Source of the DNA: an uncultured Nitrospiraceae bacterium
GTDB taxonomy: Bacteria; Nitrospirota; Thermodesulfovibrionia; Thermodesulfovibrionales; Dissulfurispiraceae
NCBI GenBank assembly: GCA_947085205.1
Contig: CAMTVO010000014.1
Span: 1 to 64,000 of the forward strand
Direction of reading: 5' to 3'
Length of the DNA: 64,000 nt
The notes under the pieces are model-generated. The model did no database searches, was not told the origin of the DNA, and saw nothing but the letters and a program-made list of their open reading frames with translations. Positions 1 to 64,000 of the stretch are shown piece after piece; within the stretch, counting starts at the first letter, position 1; each line of letters begins with the position of its first letter. A program made the translations under genes and the position numbers.

Positions 1-135
1 GCGTAGCCTCAAAGGTATAATTGTATATATATGTGATATGAAATGCGAATCCGACGCCGACTATCATACGGGTCAACGGCTACGCCCAAGTTCCCACTTC
101 GTGGAAACTTCGCCGACCCGCATCCCGCGTTATGT
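1..135 (+). repeat. attC-like site, 5' part cut by the window edge
   Basis: Inverted repeats GCGTAGCC(1-8)/GGCTACGC(78-85), hairpin 88-110, CGGGTC/GACCCG, ending in core GTTATGT at 129-135. Confidence 0.65.
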
Positions 136-199
136 GCCATTTGCACGACTCAGATTGATTTATTCATAGACAAACTCACAAAATAGTAAGGAGGACAAT

Positions 200-577
200 A
201 TGGCCAAGAAAAAAATATTTATCAGCTTTGATTTCGACAATGACAAGGCATTGAAGGATTTCATTGTTGGTCAAGCCAAGAATGATGACTCTCCGTTTGA
301 AATCAGCGATCATTCTCTGAAAGAGGCCGCCCCCGAGAAGGATTGGCTTGATCGAGCCAAGGCAGCAATCGGACGAGCTGATGTATTCATAATTATGCTG
401 GGACCAAAAACAAAAAATGCTAGCGGGGTACTCAAAGAACTCAACGTCGCTAACGAAAAAGGAAAGGACAAATTCCAAATCATCGGATACCGCGACGGCT
501 CTGAAGACTGGGCAGTTACCGGCGGTGGACGTGTGTATCGGTGGAACTGGGACAACCTAAAGAAGTTACTCTCGTGA
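200..577 (+). CDS. TIR-like domain protein (MTH538/DUF1863, ThsB-like)
   Basis: KKIFISFDFDND start, D-x-S-L-K-E, ADVFIIMLG strand, GVLKEL with Glu at the expected catalytic position; RBS AGGAGG. Confidence 0.8.
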   Translation: MAKKKIFISFDFDNDKALKDFIVGQAKNDDSPFEISDHSLKEAAPEKDWLDRAKAAIGRADVFIIMLGPKTKNASGVLKELNVANEKGKDKFQIIGYRDGSEDWAVTGGGRVYRWNWDNLKKLLS

Positions 578-584
578 GGAAATA

Positions 585-1091
585 ATGCCCAAGGTCAAGA
601 TAGATTCACCGGGTGTTCAGAGCTATTTGGAGATTCTCCAAGGCGTGATCAATCGAATGGCATCAAATAGTTCAGGCTGTAAAACGTGGTGCATAGCTTT
701 GGTATCAGCAATTGTCGTCATCATAGCAGATAAGGGAAAACCTCAATTTGTTTGGATTTCTATTTTCCCTGTTCTTCTCTTCTTGTTTCTCGATGCTTAC
801 TATCTGAGTTTGGAAATGCGTTTCCGTGATCGTTACAATGACTTTATCAGAAAACTCCATGCTGATGATGCCACAATTAAAGATTTGTTTATTGTTACGC
901 CCGGCAGAGGATTTAGAAATATTGCTAAGTCGAGCATCAAGGCATTGCTCTCTCTATCTGTCTGGCCATTCTACGGATTGCTAATTGCCATGATGTTCAT
1001 TATGCGTTTCTGGCTGTTATGTTCATTGATGGGCAAACGATTGCCGACATTTGCTATCCGATTTGCCAAATCGAACATTGTGGTATGTTAA
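585..1091 (+). CDS. Membrane protein with about 3 TM segments, putative effector paired with the TIR protein
   Basis: LQGVINRMASNS...KTW, FLDAYYL..E.RFR.Y motifs and hydrophobic segments; starts 7 bp after the TIR stop. Confidence 0.65.
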   Translation: MPKVKIDSPGVQSYLEILQGVINRMASNSSGCKTWCIALVSAIVVIIADKGKPQFVWISIFPVLLFLFLDAYYLSLEMRFRDRYNDFIRKLHADDATIKDLFIVTPGRGFRNIAKSSIKALLSLSVWPFYGLLIAMMFIMRFWLLCSLMGKRLPTFAIRFAKSNIVVC

Positions 1092-1138
1092 TATGTTAAT
1101 ATAGACAATGTTTAAACTTTCACCAGTATTGGAACAAT

Positions 1139-2041
1139 ATGAAGGTATTTGAGAAGAATGGTCATAAAATAATTTGGGGCGAGGCTTTAGAGGCACTTGC
1201 CACAATTAAAGACAATTCTGTTGATCTTATTTTTGTCGATCCCCCTTACAACATCGGGAAGAAATTTGTAGATCTTCCTGATCGATGGGAGTCAGATGGT
1301 TCATATTTGAACTGGTGTTACAAGTGGCTTGAGGTATGCATCAAAAAATTAAAGAACTCCGGAACGATGTACGTAATGACAGCCACCCAAAATATGCCGT
1401 ACTTCGATATTTTCCTTAGAGCCAAGCTCACTATCCTATCTCGAATTGTCTGGTATTACGATAGTTCAAGTGTTCAAGCCCGCAAGTATTTCGGTTCTTT
1501 GTACGAGCCGATACTCCACTGCGTCAAAGACGAGAATGACTACACCTTTAATGCTAATGATATTCTAGTCGAGGCAAAGACTGGCGCCGTCCGTAAACTG
1601 ATTGACTATAGGAAGCCAGTTCCGACTGTCTATAACTCGAAGAAGGTCCCCGGAAACGTCTGGCATATTCCACGAGTAAGATACCGCATGGACGAATACG
1701 AAAACCATCCGACTCAAAAACCAATAGCGTTGCTGGAAAGGATTATCAAGGCAAGCAGCAACGAGGGCGATCTAGTAGTTGATCCTTTCTCTGGCTCTTT
1801 CACAACTTCCTACGTTGCCAAACAGCTTAAAAGGAAATCAATTGGAATCGAGATCAACGAGGACTACGTAAAGATTGGTTTGCGCCGATTGCAGATTGCC
1901 ACACAGTTCAACGGTGAACCACTACGCAGAGAGCGGAAAACATATGAGCTGCCAGTAGACGAAAACCAAACCGCTCTATACCTATTTGAAAAGAAGGCCA
2001 AATGGAACACGAGTTCACGAAAACGATCAAAAGCATTATAG
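1139..2041 (+). CDS. DNA amino-methyltransferase (beta class, YhdJ-like, probably N6-adenine)
   Basis: DPPY before HPTQKP and DPFSGSFTT (catalytic motif precedes SAM-binding motif). Confidence 0.9.
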   Translation: MKVFEKNGHKIIWGEALEALATIKDNSVDLIFVDPPYNIGKKFVDLPDRWESDGSYLNWCYKWLEVCIKKLKNSGTMYVMTATQNMPYFDIFLRAKLTILSRIVWYYDSSSVQARKYFGSLYEPILHCVKDENDYTFNANDILVEAKTGAVRKLIDYRKPVPTVYNSKKVPGNVWHIPRVRYRMDEYENHPTQKPIALLERIIKASSNEGDLVVDPFSGSFTTSYVAKQLKRKSIGIEINEDYVKIGLRRLQIATQFNGEPLRRERKTYELPVDENQTALYLFEKKAKWNTSSRKRSKAL

Positions 2042-3147
2042 AGAAGAACTTTCCAAAGTCATCGGAGACTATCTTTTCAAAGAGCGAGCTTGTTCAATAT
2101 CTCAATATCAAGACCAAGTCGGCAAACAAAGGTTCTAAGTCGAGAGGGAGTTTTGCCAATCTTTACGCAATCTATGTTTTAGTAGAAGACTACATCGCAA
2201 AAGGGTTCCACAAGTCGGGCAATTACAAAAATTATGAGGGGGCGGTATTCTCAACTCTTTTCAATAGACAAAGAGAACTTCCATTCGGTCAGAAGTTGCA
2301 AAATCACGCACTCAATCACCGAATGAATGAGGAGTTCAAGAAGTTCTTCCCAAACTGCGAATACATACCCATCCTTCGAGATCCTAATACCAATCGATAC
2401 TGGTTCAATCAGAATCTTCTCAAACTTAACGTTGGCTCCAAGAAGCACGATATTTCGGAGTCTGTGATAAAAATAATCGACGCTTACGTTGAGGCAAAGA
2501 GAAGCGCATTTGACCGCTTCATCAAGTTCTGTGAGGGCGCAGAGAAATTCAAAGAACAAGAGCTTGTAGAATTTATCACAGGTTTGCTGGAGCCAACAGT
2601 TGATGCACGCATTTTTGAAATCGTAAGCTACAGCATTCTCAAGTATTACTATCACAATCAGAAACTCTACTGGGGTTTTGATCCCGATAACCTCCAAGAA
2701 GATAATCTCAAACTCTACAAGACTGGGCGTACAAACGCCAACGATGGCGGGATTGACTTCGTTATGAAACCATTAGGGCGGTTCTTTCAGGTTACGGAGA
2801 CCATCGATGTAAAGAAATACTTCTTAGACATCGACAAGATTGAGAAATACCCCATAACATTCGTTGTGAAGTCGTCTGATTCAATTGACACTATCAGACA
2901 GAAAATACAAGAGCAAGCAGAGAGACAGTATTCAATCAAAGCTATTGTATCTCGCTATATGTCCTGCATTGAGGAAATCATCAACATCCCCGAATTACTT
3001 GTCAAGTTTCGGTCGGCAATCGATCAAGGTTTCTTAAACGACATACTCAGCGATATTATCAAACAAAGCAAAGTTGAATTCAACTACGACGAAGACGACT
3101 ACGATGTCAGCGAATACGAGAATGGCAAAGAACCGGAAGACAGCTGA
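2002..3147 (+). CDS. Putative type II restriction endonuclease
   Basis: Overlaps the MTase 3' end; TNANDGGIDF...FFQVT resembles a PD-(D/E)xK-type nuclease core. Confidence 0.7.
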   Translation: MEHEFTKTIKSIIEKNFPKSSETIFSKSELVQYLNIKTKSANKGSKSRGSFANLYAIYVLVEDYIAKGFHKSGNYKNYEGAVFSTLFNRQRELPFGQKLQNHALNHRMNEEFKKFFPNCEYIPILRDPNTNRYWFNQNLLKLNVGSKKHDISESVIKIIDAYVEAKRSAFDRFIKFCEGAEKFKEQELVEFITGLLEPTVDARIFEIVSYSILKYYYHNQKLYWGFDPDNLQEDNLKLYKTGRTNANDGGIDFVMKPLGRFFQVTETIDVKKYFLDIDKIEKYPITFVVKSSDSIDTIRQKIQEQAERQYSIKAIVSRYMSCIEEIINIPELLVKFRSAIDQGFLNDILSDIIKQSKVEFNYDEDDYDVSEYENGKEPEDS

Positions 3148-3161
3148 GGCGAGCAAACGGC

Positions 3162-3228
3162 ACATAACAGAGTGCTTGAGGTTAACACTCAAAGGCTTCG
3201 CCCTTCTCAAGCACTCAAAACGTTAGGC
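3162..3228 (+). repeat. attC-like site 1
   Basis: ACATAAC, 11-bp IR GAGTGCTTGAG(3170-3180)/CTCAAGCACTC(3206-3216), GTTAGGC at 3222; nearly identical to 6067-6134. Confidence 0.85.
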
Positions 3229-3285
3229 GAAAAAACAAGCGATATAAATAATTTGATATACTATAGGTTAAAAGGAGGTCTTTAG

Positions 3286-3471
3286 ATGGCACAACTAAAA
3301 GAGGTCGCTATTGAAACCATAAAACGGTTGCCCGATGAGTGTTCATTAGAAGACATAATGTATGAAATAGACTTTGTAGCCCAGGTCTTAGAGGGGCTGA
3401 AGGATGCTGAGGATGGGAGGTTATTGACTACAGAAGAACTTCTTAAAAGAGTTGAACAATGGGCAAAATAA
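3286..3471 (+). CDS. Small antitoxin of a RelE/ParE-type TA pair
   Basis: 61 aa acidic protein (LPDECSLEDIMY..GLKDAEDGR) overlapping the toxin start; RBS AAGGAGG. Confidence 0.75.
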   Translation: MAQLKEVAIETIKRLPDECSLEDIMYEIDFVAQVLEGLKDAEDGRLLTTEELLKRVEQWAK

Positions 3472-3768
3472 GATGGACTGAAAAGGCAAGCAGTCATTTG
3501 CAAACAATCCATGAATATATTGTCAGAGATTCTAAAACTTATGCAACACGATTCATAAAGTCTCTTATCAAAGCTACCACAAAACTTGAAACAATGCCTC
3601 GTATGTATTGTCTCAGAGCTTGAAAATTATGGTTTCAGAGAAGTCATTTATCAAAATTACAGGATTGTCTATAGAATTATAGATAATGAAGATGTAGAAA
3701 TTCTTGCTGTGCTGCATAGTGCACGGAACTTTAAAAAGGCTTTTTATGAGGAATGGGAATTAAGTTAA
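3459..3768 (+). pseudogene. RelE/ParE toxin, frameshifted near 3605
   Basis: MGKIRWTEKASSHLQTIHEYI...LETMPR in one frame; IVSELENYGFREVIYQNYRIVYRI..VEILAVLHSAR in another. Confidence 0.8.
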
Positions 3769-3790
3769 AAGGAATATCGCTTGTTCCTTC

Positions 3791-3866
3791 GCCTAACAAC
3801 AGGCTAAAAGACAAAAAGAATGAGTGGCAAATGCTATCACACTTCTTTTAGCCTTGAACGATAAAC
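3791..3866 (+). repeat. attC-like site 2 with GAT instead of GTT core
   Basis: GCCTAAC, IR AGGCTAAAAGA(3801-3811)/TCTTTTAGCCT(3844-3854), then TGAAC-GATAAAC. Confidence 0.75.
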
Positions 3867-3924
3867 AACATCGCCCCCTGAGAATAGGTTGAATGAAGAC
3901 ATTACAAAGAATTAGACAAAAGGT

Positions 3925-4897
3925 GAGGTAAAATAAAAAAGAGTGTAAAAAGAAAAACAGGCGGTGTATCCTAAAAGTTGAACGACAATTCAACAAAAAA
4001 GAAAGGAGACACCACCATGAGAAAGAGTAACAGCAGGGAAGACAAATCGTCAAGGGCAACGTATGATTTATTGGAGGGAATGGTTCGGTTAAAGATGCAG
4101 GAGTACATACAGGACATATTGAATGAGGAGATAGCGGAATTTTTAGGGCGAGGCAAATCCGAACGGATAACGGGCATAGATATTCCTCATATATACAGAA
4201 ATGGCAAAGGCAAGCCTCGGAAGCTTGCATTAATGAACGGCACCATAACGATTCGGAGACCGCGCTTGAGGGACGTAAAGGGATTTGAGAGCAAGGTATT
4301 GCCGTTGTTTAAGCGTAGGACGAAGGAATTAGGGGAGATGCTGCCGGAGCTGTATCTGCACGGGCTTGCCAATGGCGACTTTGAGCTTGCCTTACGCGGA
4401 CTATTGGGAGAAGGAGCGCCGCTGTCTGCATCGTCAATCCAGAGATTAAAAGGGAAATGGCAGGCCGAGTATAAGGAATGGAAGGAGAGGGATCTATCTG
4501 GACTGCAAGTCGTATATCAGTGGGCAGACGGCATATATGTCAAAGCGGGTTTAGAGAAAGACAAGGCTGCGCTTCTGGTAATAATAGGCGCATTAAGCAA
4601 CGGACAAAAGACGATACTTGCCTGTGAGCCCGGGTATCGGGAGAGCGTCGCTGTTTGCTTCCGCAAGGCTAAGGACGGATGCGGCAAAGAGGTATAAGAG
4701 GGTCGAAAATGCAACGGCAACGTTATGGAAACTGCTTCAAGTAGCGGAGAAGAACTTTAGGGCGCTTAACAGCCCTCATTTGCTGGCGGATGTTTATGCA
4801 GGAAAAGAGTTCGTTAACGGTGAAATGGTAACCGATATTAGGGCGTCAGAAAGGAAGGCCGCCTAAATGCTTTTTACACACCTATTGACAAGACCCC
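3925..4897 (+). mobile_element. IS256-family element with internal deletion
   Basis: 8-bp direct repeat CAAAAGGT at 3917-3924 and 4898-4905; imperfect 28-bp terminal IRs ending in GTGTAAAAAG; only 973 bp long. Confidence 0.9.
4017..4866 (+). pseudogene. IS256 transposase remnant
   Basis: YRNG, RPRLRD, LYLHGL, WADGIYVK motifs; after GYRES (about 4646) jumps out of frame to the C-terminal FASARLRT..KLLQVAEKNFR segment. Confidence 0.85.
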
Positions 4898-4990
4898 CAA
4901 AAGGTTATAGATAAGGACTATTACCTTTCCGATCATGCAGAAGAAGAAATGCTGGATGACGAGTTAGAAAGAGAAGATTAGGAGGAAAAT

Positions 4991-5132
4991 ATGATTTGTG
5001 AATTTTGTGGAGGACAAACAGCGAAAAAGAAAGTCAAAAGACAACATTGGCTTCATCGGAGGTTGTATATAGTTGAAAATGTTGAGGCTGAAGTTTGCTC
5101 TGAATTTGGAAGTTGAAGTTGTTAGTTTATAA
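4991..5132 (+). pseudogene. YgiT/MqsA-type zinc-finger gene, internally deleted
   Basis: MICEFCGG...LYIVENVEAEVCSE then early stop; LEVEVVSL-stop in another frame; RBS GGAGG. Confidence 0.65.
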
Positions 5133-5148
5133 AGCAGGGGGCGACGTC

Positions 5149-5279
5149 GTTTAACAACAGGCTTTGCGACGCTCCAATTATTTGGATTAATATTTGAGGT
5201 CGCTTCATGCCGCCCGCTTTATTATTGAGATTAAGCTGGATGAGGTGATAGGCACGGCGCAAAGCCTTGAACGTTATCT
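5149..5279 (+). repeat. attC-like site 3
   Basis: GTTTAAC, IR AGGCTTTGCG(5159-5168)/CGCAAAGCCT(5258-5267), TGAAC-GTTATCT. Confidence 0.8.
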
Positions 5280-5352
5280 GCTCGGTGCGGGCAGGGAAGG
5301 AGCAAACAATGTTCTCACCAAATGGTTCTATTTAAAAACTGCCTGCAGCGGC

Positions 5353-5417
5353 AGATAACAGATTCTGAAGGGTAAGGCTCTAAAGAGCTTTGCCCTTCTC
5401 AAATCATAAAATTAAAA
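5353..5417 (+). repeat. Degenerate attC-like site
   Basis: AGATAAC-AGA... shares GCTTTGCCCTTCTCAA with site 4; the core reads ATTAAAA rather than GTT. Confidence 0.55.
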
Positions 5418-5485
5418 CAATCATGCTTGGTGCCATTGTGATATAATGAATTTATAATTATCCCTATGTGAAAGGAGGGTAAAAA

Positions 5486-5698
5486 ATGCATACGCAAATC
5501 AACTATGAAGAAGAAATTATCAAGGAGTTGCAGAATATACCTGATGAACAGATTCTTAATCTTCTCAACATTATACGCATCTTTAAAAAAAGTATCATTC
5601 TGCAGAGGGAAACGGATTTCCATCTCAAGAAAGAATTTAACGAGTGGGATACTTTAAGCGACGAAGCGCTAAGTAATTTTGAGGCTAATTTATCGTGA
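5486..5698 (+). CDS. Putative antitoxin
   Basis: 70 aa, overlaps the MazF-like gene by 4 bp; C-terminal EWDTLSDEAL; strong RBS. Confidence 0.65.
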   Translation: MHTQINYEEEIIKELQNIPDEQILNLLNIIRIFKKSIILQRETDFHLKKEFNEWDTLSDEALSNFEANLS

Positions 5699-6033
5699 CC
5701 TTCGGAGATATTTATCTCGTTGAAATTCCTGCTTCTGGCGGACACGAACAGCAAGGTGTCAGACCTGCAATTATAGTCCAGACTGCTGAAAACATAGATA
5801 GAGTCCCTACCGTTCTTATTGTTCCTTTCACCACACAAATAAAGGCTGCGAATTTCCCATTTACTTTTGTTGTAGAGCCAGATTCTACCAATAACCTGAC
5901 TTCAACATCTATCGCTTTAGTGTTTCAACTAAGAGCTATTGATAAAAAGAGGATGAAGAACAGGCTCGGGAGTTTAAGCACAGGTGATATGCAAGTTTTG
6001 AAACAAAAATTGAAAGATATTTTAAACATATAA
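5695..6033 (+). CDS. PemK/MazF-family endoribonuclease toxin
   Basis: GDIYLV..P..GHEQQGVRPAIIV, VPFTT, QLRAIDKKR. Confidence 0.9.
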   Translation: MTFGDIYLVEIPASGGHEQQGVRPAIIVQTAENIDRVPTVLIVPFTTQIKAANFPFTFVVEPDSTNNLTSTSIALVFQLRAIDKKRMKNRLGSLSTGDMQVLKQKLKDILNI

Positions 6034-6066
6034 ATTTTTAAAGAACTAACCCTGCCCGCAACGAAC

Positions 6067-6134
6067 AGATAACAGAGTGCTTGAGATTAAACATCCAAAG
6101 GCTTTGCCCTTCTCAAGCACTCAAAACGTTAGGC
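6067..6134 (+). repeat. attC-like site 4
   Basis: AGATAAC-AGAGTGCTTGAG...CTCAAGCACTC-AAAAC-GTTAGGC, near copy of site 1. Confidence 0.85.
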
Positions 6135-6181
6135 GAAATTCACGGTTAATTTTGTATAATTAGAATAAAAAGGAGGGAGAG

Positions 6182-6478
6182 ATGCAGACAGTCAAGCAAG
6201 AGGTAAGCGATCTCCTCAGTCGTTTGCCTGATGATTGCACATTAGAGGATGTTCAATATCATCTTTATGTTCTTCAAAAAATTGAACGAGGGCTGAAAGA
6301 CGTAGAGGAAGGACAAGTTTATACACAAGAAGAAGTAGAGAAAAAGATGTCAAATTGGATCTCCTATCTTGAAAATCGTGATTCTTTTCTCAAAGAACTG
6401 AAGGATAAATACTGCTTAACAAAAAGCAAGAAATCGGCACGCACTTCAGATAACAGAGCGCAAACGGTTAATACTTAA
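6182..6478 (+). CDS. Orphan antitoxin paralogous to 3286..3471, with an apparently foreign C-terminal tail
   Basis: First ~59 aa align by eye with the 3286 protein (LPDDCTLEDV..GLKDVEEG..W); the ORF runs into the attC site. Confidence 0.6.
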   Translation: MQTVKQEVSDLLSRLPDDCTLEDVQYHLYVLQKIERGLKDVEEGQVYTQEEVEKKMSNWISYLENRDSFLKELKDKYCLTKSKKSARTSDNRAQTVNT

Positions 6479-6512
6479 ACCGAACGGCTTCGTTTGCGCT
6501 CGGCCGTTAAAA
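6448..6512 (+). repeat. attC-like site 5 (last of the array)
   Basis: AGATAAC, IR GAGCGCAAACG(6456-6466)/CGTTTGCGCTC(6491-6501), GTT at 6506. Confidence 0.8.
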
Positions 6513-7820
6513 CAGCCTTACCGTTACCTCTTCCCCCGCATCGAGTCCGAGTTTATTCTGCGGAATAACAACAATTCCGTCGGCTTTTACAAGGGTGGTT
6601 ATCAATCCTGATTTGCCGAGGACAGGAACGGAGAATAATTCGCCATCCCTTACTTCAAGATAGACCCTTATATGGTCTTCCCTTCCGGCTGATGAAGCAA
6701 TGCTTTTGGACATTTTGGCCTTTATAGTGCGGCAGTGCGGCAGTGTGGCAGTGCGATAGTTTTTTAAAGAATTATCTTTTTCCTTATTGACTGTCGCTCT
6801 ATCGCTCTGTCGCACTATGCCGTTCAATCTTTCCAGAATCGGTCTTATAAAAAGGTCAAAGCAGACGACTATTGCGGCAGGATGTCCAGGAAGTCCTAAA
6901 ACGGGCTTATTATTTATAACCCCGCCTATCATCGGCTTTCCTGGTTTTAATGATACTCCGTGAAAAAGCACTCCCCACTTGCCATCATAGTTTTTGCCTA
7001 TGTCATTTATAATCTCTGCCGTCATGTCTTTTGCGCCGGCGGATGTACCGCCGCTTATCAAGACCATATCGGAATCCTTTAATGATTCCTGAATTATATT
7101 TTTTATAGTTTCATAATTATCTTTGAATATTCCTTTCTTTACAGGCATGCCGCCGTGTTCGATTATAAGGCCTGACAATGTAAATGAGTTGATGTCCCTA
7201 ATCTCCCCCAATTTTAAAGAACTGCTTGCGGTTACTATTTCGTCGCCTGTTGAAATAATTGATACGACAGGTTTTCTGAAAACATCTATTTCGGTTATTC
7301 CAAGTCCTGCGAGCGCTCCTATATCCTGAGCCCTTAATCTGCGGCCTTTTGTAAGAACGATTTCGCCTTTTTTTATATCCTCTCCCTTTTGAATTACATT
7401 TTCATTGGGGGCAACGGACTTCATAACTTCTATAATGTCATCAGAGACTATTTGCGCATGTTCCAGCATCAAAACAGCATCGGCGCCTGCCGGAAGCATG
7501 CCTCCTGTTGGTATCTTTGCAGTCTCTCCTTTTTTGATATCAAAATCAGGGGCAGAGCCCATAAATACCTCATGCTTCAAAGTGATGTATGCCGGAGATG
7601 TATCCTTTGCGCCGAATGTATCCATAGAACTTAGCGCATATCCGTCCATTGTTGAGCGGGAAAATGCAGGAAGGTCCTCAGGTGAGACTATATCAGAGGC
7701 AATGATACGACCGTAGCATTCCTCTATTTTTAAATTTTCGGTGGACAAAAAACTTTCTGGAATAGAGCTTAAAATAAGCCTTAATGCGTCTGAAGGCAAG
7801 AGATAGTTTTTGTCAAACAT
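6507..7820 (-). CDS. moeA: Molybdopterin molybdenumtransferase
   Basis: RSTMDGYA, TGGMLPAGADAV, STGDEI, SGGTS, KPGKP, GLPGHP. Confidence 0.93.
   Translation of the reverse strand: MFDKNYLLPSDALRLILSSIPESFLSTENLKIEECYGRIIASDIVSPEDLPAFSRSTMDGYALSSMDTFGAKDTSPAYITLKHEVFMGSAPDFDIKKGETAKIPTGGMLPAGADAVLMLEHAQIVSDDIIEVMKSVAPNENVIQKGEDIKKGEIVLTKGRRLRAQDIGALAGLGITEIDVFRKPVVSIISTGDEIVTASSSLKLGEIRDINSFTLSGLIIEHGGMPVKKGIFKDNYETIKNIIQESLKDSDMVLISGGTSAGAKDMTAEIINDIGKNYDGKWGVLFHGVSLKPGKPMIGGVINNKPVLGLPGHPAAIVVCFDLFIRPILERLNGIVRQSDRATVNKEKDNSLKNYRTATLPHCRTIKAKMSKSIASSAGREDHIRVYLEVRDGELFSVPVLGKSGLITTLVKADGIVVIPQNKLGLDAGEEVTVRLF
6724..6818. repeat. Inverted pair of 8-nt tandem arrays inside moeA
   Basis: (CGGCAGTG)n at 6724-6760 and reverse-complement-like (GTCGCTCT)n at 6790-6818. 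Confidence 0.8.
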
Positions 7821-7822
7821 CT

Positions 7823-8506
7823 TTAAAGCGGGCTTCTGCTCAGAACAGAGGCATCCTCGCCATTTTGGAACAAGTCCAGAATGCTTGCTATTGATTCGTC
7901 ATGGAGATTTATGATGTATTTCTTGTCGACTCCCCTCTTCCTTTTCTTGTTCAGAAGGGACAGAAATACCATCCCCTTATATATCCTTTTGTTGGTCTTG
8001 AAAGAGAAGATAAAACTGTCGAGGGAGCCTTCTAAAAATCTGTCGTTTCTTCTTTGGACAGTCCTGTCGATGGTCACTGACTGCAGCCAGTATGTTTTAT
8101 TTATTATGCTGTCGGCCTTCATCTCTATCCATGCATGCCCCACATCCCATTTGTCTTCTGTAAGGGCTTCATGGGCAACGGTATCTGCTGCAAGATGGCT
8201 CAGATAGCCGTAGACAAATGCCTTTTCCTGCCCCTTCTTTGCCTGCTCCAGAAGCTTAAGCCCTACATCCCAACTGTGGGAGCTTTTGTCGTCCGGAAGA
8301 TATTTTTTTCCGAGTATCATGTCCGCCATCAGATTTCCGTAAAGAAAATCCTGGCGGTATTTCTTCAATAAGGTCATAATTCCTGTCGGAATTAAAGACG
8401 CATACGAATACATTTCACTTCCTAAATACATGTGAGTCATAGGCCCCCATGCGAACGCGAAAGACGGAACGAATAAAAATCCGAAAAATGCGAATAAAAA
8501 GACCAT
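7823..8506 (-). CDS. Zinc-dependent phospholipase C family protein
   Basis: Signal peptide followed by WGPMTH; GYLSHLAADTVAH; H..IEM.AD. Confidence 0.7.
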   Translation of the reverse strand: MVFLFAFFGFLFVPSFAFAWGPMTHMYLGSEMYSYASLIPTGIMTLLKKYRQDFLYGNLMADMILGKKYLPDDKSSHSWDVGLKLLEQAKKGQEKAFVYGYLSHLAADTVAHEALTEDKWDVGHAWIEMKADSIINKTYWLQSVTIDRTVQRRNDRFLEGSLDSFIFSFKTNKRIYKGMVFLSLLNKKRKRGVDKKYIINLHDESIASILDLFQNGEDASVLSRSPL

Positions 8507-9976
8507 TTATTCTATCTCCTTCAAGAAATTAAGCACCAATCTGACTCCCATCGCTGTAGCGCCTTTAGGCGTATAGGGCTTATCCTTTTCATTCCATGCC
8601 GTGCCTGCTATGTCGAGATGAACCCATGGCATGTCGCCTGTGAATTCCTTAAGGAAATAAGCTGCTGTAACGAGCGAGCCCGTTTTGCCTCCGCTGTTTT
8701 TTATATCGGCTACATCGCTTTTGATATATTCCCTGTATTCGTCATAAAGCGGCATCTGCCATACCCTTTCATATATCTCTTCAGATGCCCTTTTAAGTTT
8801 TTCCATAAGCTCTGTATTATTTCCCATCATTGCTATCGCCTCGCTGCCGAGCGCTATTGAGCACGCTCCGGTCAGGGTAGCGATATCGATTACAGCCTTC
8901 GGCTCATAATATTTTATCGCATATCCGATGGCATCCGCAAGGGCAAGACGACCCTCTGCATCAGTATTTATTATCTCAACCGTCTTTCCTGTTATGGTCT
9001 TAACAATATCTCCAGGCTTCGAGGCACTGCCTCCCGGAAGGTTTTCCGTAGCAGGAAGGATGCCAATAATATTTACAGGCAATTCCAACTCCGAAGCAGC
9101 CTTTATTATGGCAAGCACAGACGCTCCGCCCGACATATCGTATTTCATTTTCTCCATTCCCTCTGCCGGCTTCAGGGATATGCCGCCGCTGTCAAAAGTT
9201 ATGGATTTACCCACAAGGGCTAAAGGCGATCCCTTTCCTCCTTTATATTCTATAACGATAAACTTAGGAGGTTCAGCAGAACCTTTAGATACAGACAAGT
9301 ACGCTCCCATGCCCTCTTCCTCTATATCTTTTTTATCCAACACTTTAACTTTAATCTTCTTACCGGAAAGGGATTTTGCAATATCGCTCAAAACAGTTGG
9401 AGTCATGTCATTGGAAGGTGTATTGATAAGGTCCTTTGCAAAATTCACTGCTGAAACGACTGACTGCAGCCATTTAAGGGGAATGTCCTTATCTTCGCTG
9501 AGTATTGCAGCTGTCTTGATCTCTTTGTTGTTTTCTGTTTTTTTGTATTTCTCAAATCTATAGAGGCTTAAAAGTCCGCCTTCAATGAAATAAAATACCG
9601 GCCTTTGTGACGCAGAAAAACTCTTCGGCAGACGGCTGAATATAATGGTTGATACGGCTGCATCTTTTATTCCTGTTTCCCTGAGATAGGAAAATGCCTT
9701 GCCGCCCGCCTGCCTTATCCTGTCCGATGTTATATCGGCTTGTTTGCCGATCCCTATCAATAAAATTCTTTCCGAATTGATATTCCTGACATGAAGCAGT
9801 GTGAGCTGATTCTGTTTGCCTGTAAACTCTTTTGAATTAATGACCTTCCGTATCAGCCCGCCGATTATTGAATCAATATCAGAATAAATGTCTGTGAAAT
9901 AGTCTTCAAAAAAAGGAAGGATTAATGCATCAGTTTTTATCCCTTCTTCCGGTATGTTTTTAATAAGGACGTTCAT
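8507..9976 (-). CDS. pepA: Leucyl aminopeptidase (M17)
   Basis: GKSITFDSGG, MKYDMSG, NTDAEGRL, HLDIAG. Confidence 0.95.
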   Translation of the reverse strand: MNVLIKNIPEEGIKTDALILPFFEDYFTDIYSDIDSIIGGLIRKVINSKEFTGKQNQLTLLHVRNINSERILLIGIGKQADITSDRIRQAGGKAFSYLRETGIKDAAVSTIIFSRLPKSFSASQRPVFYFIEGGLLSLYRFEKYKKTENNKEIKTAAILSEDKDIPLKWLQSVVSAVNFAKDLINTPSNDMTPTVLSDIAKSLSGKKIKVKVLDKKDIEEEGMGAYLSVSKGSAEPPKFIVIEYKGGKGSPLALVGKSITFDSGGISLKPAEGMEKMKYDMSGGASVLAIIKAASELELPVNIIGILPATENLPGGSASKPGDIVKTITGKTVEIINTDAEGRLALADAIGYAIKYYEPKAVIDIATLTGACSIALGSEAIAMMGNNTELMEKLKRASEEIYERVWQMPLYDEYREYIKSDVADIKNSGGKTGSLVTAAYFLKEFTGDMPWVHLDIAGTAWNEKDKPYTPKGATAMGVRLVLNFLKEIE

Positions 9977-10572
9977 TATGATTGAGTTTTATTGGCCTGT
10001 ATCGCAGAACGATTATATTTATTCATTGCCTTATCGACACCTTTTGTTACGATGCACGCAACAGCATAGGACGTGTTAATTATAACATCTTTTATAAGAT
10101 TTTTTTCAGCCGGCTTAAAATTAGTGAGCACATATTCTTCAACAGGAATATCTTTATTCCGTCCTATACCAACCTTTACGCGTATAAAATCCTTTGCGCC
10201 CAGTTCCTGAATTATTGATTCAACACCCCTGTGTCCGCCGGATGCGCCGTTTTTCCTGATTTTCATATTCCCCGTATCAACATCGAGGTCATCGTGTACG
10301 ACAATCAAGCTGTTTGAAATCTTATCCGGAAATATATTTGCCTTCTTGACTGCCTTTTTCACGGCAAGCCCGCTTCTGTTCATAAAAGTAAGGGGCTTTA
10401 GAAGGATAACATCAACTCCTTCTATAGCCCCTTTGCCTATAACATACATATCCTTTTCTTCCAACCGGATATTATATTCTTCGGATAGCCGGTCTATTAC
10501 ATTAAATCCGATATTATGGCGTGTCCCGGCGTATTTATTACCGGGATTGCCTAAACCGGCAATAACCCACAT
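9976..10572 (-). CDS. pth: Peptidyl-tRNA hydrolase
   Basis: GLGNPG..Y..TRHNIGF, KPLTFMNRSG, VHDDLD, GGHRG. Confidence 0.96.
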   Translation of the reverse strand: MWVIAGLGNPGNKYAGTRHNIGFNVIDRLSEEYNIRLEEKDMYVIGKGAIEGVDVILLKPLTFMNRSGLAVKKAVKKANIFPDKISNSLIVVHDDLDVDTGNMKIRKNGASGGHRGVESIIQELGAKDFIRVKVGIGRNKDIPVEEYVLTNFKPAEKNLIKDVIINTSYAVACIVTKGVDKAMNKYNRSAIQANKTQS

Positions 10573-10594
10573 CTGCCATTACTCCAACACTCCA

Positions 10595-11236
10595 CTACTC
10601 CTTCGTTTCTTCTTTCTTGCCTTTCTTTATCACTTCAGGCTCGGCCGCTTCCACTGCGGCTTCGACCGGTGCCGCAACCTCTTCCTTAATGCCGATTACC
10701 GTTGCAAGAACTTCATGAGGATCGGTAAGAATACGGATACCCTCGCCAATCTTCAAATCACTGACATGGATAGAGTGGCCGATTCCCAGATGGGTTACAT
10801 CCACATCGATATGACCAGGAATCTTGTCGGGCAGGCATTCGATTTCTATATCCCTCAAGCCATGCTGAAGCAATCCTTTATCCCGCTTTACGCCGATGGC
10901 CTCGCCTTTTATGACCACATGCACCGATACCCTCATCGTCTCTGTAGCGGAAATTTCCTGAAAATCCACATGAAGCAGATTGCCTATAACCGGGTCTTTC
11001 TGATAATCCTTTACTATGGCTTGTTTTGTATCGTCAGAGAATTGAAGGTTCACGATCACCTGTTCTCCGGCAGTCTTGCTGATAAACTGGGAAAGCTCCT
11101 TGCCGGAAAGCTGTACAGGCAGGGAATTACCGCCTTTATAAAGAACTGCCGGAATGATTCCGCCCCTCCTCAAAGACCGTGCCCCGCCTTTACCGGATTT
11201 CTCTCTTTTTTCCACATTAAGTGTCGCTCTTTCCAT
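10595..11236 (-). CDS. rplY: 50S ribosomal protein L25 (Ctc form)
   Basis: GKGGARSLRR.GIIPAVLY, HVDF; ATG at 11236 preceded by AGGAGG; prs-rplY-pth order. Confidence 0.93.
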   Translation of the reverse strand: MERATLNVEKREKSGKGGARSLRRGGIIPAVLYKGGNSLPVQLSGKELSQFISKTAGEQVIVNLQFSDDTKQAIVKDYQKDPVIGNLLHVDFQEISATETMRVSVHVVIKGEAIGVKRDKGLLQHGLRDIEIECLPDKIPGHIDVDVTHLGIGHSIHVSDLKIGEGIRILTDPHEVLATVIGIKEEVAAPVEAAVEAAEPEVIKKGKKEETKE

Positions 11237-11252
11237 GTTTCCTCCTATTAAA

Positions 11253-12194
11253 TTATACAAACAATGAACTTACCGAAGTCTCTTCATGAATCCTTTTGAT
11301 GGCCTCTGCCAGAAGTGACGCTACACTTAACACCCTTAATTTTTTGCACGAACTTTGTTTATCGTCCATAGGAATGGTGTCGGTAGTTATAACCTCCTCA
11401 AGCGCAGAGTTGTTTATCCTGTCAATTGCAGGGCCGGACAGCACAGCATGGCTGCATGCTGCAAATACCCTTTTTGCGCCGTTGTCTTTAATCGCCTGAG
11501 CTGCCTGCGTTGTGGTTCCGGCAGTGTCTATCATATCATCAAGGATGATTGCGTCCTTTTCTTTTACATCACCTATTACATGCATAACCTTTGAGACCAT
11601 TGCAGTCTCGCGCCTTTTATCAACAATGGCCAATGAGGCGTCCAATCTCTTGGCAAACGCCCTTGCTCTTTCAACACCGCCTGCATCAGGTGAAACTATA
11701 ACCAGGTTTTCGAACTTGCATTTTTTGATGTAATCAAGTAAGACAGGTGCGGCATATAAATGGTCAACAGGGATATTGAAAAAGCCCTGTATTTGTGCTG
11801 CATGGAGGTCTACGGTCATGATTCTGTTTGTACCTGCTGCAGTGAGCAAATCGGCAACAAGTTTTGACGAGATAGGAACCCTCGGCTGAGCCTTCCTGTC
11901 CTGCCTTGCATAGCCGTAATAAGGGATTACTGCTGTTATCCTCTTTGCCGATGCCCTTTTCAGCGCATCGATAATAAGAAGAAGTTCCATGATATTTTGA
12001 TTTACAGGCGTGCATGTAGGCTGGATTACAAACACATCACCACCTCTTATGTTTTCATTAATCTGAATCATAATCTCACCGTCGCTGAATCTGGTAACGG
12101 TGGTATCTGTCAGGGGGATACCAATGCATTCGCTGACATGATTTGCAAGCGTTCTGTTTGCATTGCCTGTAATGAGTTTTATTCCATTATGCAT
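11253..12194 (-). CDS. prs: Ribose-phosphate pyrophosphokinase
   Basis: FSDGE, PYYGYARQDRK, VSPDAGG, DDMIDTAGT; start at MHNGIK with RBS GGAGG. Confidence 0.96.
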   Translation of the reverse strand: MHNGIKLITGNANRTLANHVSECIGIPLTDTTVTRFSDGEIMIQINENIRGGDVFVIQPTCTPVNQNIMELLLIIDALKRASAKRITAVIPYYGYARQDRKAQPRVPISSKLVADLLTAAGTNRIMTVDLHAAQIQGFFNIPVDHLYAAPVLLDYIKKCKFENLVIVSPDAGGVERARAFAKRLDASLAIVDKRRETAMVSKVMHVIGDVKEKDAIILDDMIDTAGTTTQAAQAIKDNGAKRVFAACSHAVLSGPAIDRINNSALEEVITTDTIPMDDKQSSCKKLRVLSVASLLAEAIKRIHEETSVSSLFV

Positions 12195-12214
12195 CTTTCC
12201 TCCATAATCAATTA

Positions 12215-12286
12215 CTGGGGCGCCAGGATTCGAACCTGGGAATGGCAGATCCAAAATCTGCTGACTTGCCGCTTGTCGACGCCCCA
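12215..12286 (-). tRNA. tRNA-Gln (TTG), CCA not encoded
   Basis: TGGGGCG/CGCCCCA acceptor stem, GCAGA-TTTTGGA-TCTGC anticodon arm, GGTTCGAATCC; usual ispE-tRNA-Gln-prs position. Confidence 0.95.
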
Positions 12287-12307
12287 AAAAGACAGGCCGC
12301 TCACCGC

Positions 12308-13189
12308 TTACCGTTCACTGCTTACTGTAGTTTCTACAACTCTATTCCAATACGATGAAAACAGTTTTGCCGCCTCAATCGCCTTAGCCCTGCTTTCGAA
12401 AAGTCCAAAAACCGTTGAACCGCTTCCGCTCATAATCGCCATCGAGGCTCCGGCATACAGCAGTTTTTCTTTCAAACCGCCAATCACAGGATATTTCCCG
12501 ATGACAGCCTCCTCAAAGTCATTATGCACATGAGCATGAAGAAGAGAAACATCCCCTGTCTTAATAGCCTCGTAAATGAACTTAATATTATTAAATTTAC
12601 CCCCTGTTTTTGTCAATTCCATGCTTGACCCTTGACCCTTGACCCTTGACCTTATTTTTTCATAGGCCCATGCGGTAGATACAGATGCCGAAGGCTTTAC
12701 AAGCAGCAATGTATAAGATATGCCTATTTCTAATGGTGTAAGAACCTCTCCCCTACCCTCGGCAATGGCAACAGGACAGTCAAAAAAAAATGGCACATCA
12801 GAGCCGAGATCTGCACCTATTTCCTTTAAATCTTCTTCTCTCAAACCAAGACCCCACAGCTTATTCAGTCCTATCAGGGTATATGCAGCGTCGCTGCTTC
12901 CTCCGCCGAGTCCTGAACCGGAAGGGATCTCTTTTTTAAGAACAATTTTAGCCCCTTTACTTGTGCCCGTATAAGACATGAGCCTCTCGGCTGCCTTATA
13001 CACAAGGTTATGATGATACGGGACATCAATATCTGCAGCCAGTTCTAAAGCATCGGAATGCTCAAAGGTCAATGTGTCATAAAGTCCTATGCAGTGCATT
13101 AGAGAAAGGATATTGTGATAGCCATCATCCCTCTTGTTCAGAACATAAAGAGACCAGTTTATCTTGGCAGGAGCCTTTAATGTAACCAT
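12308..13189 (-). CDS. ispE: 4-diphosphocytidyl-2-C-methyl-D-erythritol kinase
   Basis: APAKINW.L, IPSGSGLGGGSSDAA, GSDVPFF, MSGSGSTVF. Confidence 0.95.
   Translation of the reverse strand: MVTLKAPAKINWSLYVLNKRDDGYHNILSLMHCIGLYDTLTFEHSDALELAADIDVPYHHNLVYKAAERLMSYTGTSKGAKIVLKKEIPSGSGLGGGSSDAAYTLIGLNKLWGLGLREEDLKEIGADLGSDVPFFFDCPVAIAEGRGEVLTPLEIGISYTLLLVKPSASVSTAWAYEKIRSRVKGQGSSMELTKTGGKFNNIKFIYEAIKTGDVSLLHAHVHNDFEEAVIGKYPVIGGLKEKLLYAGASMAIMSGSGSTVFGLFESRAKAIEAAKLFSSYWNRVVETTVSSER
12624..12651. repeat. (CTTGACC)x4 inside ispE
   Basis: Four perfect heptamers. Confidence 0.9.
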
Positions 13190-13263
13190 AATTACGAATT
13201 ATCAATTACGAATTATTGAATTATCTTCTTCAATTCTTAATTCGTAATTCTAAATTCTTAATT
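13189..13263. repeat. Inverted heptamer arrays at the TPR/ispE junction
   Basis: AATTACG-type units, then AATTCTT-type units. Confidence 0.75.
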
Positions 13264-14972
13264 TTCTTCTCGACCCTATCCTTCAGTCCTTCTTCCTTTT
13301 CATGAAATTTCAGCGCCTCGGTCCATGCATTGACTGCATCCTTGTAATTTCCCATAACCTCATGAACATCGCCTATATGCTCGTACAATACAGGGTCGTC
13401 CTTTACATGCCTCAACGCGTCCTTGAGGGTCTTTAATGCATCCTCAAGTCTTCCGAGTTTGAAATACACCCATCCGAGACTATCAATGATGTATCCGCTG
13501 TCTGGCTTTAATTCAAGCGCTTTTTTAATAAGGGTCAAAGCCTCCTGAAGATTTATTCCTTTGTCCGCATAACTGTATCCGAGGTAATTCAATGCATCGG
13601 CATGGTTGGGGTTCATCTCGATGGTGCGCTTCAGATAAGCAACCATATCGTCAAACCGTCCCATTTTTTCGTATGCTACAGCGATGCCGAAATTTAATTC
13701 ATCGCTGTTATTAAAAAGCTTCAGCCCTTCCTTTAGAACAGCCTCTGCCTTTGTATACTCCTTTGCCTGTATATATGCACTGCCGAGATATGTGTAAATC
13801 TCCGGTTTCCCCTTTTCAAAGCTCAGTATCTCCTCGTATATCTTTACGGCATCTGCATGGCGATTCTGTCTTGAGTAAATAAGCGCAAGGTTTAAAAAGG
13901 CATTTATATTTTTGGGCTCAGCCGATATTATCTTTTTTAGCTCCTCAACCGCTTCGTCATATCTTTTCAGTTCCGCCAAAACCAGCGACAGATAATATCT
14001 CGATGCAACATCATCAGGCATTGCTTCAAGAACTATCCTGAACTCGGCGACGGCCTTGTCATACTGTTTTTCCTGTAGATACAGAAAACCAAGCCTTTGA
14101 TGGATGCCTATATTTTTAGGCGCTTCTTTTAAAATATCTCCAAACTCTTTAATAGCCTTTCCGAAGGCCTTCTCGGTAAGATATAACTGCGCAAGCCTTT
14201 CCTTTGCAAAAAGGTTATGGGGATTAATGCTAAGAACTTTCTTATAATATTCCTCTGCTGCATTTAAATCGCCCTTTGTTTCCCTGATAAGACCCAAATT
14301 CATGTAGGCTGCATCAAAGGAGGGATTTATTTCTATGATTCTGCTGAATAGTTCTTCGGACCTGACATAGTCCTTCTTTTCCATATTTATCAAGCCCATA
14401 TAATACATAGACATTATATTTTCAGGATCTCTTTTCAAGATAGCCTCAAAAATATTCAACGCGTTTTGAAATTCCCCCTTCGTGGCATACAGGATTCCTA
14501 AAAATAAAGATGCCTCATTTTTTTCAGGGGCTATTTTCAGGATATTCTCATATATCCTTATGGCACCTTCCAGTTTCCTTTGAGAGTTATACAATTCTCC
14601 AAGCAGCATAAGGGCAGGCACATGGTCAGGGTGAGTCTTTGTAATCTCTTCCAATCTTGTCATGGCATCCTTAATTCTTCCAAGCCTGACAAGCATATAG
14701 CTTACTTGTGTCTTTAAATGGGCGGATGTCGGATCAAAACTCAGGGCGTTGGAATAGCGCCTCAAGGCTTCTTCCCATCTTCCGCTGATTTCAGCCTCGT
14801 ATCCCAGCAAATACTCAAAGTAAGCCTTTCCTTCATGCAGAATAGATTCTTTTCCTGACGGCGACGCTGTGTTGACAGCTTGTTTATTCCGATTTTTTGA
14901 GAATGCGGAACAAGAGGTTGCAAAAGTAAAAACAAAAATACAAATCAAAATAACAACTATTCTCACCGGCAT
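13230..14972 (-). CDS. Exported tetratricopeptide-repeat protein
   Basis: N-terminal hydrophobic signal, many TPR-like units, ALNYLGYSYA and DSLGWVYFK. Confidence 0.85.
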   Translation of the reverse strand: MPVRIVVILICIFVFTFATSCSAFSKNRNKQAVNTASPSGKESILHEGKAYFEYLLGYEAEISGRWEEALRRYSNALSFDPTSAHLKTQVSYMLVRLGRIKDAMTRLEEITKTHPDHVPALMLLGELYNSQRKLEGAIRIYENILKIAPEKNEASLFLGILYATKGEFQNALNIFEAILKRDPENIMSMYYMGLINMEKKDYVRSEELFSRIIEINPSFDAAYMNLGLIRETKGDLNAAEEYYKKVLSINPHNLFAKERLAQLYLTEKAFGKAIKEFGDILKEAPKNIGIHQRLGFLYLQEKQYDKAVAEFRIVLEAMPDDVASRYYLSLVLAELKRYDEAVEELKKIISAEPKNINAFLNLALIYSRQNRHADAVKIYEEILSFEKGKPEIYTYLGSAYIQAKEYTKAEAVLKEGLKLFNNSDELNFGIAVAYEKMGRFDDMVAYLKRTIEMNPNHADALNYLGYSYADKGINLQEALTLIKKALELKPDSGYIIDSLGWVYFKLGRLEDALKTLKDALRHVKDDPVLYEHIGDVHEVMGNYKDAVNAWTEALKFHEKEEGLKDRVEKKIKNLELRIKN

Positions 14973-15071
14973 GTTTAATTATGGCATAAAGGGTTTATAA
15001 ATATAAAGCTGGAGCGCCGAAATAAAAGAGGTTATTGTCTCCACTGTCATCATTCTGATAAACTTTCCATC

Positions 15072-16568
15072 ATGCAAAATACTTTTATATCAAAACTTGA
15101 TTCTCTCGAAAAAAAACTCTATCAACTCATCATCAGCAGGCTTGATGGGGATAGAATCCAATCAGAAAAATATCAGCATAAAATATTCAGGCTTGTTGAA
15201 AGAGGCATTGGCGGATTTATCGTTTTCGGAGGCGGCAGAGACGAGGTAAAAGAGTTTACCGCCAAAATTCAATCTCTTTCAGAAATACCGCTTTTCATAG
15301 CATCCGACATTGAGCGGGGAGTAGGACAACAGATAAAAGGCGCAACCAATTTCCCATGCCAAATGGCTGTATCGGCAGCTATTGATAAAAACAGAGAGGG
15401 CGATGCTTTTATCCTCGAAAACATGATAAAAGCAGTTGCTGATGAATCGATTGACATTGGAATAAACATGCCGTTAATTCCGGTGATGGATGTAAATAAA
15501 AACCCGGACAATCCCATAATATGCACAAGGGCATTTTCGGACAATCCTGAAGATGCGGCATGGTTCGGTTCAAAATATATAAAAATCCTCGAAGATTCAG
15601 GGCTTATAAGCTGTGCTAAACATTTTCCGGGGCATGGCGATACAGCCGTAGATTCCCATATCTCGCTTCCGGTAATTAATAAAACAAAAGCTGATTTAAT
15701 GAGAGACGACACAATGCCTTTTATCGAAGCCATTAGAGCAAACGTAAGCAGCATTATGATAGGACACTTAACAGTTCCTGAACTCGACTCAAAACCTGCA
15801 AGCCTGTCAAAAAAAATTATTACTGATTTATTGAGAAAAGAGCTTGGATTTAAAGGCCTGATACTCACAGACGCGCTGAATATGCATGCCCTGAAAGACT
15901 TCGGGAACGTGGCTGTTGAATGCATAAATGCCGGAGCCGACATATTGCTTCATCCTGTGGACGCTGACACAGTAGTCAAAGAACTCTTATCGGCAGTAAA
16001 ATCTAAAGAGATAGGTGAAAAACAGATTGATAATGCTGTAAGCAACTTATTAAAAGCAAAGACAAGACTTCAAAATATCAGAAAGTCCGAAGTTAATTAT
16101 ACAGCTCACGAGTCAATTTCAAAACAAATCACCGATATGTCCGTAAGCATTGTGAAATATAAGTCAGGAGTCCTGCCACTCAAGGACTTTAACAAAGTGC
16201 AGATAGTATTTGCTGGAGACGAAAATCTTTACAAGCCTTCTATATTAAAAAATCTTCTCAGCCATGAAGCTCTAACCCCTAACTCTGAATGCTCTATTTT
16301 CGCAGTATTCACCAGTGTTTTTGCATGGAAGGGCAGTTCAGGCATAAGCGATGAAGAGAGACAGAAAATTAATGAACTGATTAAAAAAGCCGGAATTTCT
16401 ATTGTCATTTCCTTTGGAAGCCCTTATGTCTTACGCCATTTTAAAGAAGCTGATATACTTATTGCTGCTTACGAGGCAACAGAGCAGGCACAAACGGCTG
16501 TAATCAAGCGCTTAAAAAGAGAGATGTATTTTAAGGGACAGATTCCGGTAAACCTAAGTGAAACTTAA
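15072..16568 (+). CDS. nagZ: GH3 beta-N-acetylhexosaminidase
   Basis: DIERG, KHFPGHGDTAVDSH, LTDALNM. Confidence 0.85.
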   Translation: MQNTFISKLDSLEKKLYQLIISRLDGDRIQSEKYQHKIFRLVERGIGGFIVFGGGRDEVKEFTAKIQSLSEIPLFIASDIERGVGQQIKGATNFPCQMAVSAAIDKNREGDAFILENMIKAVADESIDIGINMPLIPVMDVNKNPDNPIICTRAFSDNPEDAAWFGSKYIKILEDSGLISCAKHFPGHGDTAVDSHISLPVINKTKADLMRDDTMPFIEAIRANVSSIMIGHLTVPELDSKPASLSKKIITDLLRKELGFKGLILTDALNMHALKDFGNVAVECINAGADILLHPVDADTVVKELLSAVKSKEIGEKQIDNAVSNLLKAKTRLQNIRKSEVNYTAHESISKQITDMSVSIVKYKSGVLPLKDFNKVQIVFAGDENLYKPSILKNLLSHEALTPNSECSIFAVFTSVFAWKGSSGISDEERQKINELIKKAGISIVISFGSPYVLRHFKEADILIAAYEATEQAQTAVIKRLKREMYFKGQIPVNLSET

Positions 16569-17805
16569 TATTTCCCCATATCTTCAGGTATTCCGTAGCA
16601 GGCGCATAGCAGCCGTAACACTGCTCGGCTTTTCATCCGGACTGCCGTTGGCTTTGACCAGCGGCACACTGCAGGCATGGATGGCGGTAGACGGAGTGGA
16701 TATTAGAACCATTGGCATCTTTGCCCTCGTGGGGCTTCCATATACCGTAAAATTCCTCTGGTCTCCTATCATGGACAGGTTTGTCCCTCCGCTCTTGGGA
16801 AGACGCAGGGGATGGATAGTTATTACACAGATTGCATTACTGCTCGGCATTGCTGCTATGGCATTCGGTTCTCCCAAACACGCCCCCTTGCTTATGGCTG
16901 CCTTTGCATTGACAATAGCCTTTTCCTCTGCGTCTCAGGATATAGTTGTTGATGCATACCGAACCGATGTACTTAGGGAAAAAGAACGGGGCGCTGGCGC
17001 TGCAGTGTTCGTCATGGGCTACCGCATCGCAATGCTTGTATCAGGAGCGCTGGCGCTTATTTTTGCAGATAATATCGGCTGGCAAAATACTTATATTCTA
17101 ATGGCAGGATTAATGACAGTGGGAATACTCTCGACTTTTTTAGGGCCGGAACCTCAACAGAAAATCATTCCGCCTAAAAGCCTTCAGGAAGCAATATTGG
17201 GGCCTTTAAAAGATTACTTTTCAAGGCGTGCTGCCGTAATGCTATTGCTTTTAATAATCCTCTATAAACTCGGAGATGCATATGCAGGGACACTGACCAC
17301 TGCATTTCTCATTAAAGGTATAGGCTTCTCGCCGACCGATGTCGGCGCAATAAACAAGGGACTCGGCCTCGTCTCACTCATTGTCGGAGCAATATTCGGC
17401 GGGACATTAATGGTAAGGCTCGGCCTTTTCCGCTCTCTTTTATTTTTTGGAGTATTACAGGCAGTATCCAACCTCTCATTTATGGTTCTGGCGTGGCTCG
17501 GCAAAAGCTACGGAATGTTGATTTTTGCCGTGGCCTTTGAAAATCTGAGCGGAGGAATGGGCACAGCAGCATTTGTGTCACTGCTTATGACAATGTGCAA
17601 CCAGAGGTATAGCGCAACGCAATACGCACTTTTGTCATCCCTTGCTGCCCTCGGAAGAATTTTTATCGCCCCCACATCAGGTTTTATTGTGCAATCGCTG
17701 GGGTGGGCTCAATTCTTTTTCATTACCGCCCTTGCCGCCCTGCCTGGATTATGGCTCTTGTGGCGGCTGAGAAATGAGATATCCAACTTGAGGCATGAAC
17801 AATAA
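16558..17805 (+). CDS. ampG: Muropeptide MFS permease
   Basis: LLGFSSGLPLAL, KFLWSP, SASQDIVVDAYR, SATQYALLSSL. Confidence 0.93.
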   Translation: MKLNISPYLQVFRSRRIAAVTLLGFSSGLPLALTSGTLQAWMAVDGVDIRTIGIFALVGLPYTVKFLWSPIMDRFVPPLLGRRRGWIVITQIALLLGIAAMAFGSPKHAPLLMAAFALTIAFSSASQDIVVDAYRTDVLREKERGAGAAVFVMGYRIAMLVSGALALIFADNIGWQNTYILMAGLMTVGILSTFLGPEPQQKIIPPKSLQEAILGPLKDYFSRRAAVMLLLLIILYKLGDAYAGTLTTAFLIKGIGFSPTDVGAINKGLGLVSLIVGAIFGGTLMVRLGLFRSLLFFGVLQAVSNLSFMVLAWLGKSYGMLIFAVAFENLSGGMGTAAFVSLLMTMCNQRYSATQYALLSSLAALGRIFIAPTSGFIVQSLGWAQFFFITALAALPGLWLLWRLRNEISNLRHEQ

Positions 17806-17807
17806 AA

Positions 17808-18707
17808 ATGAAAATCATAGACATTCATACCCACGGAATAGGCGGATACGACACAAGAACAACTGTCGAAGATCATATCTTAAAAATAGCCGAAATACAC
17901 GGCTCGTACGGCGTCTCGGAAATCATTCCCACAATTTATCCAGCCACAATAAAGGTGATGAGGGAACATATGGAAGTAGTCAGGAAAGCGATGGAAAAAC
18001 AAAAAAACATTTCAAATCCCCCCTTATCCCCCTTTTCTAAACTCCTAACTCCTAACTCTCAACTCTCAACTATAATTGGTGTCCATCTTGAAGGGCCTTT
18101 CTTGAACCCGTCCAAATGCGGCGCATTAAATGCAATAACATTCATAGAGCCTACAGAATACAATTTCAAAGAACTCATAGAAGGTTTTGAGGATGTAATC
18201 AAGATAATCACCATTGCACCTGAAATAAACGGAGCGACAAAACTTATAAAAAATACAACTGATATGGGAATCATCGCAAGCATGGGACATTCCGATGCAA
18301 CATATTCTGAGGCTGAAGCAGGCTTTCATGCAGGCGCAAAAGGTATCACTCACATATTCAACGCCACGAGGGGCTTTCATCACAGAGAGCCCGGAATTGC
18401 CGGTTTCGGGCTTTTAAATAAGGACATTTATATCGAAGTCATTGCAGACCCTTATCATCTGCACCAAAAGACCATTGAACTGATATTTAAAACAAAGAAT
18501 CCTGACAGAATAATTATTGTCTCTGATTCGGTAAAAGAGGCAACACCATTCACCAAAAGTCAGGGAGTTATGGACACGCATGGCAAACTCTTAGGTGGCT
18601 GTATAACTATTGCAGAATCCTCTCAGAGGCTCATTGAAATGGGCTTTGACGAGGATGTTATAATAAAATGTATAACAGAAAATCCTGAAAGGTATCTAAA
18701 TCAGTAA
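17808..18707 (+). CDS. nagA: N-acetylglucosamine-6-phosphate deacetylase
   Basis: IDIHTHG, HLEGPF, MGHSDA, THIFNA. Confidence 0.88.
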   Translation: MKIIDIHTHGIGGYDTRTTVEDHILKIAEIHGSYGVSEIIPTIYPATIKVMREHMEVVRKAMEKQKNISNPPLSPFSKLLTPNSQLSTIIGVHLEGPFLNPSKCGALNAITFIEPTEYNFKELIEGFEDVIKIITIAPEINGATKLIKNTTDMGIIASMGHSDATYSEAEAGFHAGAKGITHIFNATRGFHHREPGIAGFGLLNKDIYIEVIADPYHLHQKTIELIFKTKNPDRIIIVSDSVKEATPFTKSQGVMDTHGKLLGGCITIAESSQRLIEMGFDEDVIIKCITENPERYLNQ

Positions 18708-18830
18708 TGTGTAATGTGTAATGTGTAATGTGTGTAATGAGTGATGAGTAAAGAGTTAAAAATAAAAAATTTACTGCCCGCAAGAAAAGAAATTCTGTTA
18801 CTGCTTACTGCTTACTGCCTACTGCTCACT
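18704..18830. repeat. Heptamer arrays at the nagA/M48 junction
   Basis: (GTAATGT)x4 and (TTACTGC)x4. Confidence 0.85.
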
Positions 18831-20237
18831 TTTTTTGGCTGTGCCATCAACCCTGTAACAGGACAGAGGGAGCTGATGTTCATATCCGAAAATCAGGAAA
18901 TAGAGTTTGGTAAAAAGCTTTATCCAAATACCTTATGGGGTGACCTCGGCGGCGGAGGAGAATATAAAGACGAAAAACTAAAGACCTATTTAAAAGATAT
19001 TGTCGTCAGAATTCACGGCGTTTCTCACAGACCGGGTCTGCCTGTTCAATTCGCAATCCAGAACAGTTCCGTTCCCAATGCATGGGCTATACCGGGATAT
19101 GTGGTAATGACAAGAGGATTACTTGCAGCGCTTGATAGCGAGGCAGAATTCACATTCGTCATGGGGCATGAAATGGGACATGTATCTGCAAGGCATTCAG
19201 CAAGGCAGATAACCCGCGGGATGCTGCATCAAATAGGGCTTGGCGCTGCAGGCATTGCGCTGGAAGACAGGGAAGCCTCTGACATTGCATTAAGACTCGG
19301 CGCAGTGGGCAGCAGCCTCTTGCTCCTGAAATACAGCAGGGACGATGAACTCCAAGCCGACAGGCTCGGTATCCAATACATGACGAATCTCGGATATAAC
19401 CCGGAAAATGCTGTCAGCGCTCATAAAAATTTAGAGAGAGCATCCCATGAATATCTGAAATCTTTGGGCAAAAATGCAGAGGAACGTAGTTTCTTTGAAG
19501 ACCTGCTCTCGACACACCCGAGGACAGCGGCGAGGATTGAAGAGATCCAGAGCATTATAAATGAGATGAGACCGTTTAAAGTTACAGAAGATGGGACAAA
19601 CAGAGAGCGTTTTAAGAATATGATTGCAGAACTGAAAAACACCAACAGAATTTATACAGGATATTATGACAATGCTGTGAGGGCATTCGGAAAGAATAAC
19701 ATGGATGAGGCAGACCATCTCACATCAAAGGCAATAAAGGCAGATGAAGGCCAGCCTCCATTCCATACGCTTAAAGGTTTCATAATGCTGAGGAAAAAAG
19801 ACTATAATGAAGCGGAAAAGTATTTTAATGTTGCCCTAAGCATCGATAAAGATTACGAGCCGGCTCTAAGGGGTATGGGCACAATCAGATATTTCAGGGG
19901 TGATTATTCAGAAGGCATAAGTTATCTGAAAAGAAGCATATCTCTTTTTCCGCAGGACATATCAGCCCACTACTTTTTAGGCATGAGTTATTACAAAATG
20001 AGAATGTACAAAACAGCAATACCGCATTTGAGGCTATTTGCTGATGCACAGCCAAGACATCCCGAAATACACGGCATATTGGGCATATGCTATGAGAATA
20101 TAAATGACCTTTATTCAGCCTACAATGAATATATTGCCCAACTTAAAGTCGCCCCGAACACTGAGATGGGAAGACACGCAGCATCAAGGGTAGCTGCTTT
20201 GAGACTCATCATCGAAGGTTCAAAGATAAGACGATAA
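18741..20237 (+). CDS. M48 metallopeptidase lipoprotein with TPR domain
   Basis: FFGC lipobox-like, NPVTG, PNAWAIPG, HEMGH, YSRDDELQAD, STHP, C-terminal TPRs. Confidence 0.88.
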   Translation: MMSKELKIKNLLPARKEILLLLTAYCLLLTFFGCAINPVTGQRELMFISENQEIEFGKKLYPNTLWGDLGGGGEYKDEKLKTYLKDIVVRIHGVSHRPGLPVQFAIQNSSVPNAWAIPGYVVMTRGLLAALDSEAEFTFVMGHEMGHVSARHSARQITRGMLHQIGLGAAGIALEDREASDIALRLGAVGSSLLLLKYSRDDELQADRLGIQYMTNLGYNPENAVSAHKNLERASHEYLKSLGKNAEERSFFEDLLSTHPRTAARIEEIQSIINEMRPFKVTEDGTNRERFKNMIAELKNTNRIYTGYYDNAVRAFGKNNMDEADHLTSKAIKADEGQPPFHTLKGFIMLRKKDYNEAEKYFNVALSIDKDYEPALRGMGTIRYFRGDYSEGISYLKRSISLFPQDISAHYFLGMSYYKMRMYKTAIPHLRLFADAQPRHPEIHGILGICYENINDLYSAYNEYIAQLKVAPNTEMGRHAASRVAALRLIIEGSKIRR

Positions 20238-20238
20238 A

Positions 20239-22083
20239 TTAAAGTCCGGCAATGAGTTTATGGAGCATTGGATATTTTTCTTTTAACAGTATGCTGTTTT
20301 CTTTCAGCAGCCTTAATCCCTCCGGAATGTGTTTTAAAAAATATTTTTTGCCCTTTACCAGCGAAAGAAAACCATAAGCGCCAAGCGCCTGCATGTGCCT
20401 CTGGATCCGGCATAGAAGAAGCGATTCGATGAGGTCTTTTTCATTAAGCATATTCTCAATTTGATTGACATAATATTCCAGCAGCCTTTCCCTCATATCG
20501 CCAGAAAGCCTGAAATAAGGGTCCCAGAGCATCGATGCAATATCATATGCAGGCGGCCCTATTCTTGCGCCCTGATAATCTATAACTCTCGGCACATCGC
20601 CTTTAGCAATCATAATATTCTGCGACTGGAAATCACGATGGATTATAGTCTTTTGATAGGAGTCAGCCTTTAACGCCAGCCTGTGAAATTCTTCGTCCAG
20701 CTCAGGCATATCTTCAATCGTAATTCTTTTTATCGGTTTTATAAACCTCTCGATAAAATAATCCGACTCCCATCTGAAATGCTCATAATCAAAGATTCTT
20801 TCCTGAAGGCAGCGGCATTCAGAAACATTTTGGGTTGCAGCGGTATGAATAAGCACTGCAATATCTATGACTTTCCTGTATATTTTTTCTATCTGTCCCG
20901 AATCCCGTAGCCATTTAAGCCAACTGTAAAGTGACACATCACCGAGGTCTTCAAACAGTGCAGTCATATCGTCAATATTTACATCTATCAATTCGGGAAC
21001 AGGTATATCATGTCTTCTGAAAAACCTCGTGTATTCTATATGTCTTTTAAAGTCAGGGTCATCTTTGCCGTATTTAACAAATACATGAGTTGAATCCCCT
21101 TTTCGTACTCTGTAATATTTCCTGTCAGATCCGCCTGTACCGATAAGGATTAATCTGTTATTATCGGCTGTTCCGAGCATTTCTGATTCGCTTAACCGTA
21201 TCTCAAAATCAGGCCCGATTATACAATTCTCATAATCCTTTTTATCAGTCCTGCTTCCTTGAAGGACAATGCAATTTCTGAGTGATGACCCCTCGCTAAA
21301 AACACACCCTGCTTCTATTGATATATATCCATCCAATTCAATATTTGCACATTCTTTTGCTGAAGGATGAATATAGACTGTTTCACCTCCAGCCCTCAAT
21401 GCATCAATAACGGCAGAGGCATAGGCAGCAGGGCTTCCAATGTCTGTCCAGCAGCATCCGGTCACATCCATCGTGCCTATTTTATAACCGGCATCTATGG
21501 CCTTAATCCATGCATCCACAACACTTGATATGCCTGAAGGAAGGAATCTCAGAAACTCAGGCTCATAAACAGCAATGCCGGTGAATGCCTTTACATTTTG
21601 ATTTTTCGATAAACTATCTATTCCTTTGAAACAGCCTGTTTCATCAATCACGACATTGTTGAAACAGGGGTAATCATGCACAGCAAGTGTGGCCATATTT
21701 CTTGACGAATAATGAAAATCAAGAAGCGCTTTTAGATCAATGTCAGAAATTATGTCAGAATTGTGCACGAGAAGAGTTCCATCACAGAGCAATCCCTCTG
21801 CATTCTTTAATGCGCCGCCTGTTCCCAAGATTGGGTCTTCGTGAAAAAATTTTAGTTTGTCTTTAAATGGAGAACCGTTTATGTAATCTTTTATCCGCTC
21901 CCCCTTATAGTGAAGGTTGATTGCAATGCTGTCTGGACAAAGAGCGATGACCTTTTCCAGAACAAGTCCTAAAACAGATTTTCCAAGAATATGCAATAAA
22001 GGTTTCGGTATGCGGTATGTGATCGGTCTAAGCCTTTCACCAAGCCCGGCAGCGGGGATAAAAACATTGAGCCTCTTATTCAT
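20239..22083 (-). CDS. Nucleotidyltransferase (MurU-like) fused to sugar kinase (AmgK-like)
   Basis: AAGLGERLRP..PKPL at the N-terminus; GSDRKYYR, HRDFQSQNI, IDYQGA, YDIAS in the C-terminal half. Confidence 0.85.
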   Translation of the reverse strand: MNKRLNVFIPAAGLGERLRPITYRIPKPLLHILGKSVLGLVLEKVIALCPDSIAINLHYKGERIKDYINGSPFKDKLKFFHEDPILGTGGALKNAEGLLCDGTLLVHNSDIISDIDLKALLDFHYSSRNMATLAVHDYPCFNNVVIDETGCFKGIDSLSKNQNVKAFTGIAVYEPEFLRFLPSGISSVVDAWIKAIDAGYKIGTMDVTGCCWTDIGSPAAYASAVIDALRAGGETVYIHPSAKECANIELDGYISIEAGCVFSEGSSLRNCIVLQGSRTDKKDYENCIIGPDFEIRLSESEMLGTADNNRLILIGTGGSDRKYYRVRKGDSTHVFVKYGKDDPDFKRHIEYTRFFRRHDIPVPELIDVNIDDMTALFEDLGDVSLYSWLKWLRDSGQIEKIYRKVIDIAVLIHTAATQNVSECRCLQERIFDYEHFRWESDYFIERFIKPIKRITIEDMPELDEEFHRLALKADSYQKTIIHRDFQSQNIMIAKGDVPRVIDYQGARIGPPAYDIASMLWDPYFRLSGDMRERLLEYYVNQIENMLNEKDLIESLLLCRIQRHMQALGAYGFLSLVKGKKYFLKHIPEGLRLLKENSILLKEKYPMLHKLIAGL

Positions 22084-23251
22084 AAAGCAGATAGTGCTTC
22101 CTTACATTCTTTGCAAATAAAGAACATTCGGCGCTCCACCACTCTTCCATTTCATCAATGCCTTTACCGTCTTATATATCATTCCTGGGCCTGCTGCCTC
22201 CTGCAAGAATATCTATTGGCATCTTTATTGTCTCATACTCGTATGGAGGCTCTTTCCATTTGAAGTCATCTGGATAAAGGTCATACACTGCCTTGATTAT
22301 GGCAACGCCTGTCTTAAAAGATTTGAATTTCTTTCTGTCTGTTACATGGATTTGCGCGCCGCCGCATAGCTTTCCTGCATATTTCTGAAATGTGGGCTGA
22401 AAATACATAGGCCTGAAAACTACTCCCGGCAGATTGAATTCTTTAAGTCTATCGACCAGCGCATCGGAATCAATAAACGGCGCTCCGAATATTTCGAACG
22501 GTTTCGTTGTGCCGCGTCCCTCGCTGAGCATTGTCCCTTCTAAAAGACACATTCCGGGATACACAATGGCAGCATCAATCGTAGGCATATTGGGAGAAGG
22601 CAATACCCAAGGAAGTTTCGTGTCGTCAAAAAACATATCCCTTTTCCAACCTCTCATTGCAATGACATGAAAATCAAGAAATGAATAGAATTCATTCCTC
22701 AGATAATTCCCTATCTCTCCGATTGTCATGCCATGCCTTACAGGGAGAGGTCTCAGCCCGACAAAGGACGAATAGTCAGTATCAAGCACAGGGCCCTCGG
22801 TGATATATCCTCCGATTGGATTCGGCCTGTCGAGAATTATGATAGATTTGGATATCTCAAGACATGCCTGCATGCAGAGTTCCATCGTCCATATGAAGGT
22901 GTAATAGCGCGAGCCTACATCCTGCATATCTATTACCATGACATCAATGTTTTTCAACATTTGAGACTCTGGTTTTCTCGTATGTCCGTAAAGGCTGTAA
23001 ACGGGAAGCCCTGTTTTTTTGTCTTTGAACCCATCCCATTCAATCATGTTGTCCTGAGTCTCGCCTCTGATTCCGTGCTGCGGGCCGAATAAAGACTTCA
23101 ATCGGAACTTTTTCGACTTCAAAGCAACATCGATTGAGTGTTTAAGACTTCTGTTTACGGACGCAGGATGCACCACAAGCCCAATGCTTGCGCCGCTAAG
23201 GTTTTTAGGCCAATGTTTCTCTATGATGTCTAATCCTGTCAATATACGCAT
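22076..23251 (-). pseudogene. namZ: Exo-beta-N-acetylmuramidase (DUF1343) with an in-frame TAA at 22172-22174
   Basis: LFGPQHG, DMQDVGSRYYT, LDRPNP, PSPNMP, SEGRGTT; the frame continues 31 codons past the stop to YLLYE-stop. Confidence 0.7.
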
Positions 23252-23321
23252 GGCATTAGAGCTATTAAATTCTTCTTCGGCATCGATATTCCTTCCTTTT
23301 CCCTTGCTCTAAAATTCATCC

Positions 23322-25280
23322 TTACCCCTCAAACATCACTTTTCCCATATCCCTCGTATCATATCCTCCGAGGGATTCGACGGTAGCTCTGAATTCCTTG
23401 TTATTCCTTATGACGTCCAGTAATATCCTTATCATCTGCATATCCATAAACTCTGCCGGAATTCCGATATCATAGCGCTCGCTGGCAACAGTGATAAAGT
23501 CGAGGCCGAGGGCCTTTGCAGAGGAATAGACTGCAAGTCCTGTATCCGCAAGACCGGTGAGCACGGCTGATGCGACAGCCATATGTGTATATTCTTCCCT
23601 ATCATATCCCTTGACCATATAGGGATTAATTCCAAGCTCCCTGAGATGTTTATCAAGAAGCAGTCTCGTTCCCGAGCCTGACTGCCTGTTAATAAAAATC
23701 ACATCATCCCTTATGAGGTCTTCAAAACCGTTGATATTCTTTGGATTGCCTTTTTTTACAAGAAGCCCCTGCTGGCGATAAACAAGATTAACAAGAATAA
23801 TCTTTCTGTCGGACAGCAATCTCTTGATAAACGGTATATTGTATTCCCCTGTCTGTTCATCCAACAGATGTGTTCCTGCAATATGCGCCTCTTTTCTCTT
23901 CAATGCCGTCAATCCGCCCATTGAGCCGACATGGGCTGATGACAGAGAAAATTCAGGATGGTTCTTCTTTATGGTATTTGCAAGGATGTCCAGTGTATTG
24001 TCATGGCTTCCTATGCATACGATAGTATTTTTAATCTCATTCTTATTCCTCATCAGTTCTACTTCAACTTCAGTCCCTGCCTGTAAGCCTTCCGAGTTCA
24101 CGGGAATTTTCAAAATACCGTCTGCCCTCACGAGGGACATAAGCAATCCCGCTCCCCTGCCGACAGGAGTAGCAATATATTTATCATCGACAACTCCAAC
24201 CTTTACCCTGATAAATTCATCCACACCCAATAGAGATGCAATCTGTCTTGAGATTTTAGCCTTTATCTTTTCATTTTCTTCCACAGCAACCCCCAATAGC
24301 CTTGCAATAACAGGCTTCACGAATAACTGGAATGTGAGATATGCTGAAACAGGATAGCCCGGAATGCCGAATACAGGCTTGTTATTAACAAAGCCTGCAA
24401 TTAAGGGTTTGCCGGGTTTTATCGAAACACCGTTTATAATCACTTCTCCTAATTCCTTTATGGCTGTCAATGTATAGTCCTTTGAGCCTCTTCCTGCGCC
24501 TGCATTAATAAGAACAATATCTGATACCTTTGATGCCGCGCTTATAGCCTTTTTAATTTCATCTAAATCATCTTTGACAATATTAAATCTTACAGCCTCT
24601 GCGCCGTATTCATTTGCAAGACCTGAAAACATCGATGAGTTGTACTCTATTATCTCAGGAGGCTCAGGCGGCCTGTTTATTACAACATCAGGTTCGATAA
24701 TCTCAGTGCCTGTCGGGATTACTGCAATCTTCGGCCTTTTCCTTGCAGATACTTCAATATGGCCGCTTGCGAGCATTGCTCCCATGTCTATTGGTCTTAT
24801 TTTGTGGTTTTCGGAAATAATAAGCTCAGTTGCAACGATGTCCTCTCCGATTGTCCTTACATGCTGATACGGCGTAACAGGCTCATAAATCTCTATGCAT
24901 TCCTCCTCTTGCCTCTCGCCTCTCGCCTCTCGCTTGATTATATTCACATCTTCAATCATGATAACTGCATTGAAACCTTGAGGCATGGGGTCGCCTGTAT
25001 CCACATACACAGTGTCGTATCCGATTTTCAGCATGTATGGAGATGTTTCTGATGCTGTGAATGTATCTGCAAATCTCACTGCATATCCGTCCATTGCAGC
25101 GGAGTGATAAAACGGCGATGAATACCTTGCAAATACAGGCTCTGCAGTTATACGGCCAAGGGATTCGGTAACATTTATAATCTCAGAAGGAAGGCGGTGC
25201 AGGCCTCTCTCATCAAAGTGATGAAAAAGGACTTTAATTGCTTCTTCGAGTGAAAGGCTGTCAAGGAATACAGATTTCAT
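23322..25280 (-). CDS. MoeA-like protein with C-terminal periplasmic-binding-protein-type domain
   Basis: SAAMDGYA, KPGKP, GIPGYP, then GSHD, GSMGGL, NRQSGSGTR. Confidence 0.9.
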   Translation of the reverse strand: MKSVFLDSLSLEEAIKVLFHHFDERGLHRLPSEIINVTESLGRITAEPVFARYSSPFYHSAAMDGYAVRFADTFTASETSPYMLKIGYDTVYVDTGDPMPQGFNAVIMIEDVNIIKREARGERQEEECIEIYEPVTPYQHVRTIGEDIVATELIISENHKIRPIDMGAMLASGHIEVSARKRPKIAVIPTGTEIIEPDVVINRPPEPPEIIEYNSSMFSGLANEYGAEAVRFNIVKDDLDEIKKAISAASKVSDIVLINAGAGRGSKDYTLTAIKELGEVIINGVSIKPGKPLIAGFVNNKPVFGIPGYPVSAYLTFQLFVKPVIARLLGVAVEENEKIKAKISRQIASLLGVDEFIRVKVGVVDDKYIATPVGRGAGLLMSLVRADGILKIPVNSEGLQAGTEVEVELMRNKNEIKNTIVCIGSHDNTLDILANTIKKNHPEFSLSSAHVGSMGGLTALKRKEAHIAGTHLLDEQTGEYNIPFIKRLLSDRKIILVNLVYRQQGLLVKKGNPKNINGFEDLIRDDVIFINRQSGSGTRLLLDKHLRELGINPYMVKGYDREEYTHMAVASAVLTGLADTGLAVYSSAKALGLDFITVASERYDIGIPAEFMDMQMIRILLDVIRNNKEFRATVESLGGYDTRDMGKVMFEG

Positions 25281-25292
25281 CTGGAGGTGAAA

Positions 25293-25673
25293 TTATTTTG
25301 CCGATGCTTCTTTATTCGGAAAGTCTATTACCTTTGTTTCGTCCTTTTGTATAAATGAGCGGCCTTCAAAAATACCGCCCTCGGCAACAGATAGTTTGCT
25401 TGTATGAATGTCGCCGAAGAGCTTGCCTGTATGCTTAATCTCCACAAGCTCTTCCGCACTGATACTGCCGTCCACCCTGCCGCCTATTACAACACACCTG
25501 GCCTTTATGTCGCCTGCAACAGATGCATCATCTCCGAGAATAACCGAATCAGCAATGATATTCCCAGTTATTTTACCGTCTATACGCATAGTTCCTTGAG
25601 CAGCAATATCCCCTTTGAACTCGGAGTTTGAACCGATCAGCGCCTCCAGCTTATTGTTTTTCTTTAGGAACAT
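25293..25673 (-). CDS. Bactofilin (polymer-forming cytoskeletal protein)
   Basis: IG....FKGDI....MRIDG.ITGNI beta-helix pattern. Confidence 0.9.
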   Translation of the reverse strand: MFLKKNNKLEALIGSNSEFKGDIAAQGTMRIDGKITGNIIADSVILGDDASVAGDIKARCVVIGGRVDGSISAEELVEIKHTGKLFGDIHTSKLSVAEGGIFEGRSFIQKDETKVIDFPNKEASAK

Positions 25674-26520
25674 TTTTAGCCTCCTTGATAAAAGACATCG
25701 GATTTACAGCCTTGCCGTTATGCCATACCTCATAATGCAGATGAGGGCCTGTAGTGTTTCCGGTAGAGCCTATATGTGCAATAATATCGCCCCTCTTTAC
25801 CTTCTGCCCTACCTTTACAGCGTTTGAACTGTTGTGAGCATAAAATGAGGAGTAGCCAAATCCATGCTCTATGACTACAAGATTGCCGTTTCCAGCGCTC
25901 CAGCCGGAAAAGCTGACTATTCCGTCAGCAGTTGCCTTAACAGGTGCCCCCATGCTGGCAGAGATATCCAGTCCTGAGTGAAACTCCTGTTTTCCATGTA
26001 TCGGGTTTTCTCTACCGCCAAACTCGGATGTTATTCTTCCGACAATAGGCCAGCCCTTTGGGGTTGCCATATAGATGTCCTTTTGGTTCCTCAAGAATTC
26101 CTTGATGTCCGTAACCTTTTCCACGGTATTCTTTATCTGGTCTTTTAATATATCCATATCGAGAGAGCCTGCATCGTGTGTATTGATTTTTGTGTCAACA
26201 TTTTCGAGTATCTTTTCCTTACTTTTGAAAGATAAAATCCTTTTAAACTCAGCCTCTGCTTTTTCAAGCGTTGATATTGTGGACTTCAGCTCTACGAATT
26301 GTGACGTGTAAAAGTTCAATTTGCTCTTCATATCGTAGTATTCGACCGTATCTATCGCTATGGAAACGACATAAACGGAACCTACAAGCCATAGTAAAAC
26401 CGAAGAAAATACGCCTATAGATGGAAGTTTTATATTGATTGTGCGCTTGCTGTCATGCGGTATCATCATGATAGTGACCGGGGTAAAAAGCCTTTTTAAA
26501 AATCGTTTAATTTTATACAT
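25651..26520 (-). CDS. M23 peptidase with TM segment and coiled coil
   Basis: HSGLD, YAHN, STGNTTGPHLHYEV. Confidence 0.9.
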   Translation of the reverse strand: MYKIKRFLKRLFTPVTIMMIPHDSKRTINIKLPSIGVFSSVLLWLVGSVYVVSIAIDTVEYYDMKSKLNFYTSQFVELKSTISTLEKAEAEFKRILSFKSKEKILENVDTKINTHDAGSLDMDILKDQIKNTVEKVTDIKEFLRNQKDIYMATPKGWPIVGRITSEFGGRENPIHGKQEFHSGLDISASMGAPVKATADGIVSFSGWSAGNGNLVVIEHGFGYSSFYAHNSSNAVKVGQKVKRGDIIAHIGSTGNTTGPHLHYEVWHNGKAVNPMSFIKEAKNVPKEKQ

Positions 26521-27544
26521 AACGTATCTTACCTCCTCCTTTCTCTATAATTCCGATTGGATAGGCATCGAAGCCAGTATCCTTGAGATACAAAATGGCT
26601 AAATCCAAATCCGATTTGTCCAAAATTATAACATATCCTATTCCCATATTAAAGGTTTTTTTCATATCGTCAGCGGGGACATTGCCTAATTTCTTAATAA
26701 GTTCAAAAACATGCGGCACAGCCCATGTTTTTTCATCAATTACTGCCATGATCCCTTCTCTAATTATTCTCGGCACATTACCAATTATTCCCCCGCCTGT
26801 TATATGTGCCATCCCATGAATATCCACTCTGCCTTTCAATGCATTAAATGCCTTTACATAAATCCTTGTGGGCATGAGCAGTCCTTCTCCGACGGTTGTA
26901 TTTAGTTCAGGAATGTAGGTATCAACACTGAATTTTGCTACATCGAAAAAGACCTTTCTCGCCAGGGAATAGCCATTGCTGTGAAGGCCGCTGGACGCTA
27001 TGCCTATGATTACATCCCCTTCCTTTATCTTTGAGCCGTCGATAATTTTATCTTTATCTACAACCCCAACAGCAAAGCCTGCAAGGTCGTATTCGTCTTC
27101 TCCATAAAATCCCGGCATTTCTGCTGTCTCTCCGCCTATAAGGGCGCATCCGGATTCTTTGCATCCATCTGCGATTCCCTTAACAACATCCTTTGCCTTT
27201 TCTGACTTGAGTTTTCCAGTGGCAAAATAGTCGAGAAAGAATAAAGGCTCTGCTCCGAGGGTGAGTATATCATTAACGCACATAGCAACGAGGTCGATGC
27301 CGACAGTATCGTGTTTGTCCATCATAAATGCTATCTTTAATTTTGTTCCCACGCCGTCAGCGCCGCTTACAAGTACAGGCTCTTTGTATTTGAACATATC
27401 GAGTTTAAATAATGCGCCGAATGAGCCGATGTCGGTCATTACCTCCGGCCTGAATGTCTTCTTAACCATAGGGGAGATAAGGCTCACAAACCTGTCGCCC
27501 TCGTCTATATCAACCCCTGCTTTTTTATATGTAAGTTCTTCCAT
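26513..27544 (-). CDS. purM: Phosphoribosylformylglycinamidine cyclo-ligase
   Basis: YKKAGVDI, DGVGTKL, GGETAEMPG, SSGLHSNGYSL. Confidence 0.96.
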   Translation of the reverse strand: MEELTYKKAGVDIDEGDRFVSLISPMVKKTFRPEVMTDIGSFGALFKLDMFKYKEPVLVSGADGVGTKLKIAFMMDKHDTVGIDLVAMCVNDILTLGAEPLFFLDYFATGKLKSEKAKDVVKGIADGCKESGCALIGGETAEMPGFYGEDEYDLAGFAVGVVDKDKIIDGSKIKEGDVIIGIASSGLHSNGYSLARKVFFDVAKFSVDTYIPELNTTVGEGLLMPTRIYVKAFNALKGRVDIHGMAHITGGGIIGNVPRIIREGIMAVIDEKTWAVPHVFELIKKLGNVPADDMKKTFNMGIGYVIILDKSDLDLAILYLKDTGFDAYPIGIIEKGGGKIRYV

Positions 27545-27557
27545 AAATTAGCTTTTG

Positions 27558-27609
27558 GCTCATAGCTGATAGCTCATAGCAAAAAACTATGAACTATGAG
27601 CTATGAACT
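27558..27609. repeat. Inverted heptamer arrays at the nadC/purM junction
   Basis: (GCTCATA)n and (CTATGAA/G)n. Confidence 0.8.
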
Positions 27610-28430
27610 GTCTTCATGCTTATATCAACGGCCATTACTGAATGGGTCAATGCGCCGATGGATATTATATCAACTCCTGTCTCAGCAATGCTTCTTATGT
27701 TTTCGAGATTTACATTTCCAGATGCCTCAAGGAGAGCCTTGCCTCTTGCGATTTTTACAGCCTCTTTCATGTCAGGGATGGACATATTATCAAGCATAAT
27801 TACATCCGCTCCTGCATTCAGTGCCTCTTTTAATTCATCAAGGCTTTTTACTTCGACTTCTATCTTGAGGAGATGATGTGCCTTCTTTGCAAGTTCAACA
27901 GACTTTTTTACTCCTCCAGCAACCTTTATGTGGTTGTCCTTAATCAATACGCCGTCATAAAGTCCGAACCTGTGATTAACTCCTCCCCCCATCCTTACGC
28001 CATATTTTTCCATGAACCTCATTCCAGGAGTTGTCTTTCTCGTATCAGCAATCTCAACCGGCAGACCGGATACCTTCTCCACATAAGCCTTTGTCATCGT
28101 AGCAATTCCTGATATGCGCTGGAGTATATTCAATGAAACTCTTTCTCCGGCAAGAAGACTTCTGCTGCTTCCGGAAATCTCCACTATTATATCGCCTTTT
28201 TTTACATGCGAGCCGTCATGGAAGAATTCATTGATAACAACATCAGGGTCTACGGCATTAAAAACTTCCCTCGCAAATGGCATTCCAGCAAGGATAAAGT
28301 CTTCCTTTGCCATAATCTGCGCCTTTGCCTTGCTGTCTTCGGGAATAATGAGAAGGGATGTTATATCGCCGTGACCGATGTCTTCAAGTATCGCAAGGCG
28401 GATTGTCTCTTTTAATATTAAAAATTCCAC
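27594..28430 (-). CDS. nadC: Nicotinate-nucleotide diphosphorylase
   Basis: EDIGHGDITS, DTRKTTPG, HRFGL.D..LIKDNH, IMLDN. Confidence 0.96.
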   Translation of the reverse strand: MEFLILKETIRLAILEDIGHGDITSLLIIPEDSKAKAQIMAKEDFILAGMPFAREVFNAVDPDVVINEFFHDGSHVKKGDIIVEISGSSRSLLAGERVSLNILQRISGIATMTKAYVEKVSGLPVEIADTRKTTPGMRFMEKYGVRMGGGVNHRFGLYDGVLIKDNHIKVAGGVKKSVELAKKAHHLLKIEVEVKSLDELKEALNAGADVIMLDNMSIPDMKEAVKIARGKALLEASGNVNLENIRSIAETGVDIISIGALTHSVMAVDISMKTVHSS

Positions 28431-28431
28431 C

Positions 28432-28917
28432 TTATCTGCCTTTTCTGAACAAAGAAAAAAGACCTAAAACCCCTCCTGCAACAGCGCCCAGTGCAAGCGC
28501 AGAACGCCAGTCAAGGAGTGTTGTTACATTGCCGTTTATATTTTTGCCTATCATAAGTATTGAAGTGCTGTTGTTCGAATTGATATTCCTTGCGACCATG
28601 GCTCCCACAGCGCTTCTGTTTACTACTGTCTCATCGGCCGAAACCGAAACAGGTGCGAAAGAAAAGTTGAGGGTCGTAGTATTTCCGGCTGCAAGAATTC
28701 CTATGCTCTGGTTTAAAGAAAGATTTGCGCCTCTCATTAATACAGAAGCTCCCTGAGTAACCTCTACACGCTCGCCATCGATGCTCAATGCGCCGACCTG
28801 CTGCAACTCAATATGGCCGCCTTCCACAGACCTGACTGTGCTGTGCCTTATGTTCATAAACTCCGCTTCAACCATACCAAGGTTTTTATTCTCCATCTCT
28901 ATTATCTCTTTTCCCAT
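28432..28917 (-). CDS. Hypothetical protein with C-terminal membrane anchor
   Basis: Operon position between valS and nadC; hydrophobic C-terminus followed by RKGR. Confidence 0.6.
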   Translation of the reverse strand: MGKEIIEMENKNLGMVEAEFMNIRHSTVRSVEGGHIELQQVGALSIDGERVEVTQGASVLMRGANLSLNQSIGILAAGNTTTLNFSFAPVSVSADETVVNRSAVGAMVARNINSNNSTSILMIGKNINGNVTTLLDWRSALALGAVAGGVLGLFSLFRKGR

Positions 28918-28935
28918 ATTTTACCCCCTTTAGTT

Positions 28936-28995
28936 CAGTAAGCATTAAACAGTGAGCAGTTTTCGGCTGACTGCTTACTGCTTACTGCTTACTGT
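28936..28995. repeat. Inverted heptamer arrays at the valS 3' end
   Basis: CAGTAAG/CAGTGAG units, then (CTTACTG)n. Confidence 0.8.
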
Positions 28996-31818
28996 CTTTA
29001 ATAGTTTTATGTTCTCCTCTATCTTTTCTTTTTTGTGGACAAAGTCATCAAACTTTGCCTTCTCCTTTTCGACCACAACCCTTGGAGCATTCTTCAAAAA
29101 ATCTTCATTTAGAAGCTTCTTGTTTAACGTTGCTATTGAATCATCTATTTTCGACTTCTCTTTCTGAAGCCTCTCCACTTCAGATTTTATATCCAGCAGA
29201 CCCTCTATTGGAATGTATATCTCCATCTTATCCCTTACGGATACCGCCGAGCCTTTTTCTTTCCTAATATCAGCCCCGATATTTATCTCTTTGCAACGTG
29301 TCAATTTCATTATAGCAGTAAGATTGTTTTTCATAACATCTTCCACTTCCTTTGAAGCGGTTTTTATACCTGCCCTCATTTCAAGAGATGGGGCGATATT
29401 CAACTCTCCCCTTATGCTCCTTATGCCGGTTATCGCACTTATTATATAGTCCATCTGTTCCTCAGCATCGGGATATTTAGGTAAATCTACCGGATATTGT
29501 GATATCATAATACTTTTGCTCTGCTCAAATACGGTATTCCACAATTCTTCTGTAACATACGGCATAAATGGATGTAACAACTGAATGATCTTCTCAAGAA
29601 CAAAGAACAAACAATTTATAACCGCCGCCTTTTCTTCGCTGCTTCCGTGATAAAGAACAGGCTTTGTAAACTCTATATACCAGTCGCAGAATTCATGCCA
29701 CACAAACTGGTATATGCTGTTGGCCGCATCGTTGAACCTGTAGTTTCCAAGATTTCTGTTGACCTCTTCTGCTGTAAAAGCCAGTCTGCTCAGTATCCAT
29801 CTGCCCGGAAGGTCTAAGTCCTTGTCATGCCCGTGCAGCGGCTGCTTTGCCCATAATTCTTCGTTATTCACTATGAATTTTGCGGCATTCCATAATTTAT
29901 TTATGAAATGTCTGTACCCTTCGACCCTATCTTCGGAAAATCTCACATCCCTTCCCTGAGCAGCAAATGCAGCAAGGGTAAACCTGAAGGCATCGGCGCC
30001 GTATTTATCTATCATTACGAGAGGGTCTATCACATTGCCTTTTGACTTGGACATCTTATGTCCCTTTGAGTCACGAACAAGGGCATGGATATACACATCC
30101 CTGAAAGGAGCATCTTTCATTACCTTCAGTCCCATCATAATCATTCTTGCGACCCAGAAGAATAAAATATCAAAGCCTGTGACAAGAACACCCGTCGGAT
30201 AAAATGTCTTTAAATCCTCTGTCTCTTGCGGCCATCCGAGAGTAGAAAACGGCCATAATGCAGATGAAAACCATGTATCAAGAACATCAGGGTCCCGGAT
30301 GATATTTTTGCTGCCGCACTTAGGGCATTCCGTTAGCTCTTCCCTCTGACAAATCGGTTTTACTTTCTTTGATATCCTTATAATCTTTGAATTCCTGATT
30401 ATTTCCTCATGGCTCATTCCCAGCTTTTTCAATTCTGAATATATACCGCCGGTAGCCTTGATTCCCGCACGGAGCATTACAGGCTCAAAAAATATATGCT
30501 CTATTATTTCGCCTTGAGGAGGTGTACCGTCTTCTCCTTTGCAGTCAGGACAGCACCAGACAGGTATCTGGTGTCCCCACCATATCTGGCGTGATATGCA
30601 CCAGTCCTTTATGTCTCTCATCCATGCAAAATAGTTGTTTTCCCATGAATCAGGAATGAGCCTTATTGTTTTGTCCTGCACTGCCCTTACAGCCTCAGAT
30701 GCAAGAGACTCTATTTTGACATACCACTGAATTGTAAGCAGAGGCTCTATTATGGTCTTGCATCTGTAGCAATGTCCCACAGAATGGAGGTATTTCTTAT
30801 CGCCTTCAAGCAAATCAAGTTCTCTTAAATCCTCAACTATCTTTTTCCTGCAAATGTATCTGTCAAGGCCGCTGTATCTTTCTCCTGCTTCTGCAGACAT
30901 GCGTCCGTCTTCAGAAATTACGCTGATTGATTTAAGCTTATGGCGTTTGCCGATTGCTTCGTCATTAAAATCGTGTGCAGGTGTAACCTTTACAGCGCCT
31001 GTTCCAAAAGCAGGATCAACAGCAGCATCTGCAATTACAGGAATTTTTCTGCCTGTCAAAGGCAAATCGAGGTTTTTACCGATAATATCTTTATATCTCT
31101 CGTCTTCAGGATGGACGGCAACCGCCGTATCACCGAGCATAGTCTCCGGTCTTGTGGTTGCAACAGTTATATACCCCCCCTCTATCCGAACAGGGGGGGT
31201 AAGAGGATATTTTATGCTGTAAAGTTTGCCTTCGATTTCTTCATATTCCACTTCAAGGTCGGAAAGCGCAGTATGGCATCTCGGACACCAGTTAATTAGA
31301 CGGTTATCCCTGTATACAAGCCCTTCCTCAAAAAGCCTTACAAACACTTCCCTTACGGCAGCGGATAATCCTTCATCAAGGGTGAACCGTTCTCTCGACC
31401 AGTCGCATGAAGCGCCTATTTTTTTTAGCTGGTGTATTATCTTTCCGCCGTATTCGGCCTTCCATTTCCAGACCCTTTCAATGAACGTCTCTCTTCCAAG
31501 TTTATGCCTGTCGATTCCTTCCTTTGAAAGCTCCCTCTCCACCACATTCTGTGTTGCTATTCCTGCATGGTCGGTTCCAGGGAGCCACAAGACTTTATGT
31601 CCAGACATCCTCTTCCATCGTGTAAGAATGTCCTGAATTGTGGCATTGAGTGCATGACCCATGTGGAGGGAACCAGTAACATTGGGCGGCGGTATGACTA
31701 TGCAGAACGGTGCTTTTGTGGCATTAGGATTCGGCTTAAAATATCCATTCTGCTCCCAAAAAACATACCACTTGTCTTCTATGTCTTCCGGACTGTAAGT
31801 TTTCTTTAGTTCAATCAT
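28975..31818 (-). CDS. valS: Valine-tRNA ligase
   Basis: PPPNVTGSLHMGH, DWCISRQIWWGH, KMSKS, C-terminal coiled coil. Confidence 0.97.
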   Translation of the reverse strand: MIELKKTYSPEDIEDKWYVFWEQNGYFKPNPNATKAPFCIVIPPPNVTGSLHMGHALNATIQDILTRWKRMSGHKVLWLPGTDHAGIATQNVVERELSKEGIDRHKLGRETFIERVWKWKAEYGGKIIHQLKKIGASCDWSRERFTLDEGLSAAVREVFVRLFEEGLVYRDNRLINWCPRCHTALSDLEVEYEEIEGKLYSIKYPLTPPVRIEGGYITVATTRPETMLGDTAVAVHPEDERYKDIIGKNLDLPLTGRKIPVIADAAVDPAFGTGAVKVTPAHDFNDEAIGKRHKLKSISVISEDGRMSAEAGERYSGLDRYICRKKIVEDLRELDLLEGDKKYLHSVGHCYRCKTIIEPLLTIQWYVKIESLASEAVRAVQDKTIRLIPDSWENNYFAWMRDIKDWCISRQIWWGHQIPVWCCPDCKGEDGTPPQGEIIEHIFFEPVMLRAGIKATGGIYSELKKLGMSHEEIIRNSKIIRISKKVKPICQREELTECPKCGSKNIIRDPDVLDTWFSSALWPFSTLGWPQETEDLKTFYPTGVLVTGFDILFFWVARMIMMGLKVMKDAPFRDVYIHALVRDSKGHKMSKSKGNVIDPLVMIDKYGADAFRFTLAAFAAQGRDVRFSEDRVEGYRHFINKLWNAAKFIVNNEELWAKQPLHGHDKDLDLPGRWILSRLAFTAEEVNRNLGNYRFNDAANSIYQFVWHEFCDWYIEFTKPVLYHGSSEEKAAVINCLFFVLEKIIQLLHPFMPYVTEELWNTVFEQSKSIMISQYPVDLPKYPDAEEQMDYIISAITGIRSIRGELNIAPSLEMRAGIKTASKEVEDVMKNNLTAIMKLTRCKEINIGADIRKEKGSAVSVRDKMEIYIPIEGLLDIKSEVERLQKEKSKIDDSIATLNKKLLNEDFLKNAPRVVVEKEKAKFDDFVHKKEKIEENIKLLKTVSSKQ

Positions 31819-31833
31819 AGATGCTTAAAAGGG

Positions 31834-31912
31834 GCTATAGACGATAGGCAAAAGGCAATAGGCATAAGACCACAATAATTGTTATCGCCTATCGCCCATT
31901 GCCTATTGCCTA
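31834..31912. repeat. Inverted heptamer arrays upstream of valS
   Basis: (ATAGGCA)n and (TATTGCC/TATCGCC)n. Confidence 0.8.
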
Positions 31913-32865
31913 ATCTCTGAAGTAATCTTTTCTATCTCTTTTTTTATCAGTGTCTCTGCAACTTCCGGGACAATTCTTTTTATTGCAGCATCTATTTCGC
32001 CGCGCAATGATCTCAACAGGTCTTTTATCACTTCTCTCGTTACATCCTCAATAATGTCAGGGACGTTGCTTGATATTGCCTCTTTCACAGAATCCTGTAT
32101 TGTTAAAGAAATATCGCTGCTTATTATACTGGAAACCTTTTCTTCAATGGTCTGTTTTATTATTTCGTATATCTCTTCCTTTGCAGGTAATTCTACTTCC
32201 TTTAACTCGTAACTCTTAACTCCTAACTCCTCACCGCCTTTCAACGCCTCGGCGAGCTCTTCTGCAAATCCCTTTGTATCCTCAGATAAAGCAGCCTTAG
32301 CTTCATATTCCTCATCCGCCATTACCTCTTCGGCCTTTTCTTCTGCAATAGGAATTTCTTCGTCCCATTTCGGCTCTTCCCGAGTTTGCGGAGTAGCCGA
32401 TACTGCTAATTCCACTGTAGCTTCAGGGGCATCTTCTGTTGCGGCCAACAACTCCTCTTCTATCGCCTCTTCCGGCTCCGTCTTCTTTGACTGCTCAAAG
32501 CCGACAAGCAGTGCTTTCACTTTGCTTATCAACTCCTGCGACTCGAATGGTTTAATGATAAAGTCGTCTGCAAAAACAGATTTTGCATATTCTTCGTCGA
32601 AAGGTTCAAAGGCACCTGCAAGTAAAATTACAGGAATAGCTGCAGTAGCCATATCATTTTTAATCTTTTCGCACAACTGATACCCGTTCAATTTAGGCAT
32701 CTCGATGTCGGCAAGAATTATGTCGGGTTTAAAAGACTCCATTGCATTTAATGCCTGCTCGCCGTCATTAAATGCCCTTATTTCGAAATTTTCCGACGTA
32801 AGGACAAGCTCAACCACCTTCTGTATGGTGAGGCTATCGTCTGCTAATAATAGTTTATAGGGCAT
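31903..32865 (-). CDS. Response regulator receiver with acidic linker
   Basis: LLADD, ILADIEMP, FIIKPF. Confidence 0.85.
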   Translation of the reverse strand: MPYKLLLADDSLTIQKVVELVLTSENFEIRAFNDGEQALNAMESFKPDIILADIEMPKLNGYQLCEKIKNDMATAAIPVILLAGAFEPFDEEYAKSVFADDFIIKPFESQELISKVKALLVGFEQSKKTEPEEAIEEELLAATEDAPEATVELAVSATPQTREEPKWDEEIPIAEEKAEEVMADEEYEAKAALSEDTKGFAEELAEALKGGEELGVKSYELKEVELPAKEEIYEIIKQTIEEKVSSIISSDISLTIQDSVKEAISSNVPDIIEDVTREVIKDLLRSLRGEIDAAIKRIVPEVAETLIKKEIEKITSEIRQ

Positions 32866-32878
32866 AATTAACCTCTTT

Positions 32879-32984
32879 CGTTATAGCGTTTATTGCGTTG
32901 AGCGTTATAGCGTAAAGCGTTGAGCAATATAAGGAAATAAATAATTTACGCATAACTCTATAACTCTATAACTCTATAACGCTA
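32879..32984. repeat. Inverted octamer-type arrays downstream of iscU
   Basis: CGTTATAG-type units and (ATAACTCT)x3; similar units at 46801-46819 and 51865-51950. Confidence 0.75.
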
Positions 32985-32988
32985 CTTG

Positions 32989-33360
32989 TCAAGACTTTTT
33001 CTTACTCCTGTAGTCTTCTATAGCCTTTCTCAACGCATCGGCGCCCAGATTCGAACAGTGCATTTTCTGAGGCGGTAGACCTCCCAATTCCTGAGCCACC
33101 GCCTCCTTTGATATAGCAAGGGCATCATCGAGAGTCTTCCCTTTGACCATTTCTGTAACCATGCTGCTTACTGCAATGGCAGCGCCGCATCCGAATGTCC
33201 TGAACTTTGCGTCTACTATCCTGTCGTTTTCGACCTTTATGAATATCTGCATCGCATCCCCGCATATCGGGTTGCCTTCCATGCCGACGCCGTCTGCATC
33301 AGTGATTTCGCCCACATTTCTCGGATTCATAAAATGGTCCATTACCTTTTCAGAATACAT
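32989..33360 (-). CDS. iscU: Fe-S cluster scaffold
   Basis: YSEKVMDHF.NPRNVG, CGD, GCG.AIA, KMHCS. Confidence 0.93.
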   Translation of the reverse strand: MYSEKVMDHFMNPRNVGEITDADGVGMEGNPICGDAMQIFIKVENDRIVDAKFRTFGCGAAIAVSSMVTEMVKGKTLDDALAISKEAVAQELGGLPPQKMHCSNLGADALRKAIEDYRSKKKS

Positions 33361-33372
33361 TTTTATCCTCCT

Positions 33373-34584
33373 TTATCCTGTATAACATTTTTCTCCTTCG
33401 CCGTGCTCTTCAAATCCTTTTTGGCCCCATCCCTTTGCAAATGGGGACATCTCCCTCAGCCTGCTGATTATCTGCGGAAACTCATTGACAAAGCAGTCCA
33501 CATCTTCATTTGTATTGCTCATTCCGACGCTGAATACGATAGAGCCCTGCGCAAGCGCAGAAGGGATTCCGAGAGATAATAGCACCGGAGAAGATTTAAG
33601 CGCCCTCGAAGAACAGGCAGAGCCGCTGGCTGCATATATGCCCTTCATCGAGAGCATCAAGAGCATAGCCTCTCCCTCGATAAATTCGACTACGAAACTC
33701 GCATGATGCGGCAGTCTGTTTTCCGGATGTCCCGTGAGATATACGTTGGGTATTTTAAGCGCGTTTTCTATTATTCTGTCGCGAAGCCTTTTGCAGTGCT
33801 CGATTCTATTGCTCAGCTCGCTCTTTGCAAGTTCGGCAGCCTTGCCCATTCCGGCTATTGCAGGGACATTTTCAGTGCCTGCCCTCCTGCCGCCTTCCTG
33901 AATGCCTCCGTAAATGAGGGGAACTATTCTCAAGCCTTCCCTGACATAAAGCGCTCCTGCTCCTTTCGGACCGTAAAACTGGTGCGCCGCCATGCTCAGG
34001 AGGTCAACGCCTAACTCCTTCACATCTACCGGGATATTTCCTGTTGTTGCGACCGCATCCGTGTGGAATAAGATATTCCTTTCCTTTGCTATTGCCGCTA
34101 ATTTCTTTATAGGCTCTATTGAGCCGATTTCGCTGCTTGCATGCGCCACGGAAATGAGAATCGTCTCTTTTGTAATAGAACTTTTTAAAACCTCCGGGTC
34201 GACAAGCCCATATTTATCTACAGGAAGATAGGTAACCACAAAACCGCTCTTTTCCAAAAATCGCGCTGAATTAAGGATAGAGTGGTGCTCTACTTTCGAC
34301 ACTATCACATGTTTACCCTGATTCTGCTTTGCAAGGGCTATTCCCCTGAGTGCGAAATTGTTTGCCTCAGCGCCGCTTGCAGTAAAGACAATTGCAGAAG
34401 GCTTTGCATTAATGAGCAAGGCAACCTGTTCTCTTGCTTTTTCTATGGCATCCCTCGCCCTTATTCCGAGGTCATAGACGCTGAGAGGATTTCCGAAATC
34501 TTCCTTGAAATGAGGCATCATTGCATTCAGCGCTTCCGGATGCAATGGATTTGTTGCCACATGGTCAAAATAGCACTTTCCCAT
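33373..34584 (-). CDS. iscS: Cysteine desulfurase
   Basis: GNPLS, EHHS, HTDAV, YGPKG, RAGTEN, SGSACSS. Confidence 0.9.
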   Translation of the reverse strand: MGKCYFDHVATNPLHPEALNAMMPHFKEDFGNPLSVYDLGIRARDAIEKAREQVALLINAKPSAIVFTASGAEANNFALRGIALAKQNQGKHVIVSKVEHHSILNSARFLEKSGFVVTYLPVDKYGLVDPEVLKSSITKETILISVAHASSEIGSIEPIKKLAAIAKERNILFHTDAVATTGNIPVDVKELGVDLLSMAAHQFYGPKGAGALYVREGLRIVPLIYGGIQEGGRRAGTENVPAIAGMGKAAELAKSELSNRIEHCKRLRDRIIENALKIPNVYLTGHPENRLPHHASFVVEFIEGEAMLLMLSMKGIYAASGSACSSRALKSSPVLLSLGIPSALAQGSIVFSVGMSNTNEDVDCFVNEFPQIISRLREMSPFAKGWGQKGFEEHGEGEKCYTG

Positions 34585-34600
34585 AATAGCTCCTTAAAAT

Positions 34601-34669
34601 TAGGCGATAGGTCATAGACTATAGGCAATAGGTTTTTGTTTTTTACCTATAGCCTATTGCCCATTGCCT
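34601..34669. repeat. Inverted heptamer arrays at the tusA/iscS junction
   Basis: ATAGGCA-type units and CTATTGC-type units. Confidence 0.8.
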
Positions 34670-34910
34670 GTTTTTTTACATAAAACTTGTAATAATCCTC
34701 ATCCTCGTCCATCCCTATAAACTCATTTCCTGTCCTTTCGCACCATTGTGGTATATCTTCGAGGGCGCCATCATAATCAGTAAGTATCTCAAGCACCTGT
34801 CCCTTCTCAAGCCCCTTTATCATCTCGTCCAGTTTGAGAAGATGCATGGGACACATCATATAAACAATATCGGCGGTTACGTCCGCCTTTACATCATGAA
34901 CGAATTTCAT
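34647..34910 (-). CDS. TusA-family sulfur carrier
   Basis: MCPM motif, LEILTD..GALEDIPQWC. Confidence 0.85.
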   Translation of the reverse strand: MKFVHDVKADVTADIVYMMCPMHLLKLDEMIKGLEKGQVLEILTDYDGALEDIPQWCERTGNEFIGMDEDEDYYKFYVKKQAMGNRL

Positions 34911-34938
34911 ACGTTAAAAGTTTCAAAGAATCATATTA

Positions 34939-35400
34939 TTAAAGTGTCAGCGTTTTATATCTTGACTCTTTGAGTCTCTGGCTCTTTGATATAAACTCTC
35001 CTGTTATGAGATTCTTCAGTGTTATGGTATTCAAAAACGCCTCGATCTGCTCACCCAATACCTTCCACAACAGATGGGTCACGCAACTGTCAACCCTCAC
35101 ACAGCCTCCTTCAGGATCGAGACATGAAGTTAGGGCAACAGGGCCTTCCAGTTCGTTTAAAATCGAGGCAATGCTTACATTTTCAGGACTTTTGTCTAAG
35201 ATATAACCGCCTCCGGGGCCTTTTATGCTTTTTATAAGTCCGGCCTTCCTGAGTTTATTGAGTATCTGCTCAAGGTATGCAACAGAGACATCCTGTTTTT
35301 CGGAAATTTCCTTAATGGTTACCGGAGTTTCAGGATAGCCCTTTGCAATCTCATACATGGCCCTGACGCCATACTGTCCTTTTGTCGATAATCTCAGCAT
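34939..35400 (-). CDS. iscR: Rrf2-family Fe-S regulator
   Basis: LSTKGQYGVRAM, YLEQIL, GPGGGY, three Cys; heads the isc operon. Confidence 0.85.
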   Translation of the reverse strand: MLRLSTKGQYGVRAMYEIAKGYPETPVTIKEISEKQDVSVAYLEQILNKLRKAGLIKSIKGPGGGYILDKSPENVSIASILNELEGPVALTSCLDPEGGCVRVDSCVTHLLWKVLGEQIEAFLNTITLKNLITGEFISKSQRLKESRYKTLTL

Positions 35401-35406
35401 GAATTT

Positions 35407-35439
35407 ATGCTATAAAACCTTACTGTTTTTGTCAAGTAT
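35407..35439 (-). promoter_or_regulatory. Sigma70-type promoter overlapping an IscR type-1-like site
   Basis: Minus strand ATACTTGACAAAAACAGTAAGGTTT; TTGACA-17 nt-TAGCAT. Confidence 0.6.
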
Positions 35440-35452
35440 TATGATAAAAAAC

Positions 35453-35478
35453 AGGCGATAGGCTATTGCCTATCGCCT
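35453..35478. terminator. Hairpin downstream of mlaC, possible terminator
   Basis: AGGCGATAGGC-TATT-GCCTATCGCCT with a T-run following on the - strand. Confidence 0.55.
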
Positions 35479-36159
35479 CTACTTTGCCTTTTCCTCAAAA
35501 AGCTCTTCTTCCTGTTTGTCCTTCATCTTCTTGACAAGCTCTTCGTAGGAATCCCGCAGAATGATCTTATTAAATTGTGTCCTGTAATTGCTTACGAGGC
35601 TTACGCCTTCTATCACCACATCATATACTTCCCATTTGCCATTCTTTTTGAGGAGCCTGTAATGTATAGGTATTTCAACATTTCTCTTTGTGATTACCTT
35701 GCTTTTTACAACAGAGTATTCGCCCTCTATATCCTCACCCACATACAAAATCTTTTCGTCTTCATAGGCCTCAATCTTTTTAATATATGACCTTTCAAGA
35801 AGGTCGGCATATAACGGCACAAACTCTTTTCTTTCCTCTGGCGTCCTTTTTCTCCAATGAAGGGCGAGGGACCTCTTTGCCATTTCCTCAAAATCAAATC
35901 TCTCGGAAATAGTCTTGCGGATTGCAGTCCTTCGCTCCTTTGTTTTTTCCGGCTTCTTCAGTTCCTTGTTTCTTAAGATATCAAGAACCTTATCAACGGT
36001 CTGCTTTACCTGATTTGTAGGCTCACCAGCATAGGCATCAGAAGCAGTGAATAGTGAATAGTGAATAGTGAACAGCAGAAGCATAACGAGTAACGAGTAA
36101 TGAGTAACAAGTTTTTTGAAATCTGAAATCTGAAATCTGAAATCTGAAATTTTTCCCAT
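35479..36159 (-). CDS. mlaC: MlaC/Ttg2D periplasmic lipid-binding protein
   Basis: FDFEEMAKRSL..HW, YDVVIEGVSLVSNYRTQF. Confidence 0.88.
   Translation of the reverse strand: MGKISDFRFQISDFKKLVTHYSLLVMLLLFTIHYSLFTASDAYAGEPTNQVKQTVDKVLDILRNKELKKPEKTKERRTAIRKTISERFDFEEMAKRSLALHWRKRTPEERKEFVPLYADLLERSYIKKIEAYEDEKILYVGEDIEGEYSVVKSKVITKRNVEIPIHYRLLKKNGKWEVYDVVIEGVSLVSNYRTQFNKIILRDSYEELVKKMKDKQEEELFEEKAK
36046..36150. repeat. Three different heptamer arrays in the mlaC 5' end
   Basis: (AGTGAAT)x4, (TAACGAG)x3, (TGAAATC)x5. Confidence 0.9.
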
Positions 36160-36169
36160 AATCGCCTCT

Positions 36170-37579
36170 CTATCTTATCTCTTTCAAATCCAATCCTGTT
36201 GCATACAAAAGATTTGCGAATGATATCCTATGATTATATATAGAGCGTAGATTATCTGCCTTCATCTGTGAGTAAGCTACCGCTGCATCAGCCACATCCT
36301 TTGCATCGCCTATCCCGAGGTCGAAGTTAGCCACTGCCGCAACAAGCCACTTCCTTGCATTTCTGTATGCCTTTTCTGTCTCTATGATATTCTTCCTTGC
36401 CTCTTCCAGATCGAGATATGCCTTTCTCACCTGAAACGGTATGGCATCGTCGGCGAATTTCTTCTTCTCCAGCAATTTATAATATTCAGCCTGAGCCTCC
36501 TTCACCCTTCCCCCTGTTATTCCGAAATCGATAGACCACTTAAGCCCCATAAATGCAGCGCTGTAGGCATGGTTAAAGTAATCGTAAATATACGGGTTAT
36601 CCACCTTATCCCTGTTTGTTGCACCTGCTACAGATGCCTTCAGTCCTACAAATAACTGAGGATAGTAGTTGCTCTTCTCCACACCGATAAGGGCATTCCT
36701 CGCATTCAAACCCTCTTTAAGCTGGATAAATTCAGGTCTGAGTTCCACAGCATTTTTCAAATAGTTATTCAGCTCCTCGGGGATTCTGCTTTCCGGCGTG
36801 AGAAAAGTGTCTGCAGTATCGAATTCGGTTCCTCTTGGAAACCCCATGCTTGTTACAAGGGCATCTGTTGCAAGGGCAATTCCCTTTTCTGCCTCGTTGA
36901 TGTTTTTGTCAACCGCTCCTAAAAATGTCCTGAGTTTGAATAGATTGAGTTCGTCCGCCCACGGAGAGTCTATTTCTATCTGTTTCTCCGCCTTTTTTAT
37001 CGATTCGACAAGTTCGTCCTTGACTTCCAGAGCAAGGTTTCGCATATCCTTTGCAAGGAGAAGGCCGTAATAAAGTTCCTTTGTTCTTAAAACTATATCA
37101 GATGTCTTCTTATCCACACCTGCCTTTGCCACTTTTATGCCGCTCGAGGCAGCCTCTCTATAACTGCTTATCTTGCCGAATGTGTATATGGGCTGGATTA
37201 ATGTGACCTCTGTACTGCCGAATATCCCGTTGACAGTTGTTCCTACAGATGTATTAACATTTGGGCTTATCTGCTCCCTCTTTGCCCTTGGAGACGGCCC
37301 TGTAATTGCGAGTACCTCTATCTGAGGATAGACTGCCGAGTCTGCCTGGAGCTTTTTTGACTTATACGCTTCCTCTTCGTATCGTGATTCGCCTATCTCG
37401 GGGCTGACCTCGATAGCCTTTTTTATGCACTGCTCGATATTTAAAACAATCTTTCCACTATCTTGAGCATATGCAGGAATGGCTAAATTAGTAGACAGTA
37501 AGCAGTAGACAGTAGACAGTAAAAAAAGAAAAATTTTTTTTGACTGCTGACTCCTGACTGCTGACTGCTGACACTTCAT
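36170..37579 (-). CDS. TolC-family outer membrane protein
   Basis: Signal peptide, LIQPIYTFGKI, YYPQL, two-repeat OEP pattern. Confidence 0.85.
   Translation of the reverse strand: MKCQQSAVRSQQSKKIFLFLLSTVYCLLSTNLAIPAYAQDSGKIVLNIEQCIKKAIEVSPEIGESRYEEEAYKSKKLQADSAVYPQIEVLAITGPSPRAKREQISPNVNTSVGTTVNGIFGSTEVTLIQPIYTFGKISSYREAASSGIKVAKAGVDKKTSDIVLRTKELYYGLLLAKDMRNLALEVKDELVESIKKAEKQIEIDSPWADELNLFKLRTFLGAVDKNINEAEKGIALATDALVTSMGFPRGTEFDTADTFLTPESRIPEELNNYLKNAVELRPEFIQLKEGLNARNALIGVEKSNYYPQLFVGLKASVAGATNRDKVDNPYIYDYFNHAYSAAFMGLKWSIDFGITGGRVKEAQAEYYKLLEKKKFADDAIPFQVRKAYLDLEEARKNIIETEKAYRNARKWLVAAVANFDLGIGDAKDVADAAVAYSQMKADNLRSIYNHRISFANLLYATGLDLKEIR
37490..37572. repeat. Paired heptamer arrays in the TolC 5' end
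   Basis: (AGTAGAC)x4 and (TGACTGC)x4. Confidence 0.88.
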
Positions 37580-37588
37580 ACTTTCCTC

Positions 37589-38032
37589 CTAAACCTCACC
37601 GAATACATATTTTTGCAGCAATTCTTCTATATCAATAGCTGATTCTGTCTCCCTTATTTTACCGCCGTCCGAAATGATTTTTTCAGAACCGCCTGGTGTT
37701 ATCTGTAAATATTTTTCACCTATAAGTCCCTTTGTCTTTACAGATGCTATAGCATCCTCCTGCAGCTTGACACTGCTGTATATTGTTATTTCAACCAACG
37801 CCCCGTAGTCCTTGCTTAACCTTACGCCTTTTACCTTCCCTATATCAACACCTGCCATTTCAACCACTGCGCCAGGTTTAATCCCCCCTGCCTTTTCAAA
37901 TTCAGCATATACTGTATAACTGTTCTTCCCTATTATTTCAAGTTCACCAAGCTTTATGGATAAATAGCCGAGGGAGATAATACCTATTAAAACAAAGAAA
38001 CCGACAGCCAATTCTACGTCAATTTTTTTCAT
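37589..38032 (-). CDS. mlaD: MCE-domain protein
   Basis: VGFFVLIG, GGIKPGAVVEMAGVDIG.V, TKGLIGEKY. Confidence 0.9.
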   Translation of the reverse strand: MKKIDVELAVGFFVLIGIISLGYLSIKLGELEIIGKNSYTVYAEFEKAGGIKPGAVVEMAGVDIGKVKGVRLSKDYGALVEITIYSSVKLQEDAIASVKTKGLIGEKYLQITPGGSEKIISDGGKIRETESAIDIEELLQKYVFGEV

Positions 38033-38077
38033 AAACTCTCCTGCTTTGCCGGAATGCGGAAAATGCGGTTTCTTTAA

Positions 38078-38827
38078 TCAATCCATTACTCCTATTGGCC
38101 CCTCAATGCCGCCTGTTATAAACTGTCGTACCACCGGATTGTTTGACCTCTTAATTTCATCAGGAGTACCAGCATCTATTATAATGCCATTATACAACAT
38201 GGCAACACTGTTTGCTACCTCAAATATCTTCGGCACATCATGACTTATTACCACACCTGTATACCCATATTTTTCATGGGTGCTTGTTATAAGTTTCTGC
38301 ATAGAACTCGATAGAATCGGGTCAAGACCTGTGGTTGGCTCATCAAAAAGCACAATGGATGGCTCTGTAATAAGCGCCCTTGCAAGGGCGACCCTCTTTT
38401 TCATGCCTCCGCTCAGTTCTGCTGTGTACTTGTTCTCCACTCCTTTCAGACCAACATCAGCCAGTGCATGCATAACCCTATCCTGTATTTCCATCTTACT
38501 TAACCTTGTTTTTTCCATAAGTTGGAAAGCGACATTTCCATATACATTAAGGGAATCAAAAAGCGCACCTCCCTGAAAGAGCACTCCAAATTTTTCTCTT
38601 ATTATATCCAGCTCCTTTGGTTCAAGCCCTGTAATATCCACACCGTCAACTAACACCTTCCCCTTATCAGGCATGAGGAGACCTATAATATGTTTTATCA
38701 GCACACTTTTACCGCAGCCGCTCTTTCCCATTATGGTTATAATTTCTTTGTCATGGATTGTCAAATTTACACCCTTGAGGACTTCCTGACCGTTAAAAGA
38801 TTTATGAAGGTCAATGATTTCTATCAT
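38078..38827 (-). CDS. mlaF: ABC transporter ATPase
   Basis: GKSGCGKS, LSGGMKKRVALARA, DEPTTGLDP. Confidence 0.9.
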   Translation of the reverse strand: MIEIIDLHKSFNGQEVLKGVNLTIHDKEIITIMGKSGCGKSVLIKHIIGLLMPDKGKVLVDGVDITGLEPKELDIIREKFGVLFQGGALFDSLNVYGNVAFQLMEKTRLSKMEIQDRVMHALADVGLKGVENKYTAELSGGMKKRVALARALITEPSIVLFDEPTTGLDPILSSSMQKLITSTHEKYGYTGVVISHDVPKIFEVANSVAMLYNGIIIDAGTPDEIKRSNNPVVRQFITGGIEGPIGVMD

Positions 38828-38836
38828 TTAATCCTC

Positions 38837-39607
38837 TCATAAAAGGACTGAGCCGAGGAAGTAATCCCAGACAAGGATTAATATGGATGATATCACTACA
38901 GCCTCTGTTGTGGCCTTGCTGACCCCTTCTGCGCCATAACCTGTATAAAAACCCTTATAGCAGCATACCCATGACACGATAACGCCGAAACTGAGGGATT
39001 TATAAAGTCCGATCATTACATCCTCCATATCCACATAATCCTTCATAAGCGAGAAATATGTTCCTGAATTAATCCCGAGTATCTCCACTCCCACCACATA
39101 TCCACCATATATGCCGATTACATCAAAAATGGCTGTAAGCAAGGGAAAGACTATTATGGCAGCAGCTATGCTTGGCACAATGAGATAACGCATGGGATTG
39201 AGTCCCATTGCTGTAAGGGCGTCTATCTGCTCGGTAATCCTCATCATGCCTATCTCTGCAGTCAATGCCGAACCTGCCCTGCCTGTAACCATCAGGGCAG
39301 AAAGGACAGGCCCCAATTCCCTGATAAGGCTGAGTGCAATGCCAGGACCTAATAATGCATCTGAGCCGAACTTTCTTAGGATATAATATAATTGCAGGGC
39401 GAGGACCATACCGGTAAAAGCGCCTGTAAGGAGAATTACAGCCATGGATTTATTTCCAAAGAATCTTATCTGCCTCAAAAGCAATTTGAATTTAAATGGT
39501 GGAATGAAGATAAAATAAAAGGAGTTTAACAGAAAGAGGAACATGTGGCCCATTCTTCTCAAGATTGAGAGTGCCCACGAACCTAATATCCTCAATAATT
39601 TTTCCAT
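38837..39607 (-). CDS. mlaE: ABC transporter permease
   Basis: RELGPVL..L..GRAGSA..AEIG.M..TEQIDAL. Confidence 0.92.
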   Translation of the reverse strand: MEKLLRILGSWALSILRRMGHMFLFLLNSFYFIFIPPFKFKLLLRQIRFFGNKSMAVILLTGAFTGMVLALQLYYILRKFGSDALLGPGIALSLIRELGPVLSALMVTGRAGSALTAEIGMMRITEQIDALTAMGLNPMRYLIVPSIAAAIIVFPLLTAIFDVIGIYGGYVVGVEILGINSGTYFSLMKDYVDMEDVMIGLYKSLSFGVIVSWVCCYKGFYTGYGAEGVSKATTEAVVISSILILVWDYFLGSVLL

Positions 39608-39762
39608 TTAAATACACTTCCGTCCGTTTATTCTTAGCCTTTAATAATAAAAAAAGCGCGTAGTGTTGTCAATTAAATTTGCTTTAAAGCAATGACCTTT
39701 ATATCCAAAGTCAGTGGTAAGGGTTATAATTCGCTCATGGCTCATAGTTTTATAGTTTTTTG

Positions 39763-40701
39763 CTATGAGCCAATTTTCAGGCTTCCGATGATTTCATTAA
39801 TATCAGAAAGCCCTTCCTCTTTAAGAAATCTCTCAAGACCTTCTATTATTTCAATTGTTGCAGTAGGATTTACAAAATTAGCGGTTCCGACAGCAACAGC
39901 TTTTGCTCCTGCTATCAAGAATTCGAGGGCATCATTGGCGTCCATTATTCCGCCCATTCCGATAATCGGTATCTTTACAGCCTTATAGACTTCCCACACC
40001 ATCCTAACTGCAACAGGCCTGATTGCAGGTCCTGAAAGCCCACCGGTGACATTTGCAAGCGCCGGCTTGCGTTTTTTAATATCAACTACCATTCCGGTTA
40101 TTGTGTTTATCAAAGAAACCGCATCAGCGCCTGAATTTTCTGCAACTTTTGCCATAAATCCAACATTGGTAACATTAGGAGAGAGTTTTACTATCAGGGG
40201 GAGTTTTATTGCCTTCCTGACAGCAGTTACGGCCTGTTCCATTATTTTTGGGTCTGTGCCGAATACTATCCATCCTGCCTGCTTGTTCGGGCAAGAGATA
40301 TTCATTTCAAGGGCATGGACTCCTTCAGCGCTGCTTAATTCCTCTGCTGCCTGAACATATTCATCTATGCTGTCTCCAAAGAAATTTGCAATGACAGGAG
40401 TCTTGAACTTTTTCAGAAATGGGAGTTTCTCCTCTACGAAAGCCTTAACTCCTATATTCTGAAGACCAATGGCATTGAGCATTCCTGCTGGCGTTTCGAT
40501 AACCCTCGGTGTTGGATTTCCTTGTCTTGGCGCAACAGAAAGCCCCTTGACCACGATTGCGCCAAGCCTGCTTAAATCAAGAAATTCAGAATATTCCTCG
40601 CCATATCCGAATGTCCCTGATGCAGTCATCACAGGATTTTTGAGCCTTAATCCAGCGATGTCTATCTCAAGATTTATTTTCTTTTCTTTACTTAAATCCA
40701 T
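39763..40701 (-). CDS. pyrD: Dihydroorotate dehydrogenase B catalytic subunit
   Basis: NPVMTASGTFG, NISCPN, KLSPN, GGLSG. Confidence 0.95.
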   Translation of the reverse strand: MDLSKEKKINLEIDIAGLRLKNPVMTASGTFGYGEEYSEFLDLSRLGAIVVKGLSVAPRQGNPTPRVIETPAGMLNAIGLQNIGVKAFVEEKLPFLKKFKTPVIANFFGDSIDEYVQAAEELSSAEGVHALEMNISCPNKQAGWIVFGTDPKIMEQAVTAVRKAIKLPLIVKLSPNVTNVGFMAKVAENSGADAVSLINTITGMVVDIKKRKPALANVTGGLSGPAIRPVAVRMVWEVYKAVKIPIIGMGGIMDANDALEFLIAGAKAVAVGTANFVNPTATIEIIEGLERFLKEEGLSDINEIIGSLKIGS

Positions 40702-41567
40702 TACTCCAACACTCCATCACTCCATACAATGTCTTCTATATCAAAGACCGGCCCCTCTTTACATACCCTTTTATAAGTAAACAGCGAATGGTGAGCGGTG
40801 AGCAGTTGAGATTCGTTTTTATTACTGCTTCCTGCTTCCTGCTCACTGCTTACCGTCTTCACCACACATCCCAGACATGCACCGACTCCGCATGCCATGT
40901 GTTCCTCCAGAGAAACATAACACTTTATATCTTTGTCTGCGACAACTTTGGAAAGTTCTTTCAGCATTGGTGTAGGGCCGCAAGCATAAATCGGTAATGC
41001 GTAATGCGTAATGCGTGATGGGTTAAGAAAATCGCTTAAAGAATCTGTTATCAAACCCTTCTTGCCTTCAGAGCCGTCATCCGTTGCTATAAACAATTCC
41101 TTTGAAAATGTTTTTGCCTCATTTAGCATTACCAGTTCTTGTTTATTCCTTGCGCCATAAAAAAGATATGCCTTGCTTTTAAATTTCTCCAGAAGATGCA
41201 ATAAAGAGGCAATACCAATTCCGCCGGCAACCGCTATGAAATCCCCATGAGGTTCCGGATAGCTGTTACCGAGCGGCCCGATTACATTGATTACATCGCC
41301 GCCTTTAAGATTAGATAAACATGATGTGCCTTTCCCCCTAATCCTGTAAAGAAACCGGAGCGTGTTATCTTCATATCCGAAAATACTAAATGGTCTTTTT
41401 AAGAGAGGGTCGTAAGTGTCGCCTGCCTGAAGCATATAAAATTGTCCCGGCTCCGGAATCTTTACAGTAGACAACGGACTAAGGCTTAATAATTTGAAGC
41501 GCTTGTTTAAAGAGATATTGTCGGTTACATCTGCTTTGAAATATTTATTAGACAAAGCTGATCTCAA
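40701..41567 (-). CDS. pyrK: Dihydroorotate dehydrogenase electron transfer subunit (exact start uncertain)
   Basis: [27 protein letters not shown]...VCKEGPVF. Confidence 0.93.
40777..41020. repeat. Heptamer arrays inside pyrK
   Basis: GTGAGCG-type/CTGCTTC-type pair at 40777-40855; (GTAATGC)x3 at 40994-41020. Confidence 0.8.
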
Positions 41568-42021
41568 TGATTTCGTATTCTATAGTCCTTGCAGGAGCCT
41601 TTACAACTGCAATATCGCCCACTTCTTTGCCTATCAATGCCCTCCCGACAGGCGAGATTATGGAAATCTTTCCGCTCTTGACATCAGCCTCGTCAGGGCC
41701 TACAAGGGTGAATTCATACTCATTGTCTGCCTCGACATCAACTACCTTAACCTTTGCTCCAAATGCTACATTTGACTGGTTTATCTTTGCAGGGTCTATG
41801 ACATCTGCAGTTGCAAGCTTTCCCTGAAGCTCCTGTATGCGTCCTTCTATAAAGGACTGCCTCTCCTTTGCGGCATGATACTCGGCATTCTCTGACAAAT
41901 CCCCATGCGCCCTTGCCTCGGCTATATCCTGTATGTTCTTCGGCCTCTCGACCTTTAGAAGTCTGTCAAGCTCGTCCTTAAGCTTCCGATAACCTTCAGG
42001 TGTCATTGGAACACGGTTCAT
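41548..42021 (-). CDS. greA: Transcription elongation factor
   Basis: [29 protein letters not shown]. Confidence 0.96.
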
Positions 42022-42165
42022 TATCGATGCATCCCTTCTTTTGAAGTAGGAACTGAGAAGTAAAAACTGGGAAACAAAAGTTCCGTTTTCAACTTCTAAC
42101 TTCCAACTTCATACTTCTTAATAAAATAACACTTTTATAATGATTTTTTCAAAAAGGAAAGATTC

Positions 42166-42600
42166 TTACGCGTTTTCCGCTTCTTTAGAGAGAGATTGCA
42201 CAGGCGCCCTGAAAGAATAGCGGTCATCTTCAAGGATTATCTGTACCGCCTTTAATTTGGCGATATTAACGATTAGCGGAGCCTTTAGATTTGCATTCAA
42301 TGCATTCTCAGAAACATTTAAAATTACAAGGACAGCAGTATCTCCCGCATCCTTAATTTCGAGAAACTCCTCAACATCATCTTCGACAGTGAGAGAATAA
42401 TCATGGAAAAAGCTGAAAGGCTCAGTAACTATGAAAGCCACTTCAGGGTCTTCAACTGCATGAAGCCATTTTATAGGGTCTTTATAGTCAAGGAGGATAT
42501 ATCGCTTTAAGTGTGGGAAACCCGGAATTCCCAAAGGAAAACTGATTATCTTATCCTCTTCAATGTCTATCTCGCCGAACCTTGTAGTATTTATTTTCAT
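42166..42600 (-). CDS. fliW: Flagellar assembly factor
   Basis: TTRFGEI, FPLGIPGF, NLKAPLIVN; next to csrA. Confidence 0.93.
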   Translation of the reverse strand: MKINTTRFGEIDIEEDKIISFPLGIPGFPHLKRYILLDYKDPIKWLHAVEDPEVAFIVTEPFSFFHDYSLTVEDDVEEFLEIKDAGDTAVLVILNVSENALNANLKAPLIVNIAKLKAVQIILEDDRYSFRAPVQSLSKEAENA

Positions 42601-42617
42601 CTTCGCCCCGCTATTGT

Positions 42618-42845
42618 CTATTTGTCTTTCAATCCCAAGAAATCTTTAAGTTTGTCCATATCGAGCTTTGCTGCCTCAACATTTAGCTGTCTGAGTTTTT
42701 CATAGAGCTCTTCTCTGTAAATAGGCAGTTCCCTCGGCGCTTCTATGCCGATTTTTACAAACCCGTTTCCTATTTCAACAATCTTTATCCGTATATTGTC
42801 GCCGATGTTTATTGTCTGATTTGTTTTTCTGGTTAGAACAAGCAT
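42618..42845 (-). CDS. csrA: Carbon storage regulator
   Basis: [19 protein letters not shown]...IYREE. Confidence 0.95.
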
Positions 42846-42886
42846 TTTATCCTATCATTGGCCTATTATTTGCCTCATATCAGGCA

Positions 42887-44329
42887 TCACCTTATAAAGT
42901 CGAAAAGGCTTGTTCTAAGAAAATCAGACGATATGGTTCTCAAGCTCTGAAGCACAGTCTGTCTCTGAGTCATTTCTGATATAACCTTTGCAATATCGGC
43001 ATCCTGGTCATTGGAAAGGTATGTATTAATATCGTATTCCCTGTCGTCCTGATAGTTGCCTTCGGCTTGCAGTTTGTTAAGGTTAGCTCCCACTTCTGCT
43101 TGTGACTGGAACACCTTTTCCGCTACCTTGCCGATATAGTCTATTGCCTTTTGAATACGGCCGTTATCGTTCATTTCAAGAGATACCTTCAGAAAATGAA
43201 TCGCACGCAGTATATTATTTTCGTTCAGATAGTTGTTATTGAAGCTGTAATAATTGGGATTTGTTATGTCGGTAATATAGTTGTAATTTGCAATGCGGTC
43301 TCTCCCAAGAGTCATATTCTGTATTCCCTGTGGGTCGTATGCAAGTCTGTTAAGCCCGGCGCCTGCTCCGTCGGTCGTAGTTACAGTTATCTTAATTTTA
43401 TCGGATTGACCCACCGGGCTCGATGCGATAATAAGTCTGTAATCAGGGCTTCCTGCTGTCCCGAAATTCACGATGTTTGCTTTTACTTTTATTCCAGGCT
43501 GATTGTTGATTGCATCACGAATATTGTTAAGAGAGGCATTGGCAGCAATCACAACATCTACCGGTGTTGTATTATTTTCACCTACTGTTATAGTTAAAGT
43601 TCCTCCATTGGTAGTAAAACCGGCTGCAGAAGAATCAGCCACTGCTGCTGACAGTTGCAGCGCTGATAAGGGATCTGCATCCGGTGGAGTTTTGCGTTCT
43701 CCGGTAAGCGGGTCGTTTGCGGTATCGAAGTCTCTATTATGCGGCGGTAAAATAGCATTTGACGGGTCTGCTGCATTTACACGTGCAAAGCTGAACAAGC
43801 TGTTTGCCGGCATATTTAATCCAATCTCCGCTCCAGCGCTTATACTGATTTTGAAAATATTTGCATCCACAACAAATTCGCCGGTATTAATATCAATAGG
43901 AGCAATGTTTGATTTATAACCGGAAAATATATATTTGTCTCCTACTTTTGTATTGGCAATATCAATGGCAGTTTTCAAAAGAATATCTACTTCCTTTGAA
44001 ATCATCACCTTCGAATTGGGGTCGGTAGTCCCTGTCGCGCCTTGCAATGCCAGTTCTTTTACCCTTATCAGGGCGCTGTTCAGATTGGACATGGAAGAAT
44101 CCAGCGCCTCAAAAGAGCTCTTTGCAGAATTTATCGCTTTTTTGTATTCGCCTATTGCTGAAATTTGCGTCTTATAACCGACAATCCTCGACATGACAGT
44201 CGGGTCGTCCGACGGCCTGTTTATTTTCTTGCCTGTAGAAATCTGTTCATTGGAAATGAATATAGACTCCAGATTTTTCCTCATATCAGATAGAAATCTG
44301 TCGTAAAACATCTTATTCGTAATTCTCAT
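42887..44329 (-). CDS. flgL: Hook-associated protein 3
   Basis: MRIT.., STGKKINRPSDDP, YIFSG, SLFDFI. Confidence 0.92.
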   Translation of the reverse strand: MRITNKMFYDRFLSDMRKNLESIFISNEQISTGKKINRPSDDPTVMSRIVGYKTQISAIGEYKKAINSAKSSFEALDSSMSNLNSALIRVKELALQGATGTTDPNSKVMISKEVDILLKTAIDIANTKVGDKYIFSGYKSNIAPIDINTGEFVVDANIFKISISAGAEIGLNMPANSLFSFARVNAADPSNAILPPHNRDFDTANDPLTGERKTPPDADPLSALQLSAAVADSSAAGFTTNGGTLTITVGENNTTPVDVVIAANASLNNIRDAINNQPGIKVKANIVNFGTAGSPDYRLIIASSPVGQSDKIKITVTTTDGAGAGLNRLAYDPQGIQNMTLGRDRIANYNYITDITNPNYYSFNNNYLNENNILRAIHFLKVSLEMNDNGRIQKAIDYIGKVAEKVFQSQAEVGANLNKLQAEGNYQDDREYDINTYLSNDQDADIAKVISEMTQRQTVLQSLRTISSDFLRTSLFDFIR

Positions 44330-44331
44330 GT

Positions 44332-46068
44332 CTATCTTCTTCCTGTCATGGCAATAAGCGTTTCGAGGAGTTCATCTGCAACGCTTATCAGCTTTGCCGA
44401 AGCCTGAAAAGCTTTTTGGTACTTAATCAGATTGGCGGCTTCTTCGTCCAGACTGACGCCCGAAACCTCCTGCCTTCTTCTTTCAAGCTCTTCAACGAGC
44501 GTGCTCTGAAATTTCATGTTTATTTTCGAGGAGCTTGCATCAACGCCGACATCAGAAACCATGGAGCGATAAAAATCGATAGGGATAGCGCCAGCAATAA
44601 TCCTCTGATTAATTAAATCTGCTATCAACCTTGCATTTCTGTTATCTCCTACACCTCCTGAGGGATCAGAAGGATCGGTCTGAGCCGCAGCCACCTTCTG
44701 AGGGTCGGTTATCGCTGTAGCCATATACTTAGCGGCATTGGAATTAAAGCTTATACCGAATTGTTCGGTGACTGTAGTTACTAAATCGCTCTGGTTGCCG
44801 TCTATTCTGATTTTTATTCCGCTGAACTCCAATGTCCTGTAATCAGGGATTGTAGAAGTATCAGATGAAAGAGTCACTGATAAAGGGTTAATCGTTGTCC
44901 ATGTAGTTCCATCAGTAGATTCCTGAACACGCCAATAAATATCGGTTGCGCCTGCCTCTTCTTGCTGATAGCCTGCACCGCCTACGGTGTTATAGTCTAT
45001 CCGGTACATTTTACCGAGATTGACTACGCTGATATTTGTAAAATCTATTCCTGCAACCGTTCCTCCAACTGCAGGGCTTGAATCCGTTATTGAATAAAGC
45101 TGCCGAAAGAAGTCATTTCCAGTTGAGTTATCCAGCCCGTATCCCTGCCTGTGATAATAGTTGACGGTAAAAGAGAGGTCTATAGCAAAGGCATTGAGCC
45201 TGTTCATTATGGAAAGTATATTCGTTTCCCTTAAGTCGAGGTTTGCCTTCAGTTCTCCGCCTGTTATATAGCTGTTTATCTCCCTCACTTCGCTCTCCAG
45301 ATCCACATAAAAATGCATTGCATTTGCCGTGTCTGTAGTAACGCTCATTTTATAAGTCTTTCCGCCGTCGACAAGCGGAGTGCCGCCGATTAGAACCGAA
45401 TACCTGCCAACATTATCCTCGAATGTCGAAACCTTAACTATCTCGTTTAATTTTTCAATGAGAAGGTCTCTTTGATCCTTTAAATCAAGCGCTCCAGGAA
45501 CCGCTGCAATCTTATCGTTTAAATAAGCAATCTTGGCTGCAATGCTGTTTACCTCATTCACAAGGCTCTGGCTGCTCTTAAATATTTCAGTTCGTCCATC
45601 GTCGAGCATTGTATACGCCCCGCTTATGCGGCTGCTCATATATTCAGCCTTTTTTATCAATAAAGTCCTCTGCGCATATCCTTCCGGATTTTGAGCAACT
45701 TCCTGCCATGCATTAAAGAAATCTGTAATGGCTGTGCTAATGCCGGTGTCGGATGCCTCGTTGAATATATTCTCTATTTTGACAACACCCTTCTCATATG
45801 CATTCCAATAAGAAAGGTTCGATTTTTCGGTTCTTAACTGCAAGGTTAAAAAGGCGTCGTACATCCTTTTTACCTCTGTAATCCTGACGCCTCTTCCGGT
45901 TGTTCCTACAGCGGTTATATCTCCTGTAGGAATATTTTCGAGAACAACATCCTGTCTCGTATAGCCGGGAGTTGCGGAATTGGCTACATTGTGAGCTATT
46001 GTATCGAGCGCCCTTCTATTCATTAAGAGAGCGGTTTTGCCGATATCAAACAGGCCGAAACCGCCCAT
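44332..46068 (-). CDS. flgK: Hook-associated protein 1
   Basis: HNVANSATPGYTRQ, SGVSLDEEAANLIKYQ. Confidence 0.95.
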   Translation of the reverse strand: MGGFGLFDIGKTALLMNRRALDTIAHNVANSATPGYTRQDVVLENIPTGDITAVGTTGRGVRITEVKRMYDAFLTLQLRTEKSNLSYWNAYEKGVVKIENIFNEASDTGISTAITDFFNAWQEVAQNPEGYAQRTLLIKKAEYMSSRISGAYTMLDDGRTEIFKSSQSLVNEVNSIAAKIAYLNDKIAAVPGALDLKDQRDLLIEKLNEIVKVSTFEDNVGRYSVLIGGTPLVDGGKTYKMSVTTDTANAMHFYVDLESEVREINSYITGGELKANLDLRETNILSIMNRLNAFAIDLSFTVNYYHRQGYGLDNSTGNDFFRQLYSITDSSPAVGGTVAGIDFTNISVVNLGKMYRIDYNTVGGAGYQQEEAGATDIYWRVQESTDGTTWTTINPLSVTLSSDTSTIPDYRTLEFSGIKIRIDGNQSDLVTTVTEQFGISFNSNAAKYMATAITDPQKVAAAQTDPSDPSGGVGDNRNARLIADLINQRIIAGAIPIDFYRSMVSDVGVDASSSKINMKFQSTLVEELERRRQEVSGVSLDEEAANLIKYQKAFQASAKLISVADELLETLIAMTGRR

Positions 46069-46505
46069 TATGCCTCCACCGATATTTTCTGGCGTGGAGC
46101 GACATCAAAAGTATTAAGAAAATTGTACGAAGTCTTTATGTAATACAGCGACTTTTCTATAAGTATGCTGTTAAATCTATTGAGCTCCGATATGCTGTTG
46201 ATTATGGATTTAAATTTTGACGCTATATCGGTAAGCCTCTCTCTGTAACCGTTTTCCGCCATTTCAGCGACTTCAGATATGGTCTTGTTTTTAAAACCGA
46301 TGGATTCAAGTATCTTTTCTCGCGTTTCGTCGCACACCTTTATCATAGTCGTTACAGCCTCTTTTTCGCCCAACAGCGATTCGAGCGCTCTCGGGTCAAG
46401 GCTTACTATTACATCCTTTTCCTTCTGCAAGAGTTCGACCAGTTGAGTGCACAGGGAAAACTCCTTTTCCAGCACATCGATTAAGTCTTCATATAATTGA
46501 GTCAA
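46068..46505 (-). CDS. flgN: Flagellar export chaperone
   Basis: Helical 145 aa protein between flgM and flgK, N..N..LI motif. Confidence 0.8.
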   Translation of the reverse strand: MTQLYEDLIDVLEKEFSLCTQLVELLQKEKDVIVSLDPRALESLLGEKEAVTTMIKVCDETREKILESIGFKNKTISEVAEMAENGYRERLTDIASKFKSIINSISELNRFNSILIEKSLYYIKTSYNFLNTFDVAPRQKISVEA

Positions 46506-46782
46506 TGATAGCCTCCTTTAGAAGTTTGCCTGCTACCGCCTCGCCTCTGACATTATAGATGCCGGCGTTGATAGCATTTTTTATCTCATCTACACGGTCC
46601 GTCCTTATCTCAGGTAGTTTGCTGACCTCCACCTGCAGCCTGCCAATCTCTTTGGCCTTTTCAGAGACCGTTACATGGTCCTTGGATAAAACCTCCTCCG
46701 ACCTTTCCCCTGCCTTTTCCTTTGCCTTGTCGGGCTTCTGAAAATTCGGCCCTACAACATCAATCTTGTCTGTTATTCTCAT
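46489..46782 (-). CDS. flgM: Anti-sigma28 factor
   Basis: D.VTVS..AKEI, RTDRVDEIKNAINAGIYNV...VAGKLL. Confidence 0.88.
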   Translation of the reverse strand: MRITDKIDVVGPNFQKPDKAKEKAGERSEEVLSKDHVTVSEKAKEIGRLQVEVSKLPEIRTDRVDEIKNAINAGIYNVRGEAVAGKLLKEAIIDSII

Positions 46783-46823
46783 CTCTCAAATCCTCCTTTT
46801 GCGTTTATTGCGCTATAACTATT

Positions 46824-46850
46824 ATATCGGAGGATTTAACTAAAAATTAA
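46824..46850 (-). promoter_or_regulatory. Sigma28-like promoter of flgM
   Basis: TTAA-N15-TCCGATAT on the - strand. Confidence 0.5.
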
Positions 46851-47593
46851 CCAATCATGCCTGCCGGGTCCACCGGAATCCCGTTTTTCCTTAACTCGAA
46901 ATGAAGATGATGGCCTGTCGACCTTCCGGTTGAGCCTGACAGCGCAATTACTTTCCTTTCGTCTACGGTGTCTCCTGTTTTTACAAGATTTATTGAATTG
47001 TGCGCATAAAGACTGCTCAGTCCATTTTCATGTTCAACAATCACAGTGTTGCCGTAACCTGCTGAAAAACCGCTGAAAACAACCCTACCTGGCGCTGACG
47101 ATATTACCGGAGAGCCTTCCGGCATAGCTATATCCACTCCGTTATGGTGTTTAAGCCGTCCGTCGATAGGGTCGTGCCTTAGGCCATACCCTGAGGTTAT
47201 TTTAGCTTCCGCAGGAAGTCTCAACTTTAGTTCAGAGCTTAGAGTTACCCCCCAATTCCCCCCCTTAGTAATGAGGGGATTAGAGGGGGGGGTAATTGGC
47301 TCGTTACTACCGGAAAATGGAGTTCTCAAAAAGAAATCGCCTATGCCTATCCCTCTGTCTGCTAAGGATTTGGCCATTTCAGAGGTTATGTAAGGCATAT
47401 AAGTAGAAATAGTCCTGTCTTTACCGAAAGATGTCTGTTCCATCATTATCTTCAGGAACTCGTTCAAAAAAACGGTTTCCACCTGTTTTGCCATTGCCTT
47501 CGGGTCAGACGAGTTCTGAGTTCGGAGTTCGGAGTTGAGAGCTTTTAACTCCTGACCGCTGACCGCTGACTGCTGACTGCCGACTATCTTCAC
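46847..47593 (-). CDS. FlgJ-like rod-binding domain fused to an M23 peptidase
   Basis: AKQVETVFLNEFLKIM..AKSLA.RGIGIGD; HNGVD, YAHN, STGHHLHFE; sits at the flgJ position after flgI. Confidence 0.75.
   Translation of the reverse strand: MKIVGSQQSAVSGQELKALNSELRTQNSSDPKAMAKQVETVFLNEFLKIMMEQTSFGKDRTISTYMPYITSEMAKSLADRGIGIGDFFLRTPFSGSNEPITPPSNPLITKGGNWGVTLSSELKLRLPAEAKITSGYGLRHDPIDGRLKHHNGVDIAMPEGSPVISSAPGRVVFSGFSAGYGNTVIVEHENGLSSLYAHNSINLVKTGDTVDERKVIALSGSTGRSTGHHLHFELRKNGIPVDPAGMIG
47511..47585. repeat. Paired heptamer arrays in the FlgJ-like 5' end
   Basis: (GAGTTCG)n and (CTGACCG/CTGACTG)n. Confidence 0.85.
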
Positions 47594-48729
47594 ATTATCA
47601 CCAATTCTGCCTTCAAGCTTCCGGCAGCTTTAATTGCTTGCAATATCGCCACCATATCCTTGGGTGTTACGCCTAAGACATTAAACGCTTTAACCAGTTC
47701 ACCGATTGTTGCCCCTTTCACCTCCACCATGGGCGCCTTTTTCTCCTCTGCCTTTATTTCTACTTTTGGGACAATTACTGTTTCAGCTGTGGGAGGGGCA
47801 AAAGGAGGAGGTTGAACAACCTCGTATTCAACCTTAATCTCTATGGCAAGTCCCCCATGCGCAAGGGCGATTGGACTGATTTTTACATTTTCACCTATGA
47901 CAACTGTACCTGTCCTCTCATTGATAACAACCCTTGCAGGCATATCCACATCTACATTTATAAGTTCGATTTTCGACATCAAATCAACTACCCTGTTTGT
48001 ATAGGTATCCGGAACTTTTATGGAAATAACCGAAGGGCCTTCAGCCTTAGCGAAACTTCCACCGAGAATGTCGTTTATTCCATCGGTTATTTTCTTGGCA
48101 GTCGTAATGTCCTGAACGGTCAATAAAAGGTCTAATCTCTGTTTCTCGTTTAACTGCACAGGGACCTCTTTTTCGACAATAGCGCCATTAGGGATAGCGC
48201 CGACATTCGGATGATTCTTGATTACCTGTGCACCTGTTCCACCAGCCACAAATCCGCCAATAGATACAGGGCCTTGTGCAACAGCATAAACATTACCATC
48301 TGGCCCCTTTAGAGGCGCCATTAAAAGCGTCCCACCCTGAAGGCTCTTTGCATCGCCGATGGACGATACCTGAACGTCGACCTTAGAGCCCGGCTTTACC
48401 ATTGTAGGCAGTTTTGCAGTAACTATTACCGCAGCTATGTTCTTTGTCTTTCCCTTTATATCTGCGGCATTCACGCTGATTCCCATTCTTGTAAGCATAT
48501 TTGCAAACGGCTGGAATATGTATGTCCCGTCCTTATCGCCGGTGCCGTTGAGTCCGACAACAATTCCGTATCCGATAAGTTCGTTCTCCCTTATTCCGGA
48601 AAATGCGGCGATATCCTTAATCCTCTCGGCATGAACGACAGTGAACAGTGAACAGTTAATAGTGAATAGTAAAAAACAGAAAAAAACAGTTCGTTGCATT
48701 TTTTTAAGATACTCAGTTTTCCGGTTCAT
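47590..48729 (-). CDS. flgI: Flagellar P-ring protein
   Basis: RIKDIA, GYGIVVGLNGTGD, GDAKSLQGGTLL. Confidence 0.96.
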   Translation of the reverse strand: MNRKTEYLKKMQRTVFFCFLLFTINCSLFTVVHAERIKDIAAFSGIRENELIGYGIVVGLNGTGDKDGTYIFQPFANMLTRMGISVNAADIKGKTKNIAAVIVTAKLPTMVKPGSKVDVQVSSIGDAKSLQGGTLLMAPLKGPDGNVYAVAQGPVSIGGFVAGGTGAQVIKNHPNVGAIPNGAIVEKEVPVQLNEKQRLDLLLTVQDITTAKKITDGINDILGGSFAKAEGPSVISIKVPDTYTNRVVDLMSKIELINVDVDMPARVVINERTGTVVIGENVKISPIALAHGGLAIEIKVEYEVVQPPPFAPPTAETVIVPKVEIKAEEKKAPMVEVKGATIGELVKAFNVLGVTPKDMVAILQAIKAAGSLKAELVIM

Positions 48730-48781
48730 CCCTTATACTCCTTTCTATTACTGTTCACTAAGCACTTTACACTATTCACTG
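48639..48781. repeat. Heptamer arrays around the flgI start
   Basis: (AGTGAAC/T)n at 48639-48671; reverse-type units at 48750-48781. Confidence 0.75.
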
Positions 48782-48784
48782 CCG

Positions 48785-49513
48785 TTAAAACGGCCATACC
48801 TTGTCCAAAAATCTCACAAGCCAGCCCTGCGACTGCTTGTCATCCAAAACACCGTCGCCGACAAAGTATATCTGGGCGTCTGCTATATACTGTGACAGGA
48901 CTGTATTATTCGGCGATATATCATCAGGCCTCACAATGCCCTTCAATACGAGTATCTCTTTTTCATTGTTCACGACTACCTCTTTTCTCGACTCGAGCAC
49001 CAGATTGGAATTGGGCAGAACCTCCACAACCTTTGCCGTTACAGTGCCTGTAAGTTTTCCCTCTCTCGTGGTATCGCCTTTTCCTTTAAAGTCAGACTTC
49101 CCCTTTCCCTCGACAGACGGAGAAAACACATTTGCCCCTTTGTAAAATCCGCCTAACATAGGGAGTTTATCTACGCCAAAGTCAGTATTCATCCCAAAAA
49201 AATTGTCCAGTCCGTAATCAGCGGATGAATCACGGCTGGCATTGGTGGTAGCCTTTTTAGAAGCGGTCGATTTTTCATTGATTAATATTGTCACAAGGTC
49301 ATTTACCCTCTTAGCCCTTCTGTCCTCAAAAAGCGAAGCGCTGTCCTTCCATAAAGAACCTTCTGATGAGGATGCCTCTTTTTCCTTTGTTTCGACATAT
49401 CTCGGCGGCATAGGAGCATTTTTTATATCGCGCGCGTCCTTGAGACCGGAACAACCAATTAATACAGTGAACAGTGAACAGTGAACAGTGAACAGTAATA
49501 TAGTGCGAATCAT
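48785..49513 (-). CDS. flgH: Flagellar L-ring protein
   Basis: LIGC lipobox, LFEDRRA, G.VRPDDI, QGWL.RF. Confidence 0.94.
   Translation of the reverse strand: MIRTILLFTVHCSLFTVLIGCSGLKDARDIKNAPMPPRYVETKEKEASSSEGSLWKDSASLFEDRRAKRVNDLVTILINEKSTASKKATTNASRDSSADYGLDNFFGMNTDFGVDKLPMLGGFYKGANVFSPSVEGKGKSDFKGKGDTTREGKLTGTVTAKVVEVLPNSNLVLESRKEVVVNNEKEILVLKGIVRPDDISPNNTVLSQYIADAQIYFVGDGVLDDKQSQGWLVRFLDKVWPF
49464..49496. repeat. (ACAGTGA)x4 in the flgH 5' end
   Basis: Perfect heptamer run. Confidence 0.9.
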
Positions 49514-50265
49514 ATCTTTACCCTCACTGTATCAGGCGATGTAAGAATTCCGCTCACCTCTTTTTTGGACACATCGCATGAAACCTTTGCCGTACCGCCC
49601 ATTACGGCGTCATTTTTGAGCGATCCCTGAGTTGTTATAACCACGTTGCCTCCTTCGACCACAACATTAACCCTCTGTCCCCTTTTAATGCTCAACTGGG
49701 TTGTTAGATGATCGCTCCTTAAAATAACCCCTTGTCCTATGTTCGTCTTAAGCGCTTTTCCTTCCAAATCGTTCATGCTCAACACTGCGCCTGCCGGCAG
49801 TCTCGAACTCTTCTGCTTTACGATATAAAAATCGTCAGCGCTCAGCGTAGTTCCTTTTACAAGAGGCCTTGAGGTTATGAACACATCCACAAGCACATTG
49901 TAAGATGCTTCGACAATTATACTTTTCGTCTCAATCTTCCTGTTTTTAAGACCGACTGAAAAATGAGCCTTATTGCGTCCTGCATATCCGTTCATAACTG
50001 CATTGGCAACCGTATACCCATCCGGGCTTTTTAAGACATCCGCCCCTGAGATTACTCTCAGTCCATTAACTTCGACATCTCCTGAAACAGACTTCTTCAG
50101 TTCATTCAATACTGCCTTTTTAACCGCATCCATCAATTCGACTTGAGCATAGGACTCGGTTATAGTAAGCAGTAAGCAGTAAGCAGTAAGCAGTAATATA
50201 GCAACAAGTAACGAATAACGAGTTTTTTGACTTCCGACTCTTGATGCTTGACGCTCGACGCTCAT
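49510..50265 (-). CDS. flgA: P-ring formation chaperone
   Basis: Signal peptide, SAF-like region, IKRGQRV; lies between flgG and flgH. Confidence 0.8.
   Translation of the reverse strand: MSVERQASRVGSQKTRYSLLVAILLLTAYCLLLTITESYAQVELMDAVKKAVLNELKKSVSGDVEVNGLRVISGADVLKSPDGYTVANAVMNGYAGRNKAHFSVGLKNRKIETKSIIVEASYNVLVDVFITSRPLVKGTTLSADDFYIVKQKSSRLPAGAVLSMNDLEGKALKTNIGQGVILRSDHLTTQLSIKRGQRVNVVVEGGNVVITTQGSLKNDAVMGGTAKVSCDVSKKEVSGILTSPDTVRVKI
50164..50262. repeat. Heptamer arrays in the flgA 5' end
   Basis: (AGTAAGC)x4, TAACGAA-type and TGACGCT-type units. Confidence 0.85.
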
Positions 50266-50269
50266 TTTA

Positions 50270-51058
50270 TTATCTCCTCAGTGCACTGGCAGTCTGGAGC
50301 ATTTCATCAGACGCCTGCACCGCCTTTGAGTTAAGGTCAAATGCCCTTTGAGCGATTATGAGATTAGCCAGCTCTTCAACAACATTGACATTTGACATCT
50401 CCACAAAGCCTTGATTTATAGAGCCTCGGCCTTCAGTGCCGGGTGTGCCGGTGGCAGCCTCTCCTGAAGCATCGGTGGCGAGGAAGAGATTCTTGCCCAA
50501 TGCAAGAAGACCTGCTGGGTTTACGAATCGCGCTGTCTCTATCGTGCCTATTTCAACAGGCGTAGTGCTTCCTGCCTGCAATACAGTTACTCGACCGTCG
50601 GAGCCTACGGTGATTTTAGTTGTGTCGGCAGGAATGGTAATAGCAGGCTCAAGGGGATAACCGTCGGAGTTTACAATCCTACCGTCCCTGTCGAGTTTTA
50701 ATGCTCCGGCCCTCGTGTATGCTATTGTTCCGTCAGGCCTTGTAACCTGAAAAAAGCCGTCGCCTTCTATAACAAGGTCGAGGTCATTACCGGTATTTAT
50801 AAAGTCGCCTTGCGTAAAGAGCTTCTGGACAGCAACAGGCTTAACTCCGAGACCAATCTGTATTCCAGACGGTATCTGGACTCCTTCTCCTGATGGTGCG
50901 CCGGGAGCCTTTATTGTCTGATAAAGCAAATCCTGAAAATCCGCTCTGCTCCTTTTAAAGCCTACTGTGTTCACATTTGCAAGATTGTTTGCTATAACAT
51001 CCACATTTAAGCTCTGTGCATGCATGCCTGTTGCTGCGGTAAAAAGCGATCTTATCAT
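50270..51058 (-). CDS. flgG: Distal rod protein
   Basis: [30 protein letters not shown]. Confidence 0.96.
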
Positions 51059-51067
51059 CTTACCCCC

Positions 51068-51787
51068 TTATATTTTTGCAATCTCAGAAACAGCCCTCTG
51101 GGAAAGCTCCTCGAAGCTCTTAATAACCTTCTGGGCTGTTTCGTATTGCCTCAATGCAGTTATTATGCCGACCATTTCACGAATCGGATTCACATTCGAC
51201 ATCTCGATGCCGCCCTGAATTATCTCGCCTTTAGATGCGCCTGCTTCATTTCCGGAAAAGAGAGAATCTCCGGCATGCTCTATGTTATTCAGATTTATCA
51301 GTTTGAGCTTGGCTGCTATATTGCCGTTCATGTATATATTGCCGTCAGGAGCGATGTTGACGCTTTTACCCTCGATTCTTATGGGTTTATTCGCCGTATC
51401 CAGCGCTTTCTGTCCGTTTGCTGTAACCAGAAATCCGTCTTTATTCATGCTGAAAGAGCCGTTCCTGGTGTAATAGGTCTTGTCATGCCCCTCAATTGCA
51501 AAAAAGCCCTCGCCTTTAATTGCAAGGTCGAGCGGATTGCCGGTAGTCTTTATATTCCCTTCAGAGGTATCGATATGGTACTTACCGTAATAAGCCATAG
51601 CCCTCGCATCGGGATAGACAGCTTTCTGTTCCTGCGGTACGCCTTCCAATAATGGATACAGACGGGAAGAAAACGATGTCCTCTTATAGCCCGCTGTGCT
51701 GACATTCGCCAAATTATTGGCGACACTGTCCAGTTCTCGACTTCTCAGCACCGCCCCTGTCATTGCTATGTATATGCCTTTGTACAT
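51068..51787 (-). CDS. flgF: Proximal rod protein
   Basis: ANNLANVST.GYK, TGNPLDLAI.GEGFF, EMSNVN. Confidence 0.88.
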   Translation of the reverse strand: MYKGIYIAMTGAVLRSRELDSVANNLANVSTAGYKRTSFSSRLYPLLEGVPQEQKAVYPDARAMAYYGKYHIDTSEGNIKTTGNPLDLAIKGEGFFAIEGHDKTYYTRNGSFSMNKDGFLVTANGQKALDTANKPIRIEGKSVNIAPDGNIYMNGNIAAKLKLINLNNIEHAGDSLFSGNEAGASKGEIIQGGIEMSNVNPIREMVGIITALRQYETAQKVIKSFEELSQRAVSEIAKI

Positions 51788-51843
51788 TCAACCGTCCTTC
51801 TTTTAAGAGTTTTATTTAAAATTTTATTTAATATTTAATAACA

Positions 51844-51860
51844 AGCAATATTGATGCCAG
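51844..51860 (-). promoter_or_regulatory. Sigma54 (-24/-12) promoter of the flgF operon
   Basis: CTGGCATCAATATTGCT, matching TGGCAC-N5-TTGC spacing. Confidence 0.75.
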
Positions 51861-51982
51861 AATTGCGTTATAACGTGCAGCGTTGAGAGTTATAGTGAAA
51901 ATAATAAAAAAACGCCATGACGCAATAAACGCTATAACTCATGACGCTATCTGGTGGGAAAATTTTTCCTGAGGTAGGAAAA

Positions 51983-52165
51983 TTATACCTCTATGTCTAT
52001 TCCTTCTCTTTTTTCTTCGCCTGATTTTTTGGGGAGTTCTTTCTCTTCTTTGGGAGGCTTCTTTGCCTTGCGCTCTACTCTCGTCTTCGGAAACACATGT
52101 TCCGCTCCTATGCCGCGTATGCCTGCGACCCTGTAAAGCTCTCTTATGCCGTCATCGTCTGCCAT
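51983..52165 (-). CDS. Small hypothetical protein, probably sigma28-controlled
   Basis: 60 aa ORF directly downstream of a consensus sigma28 promoter; ends GIDIEV. Confidence 0.6.
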   Translation of the reverse strand: MADDDGIRELYRVAGIRGIGAEHVFPKTRVERKAKKPPKEEKELPKKSGEEKREGIDIEV

Positions 52166-52176
52166 CTTAATTTTTT

Positions 52177-52203
52177 TTATCGGCAGGAACTTGATTTTCT
52201 TTA
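52177..52203 (-). promoter_or_regulatory. Sigma28 promoter
   Basis: Exact TAAA-N15-GCCGATAA. Confidence 0.8.
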
Positions 52204-52204
52204 G

Positions 52205-53047
52205 CTACTCCAAAAGCTTGGCCTTTTGTTCTGTATACGCTTTCTTTATAGTCTCCTGAATTCCGCTGAATTTTTCTTCAGACATGCCTAACCGTTCAAG
52301 TTCGATATTGGATACATTTACAGGCCGCCGCAAGCCGATACCGAGATTTAAACAAACAGCATCGGCAATCTTGATCATCTCGCAAAGTGTTTCAAAATTA
52401 CTGTCTTCAAAGGCAGGAAATGTTTCTAAGTGATGATACTCTATAACCACTTCGAGGTTTTTGGGCAGCTTCCACTTTCTTGCAATAAGACCCCCAACAT
52501 TGCAGTGGTTAAACCCAAGCATCTCATCCTCAACCTCTATAAAAGACAGTCCCTCTTCATAAACCTTTTCAATAACTACAGAATACGACTCAGACATGCT
52601 GTTGTTGAGAACAGTTTTTCCAACATCGTGAATCAACCCTGCAACAAGCGCTTCCTCAGCCTGCACCATCTTTGTCTCTGCAGCAAGGATAGATGCAGCA
52701 ATAGACACGCCAAGGCTGTGTTCCCAGAGTCTCTGCTCGAAGAGACCGAACTTCCTGTGCAAGTCCTTCAATGAGGCGGCAACCACAAGATTTTTCATGG
52801 TATTAAAGCCAATAAGAATTATTGCAGTGGATATTGTGTCTATGCTCTTGCCCCTGCCGTAATACGGCGAGTTGGCAATCCTCAGAAGCCTTGTGGAAAA
52901 TGCCTGGTCTTTGGAAATAATCTTTTCGAGCTCGTTTATAGATGAGTAATCGTCATTCATAAGCTGTAAGACCTTCATTGCAACAGGAGGAAGGCTTGGA
53001 ATGTCAACGGTCTCTAAAATAATTTTTTCTAATATCTCTTCTTTCAT
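52205..53047 (-). CDS. HDOD domain protein
   Basis: IPSLP, LLRIANSPYY, LWEHS, GLIHDVGK, HH. Confidence 0.9.
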   Translation of the reverse strand: MKEEILEKIILETVDIPSLPPVAMKVLQLMNDDYSSINELEKIISKDQAFSTRLLRIANSPYYGRGKSIDTISTAIILIGFNTMKNLVVAASLKDLHRKFGLFEQRLWEHSLGVSIAASILAAETKMVQAEEALVAGLIHDVGKTVLNNSMSESYSVVIEKVYEEGLSFIEVEDEMLGFNHCNVGGLIARKWKLPKNLEVVIEYHHLETFPAFEDSNFETLCEMIKIADAVCLNLGIGLRRPVNVSNIELERLGMSEEKFSGIQETIKKAYTEQKAKLLE

Positions 53048-54306
53048 GCCGTCCCCTCATACCTCATATACTCTTCCCCTGCCTTAAGCTGAGCATCGAG
53101 CCTCACATCATTGAGGTGCTTAAAATATGTGCTTGCGACACTCACAATACTTGGGTCGAGGCTATTGTTTTTAGCCATGCCTTCTATTATTCTCAAAGCC
53201 TCCTTTCCACTCATCCCTTTTCTGTAAGGTCTGTCCTCTGTTATTGCAGTAAAGACATCAGCTACTGCCATAATCCTTGAGCCAATTGGCAACTTATTGC
53301 CCTTTATATGGAACGGATAGCCGTCACCATCCATCCGTTCATGGTGAAAGGATGCCCATGTATTAATTATATCAAACCCTTTCACAGATTCCAGTATTCT
53401 GAAGGAATGATAAACATGACTTTTCATTATATTGAATTCTTCCACTGAAAGTTTTGCAGGTTTTTCGAGTATTTCTGCCGGAACAGCCAATTTGCCGACG
53501 TCGTGGAGATAACCTGCAACAGACATCATCCGACACTCCATCTCTGAAAAACCTATCATCTGTGCCAGTAATGTAGCCACTGCACTTACACCTGCTGAAT
53601 GAACTGCTGTAAATGAACTTCTATAATCCACAATATTACTGAAAAGTTTAGCAATACTTAGAAGGCCTTCCATATCCAGCTCTATATCAGGCAGAACATT
53701 TCTATCTAAAATTATCTGGTCAATCTCCGGCGATGTTGCATCAAACCAGAAAGATTCTTTAGCTGATAGGTTCTCAAAGAGATCTACAAGCTCAGGCATA
53801 AATATTTTATTTGAGCGGGATTTGACTACATTCACTATGCTTTTGCTCTGACTCAGCACCTCCTGATGTTTATCAATAAGCACTTCTATCCTGTCAGCAA
53901 GATAGATGATATGGCCGCCAATAGGGACGTCTTCTCCATTAAACCTGCGACCTTCGCCTTCTGCCCATGGGATATGATGGTAACGAATAAGCTTAGAAAC
54001 AGATGGAAATATGTCAAAGTCCTTAATAAGCAAATATCCCCTTTCAGCATGCAGGTAAGGGTTTTTAATCTCAAATTCGAGGGAATCAATCTTTTCATGC
54101 TCTGAAAAAACACCAATGTCATGAATTGCTGATGCTAAAAATATATCATTTATCTCCTGTCGTGAAAGCCCTGATTCCTTTGCTATCTCACTGGCAATTA
54201 CAGCCACCCTCAGATGGTGATTGGCAACTTTTGGATTAACAAAATCCAGTGCCCTTGAAAAGGAAAGGATCAGGTCAGATAGTTTTATTCTTATGTTACC
54301 AATCAT
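53044..54306 (-). CDS. Tandem HD / HD-GYP phosphohydrolase
   Basis: HDIG and HDVGK; HHERMDGDGYP; DRPYR. Confidence 0.9.
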   Translation of the reverse strand: MIGNIRIKLSDLILSFSRALDFVNPKVANHHLRVAVIASEIAKESGLSRQEINDIFLASAIHDIGVFSEHEKIDSLEFEIKNPYLHAERGYLLIKDFDIFPSVSKLIRYHHIPWAEGEGRRFNGEDVPIGGHIIYLADRIEVLIDKHQEVLSQSKSIVNVVKSRSNKIFMPELVDLFENLSAKESFWFDATSPEIDQIILDRNVLPDIELDMEGLLSIAKLFSNIVDYRSSFTAVHSAGVSAVATLLAQMIGFSEMECRMMSVAGYLHDVGKLAVPAEILEKPAKLSVEEFNIMKSHVYHSFRILESVKGFDIINTWASFHHERMDGDGYPFHIKGNKLPIGSRIMAVADVFTAITEDRPYRKGMSGKEALRIIEGMAKNNSLDPSIVSVASTYFKHLNDVRLDAQLKAGEEYMRYEGTA

Positions 54307-54338
54307 AACTTTGTATCATCACTCCATTACTCCATTAT

Positions 54339-56312
54339 TTACGCCTCAGCCTCGAGCTTCGTCAGTATGGAGATTATCTCATCAACCAATCTCACTGATT
54401 CTGTCACACGAAGCTTTATTGATTCCCTGTCTCCTTTTTTCGCAGCTTCGTAAGCCTTCAATCCGAGTTCATGCAGTCTGCTGTGAGGCGACTCGAGATC
54501 TCTGAATAAACTGCGATTTCCGAACAACTCTCTTCCCTCTCCGTAATACCATGCGCCCATCCTCGATTTATCTGCATGCAGCTCATCAGGACCGACTGAT
54601 ATTTCCTTTGCATCAAGGAGGTTCAGAATCCTGTGAAGCCACAAAACATAATCTGCCTTAAGCACACCTATTCTCATTTTAGGGTCGTTAAAACCATCCA
54701 GCAAGCTTAAAAATTCCTTTGCATCGGTGCTGAATTTATTAAAGGACAATGCCATGTCCTTGACTGTCTTAGAGCTCCCCTTTGCATCTTCCGCAATGTT
54801 GGTTAAGTTGCTCGATATTTCGGTTGCAGTAGCCGACTGTTCCTCCGTAGCGGTGACCACCTGATGAATCATGTCTGAGACCTTTTCAAAACTTTCGTAT
54901 ATTTGCATAAATGCGCCTTCCAGACGTCGCGCAATCTCACCTGTAACTTTAGACTTTTCAACTGCCACATCCATTATATCTGTGGCATCAACCGTGCCTG
55001 CATGTATAGAGCTCAAAATATTGTTTATCTCGGATGTTGCGTTTGCAGTCCTCTGCGCAAGCTTCCTCACCTCGTCAGCAACTACCGCAAATCCCCTTCC
55101 CTGCTCCCCTGCCCTTGCAGCCTCTATTGCGGCATTCAGGGCGAGGAGGTTTGTCTGGTCCGCTATATCCTTTATCATTACCACTATCTCGTCTATTTTC
55201 TTTGAAAATTCGGACAGATCCTTTACCTTGCCCGATGCCTTTTCTATCTGCGTATTCACTTCGTCTATGGAAGATACCGTTTCATTGATCATCCCCTTAC
55301 CTTGAGACGATGCTGTTTTTGCGCGCTCTGCCGCCTGCGATGCGATATTTATATTGCGCGCTATGTCGCCTATGGTAGACGACATCTCCTCTGTTGCAGT
55401 TGCAGCAGTAGTTGTGCGTTCAAGGTCTTTATCAACCCTCTGCGATACATCCTTGCCGTAAAGGGTAAGGTTGACGGCATCCTTTAGGATATGAACCGTC
55501 TTGCCCGCCACATCCCTCATAACATGCCTCATTGCCTTTATTATGCTCGTTACATCTTCCGCCACCTTCCCGAACTCGTCGGCGGTCTTTGATTCAATCC
55601 TGACTGTAAGGTCGCCTTTTGCAACCTTCCCTGCAGATGCGCTGATATCGTGCAGGACACTGATGACATACCTGTTGACAAACCAGAAAGAGAACGCAAA
55701 AGCTATAGAGAATACCACGAGAACAATTACTGCCACAGAGACTGTGGTCGTCTTGATTTCTCTCTTAATAGTATCCATGCTATTGACAAATTCTTTTCTT
55801 GAGTCTTCTATAATTTCGTCCATCATTCCTAAAAATATCTTTGACCTTTCCGCTTGCACGGTCCCGACTATTTTTAGCATATCGTTGATTCTTTCCGATT
55901 TGATTAAGGCAATCACTTCACCTTTAATGGTCTGCAAAAAAGGCGCTATCGCCTTTTCCATTTCTACGGTTTTATCCTTATACCTGCCTTTTTTTAATTC
56001 TTCGGTATTTCTTAAAATTTTATCCGAAAGAGAGACGATAACGCCCTCCTGCGCTTCCCATACATCTGGGTCTTTTGCCAAGCTCATCCTCAAAAATGCA
56101 GCCCTTATTCCGTTAATATCTGCCTTGATCTGGGTTATCAGTTGAATGTCGTTGCTCATAGTATTCATGGAATCGTATTTCGATTTGATGCTCATGAAAT
56201 TGACGCCTATCAATCCTAATATCCCGAATATCAGGGCAGTCATAAAGATATAGCCCATCAACACCTTCTTCTTCAGGCCAATTGACAGTACTAAAGAAAA
56301 CAAACCCTTCAT
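54339..56312 (-). CDS. Methyl-accepting chemotaxis protein with C-terminal CZB-like domain
   Basis: Two TMs, [41 protein letters not shown], tail with MGAWYY and HSRLHE. Confidence 0.9.
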
Positions 56313-56325
56313 TTTTCCTCCATTA

Positions 56326-57378
56326 CTATACCGAATTTATTATCTCGCCGGCCATTTCTTCTATGGCCAATATCTTGTCAGCTATGCCTGCATCCACGAC
56401 CGCCTTCGGCATTCCATACACAACACATGTATCTTCGTTTTGTGCAAATATCCTGCCGCCCGTCTTTTTCACTTCAATAAGTCCTTTGCATCCATCATTT
56501 CCCATGCCTGTTAGTATTACGCCGAGCGCCCTGCCGGGGAAAAATTCTGACACAGAAAACATCAGCGCATCGACAGATGGGCGATAAATAAACTCCTCTT
56601 TATTCTCAGAAATGGTAACAACAGTCTCTATACCCCTCGGTCTTCTCACCCTCATATGTCCTCTTCCGGGCGCTATAAGAGCAACTCCCGGCTTCAGAGG
56701 TTCTCCCTCTTCTGCCTCTTTTACCGTAATCTGACTGAGTTGATTGAGCCTCTCGGCAAATGGCCCGGTGAAGTTTGGCGGCATGTGTTGGGCTATTACT
56801 ATAGGGGTAGGAAAGTCCTTGGGCAATTTAGGAATTATCTCCTGGAGCGCCTTCGGCCCGCCTGTAGAAGTCCCTATGGACACTATGCCGACCCTTCTTT
56901 CGCCTGTTGTCCTGACAGGCATGGATTTAGGAATCTCTATCGTTCTTGGCGCAGTTGTAGGCCTGATGCGCTTCCTAATAATTCCTGCTCTGGCTATATG
57001 CTTTATCTTGTCAATCAATATCTCCCTTATCTTCACAATGTTTACAGAAAGGTCAGATAGGTTTTTGGGGATAAAATCCACTGCACCGAGGTCAAAGGCA
57101 TCCAGTGTAACCTTTGCTCCTTCTACGGTCAGGGAGCTGACCATAATTACAGGAACAGGATTTTTCTCCATTATATGCTTCAGGGCAGTAATGCCGTCCA
57201 TCCTCGGCATTTCAACATCCATGGTCACAATATCAGGCCTTAGTTTTTCTATCAGCTCAATTGCTTCAAGACCGTCCCTTGCCTTACCGACAATCTGGAT
57301 TTCAGGGTCAGAGGAAAGCATACTGGACAGGGCATTCCTCATAAATGCAGAATCATCTACAATAAGAACCTTTACCAT
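56326..57378 (-). CDS. cheB: Chemotaxis methylesterase
   Basis: Receiver domain plus [19 protein letters not shown]. Confidence 0.96.
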
Positions 57379-57380
57379 TT

Positions 57381-59834
57381 TTATACCCTAAACCAACCTG
57401 CCGTTGAATTTAATTCGGTTGCAAGTCTTGAAAGGTCTTCTGATGCACGCTTTATCTCAACAATGGAGTTGCTCAACTGTCTTGTTATTACTGCAATGCT
57501 TTCCATATTATGCGAAACCTCTTCGGAAGCGGACGATTGTTCTTCTGTTGCCGCTGCAATCCTCTGTACCATATCCGCAACCTGCTCCACGTATGTGACG
57601 ATTTCGTCTATGGACTTTAATGTGCTATCTACATTGCCAATCACTTTTCCTACAGAATCTCTGTTGTCTTTCATTGAATTTACAGAATCCTTAACCTCTG
57701 TCTGCATCGTCATTACGGTGTTTGCAATGTCATCTGTAGCTGCTGTAGTCCTTTCAGCAAGCTGCCTGACACTATCAGCCACAACTGCAAATCCCCTTCC
57801 ATGCTCCCCTGCCCTTGCCGCCTCTATGGCTGCATTCAATGCAAGGAGATTGGTCTGGTCGGCAATCTCTTTGATTAAGCTTATAATATCGTTTATCTCT
57901 TCTGATTTTTTACCGAGGGACTCCACCTTTTTAGAGGATTCATTAATCGTATTCGCAAACTTCTGAAGTTCCTGCACGGTAATATGCATCGCACCTTTAC
58001 CCTGCAGTGCAATCTTCTTCATTTTCTGAGCAGTCTCTGCTGTGTGTGAGGCGCTTTTTGCAACATCTAATGTGGTCTGAGACATCTCTGTCATTGCAGT
58101 TGCTGATTGCTCTATCTGCATGCTCTGCTCATTCGAGCCTTTTTCAAGCGTCGTAGATGTAGCAGACAGTTCCTCCGAGCTGCTCGCCAGCGTTCCTGTA
58201 GATGTCTTAACCTTTCCGACTATATCCCGTAGGTTTTCTACCATCTTGCACATTGACTGTTGAACCATTCCAATTTCATCCTTGCTGTGTTCATCCTTGG
58301 AGCATGTAAGGTTACCCTGCGCAATCTGCTCAGCTCCCCAGATAAGTTCATTTAAAGGCTTTGAAACAGAACGATAAACCCATGTGCCAAAGGCAATCCC
58401 GAATACAATTGCTCCGATTCCTATGGCGATAATCAGAATCGTGCTGAACCTTACCATCTTGTTTACAGTACCGATGGCCTTTTCCTGCTCGCCCTGGGCT
58501 GTCGTTACGGTTTCCTTGCCCTTTGCTGCCTGCTTCAATACTATCTCCCTCAATCTCTCCGTGGCCTGCAAGGCCTTTTCTTTCATAGAAATCTGATGAC
58601 GAATCTTTGCGATTATGCCGTCTTTTGCAAATAAAAGGCTCCGCACTGAACTTAGCGCAGACTGTGTATTGTGAAGTATCTTGATCTCTTCCCTTGCATC
58701 GAGTTTCAAGAGAAATTTTTCGAGACTCTTACCTGTAGAGTCTATCTTCTCGTATATCTTCTTAATCTCAGCATCAACAACATCGACCTCTTTTAGAGAA
58801 TTAACAGTGAAAAGCCTTGCAGTCAGACCTTCTACGGATAAACCAAGCAAGATGAGTTCCGAATTTCCCGCCATCACGTTTGTTGCAATATTAGCCTGAG
58901 TAAAGACACCTCCCTGTTTTTTTGTCTCAACTCCATATCTATCGCTTGCAGAAACGACCTCCTGCTCTATGGTCAGCAAAAGAGCCGAAAGCTTCTCGCT
59001 AACTTCTTTATTTATAGCTTCAAAGCGGTTTTTGGTTTCTTCATTCGCCTGTCCTAAGATGGCTGTCTGGAGTTTGGTAAGCTCTTCTATTTTCTCTCCA
59101 AGCGTCTTGACATCAGAGTAAATAGTCTTGGAGTCTTTTGAATATTCGTTCTGGAGCGCCTTATTTATGGCAGAGTTAATCTTGCCTCTGGCAATGATTA
59201 CTGTCTTTTTGTCCTGAGCCTTCTGTATCTCAAAGACAGCAAGCTGGAGGTCTTTCAGTGTTGCCTTCAACAGTTCTATATTCCTGAGTTTCGATGAAAT
59301 ACCCTTTGTATCCTCCAGAGATGTCACAAAGGCTGCCGAACGATTGAGCTGAAGCCCCTTTATCTTTGTATCCAGTTCCTTCAATCTGTTCGATGCTTCC
59401 TTCAACTTCTTTGTAATTGTTTTGTTTGCTGTGCCGGCATCTTCTTCTGCATTGAGTCTTCCCTCTGTTATATCAAAAAGTTCCTTTGCTATACGGCTTA
59501 ATTCATTGTGGGTCTCCATCTTTGCGCCTCCGGACAGGGCTTCCAATGCGTCCTGAATGCTTTTAACCTCTGACAGAGATTTTTCCGCTTCGGTGCGGTA
59601 GGTCTTATATTCCTCCACATTTGTAGAAGCGCTCACATTGACAAGGTCGGCAGTAGTGCCCTGAATGGTTCTCTGAAATTCAACCGTCCTCAGCTGAAAC
59701 GGAGTGCTCCGCTCTGTAAGATAAAAAAGCTTGCTCTTTACAAATCCCATGCCTATCACGCTCGTTGCAGCAACAGCGCCGATTATTATAAGCACTGCTA
59801 TTACGTTCCATGTAAGTTTAGTCTTAATTGTCAT
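57381..59834 (-). CDS. Methyl-accepting chemotaxis protein with large helical periplasmic domain
   Basis: Two TMs, HAMP, conserved signalling hairpin. Confidence 0.92.
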
Positions 59835-59865
59835 AAACGTCCCCCTCGCTTCTATCTAATTGCCT

Positions 59866-59892
59866 GGAAGTGCAGGAATATCCTGCACTTCC
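59866..59892. other. Perfect 12-bp-stem intergenic hairpin
   Basis: GGAAGTGCAGGA-ATA-TCCTGCACTTCC between two co-oriented genes; no clear U-tract. Confidence 0.6.
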
Positions 59893-59917
59893 TAAGTTTA
59901 TGTCCAAACAGCCTTTG

Positions 59918-60679
59918 CTATTTTATATGCTTCTGTCCTTCGCCCTTGATAAAGTCTATGAGCTTCTGTACATTTGGAGATGGTTTGCCTTTAGTAACAA
60001 GGATTATTGGTCTTGCCACTTCAGGGGTCTCAGGAGACTTTATAGTAGCATCCACTACCGCTGCCGGACCAATCCCCACTGCTTCAGGATTTGATGTAAT
60101 ATTCTGCCTTACGTCTTCTGCAGTGGTTGCTTCAAGAACATCCTTTGTCTGGGATTCTCCATCAAGCATGTTTTTTATAAATAAACTGTTAGTACCGGGA
60201 ATAAGCTTACCCCACACCACTATTATAGGCATGTCTTTGCCGCCCACATCTTTCCAGTTGGCTATTTTGCCGGTGAATATACCTTTTAACTGCTCCTTTG
60301 AAAGCTTTGAGACAGGGTTATCTTTATGCACGAGTACAATAATCTTATCTTTTCCAATGGTTACCTGCTGAAGTGATGCAGGGTCCTTAACCTCTGCCCC
60401 CTCTTTTTTCATAAGATTCATCCAGTCATCAAAGGTAAGACCTGCTGCTGCTGCATCAACAGCGCCTTTTTCCAAATCCATTAAGGCAATCTTAGGCCCT
60501 GAAGCAATAATGGTAAGCCTTACCCCTATAGCCCTCTCAAATGGCTCCTTTATAGGCTTTAACACATTCTCTGTCGGTGCGGCCCCTGCCCCAATCTTTA
60601 CCTCGTCTGCAAAGACGGCGAGGCTAAAGGTCAACAGAAAAACAAATGCAACTGCTAAAATCAGTCTAAATCTCTTCAT
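59918..60679 (-). CDS. PstS-like periplasmic substrate-binding protein
   Basis: Signal peptide, VHKDNPVSKLSKEQLKGIFTGKIANWKDVGG. Confidence 0.8.
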   Translation of the reverse strand: MKRFRLILAVAFVFLLTFSLAVFADEVKIGAGAAPTENVLKPIKEPFERAIGVRLTIIASGPKIALMDLEKGAVDAAAAGLTFDDWMNLMKKEGAEVKDPASLQQVTIGKDKIIVLVHKDNPVSKLSKEQLKGIFTGKIANWKDVGGKDMPIIVVWGKLIPGTNSLFIKNMLDGESQTKDVLEATTAEDVRQNITSNPEAVGIGPAAVVDATIKSPETPEVARPIILVTKGKPSPNVQKLIDFIKGEGQKHIK

Positions 60680-60725
60680 CTTGTCCTCCAGATAAAAAAA
60701 TTGTATCCACCATAAGGTGGATTTG

Positions 60726-61007
60726 TTATCTACGCTTCCGTTTTACTTGTGCAGTATGAACTTCTGTATTGTTCCTATGGGCAATAAGTTCCTCATGAAT
60801 CATGTCTGTCTTCTGCTTTAGCCCAGATATATCCTTTTTCATATCCTGCTGCTGGTCAATTACAAAACCAATGTTCTTCTGAAATTCTTCCAAAAGAATC
60901 CCGGTGTGTCTCCTGAATTCTTCTTTTATCTCCTTAAATTCTTCCTTTACCTCTTGGTTAAATTCTTCAAAGTCCTTTTTCGTAACATAATCATCCATAA
61001 AAATCAT
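60726..61007 (-). CDS. Small coiled-coil hypothetical protein
   Basis: 93 aa ORF in operon orientation with heptad-like E/K pattern. Confidence 0.55.
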   Translation of the reverse strand: MIFMDDYVTKKDFEEFNQEVKEEFKEIKEEFRRHTGILLEEFQKNIGFVIDQQQDMKKDISGLKQKTDMIHEELIAHRNNTEVHTAQVKRKRR

Positions 61008-61014
61008 CCCCTTT

Positions 61015-62190
61015 TTAGAATCCGAAGTCCTTCAGAAGGTCATCCACATCTGCCTGTGAGACCTCTTCAGGAGTTACTTCTGCCTTTAGTCCATGTTCTA
61101 TCTTTACACCAAAGGTTGCTATCAGTTTTACAAGCTCCTCCTCTATGTCGCCTACAAGCTTAATCACCTTCTTTATTGTCTGGCCCGTAATGTCCTGAAA
61201 GGACTGCGCGGTAAGTATCTCTGTAAAGTCGTCTTCAAGCCTGTTCTTGAAATTCTTTAAATATGCAACCGATTCTTCCGGTTCTTTCAGGTTTCTTATG
61301 TGTGTGGCAAGGTCGTCCATGCCGATTATATATTTTTCTACAATACCCATAGTCTTGTTTGCTGCATCTTCTGTCTTTTCTATAACAAACTGGAGTTTGT
61401 CAACAGCATTGGGCATATCTGTTACTGCCATATCCTTAAGTCGAGGGTCTATGGCCTCCTTAAAGCTCTTTATAGCGTCGTGAAGCTTCCTCGTAACCTT
61501 CCCGACCTCTTTAAAGAGGTCGCTCTGGCCTTTATTCATTATGTTCTGGATAGTGCTGTCCGCCTTTTCGTAATCCTGCGTTGCAATGGCATTCATAAAA
61601 CTGATCATATCGTCAAAAAGGGCGTATCTCGGATCATTAGCGCTTATACCCCTTTTCTCAAAAAAGTCCTTTGCATCCATTACTTCTTTAACAACCATCT
61701 CTCCGCCCATTCCTTCTATCTTCTTTACCACCTCAACCTTATCCCCGATTTCCTTTACCTCAAAGACCTCGTCTTCAAAGATACTCATGTCCTCCACAGG
61801 AATAAGCTTCCTTGTGTCTAAAAGCACTACAAGCTTATCGCCAACCTTTGCGACGCCTGAGACAATATCGGATGCATTAAAGTCGGTAGGAGGCTCTATC
61901 TCCGACTCCTCTATCGTAATAACTCCTGTTATACTGTCAACCAGAACTCCAAAGGTAATACGGCCGCTGGTGACAACGATTACCTTTTCTCCGACTGTTC
62001 CGCCATTTAAACCCGCGAGCCTCTTAAGATCCACCACAGGTATTATTCTCCCCCTGAGATTTGCAATTCCCTCGATATAACCCGGCGACTGAGGCAGTTT
62101 CGTAAGAGACGGAAAATTTATAATCTCCTGAACCTTCAGAATCGGTATTGTGTATTCATTGTTATTCATTGTAAAGCCTATATACTGCAT
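61015..62190 (-). CDS. CheW-CheZ fusion protein
   Basis: N-terminal CheW (GIANLRGRIIPVVDL); C-terminal CheZ (VGKVTRKLHD, TEDAANKTM, QSFQDITGQTIKKV, QADVDDLL..FGF). Confidence 0.85.
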   Translation of the reverse strand: MQYIGFTMNNNEYTIPILKVQEIINFPSLTKLPQSPGYIEGIANLRGRIIPVVDLKRLAGLNGGTVGEKVIVVTSGRITFGVLVDSITGVITIEESEIEPPTDFNASDIVSGVAKVGDKLVVLLDTRKLIPVEDMSIFEDEVFEVKEIGDKVEVVKKIEGMGGEMVVKEVMDAKDFFEKRGISANDPRYALFDDMISFMNAIATQDYEKADSTIQNIMNKGQSDLFKEVGKVTRKLHDAIKSFKEAIDPRLKDMAVTDMPNAVDKLQFVIEKTEDAANKTMGIVEKYIIGMDDLATHIRNLKEPEESVAYLKNFKNRLEDDFTEILTAQSFQDITGQTIKKVIKLVGDIEEELVKLIATFGVKIEHGLKAEVTPEEVSQADVDDLLKDFGF

Positions 62191-62213
62191 ATATACCCTC
62201 CGTAAACGTAAAA

Positions 62214-63959
62214 TTATTTACTGCTCGTTTTAAATATGCTCCTCGAAACAACCGCAAGGTCAAGGATTAACACAACCTTTCCATCGCCTGTAATAGTAGC
62301 TCCAAGAATGCCGCAGGCTTCGGACTCTATACCGTTAATTGTCTTAATGACTACCTCCTCCTGACCTAACAACTCATCCACAGAAATGCAGAACCTCCTG
62401 TCTCCAACAGTGGCGACAAGGACATAATTGTTGTCATGTTCAACTTCAGACCTTCTTCTTACTCCTAAGACCTCTGACATCTCAAACAGTGGCAATACCC
62501 TGCCCCTTATGGTCAGCACCTTCTGCCCTGTTACATCCTTGATGTCGCTCTTTTTGACCCTGAGCGTCTCTTCTATCATTGACTGCGGTATTGCATAAAA
62601 CTCGTCTCCGATTCTCACCATCATTGCCTGAAGTATTGCGAGCGTCAGAGGCAGGCTTATTCTGAATGTGCTTCCGACATCCCTTTTGGTCATTACTTCG
62701 ACATATCCGTTCAGCTTTGCCACATTTGTTTTTACCACGTCCATTCCGACTCCGCGGCCGCTCAGTTCTGTAGAGACCTCTTTTGTAGAAAAGCCGGGCA
62801 GGAATATGAGATTGATTGCAGCATCGTCCGGCATCCTCTGCGCTTCATCTTCGGATATGAGGCCCTTTCCAATAGCCTTTCTCTTTACGGCCTCGACATC
62901 GATGCCTTTGCCGTCGTCGGATACCTCTATGACAATCTGGGTTCCCTTCTGATAGGCGCTTAAGATTATTCTCCCCTTCTTGGGCTTGCCTTTCATTTCC
63001 CGATCTTCCGCATACTCGATTGCGTGGTCTATGGAGTTTCTTATGATATGCACAAGCGGATCGCCGATATTCTCTATCACCGTCTTATCCACTTCGGTAT
63101 CCTCTCCGAACATTTCAAGATCTATATCCTTGCCGAGATTTCTCGACATGTCTCTTACCATTCTGGGGAACTTGCCGAAGACCTTCTGGATGGGCTGCAT
63201 CCTCATCTTCATTACGGCAAGCTGAAGATCTGACGTCATCCTGTCCAGAAAACCGGTGGTCTCAAGGAGACTTTCCACCTGCGGGTCCCCGGAATAGTTA
63301 AGTTCGAGTTTCGCGGCAAGGTTCAAGAGCCTGTTTCTGACAAGGACTATTTCCCCGGCCAGGTCCATTACCTTATCTATCCTCGATACGTCAACCCTCA
63401 GCGTTGAGACTACTTCCTTCTCCTTTGTTATCTGCTGCACCTGCTCTTCTGCCGCAGGCTGTGGCTGAGGTTTGGGTTTAGGCTCAGGTTTCGGTGGCGG
63501 CATAATCTCGACACGGGGTTCGGGTTTAGGTTCAATCTTTATTTCAACCTTCTCAGGCGCCCCTCCTGCTAATGCCGTCTCCTGCGCAGAATCAAGCTCC
63601 CTTAAAAGGTCCGATGTATCTTCTTCTATGCCGTCTTTCAGCTTTATATGAAATATCAGAAGCCTCAGTGTATCCACGCTCTTGAGTATTACATCCATCA
63701 ATTCCCTCGAAAGCGCTATCTCGCCGTCGCGCAGCCTCTTCATTATGCTCTCTGCCCTGTGGGCAACATCAACTATCAGCTGAAAACCAAGGAAACCGGC
63801 TGCACCTTTAAGGGTATGCATTCCGCGGAATATCTCATTGAGGATATCTTTGTCATATCCTTTGGTCTCCAACTCCACAAACATGGGGTCGATCTTTTCC
63901 AGAGTCTCTTCAGCCTCTGTAACAAATTCGCTTATAATCTCATCCATCTCATCAGCCAT
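62214..63959 (-). CDS. cheA: Chemotaxis histidine kinase
   Basis: FRGMHTLKG, HIIRNSIDH, DDGKG, SGRGVGMDVV, C-terminal CheW-like domain. Confidence 0.96.
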   Translation of the reverse strand: MADEMDEIISEFVTEAEETLEKIDPMFVELETKGYDKDILNEIFRGMHTLKGAAGFLGFQLIVDVAHRAESIMKRLRDGEIALSRELMDVILKSVDTLRLLIFHIKLKDGIEEDTSDLLRELDSAQETALAGGAPEKVEIKIEPKPEPRVEIMPPPKPEPKPKPQPQPAAEEQVQQITKEKEVVSTLRVDVSRIDKVMDLAGEIVLVRNRLLNLAAKLELNYSGDPQVESLLETTGFLDRMTSDLQLAVMKMRMQPIQKVFGKFPRMVRDMSRNLGKDIDLEMFGEDTEVDKTVIENIGDPLVHIIRNSIDHAIEYAEDREMKGKPKKGRIILSAYQKGTQIVIEVSDDGKGIDVEAVKRKAIGKGLISEDEAQRMPDDAAINLIFLPGFSTKEVSTELSGRGVGMDVVKTNVAKLNGYVEVMTKRDVGSTFRISLPLTLAILQAMMVRIGDEFYAIPQSMIEETLRVKKSDIKDVTGQKVLTIRGRVLPLFEMSEVLGVRRRSEVEHDNNYVLVATVGDRRFCISVDELLGQEEVVIKTINGIESEACGILGATITGDGKVVLILDLAVVSRSIFKTSSK

Positions 63960-64000
63960 TTTTATCCCCCTGCCTTCAAAGATGTTTTCTTGTCCGCTAT

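Follow-up and report, generated by a model that had tools for sequence, protein, structure and literature searches.

The 64,000-nucleotide stretch of DNA analyzed here (the window), from an uncultured Nitrospiraceae bacterium, opens with a tandem array of gene cassettes, four of which have long matching sequences at their own two ends. Judged from sequence comparison, these cassettes quite probably belong to an integron-like system that is driven not by the integron integrase IntI but by a patchless tyrosine recombinase, i.e., one without the IntI-specific insertion. The long stem that the paired ends could form probably serves as an outer binding arm when the circular cassette folds.

The array, with all features on the plus strand, begins at the contig edge, where the contig start cuts the previous unit and leaves the gene heading the array off the contig. 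An upstream junction site (59..135), assigned from its fold and arm register, is asymmetric, with spacers of 1 versus 6 bases and ATC instead of AAC. Cassette 1 runs from its left end, an outer stem arm at 129..153, to its complementary right end at 3144..3168. Its cargo (200..3147) comprises genes for a ThsB/TIR-like protein (200-577), a PDC-M50A-like protein (585-1091), a type II methyltransferase (1139-2041), and a type II restriction enzyme (2002-3147). Junction site 1 (3162..3228) consists of AAC, 1 base, a perfect 11-bp stem, 5 bases, and G|TT. Cassette 2 (3222..3797; ends 3222-3245 and 3774-3797) carries a small open reading frame (3286-3471) and a ParE-family toxin gene (Pfam match within 3586-3768), likely a toxin-antitoxin pair. 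Junction site 2 (3791..3866) has spacers of 3 versus 5 bases, a 10-bp stem, and GAT at the crossover, and near-identical copies are found in genomes G049 and G027. Cassette 3 (3860..5155; ends 3860-3880 and 5135-5155) has its cargo disrupted by a Mutator/IS256-family insertion with a broken transposase (3925..4897), which is flanked by an 8-bp duplication (3917-3924 and 4898-4905). It is followed by junction site 3 (5149..5279), with spacers of 3 versus 5 bases, a 10-bp stem, and a long interior. Cassette 4 (5273..6073; ends 5273-5296 and 6050-6073) carries a small open reading frame (5486-5698) and a PemK/MazF-family gene (5695-6033). Junction site 4 (6067..6134) is ~92% identical to site 1 despite differing outer stems. 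Cassette 5 (6128..6454), whose ends do not match (8/18), is likely a fusion of two cassettes, and the last junction site (6448..6512; spacers of 1 versus 4 bases) adjoins moeA.

The first-pass annotation had described each cassette start as the reverse complement of the sequence leading into its own junction site, and the four end pairs of cassettes 1–4 are confirmed, with 22/25, 22/24, 18/21, and 22/24 matches. Three of the four repeats are also the top three inverted repeats listed for positions 1-12000. In a genome-wide null of 9,596,831 pairs anchored on GTT/GAT...AAC/ATC and lying 150-6000 bp apart, 57 pairs attained 16/21 matches past the triplet and 7 attained 18; cassettes 1–4 score 18, 19, 16, and 19 on this scale. 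The repeats greatly exceed chance expectation, and a chance origin was rejected. When pairings were shuffled, cognate ends matched at 15, 16, 16, and 16 of 18 positions and noncognate ends at 2-10. The repeats are thus specific to their own cassettes, but they are not fully private, because cassette 4-like ends recur with other cargo at loci L018, L101, L106, L186, and L205. The GTT core said to be common to all four is found in cassettes 1, 2, and 4, while cassette 3 starts with GAT. Terminal repeats of insertion sequences or MITEs were rejected as an explanation: The ends differ between cassettes and adjoin junction sites, and the sole target duplication found is the one around the IS256-family insert inside cassette 3. 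An Rfam scan of positions 1-7000 gave two miRNA matches only, judged to be chance.

Regions around patchless recombinase genes (52 of the 80 metagenome loci, chosen because they extend downstream of the gene, and 8 further regions, with L183, L187, and L188, relatives at 41-45% identity, left out) were compared with regions around IntI genes (41 of 80 IntI loci plus L191). On the patchless side, end pairing in 47 cassettes continues past base 8, interrupted by a fixed base-11 mismatch. The cognate match at bases 8-15 is 89, 83, 49, 9, 64, 74, 62, and 57%, above background up to base 15. On the IntI side, in a set that contained no Vibrio superintegron, the corresponding values for 53 cassettes are 79, 34, 25, 34, 32, 32, 21, and 23%, so pairing fades after base 8. 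Long pairing is therefore not routine in IntI arrays, in keeping with the first-pass annotation, and a routine attC extension was rejected. Scored beyond the 7-base core, the extension has a median of 6 on the patchless side, with at least 8 in 12/47 cassettes (including L189, score 12, likely misparsed). The IntI-side median is 1, with at least 8 in 0/53 after length and core filters; before this stricter filtering 2 of 44 rows scored at least 8 (a 103-base palindrome and an IS-like pair), and both were removed. Per-locus medians are 4.5 for patchless and 1.5 for IntI (25 loci each, p=1.1e-5). In six further IntI plasmid regions, the single cassette that could be scored was dfrA1, with a score of 4.

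Stem length varies widely (scores 0-16), and one inner site can carry unrelated outer stems, as in sites 1 and 4. Both observations would suit repeats that are by-products of cassette making, one end having been copied onto the other, in which case only the core would matter for recombination. Random decay would be expected of such a relic, however, whereas here the mismatch is fixed and of one pair type (A against G at base 11 in 28/47 patchless-side cassettes and in 3/4 of those in the window) and bases 12-15 pair again, making a by-product origin very improbable.

The patchless protein passes the NF040815 model (237.5 > 220) and fails TIGR02249 (222.7 < 265). About 41 residues of the IntI insertion are missing from it, while its catalytic residues are present. 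The tree places patchless proteins with IntI and separates both from two Xer-type proteins (100/99). Array-heading relatives are without the insertion and score below the TIGR02249 cutoff, and the arrays lie downstream of the recombinase gene and are co-oriented with it. First cassettes there start at GTT, preceded by a conserved motif that follows the patchless gene and ends at G|TT, giving the single docking site with a G|TT insertion point that is expected of an integron. This motif follows 9/60 patchless genes and is found in 0/51 IntI regions. In G049, window site types 2 and 3 lie directly behind the patchless gene, and in G007 (one contig, 100% complete), the recombinase, array, and long stem are all present. 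The source genome has the patchless gene as fragments only (at the end of contig C24 and on C22). Plasmid homologues of the recombinase include TnpF, and some patchless relatives adjoin IS91-type transposase genes without arrays. On an Acinetobacter plasmid, tet(X3) is preceded by a member of the patchless recombinase family together with the end pattern.

The window's sites have perfect 10-11-bp stems, no extrahelical base, and spacers of 1-3 versus 4-6 bases, rather than the classical attC geometry of 5/6-base spacers and extrahelical L-box bases. Patchless-associated sites in general have a 9-11-bp stem and the same offset of 1-3 versus 4-6 bases. The window array consists of tandem RYYYAAC...GTTRRRY sites with cognate core complementarity, except at cassettes 3 (GAT) and 5 (noncognate). 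With a homemade site finder, which left 42/76 patchless-group sites unclassified and gave 7 matches in the window's other 57 kb, the window geometry was present in 26/60 patchless regions, 1/42 IntI regions, and 0/9 class 1 regions; the same script found classical sites in 2/60, 23/42, and 8/9, respectively. Elsewhere, site type 2 turned up in only 2/300 other class members in an initial pattern search, and the site-1 pattern occurs in 8/120 order members, whose 3-kb loci are too short for complete-cassette scoring.

The first-pass annotation had treated the sites as attC sites with a cognate IntI, a view that is not supported: Their geometry departs from attC and tracks the recombinase without the IntI insertion. 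They could still form an unusual attC clade served by the genome's long-form IntI, with the long stem compensating for the missing extrahelical bases. The G|TT point and YAAC core are the same as in integrons, the source genome has a full IntI gene near the end of contig C28, facing outward (414 > 265 bits), and both recombinases occur in 3/4 related genomes checked. Set against this are the site counts given above and G007, which has its array and no match above the IntI cutoff. The nine archaeal sites that work with IntI1 also appear classical by eye, and IntI recognition depends on extrahelical bases, according to PMC3053210. Service by IntI thus seems unlikely. A blastn search of the intI gene against plasmids gave no match.

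As proposed earlier, the cassettes are mobile, and their neighbors change at the G|TT crossover in other sequencing runs, as in integrons. Run contigs break at the G|TT points (128, 3221-3226, and 6124), and a run X3 contig starts matching the window at 128. Site 1 is followed by other cassettes in runs X2 and X3, and cassette 2 stands behind another site in X2. Contigs of X6 diverge behind 6358, and one places the start of cassette 5 behind the patchless docking-site motif. Runs X2, X3, and X6 join 3916 to 4898, i.e., without the IS256-family insertion. Loci L017, L018, and L101 share sites while carrying other cargo.

The cassette would leave as a circle, of which a single strand, likely the bottom one, would fold. 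The idea that the excised circle gains a long outer stem agrees with predicted bottom-strand folds of -32 to -38 kcal/mol for the circle versus -14 to -22 for the linear form. An inner stem and an outer stem, the latter made of the two cassette ends, would flank an asymmetric bulge as two putative recombinase binding arms. A single strand exchange with the double-stranded docking site would follow, leaving a junction for replication to resolve, as happens in integrons. More than the 7 bases of IntI would be required in the outer arm, and the base-11 mismatch (a predicted bottom-strand G.T) may stand in for extrahelical bases as a recognition mark. The extra length, to 21-25 bases in the window's lineage, may stabilize the folded circle and aid reinsertion; the first-pass annotation had suggested that the stem could favor integration over excision or be a trace of cassette formation. 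Of the 28 base-11 cassettes, only 20 have the more stable duplex on the bottom strand, mostly by ~1 kcal. Excluding base 11, bottom- and top-strand G.T mismatches number 8 versus 7, and a general bias of mismatches toward the bottom strand was rejected; folding energies differ little between strands.

This weak strand bias apart from base 11 would also fit a patchless recombinase acting on double-stranded DNA, with the ends as its binding sites at the termini of small excisable elements and the hairpins incidental. The insertion associated with single-strand sites is missing from the enzyme, and a simple double-stranded site could be built from a stem arm, a 7-base spacer, and the following cassette end. 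The ends, however, differ between cassettes and match within each, and the inner stems stay palindromic while their sequence varies. Double-stranded recombinase exchange needs spacer identity, so the 38 different 7-base spacers among 51 sites also disfavor it, and double-stranded action appears distinctly unlikely. Folded single-strand recombination by the patchless enzyme remains the preferred reading.

Like integrons, both class 1 and sedentary chromosomal (Cury 2016, PMC4889954; Ghaly 2021, PMC8352920), the system has tandem co-oriented cassettes, foldable YAAC...G|TT sites, complementary ends that come together only upon circularization, a docking site next to a tyrosine recombinase, and defense and toxin-antitoxin cargo. 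It differs in a recombinase that lacks the IntI insertion, fails TIGR02249, and is encoded by a gene pointing toward the array. Its sites have no extrahelical stem base and spacers of 1-3 versus 4-6 bases, and its end pairing spans 12-25 bases with the fixed base-11 mismatch. The inverted-integrase integrons of the Treponema type, as described in PMC4889954, use integron integrases, in contrast to the insertion-free enzyme here. The nearest recombinases to the patchless proteins are NF040815, the TnpF/'XerD' protein beside tet(X3), and the integron-like subgroup of tyrosine recombinases (Smyshlyaev 2021, PMC8138268), which has members with a nonconserved insertion. For patchless members, the passages of PMC8138268 describe neither cassette arrays nor sites nor long end stems, and the insertion is reported there as essential for integron function.

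No description of such a system was found in the literature searched, subscription papers being outside that search. The Pseudomonas superintegron work of Vaisvila in 2001 reportedly may mention variable repeats at cassette ends. XerCD, which likewise has no IntI insertion, integrates CTX phage by using a folded single strand against a double-stranded site; this case differs in using a host Xer pair and a dif site for one phage genome, with no cassette array.

Together, the IntI insertion and the extrahelical bases of attC are regarded as defining cassette recombination. The array described here may well represent a second, widespread integron-like platform, in which a patchless enzyme, either sister or precursor to IntI, shuffles cassettes via its own hairpin sites and a G.T-marked long arm formed by the cassette ends. 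Such a platform would have been missed by IntI-based annotation, would coexist with integrons, and would once have captured tet(X3). A cassette system without the insertion or extrahelical bases would offer a route for the origin of integrons from simpler tyrosine recombinases. The patchless family and end pattern preceding tet(X3) may therefore be relevant to how a clinical resistance gene arose. If the reading is correct, bacteria would have a second, overlooked route for collecting defense and resistance genes and an unannotated reservoir of defense genes, here restriction-modification, TIR-like, and toxin-antitoxin functions.

Four cassettes of the window carry complementary ends, and the inverted repeats that the first-pass annotation had described are reproduced at the same counts: 22/25 (129–153 with 3144–3168), 22/24 (3222–3245 with 3774–3797), 18/21 (3860–3880 with 5135–5155) and 22/24 (5273–5296 with 6050–6073). 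Among 9,596,831 anchored pairs across the genome, 57 reach 16/21 and 7 reach 18; on this scale cassettes 1–4 score 18, 19, 16 and 19. Cognate ends match at 15–16 of 18 positions versus 2–10 for non-cognate ends. The types are not wholly private: ends of the kind seen in cassette 4 also flank different cargo elsewhere. Cassette 5 (6128–6454) is without a long end match (8/18) and is likely a fusion, because contigs from sequencing run X6 diverge from it behind 6358.

Junction sites lie at 3162–3228, 3791–3866, 5149–5279, 6067–6134 and 6448–6512, with a variant at about 59–135. The window sites have a perfect inner stem of 10–11 bp, offset 1–3 bases after AAC and 4–5 before GTT, and none has an extrahelical base in this stem. 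Cargo includes a TIR-like protein, a PDC-M50A-like protein, a type II restriction-modification pair, and ParE- and MazF-family genes. Within cassette 3, an 8-bp duplication flanks an IS256-family insert, and three runs have the cassette without this insert. At 3604, contigs from X1, X2 and X6 have 5 more bases than the window, so an assembly slip may explain the frameshift of the ParE-family gene. Degenerate intergenic repeats of 7–9 bases form strand-symmetric runs at 6727–6825 and on contigs C19, C43, C54 and C65 of the same genome.

The array starts at the contig edge, and the recombinase gene heading it would lie beyond the contig. A repeated element at 1–127 likely broke the contig, because its depth in X1 is ~3x that of the adjoining array, yet it is single copy in the assembly. 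A full integron integrase (IntI) of the genome, at C28:38402-40720, is a long-form protein of 432 aa with ~100 extra N-terminal residues, and its closest relatives are in Nitrospirota MAGs. Beside it lie one cassette, which lacks a long end match, and a junction site truncated where the contig stops. Two near-identical intI remnants (C43:1-527 and C15:46000-46440), each joining the start of the gene to its last third, have divergent cassette starts. A tyrosine recombinase gene without the IntI-specific insertion (here, patchless) is present only as fragments, at C22:5729-5953 and at C24:37978-38303, the latter with an internal deletion and running off its contig.

Patchless recombinases lack ~31 + 10 residues of the IntI insertion, keep the catalytic residues, and score above the NF040815 cut-off and below that of TIGR02249. 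The family is large, with at least 8000 members (8000 of 8000 scored candidates). In a 17-row tree, its proteins and IntI share a group that excludes two Xer-type proteins (100/99). Within that group IntI is a separate clade (100/99), and no resolved clade emerges for the patchless rows. The site type at 3791–3866 also occurs in two other genomes, where it immediately follows a tyrosine recombinase gene, or part of one, pointing the same way. The first-pass reading of the sites as attC served by a cognate IntI is not supported: window-type sites are present in 26/60 patchless regions versus 1/42 IntI and 0/9 class 1 regions. Classical sites are present in 2/60, 23/42 and 8/9, respectively, and arrays beside IntI relatives have classical sites with short end pairing. 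The complete, single-contig genome G007 has a patchless gene, array and long stem, and nothing in it scores above the cut-off for IntI. Both enzymes are present in the remaining three of four genomes checked.

Other loci show further features. At L181:6070-8200, a shortened patchless-family recombinase (55% to protein P0004) immediately precedes tet(X3), whose unit shares its first 14 bases with cassette 1 and has the A/G mismatch at base 11. At L017:1380-1500, a unit between two junction sites is only a short inverted repeat (~37 bases), and a similar start is a loose end in X1. Group II intron genes lie in reverse orientation within patchless arrays at L182:8708-9988 and L189:15720-17036, reminiscent of attC-targeting introns.

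Long pairing is not routine in the IntI arrays compared. Cassettes from 25 patchless loci and from 25 IntI or class 1 loci, found with a home-made, noisy site finder, were grouped by recombinase, accepted on a match at bases 4–7 and given a gapped extension score beyond base 7. Patchless cassettes have a median of 6, with 12/47 at ≥8 (one likely mis-parsed row included), versus a median of 1 and 0/53 for IntI and class 1, where a stricter filter removed two rows at ≥8 from an earlier, looser count. The per-locus difference has p=1.1e-5, with kin not independent. Window cassettes score 10–13, and 12 cassettes of the closest relatives 0–16 (median 8.5). IntI-side pairing drops to background past base 8, with a few class 1 cassettes pairing to base 12. 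In patchless cassettes, pairing exceeds background as far as base 15. Base 11 is the exception (9%): in 28/47 the left end carries A there and the right end reads G.

A cassette would leave as a circle. One strand would fold, its outer and inner stems forming two binding arms around a bulge, and undergo single-strand exchange with a docking site downstream of the recombinase gene, followed by resolution by replication. The longer outer stem proposed for the circle is borne out in predicted bottom-strand folds, at -32 to -38 kcal/mol for circular junctions versus -14 to -22 for linear ones. With 38 types among 51 sites, the spacers are diverse, consistent with a structure-specific site. On the bottom strand the mismatch at base 11 would be G.T, and on the top strand A.C. 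Counting against bottom-strand use, other mismatches have no strand bias (8 vs 7), and the bottom duplex is more stable in only 20/28, by small margins.

Contigs from four runs of three studies, of which X1 may be the source sample, place window cassettes in other contexts. Matched at 90% likeness, and possibly from related organisms, they show cassette neighbours changing at G|TT. One begins matching at 128, and others have a different site ahead of 3221 or other cassettes behind 3222–3226. In another, cassette 5 follows a motif present after 9/60 patchless genes and in 0/51 IntI regions.

Published work describes attC spacers and boxes (PMC8352920), extrahelical bases (PMC3053210), an inverted integrase group (PMC4889954), and an insertion incompletely conserved across an integron-like subgroup, yet essential for integron function (PMC8138268). 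Passages of PMC11194056 place XerD-labelled genes near tetX and do not describe sites for them. On visual inspection, the nine archaeal sites tested in PMC9668308 and its preprint appear classical. In the literature searched, with subscription papers outside its coverage, neither long pairing of cassette ends nor an array driven by patchless recombinases is described. Vaisvila 2001 reportedly mentions variable end repeats; if so, long ends as such could be less new. The window system would function like an integron but departs from attC geometry, and relatives heading such arrays lack the IntI insertion. Judged from sequence, the long-ended cassettes are real and likely mark a distinct integron-like system, not a new property of attC.
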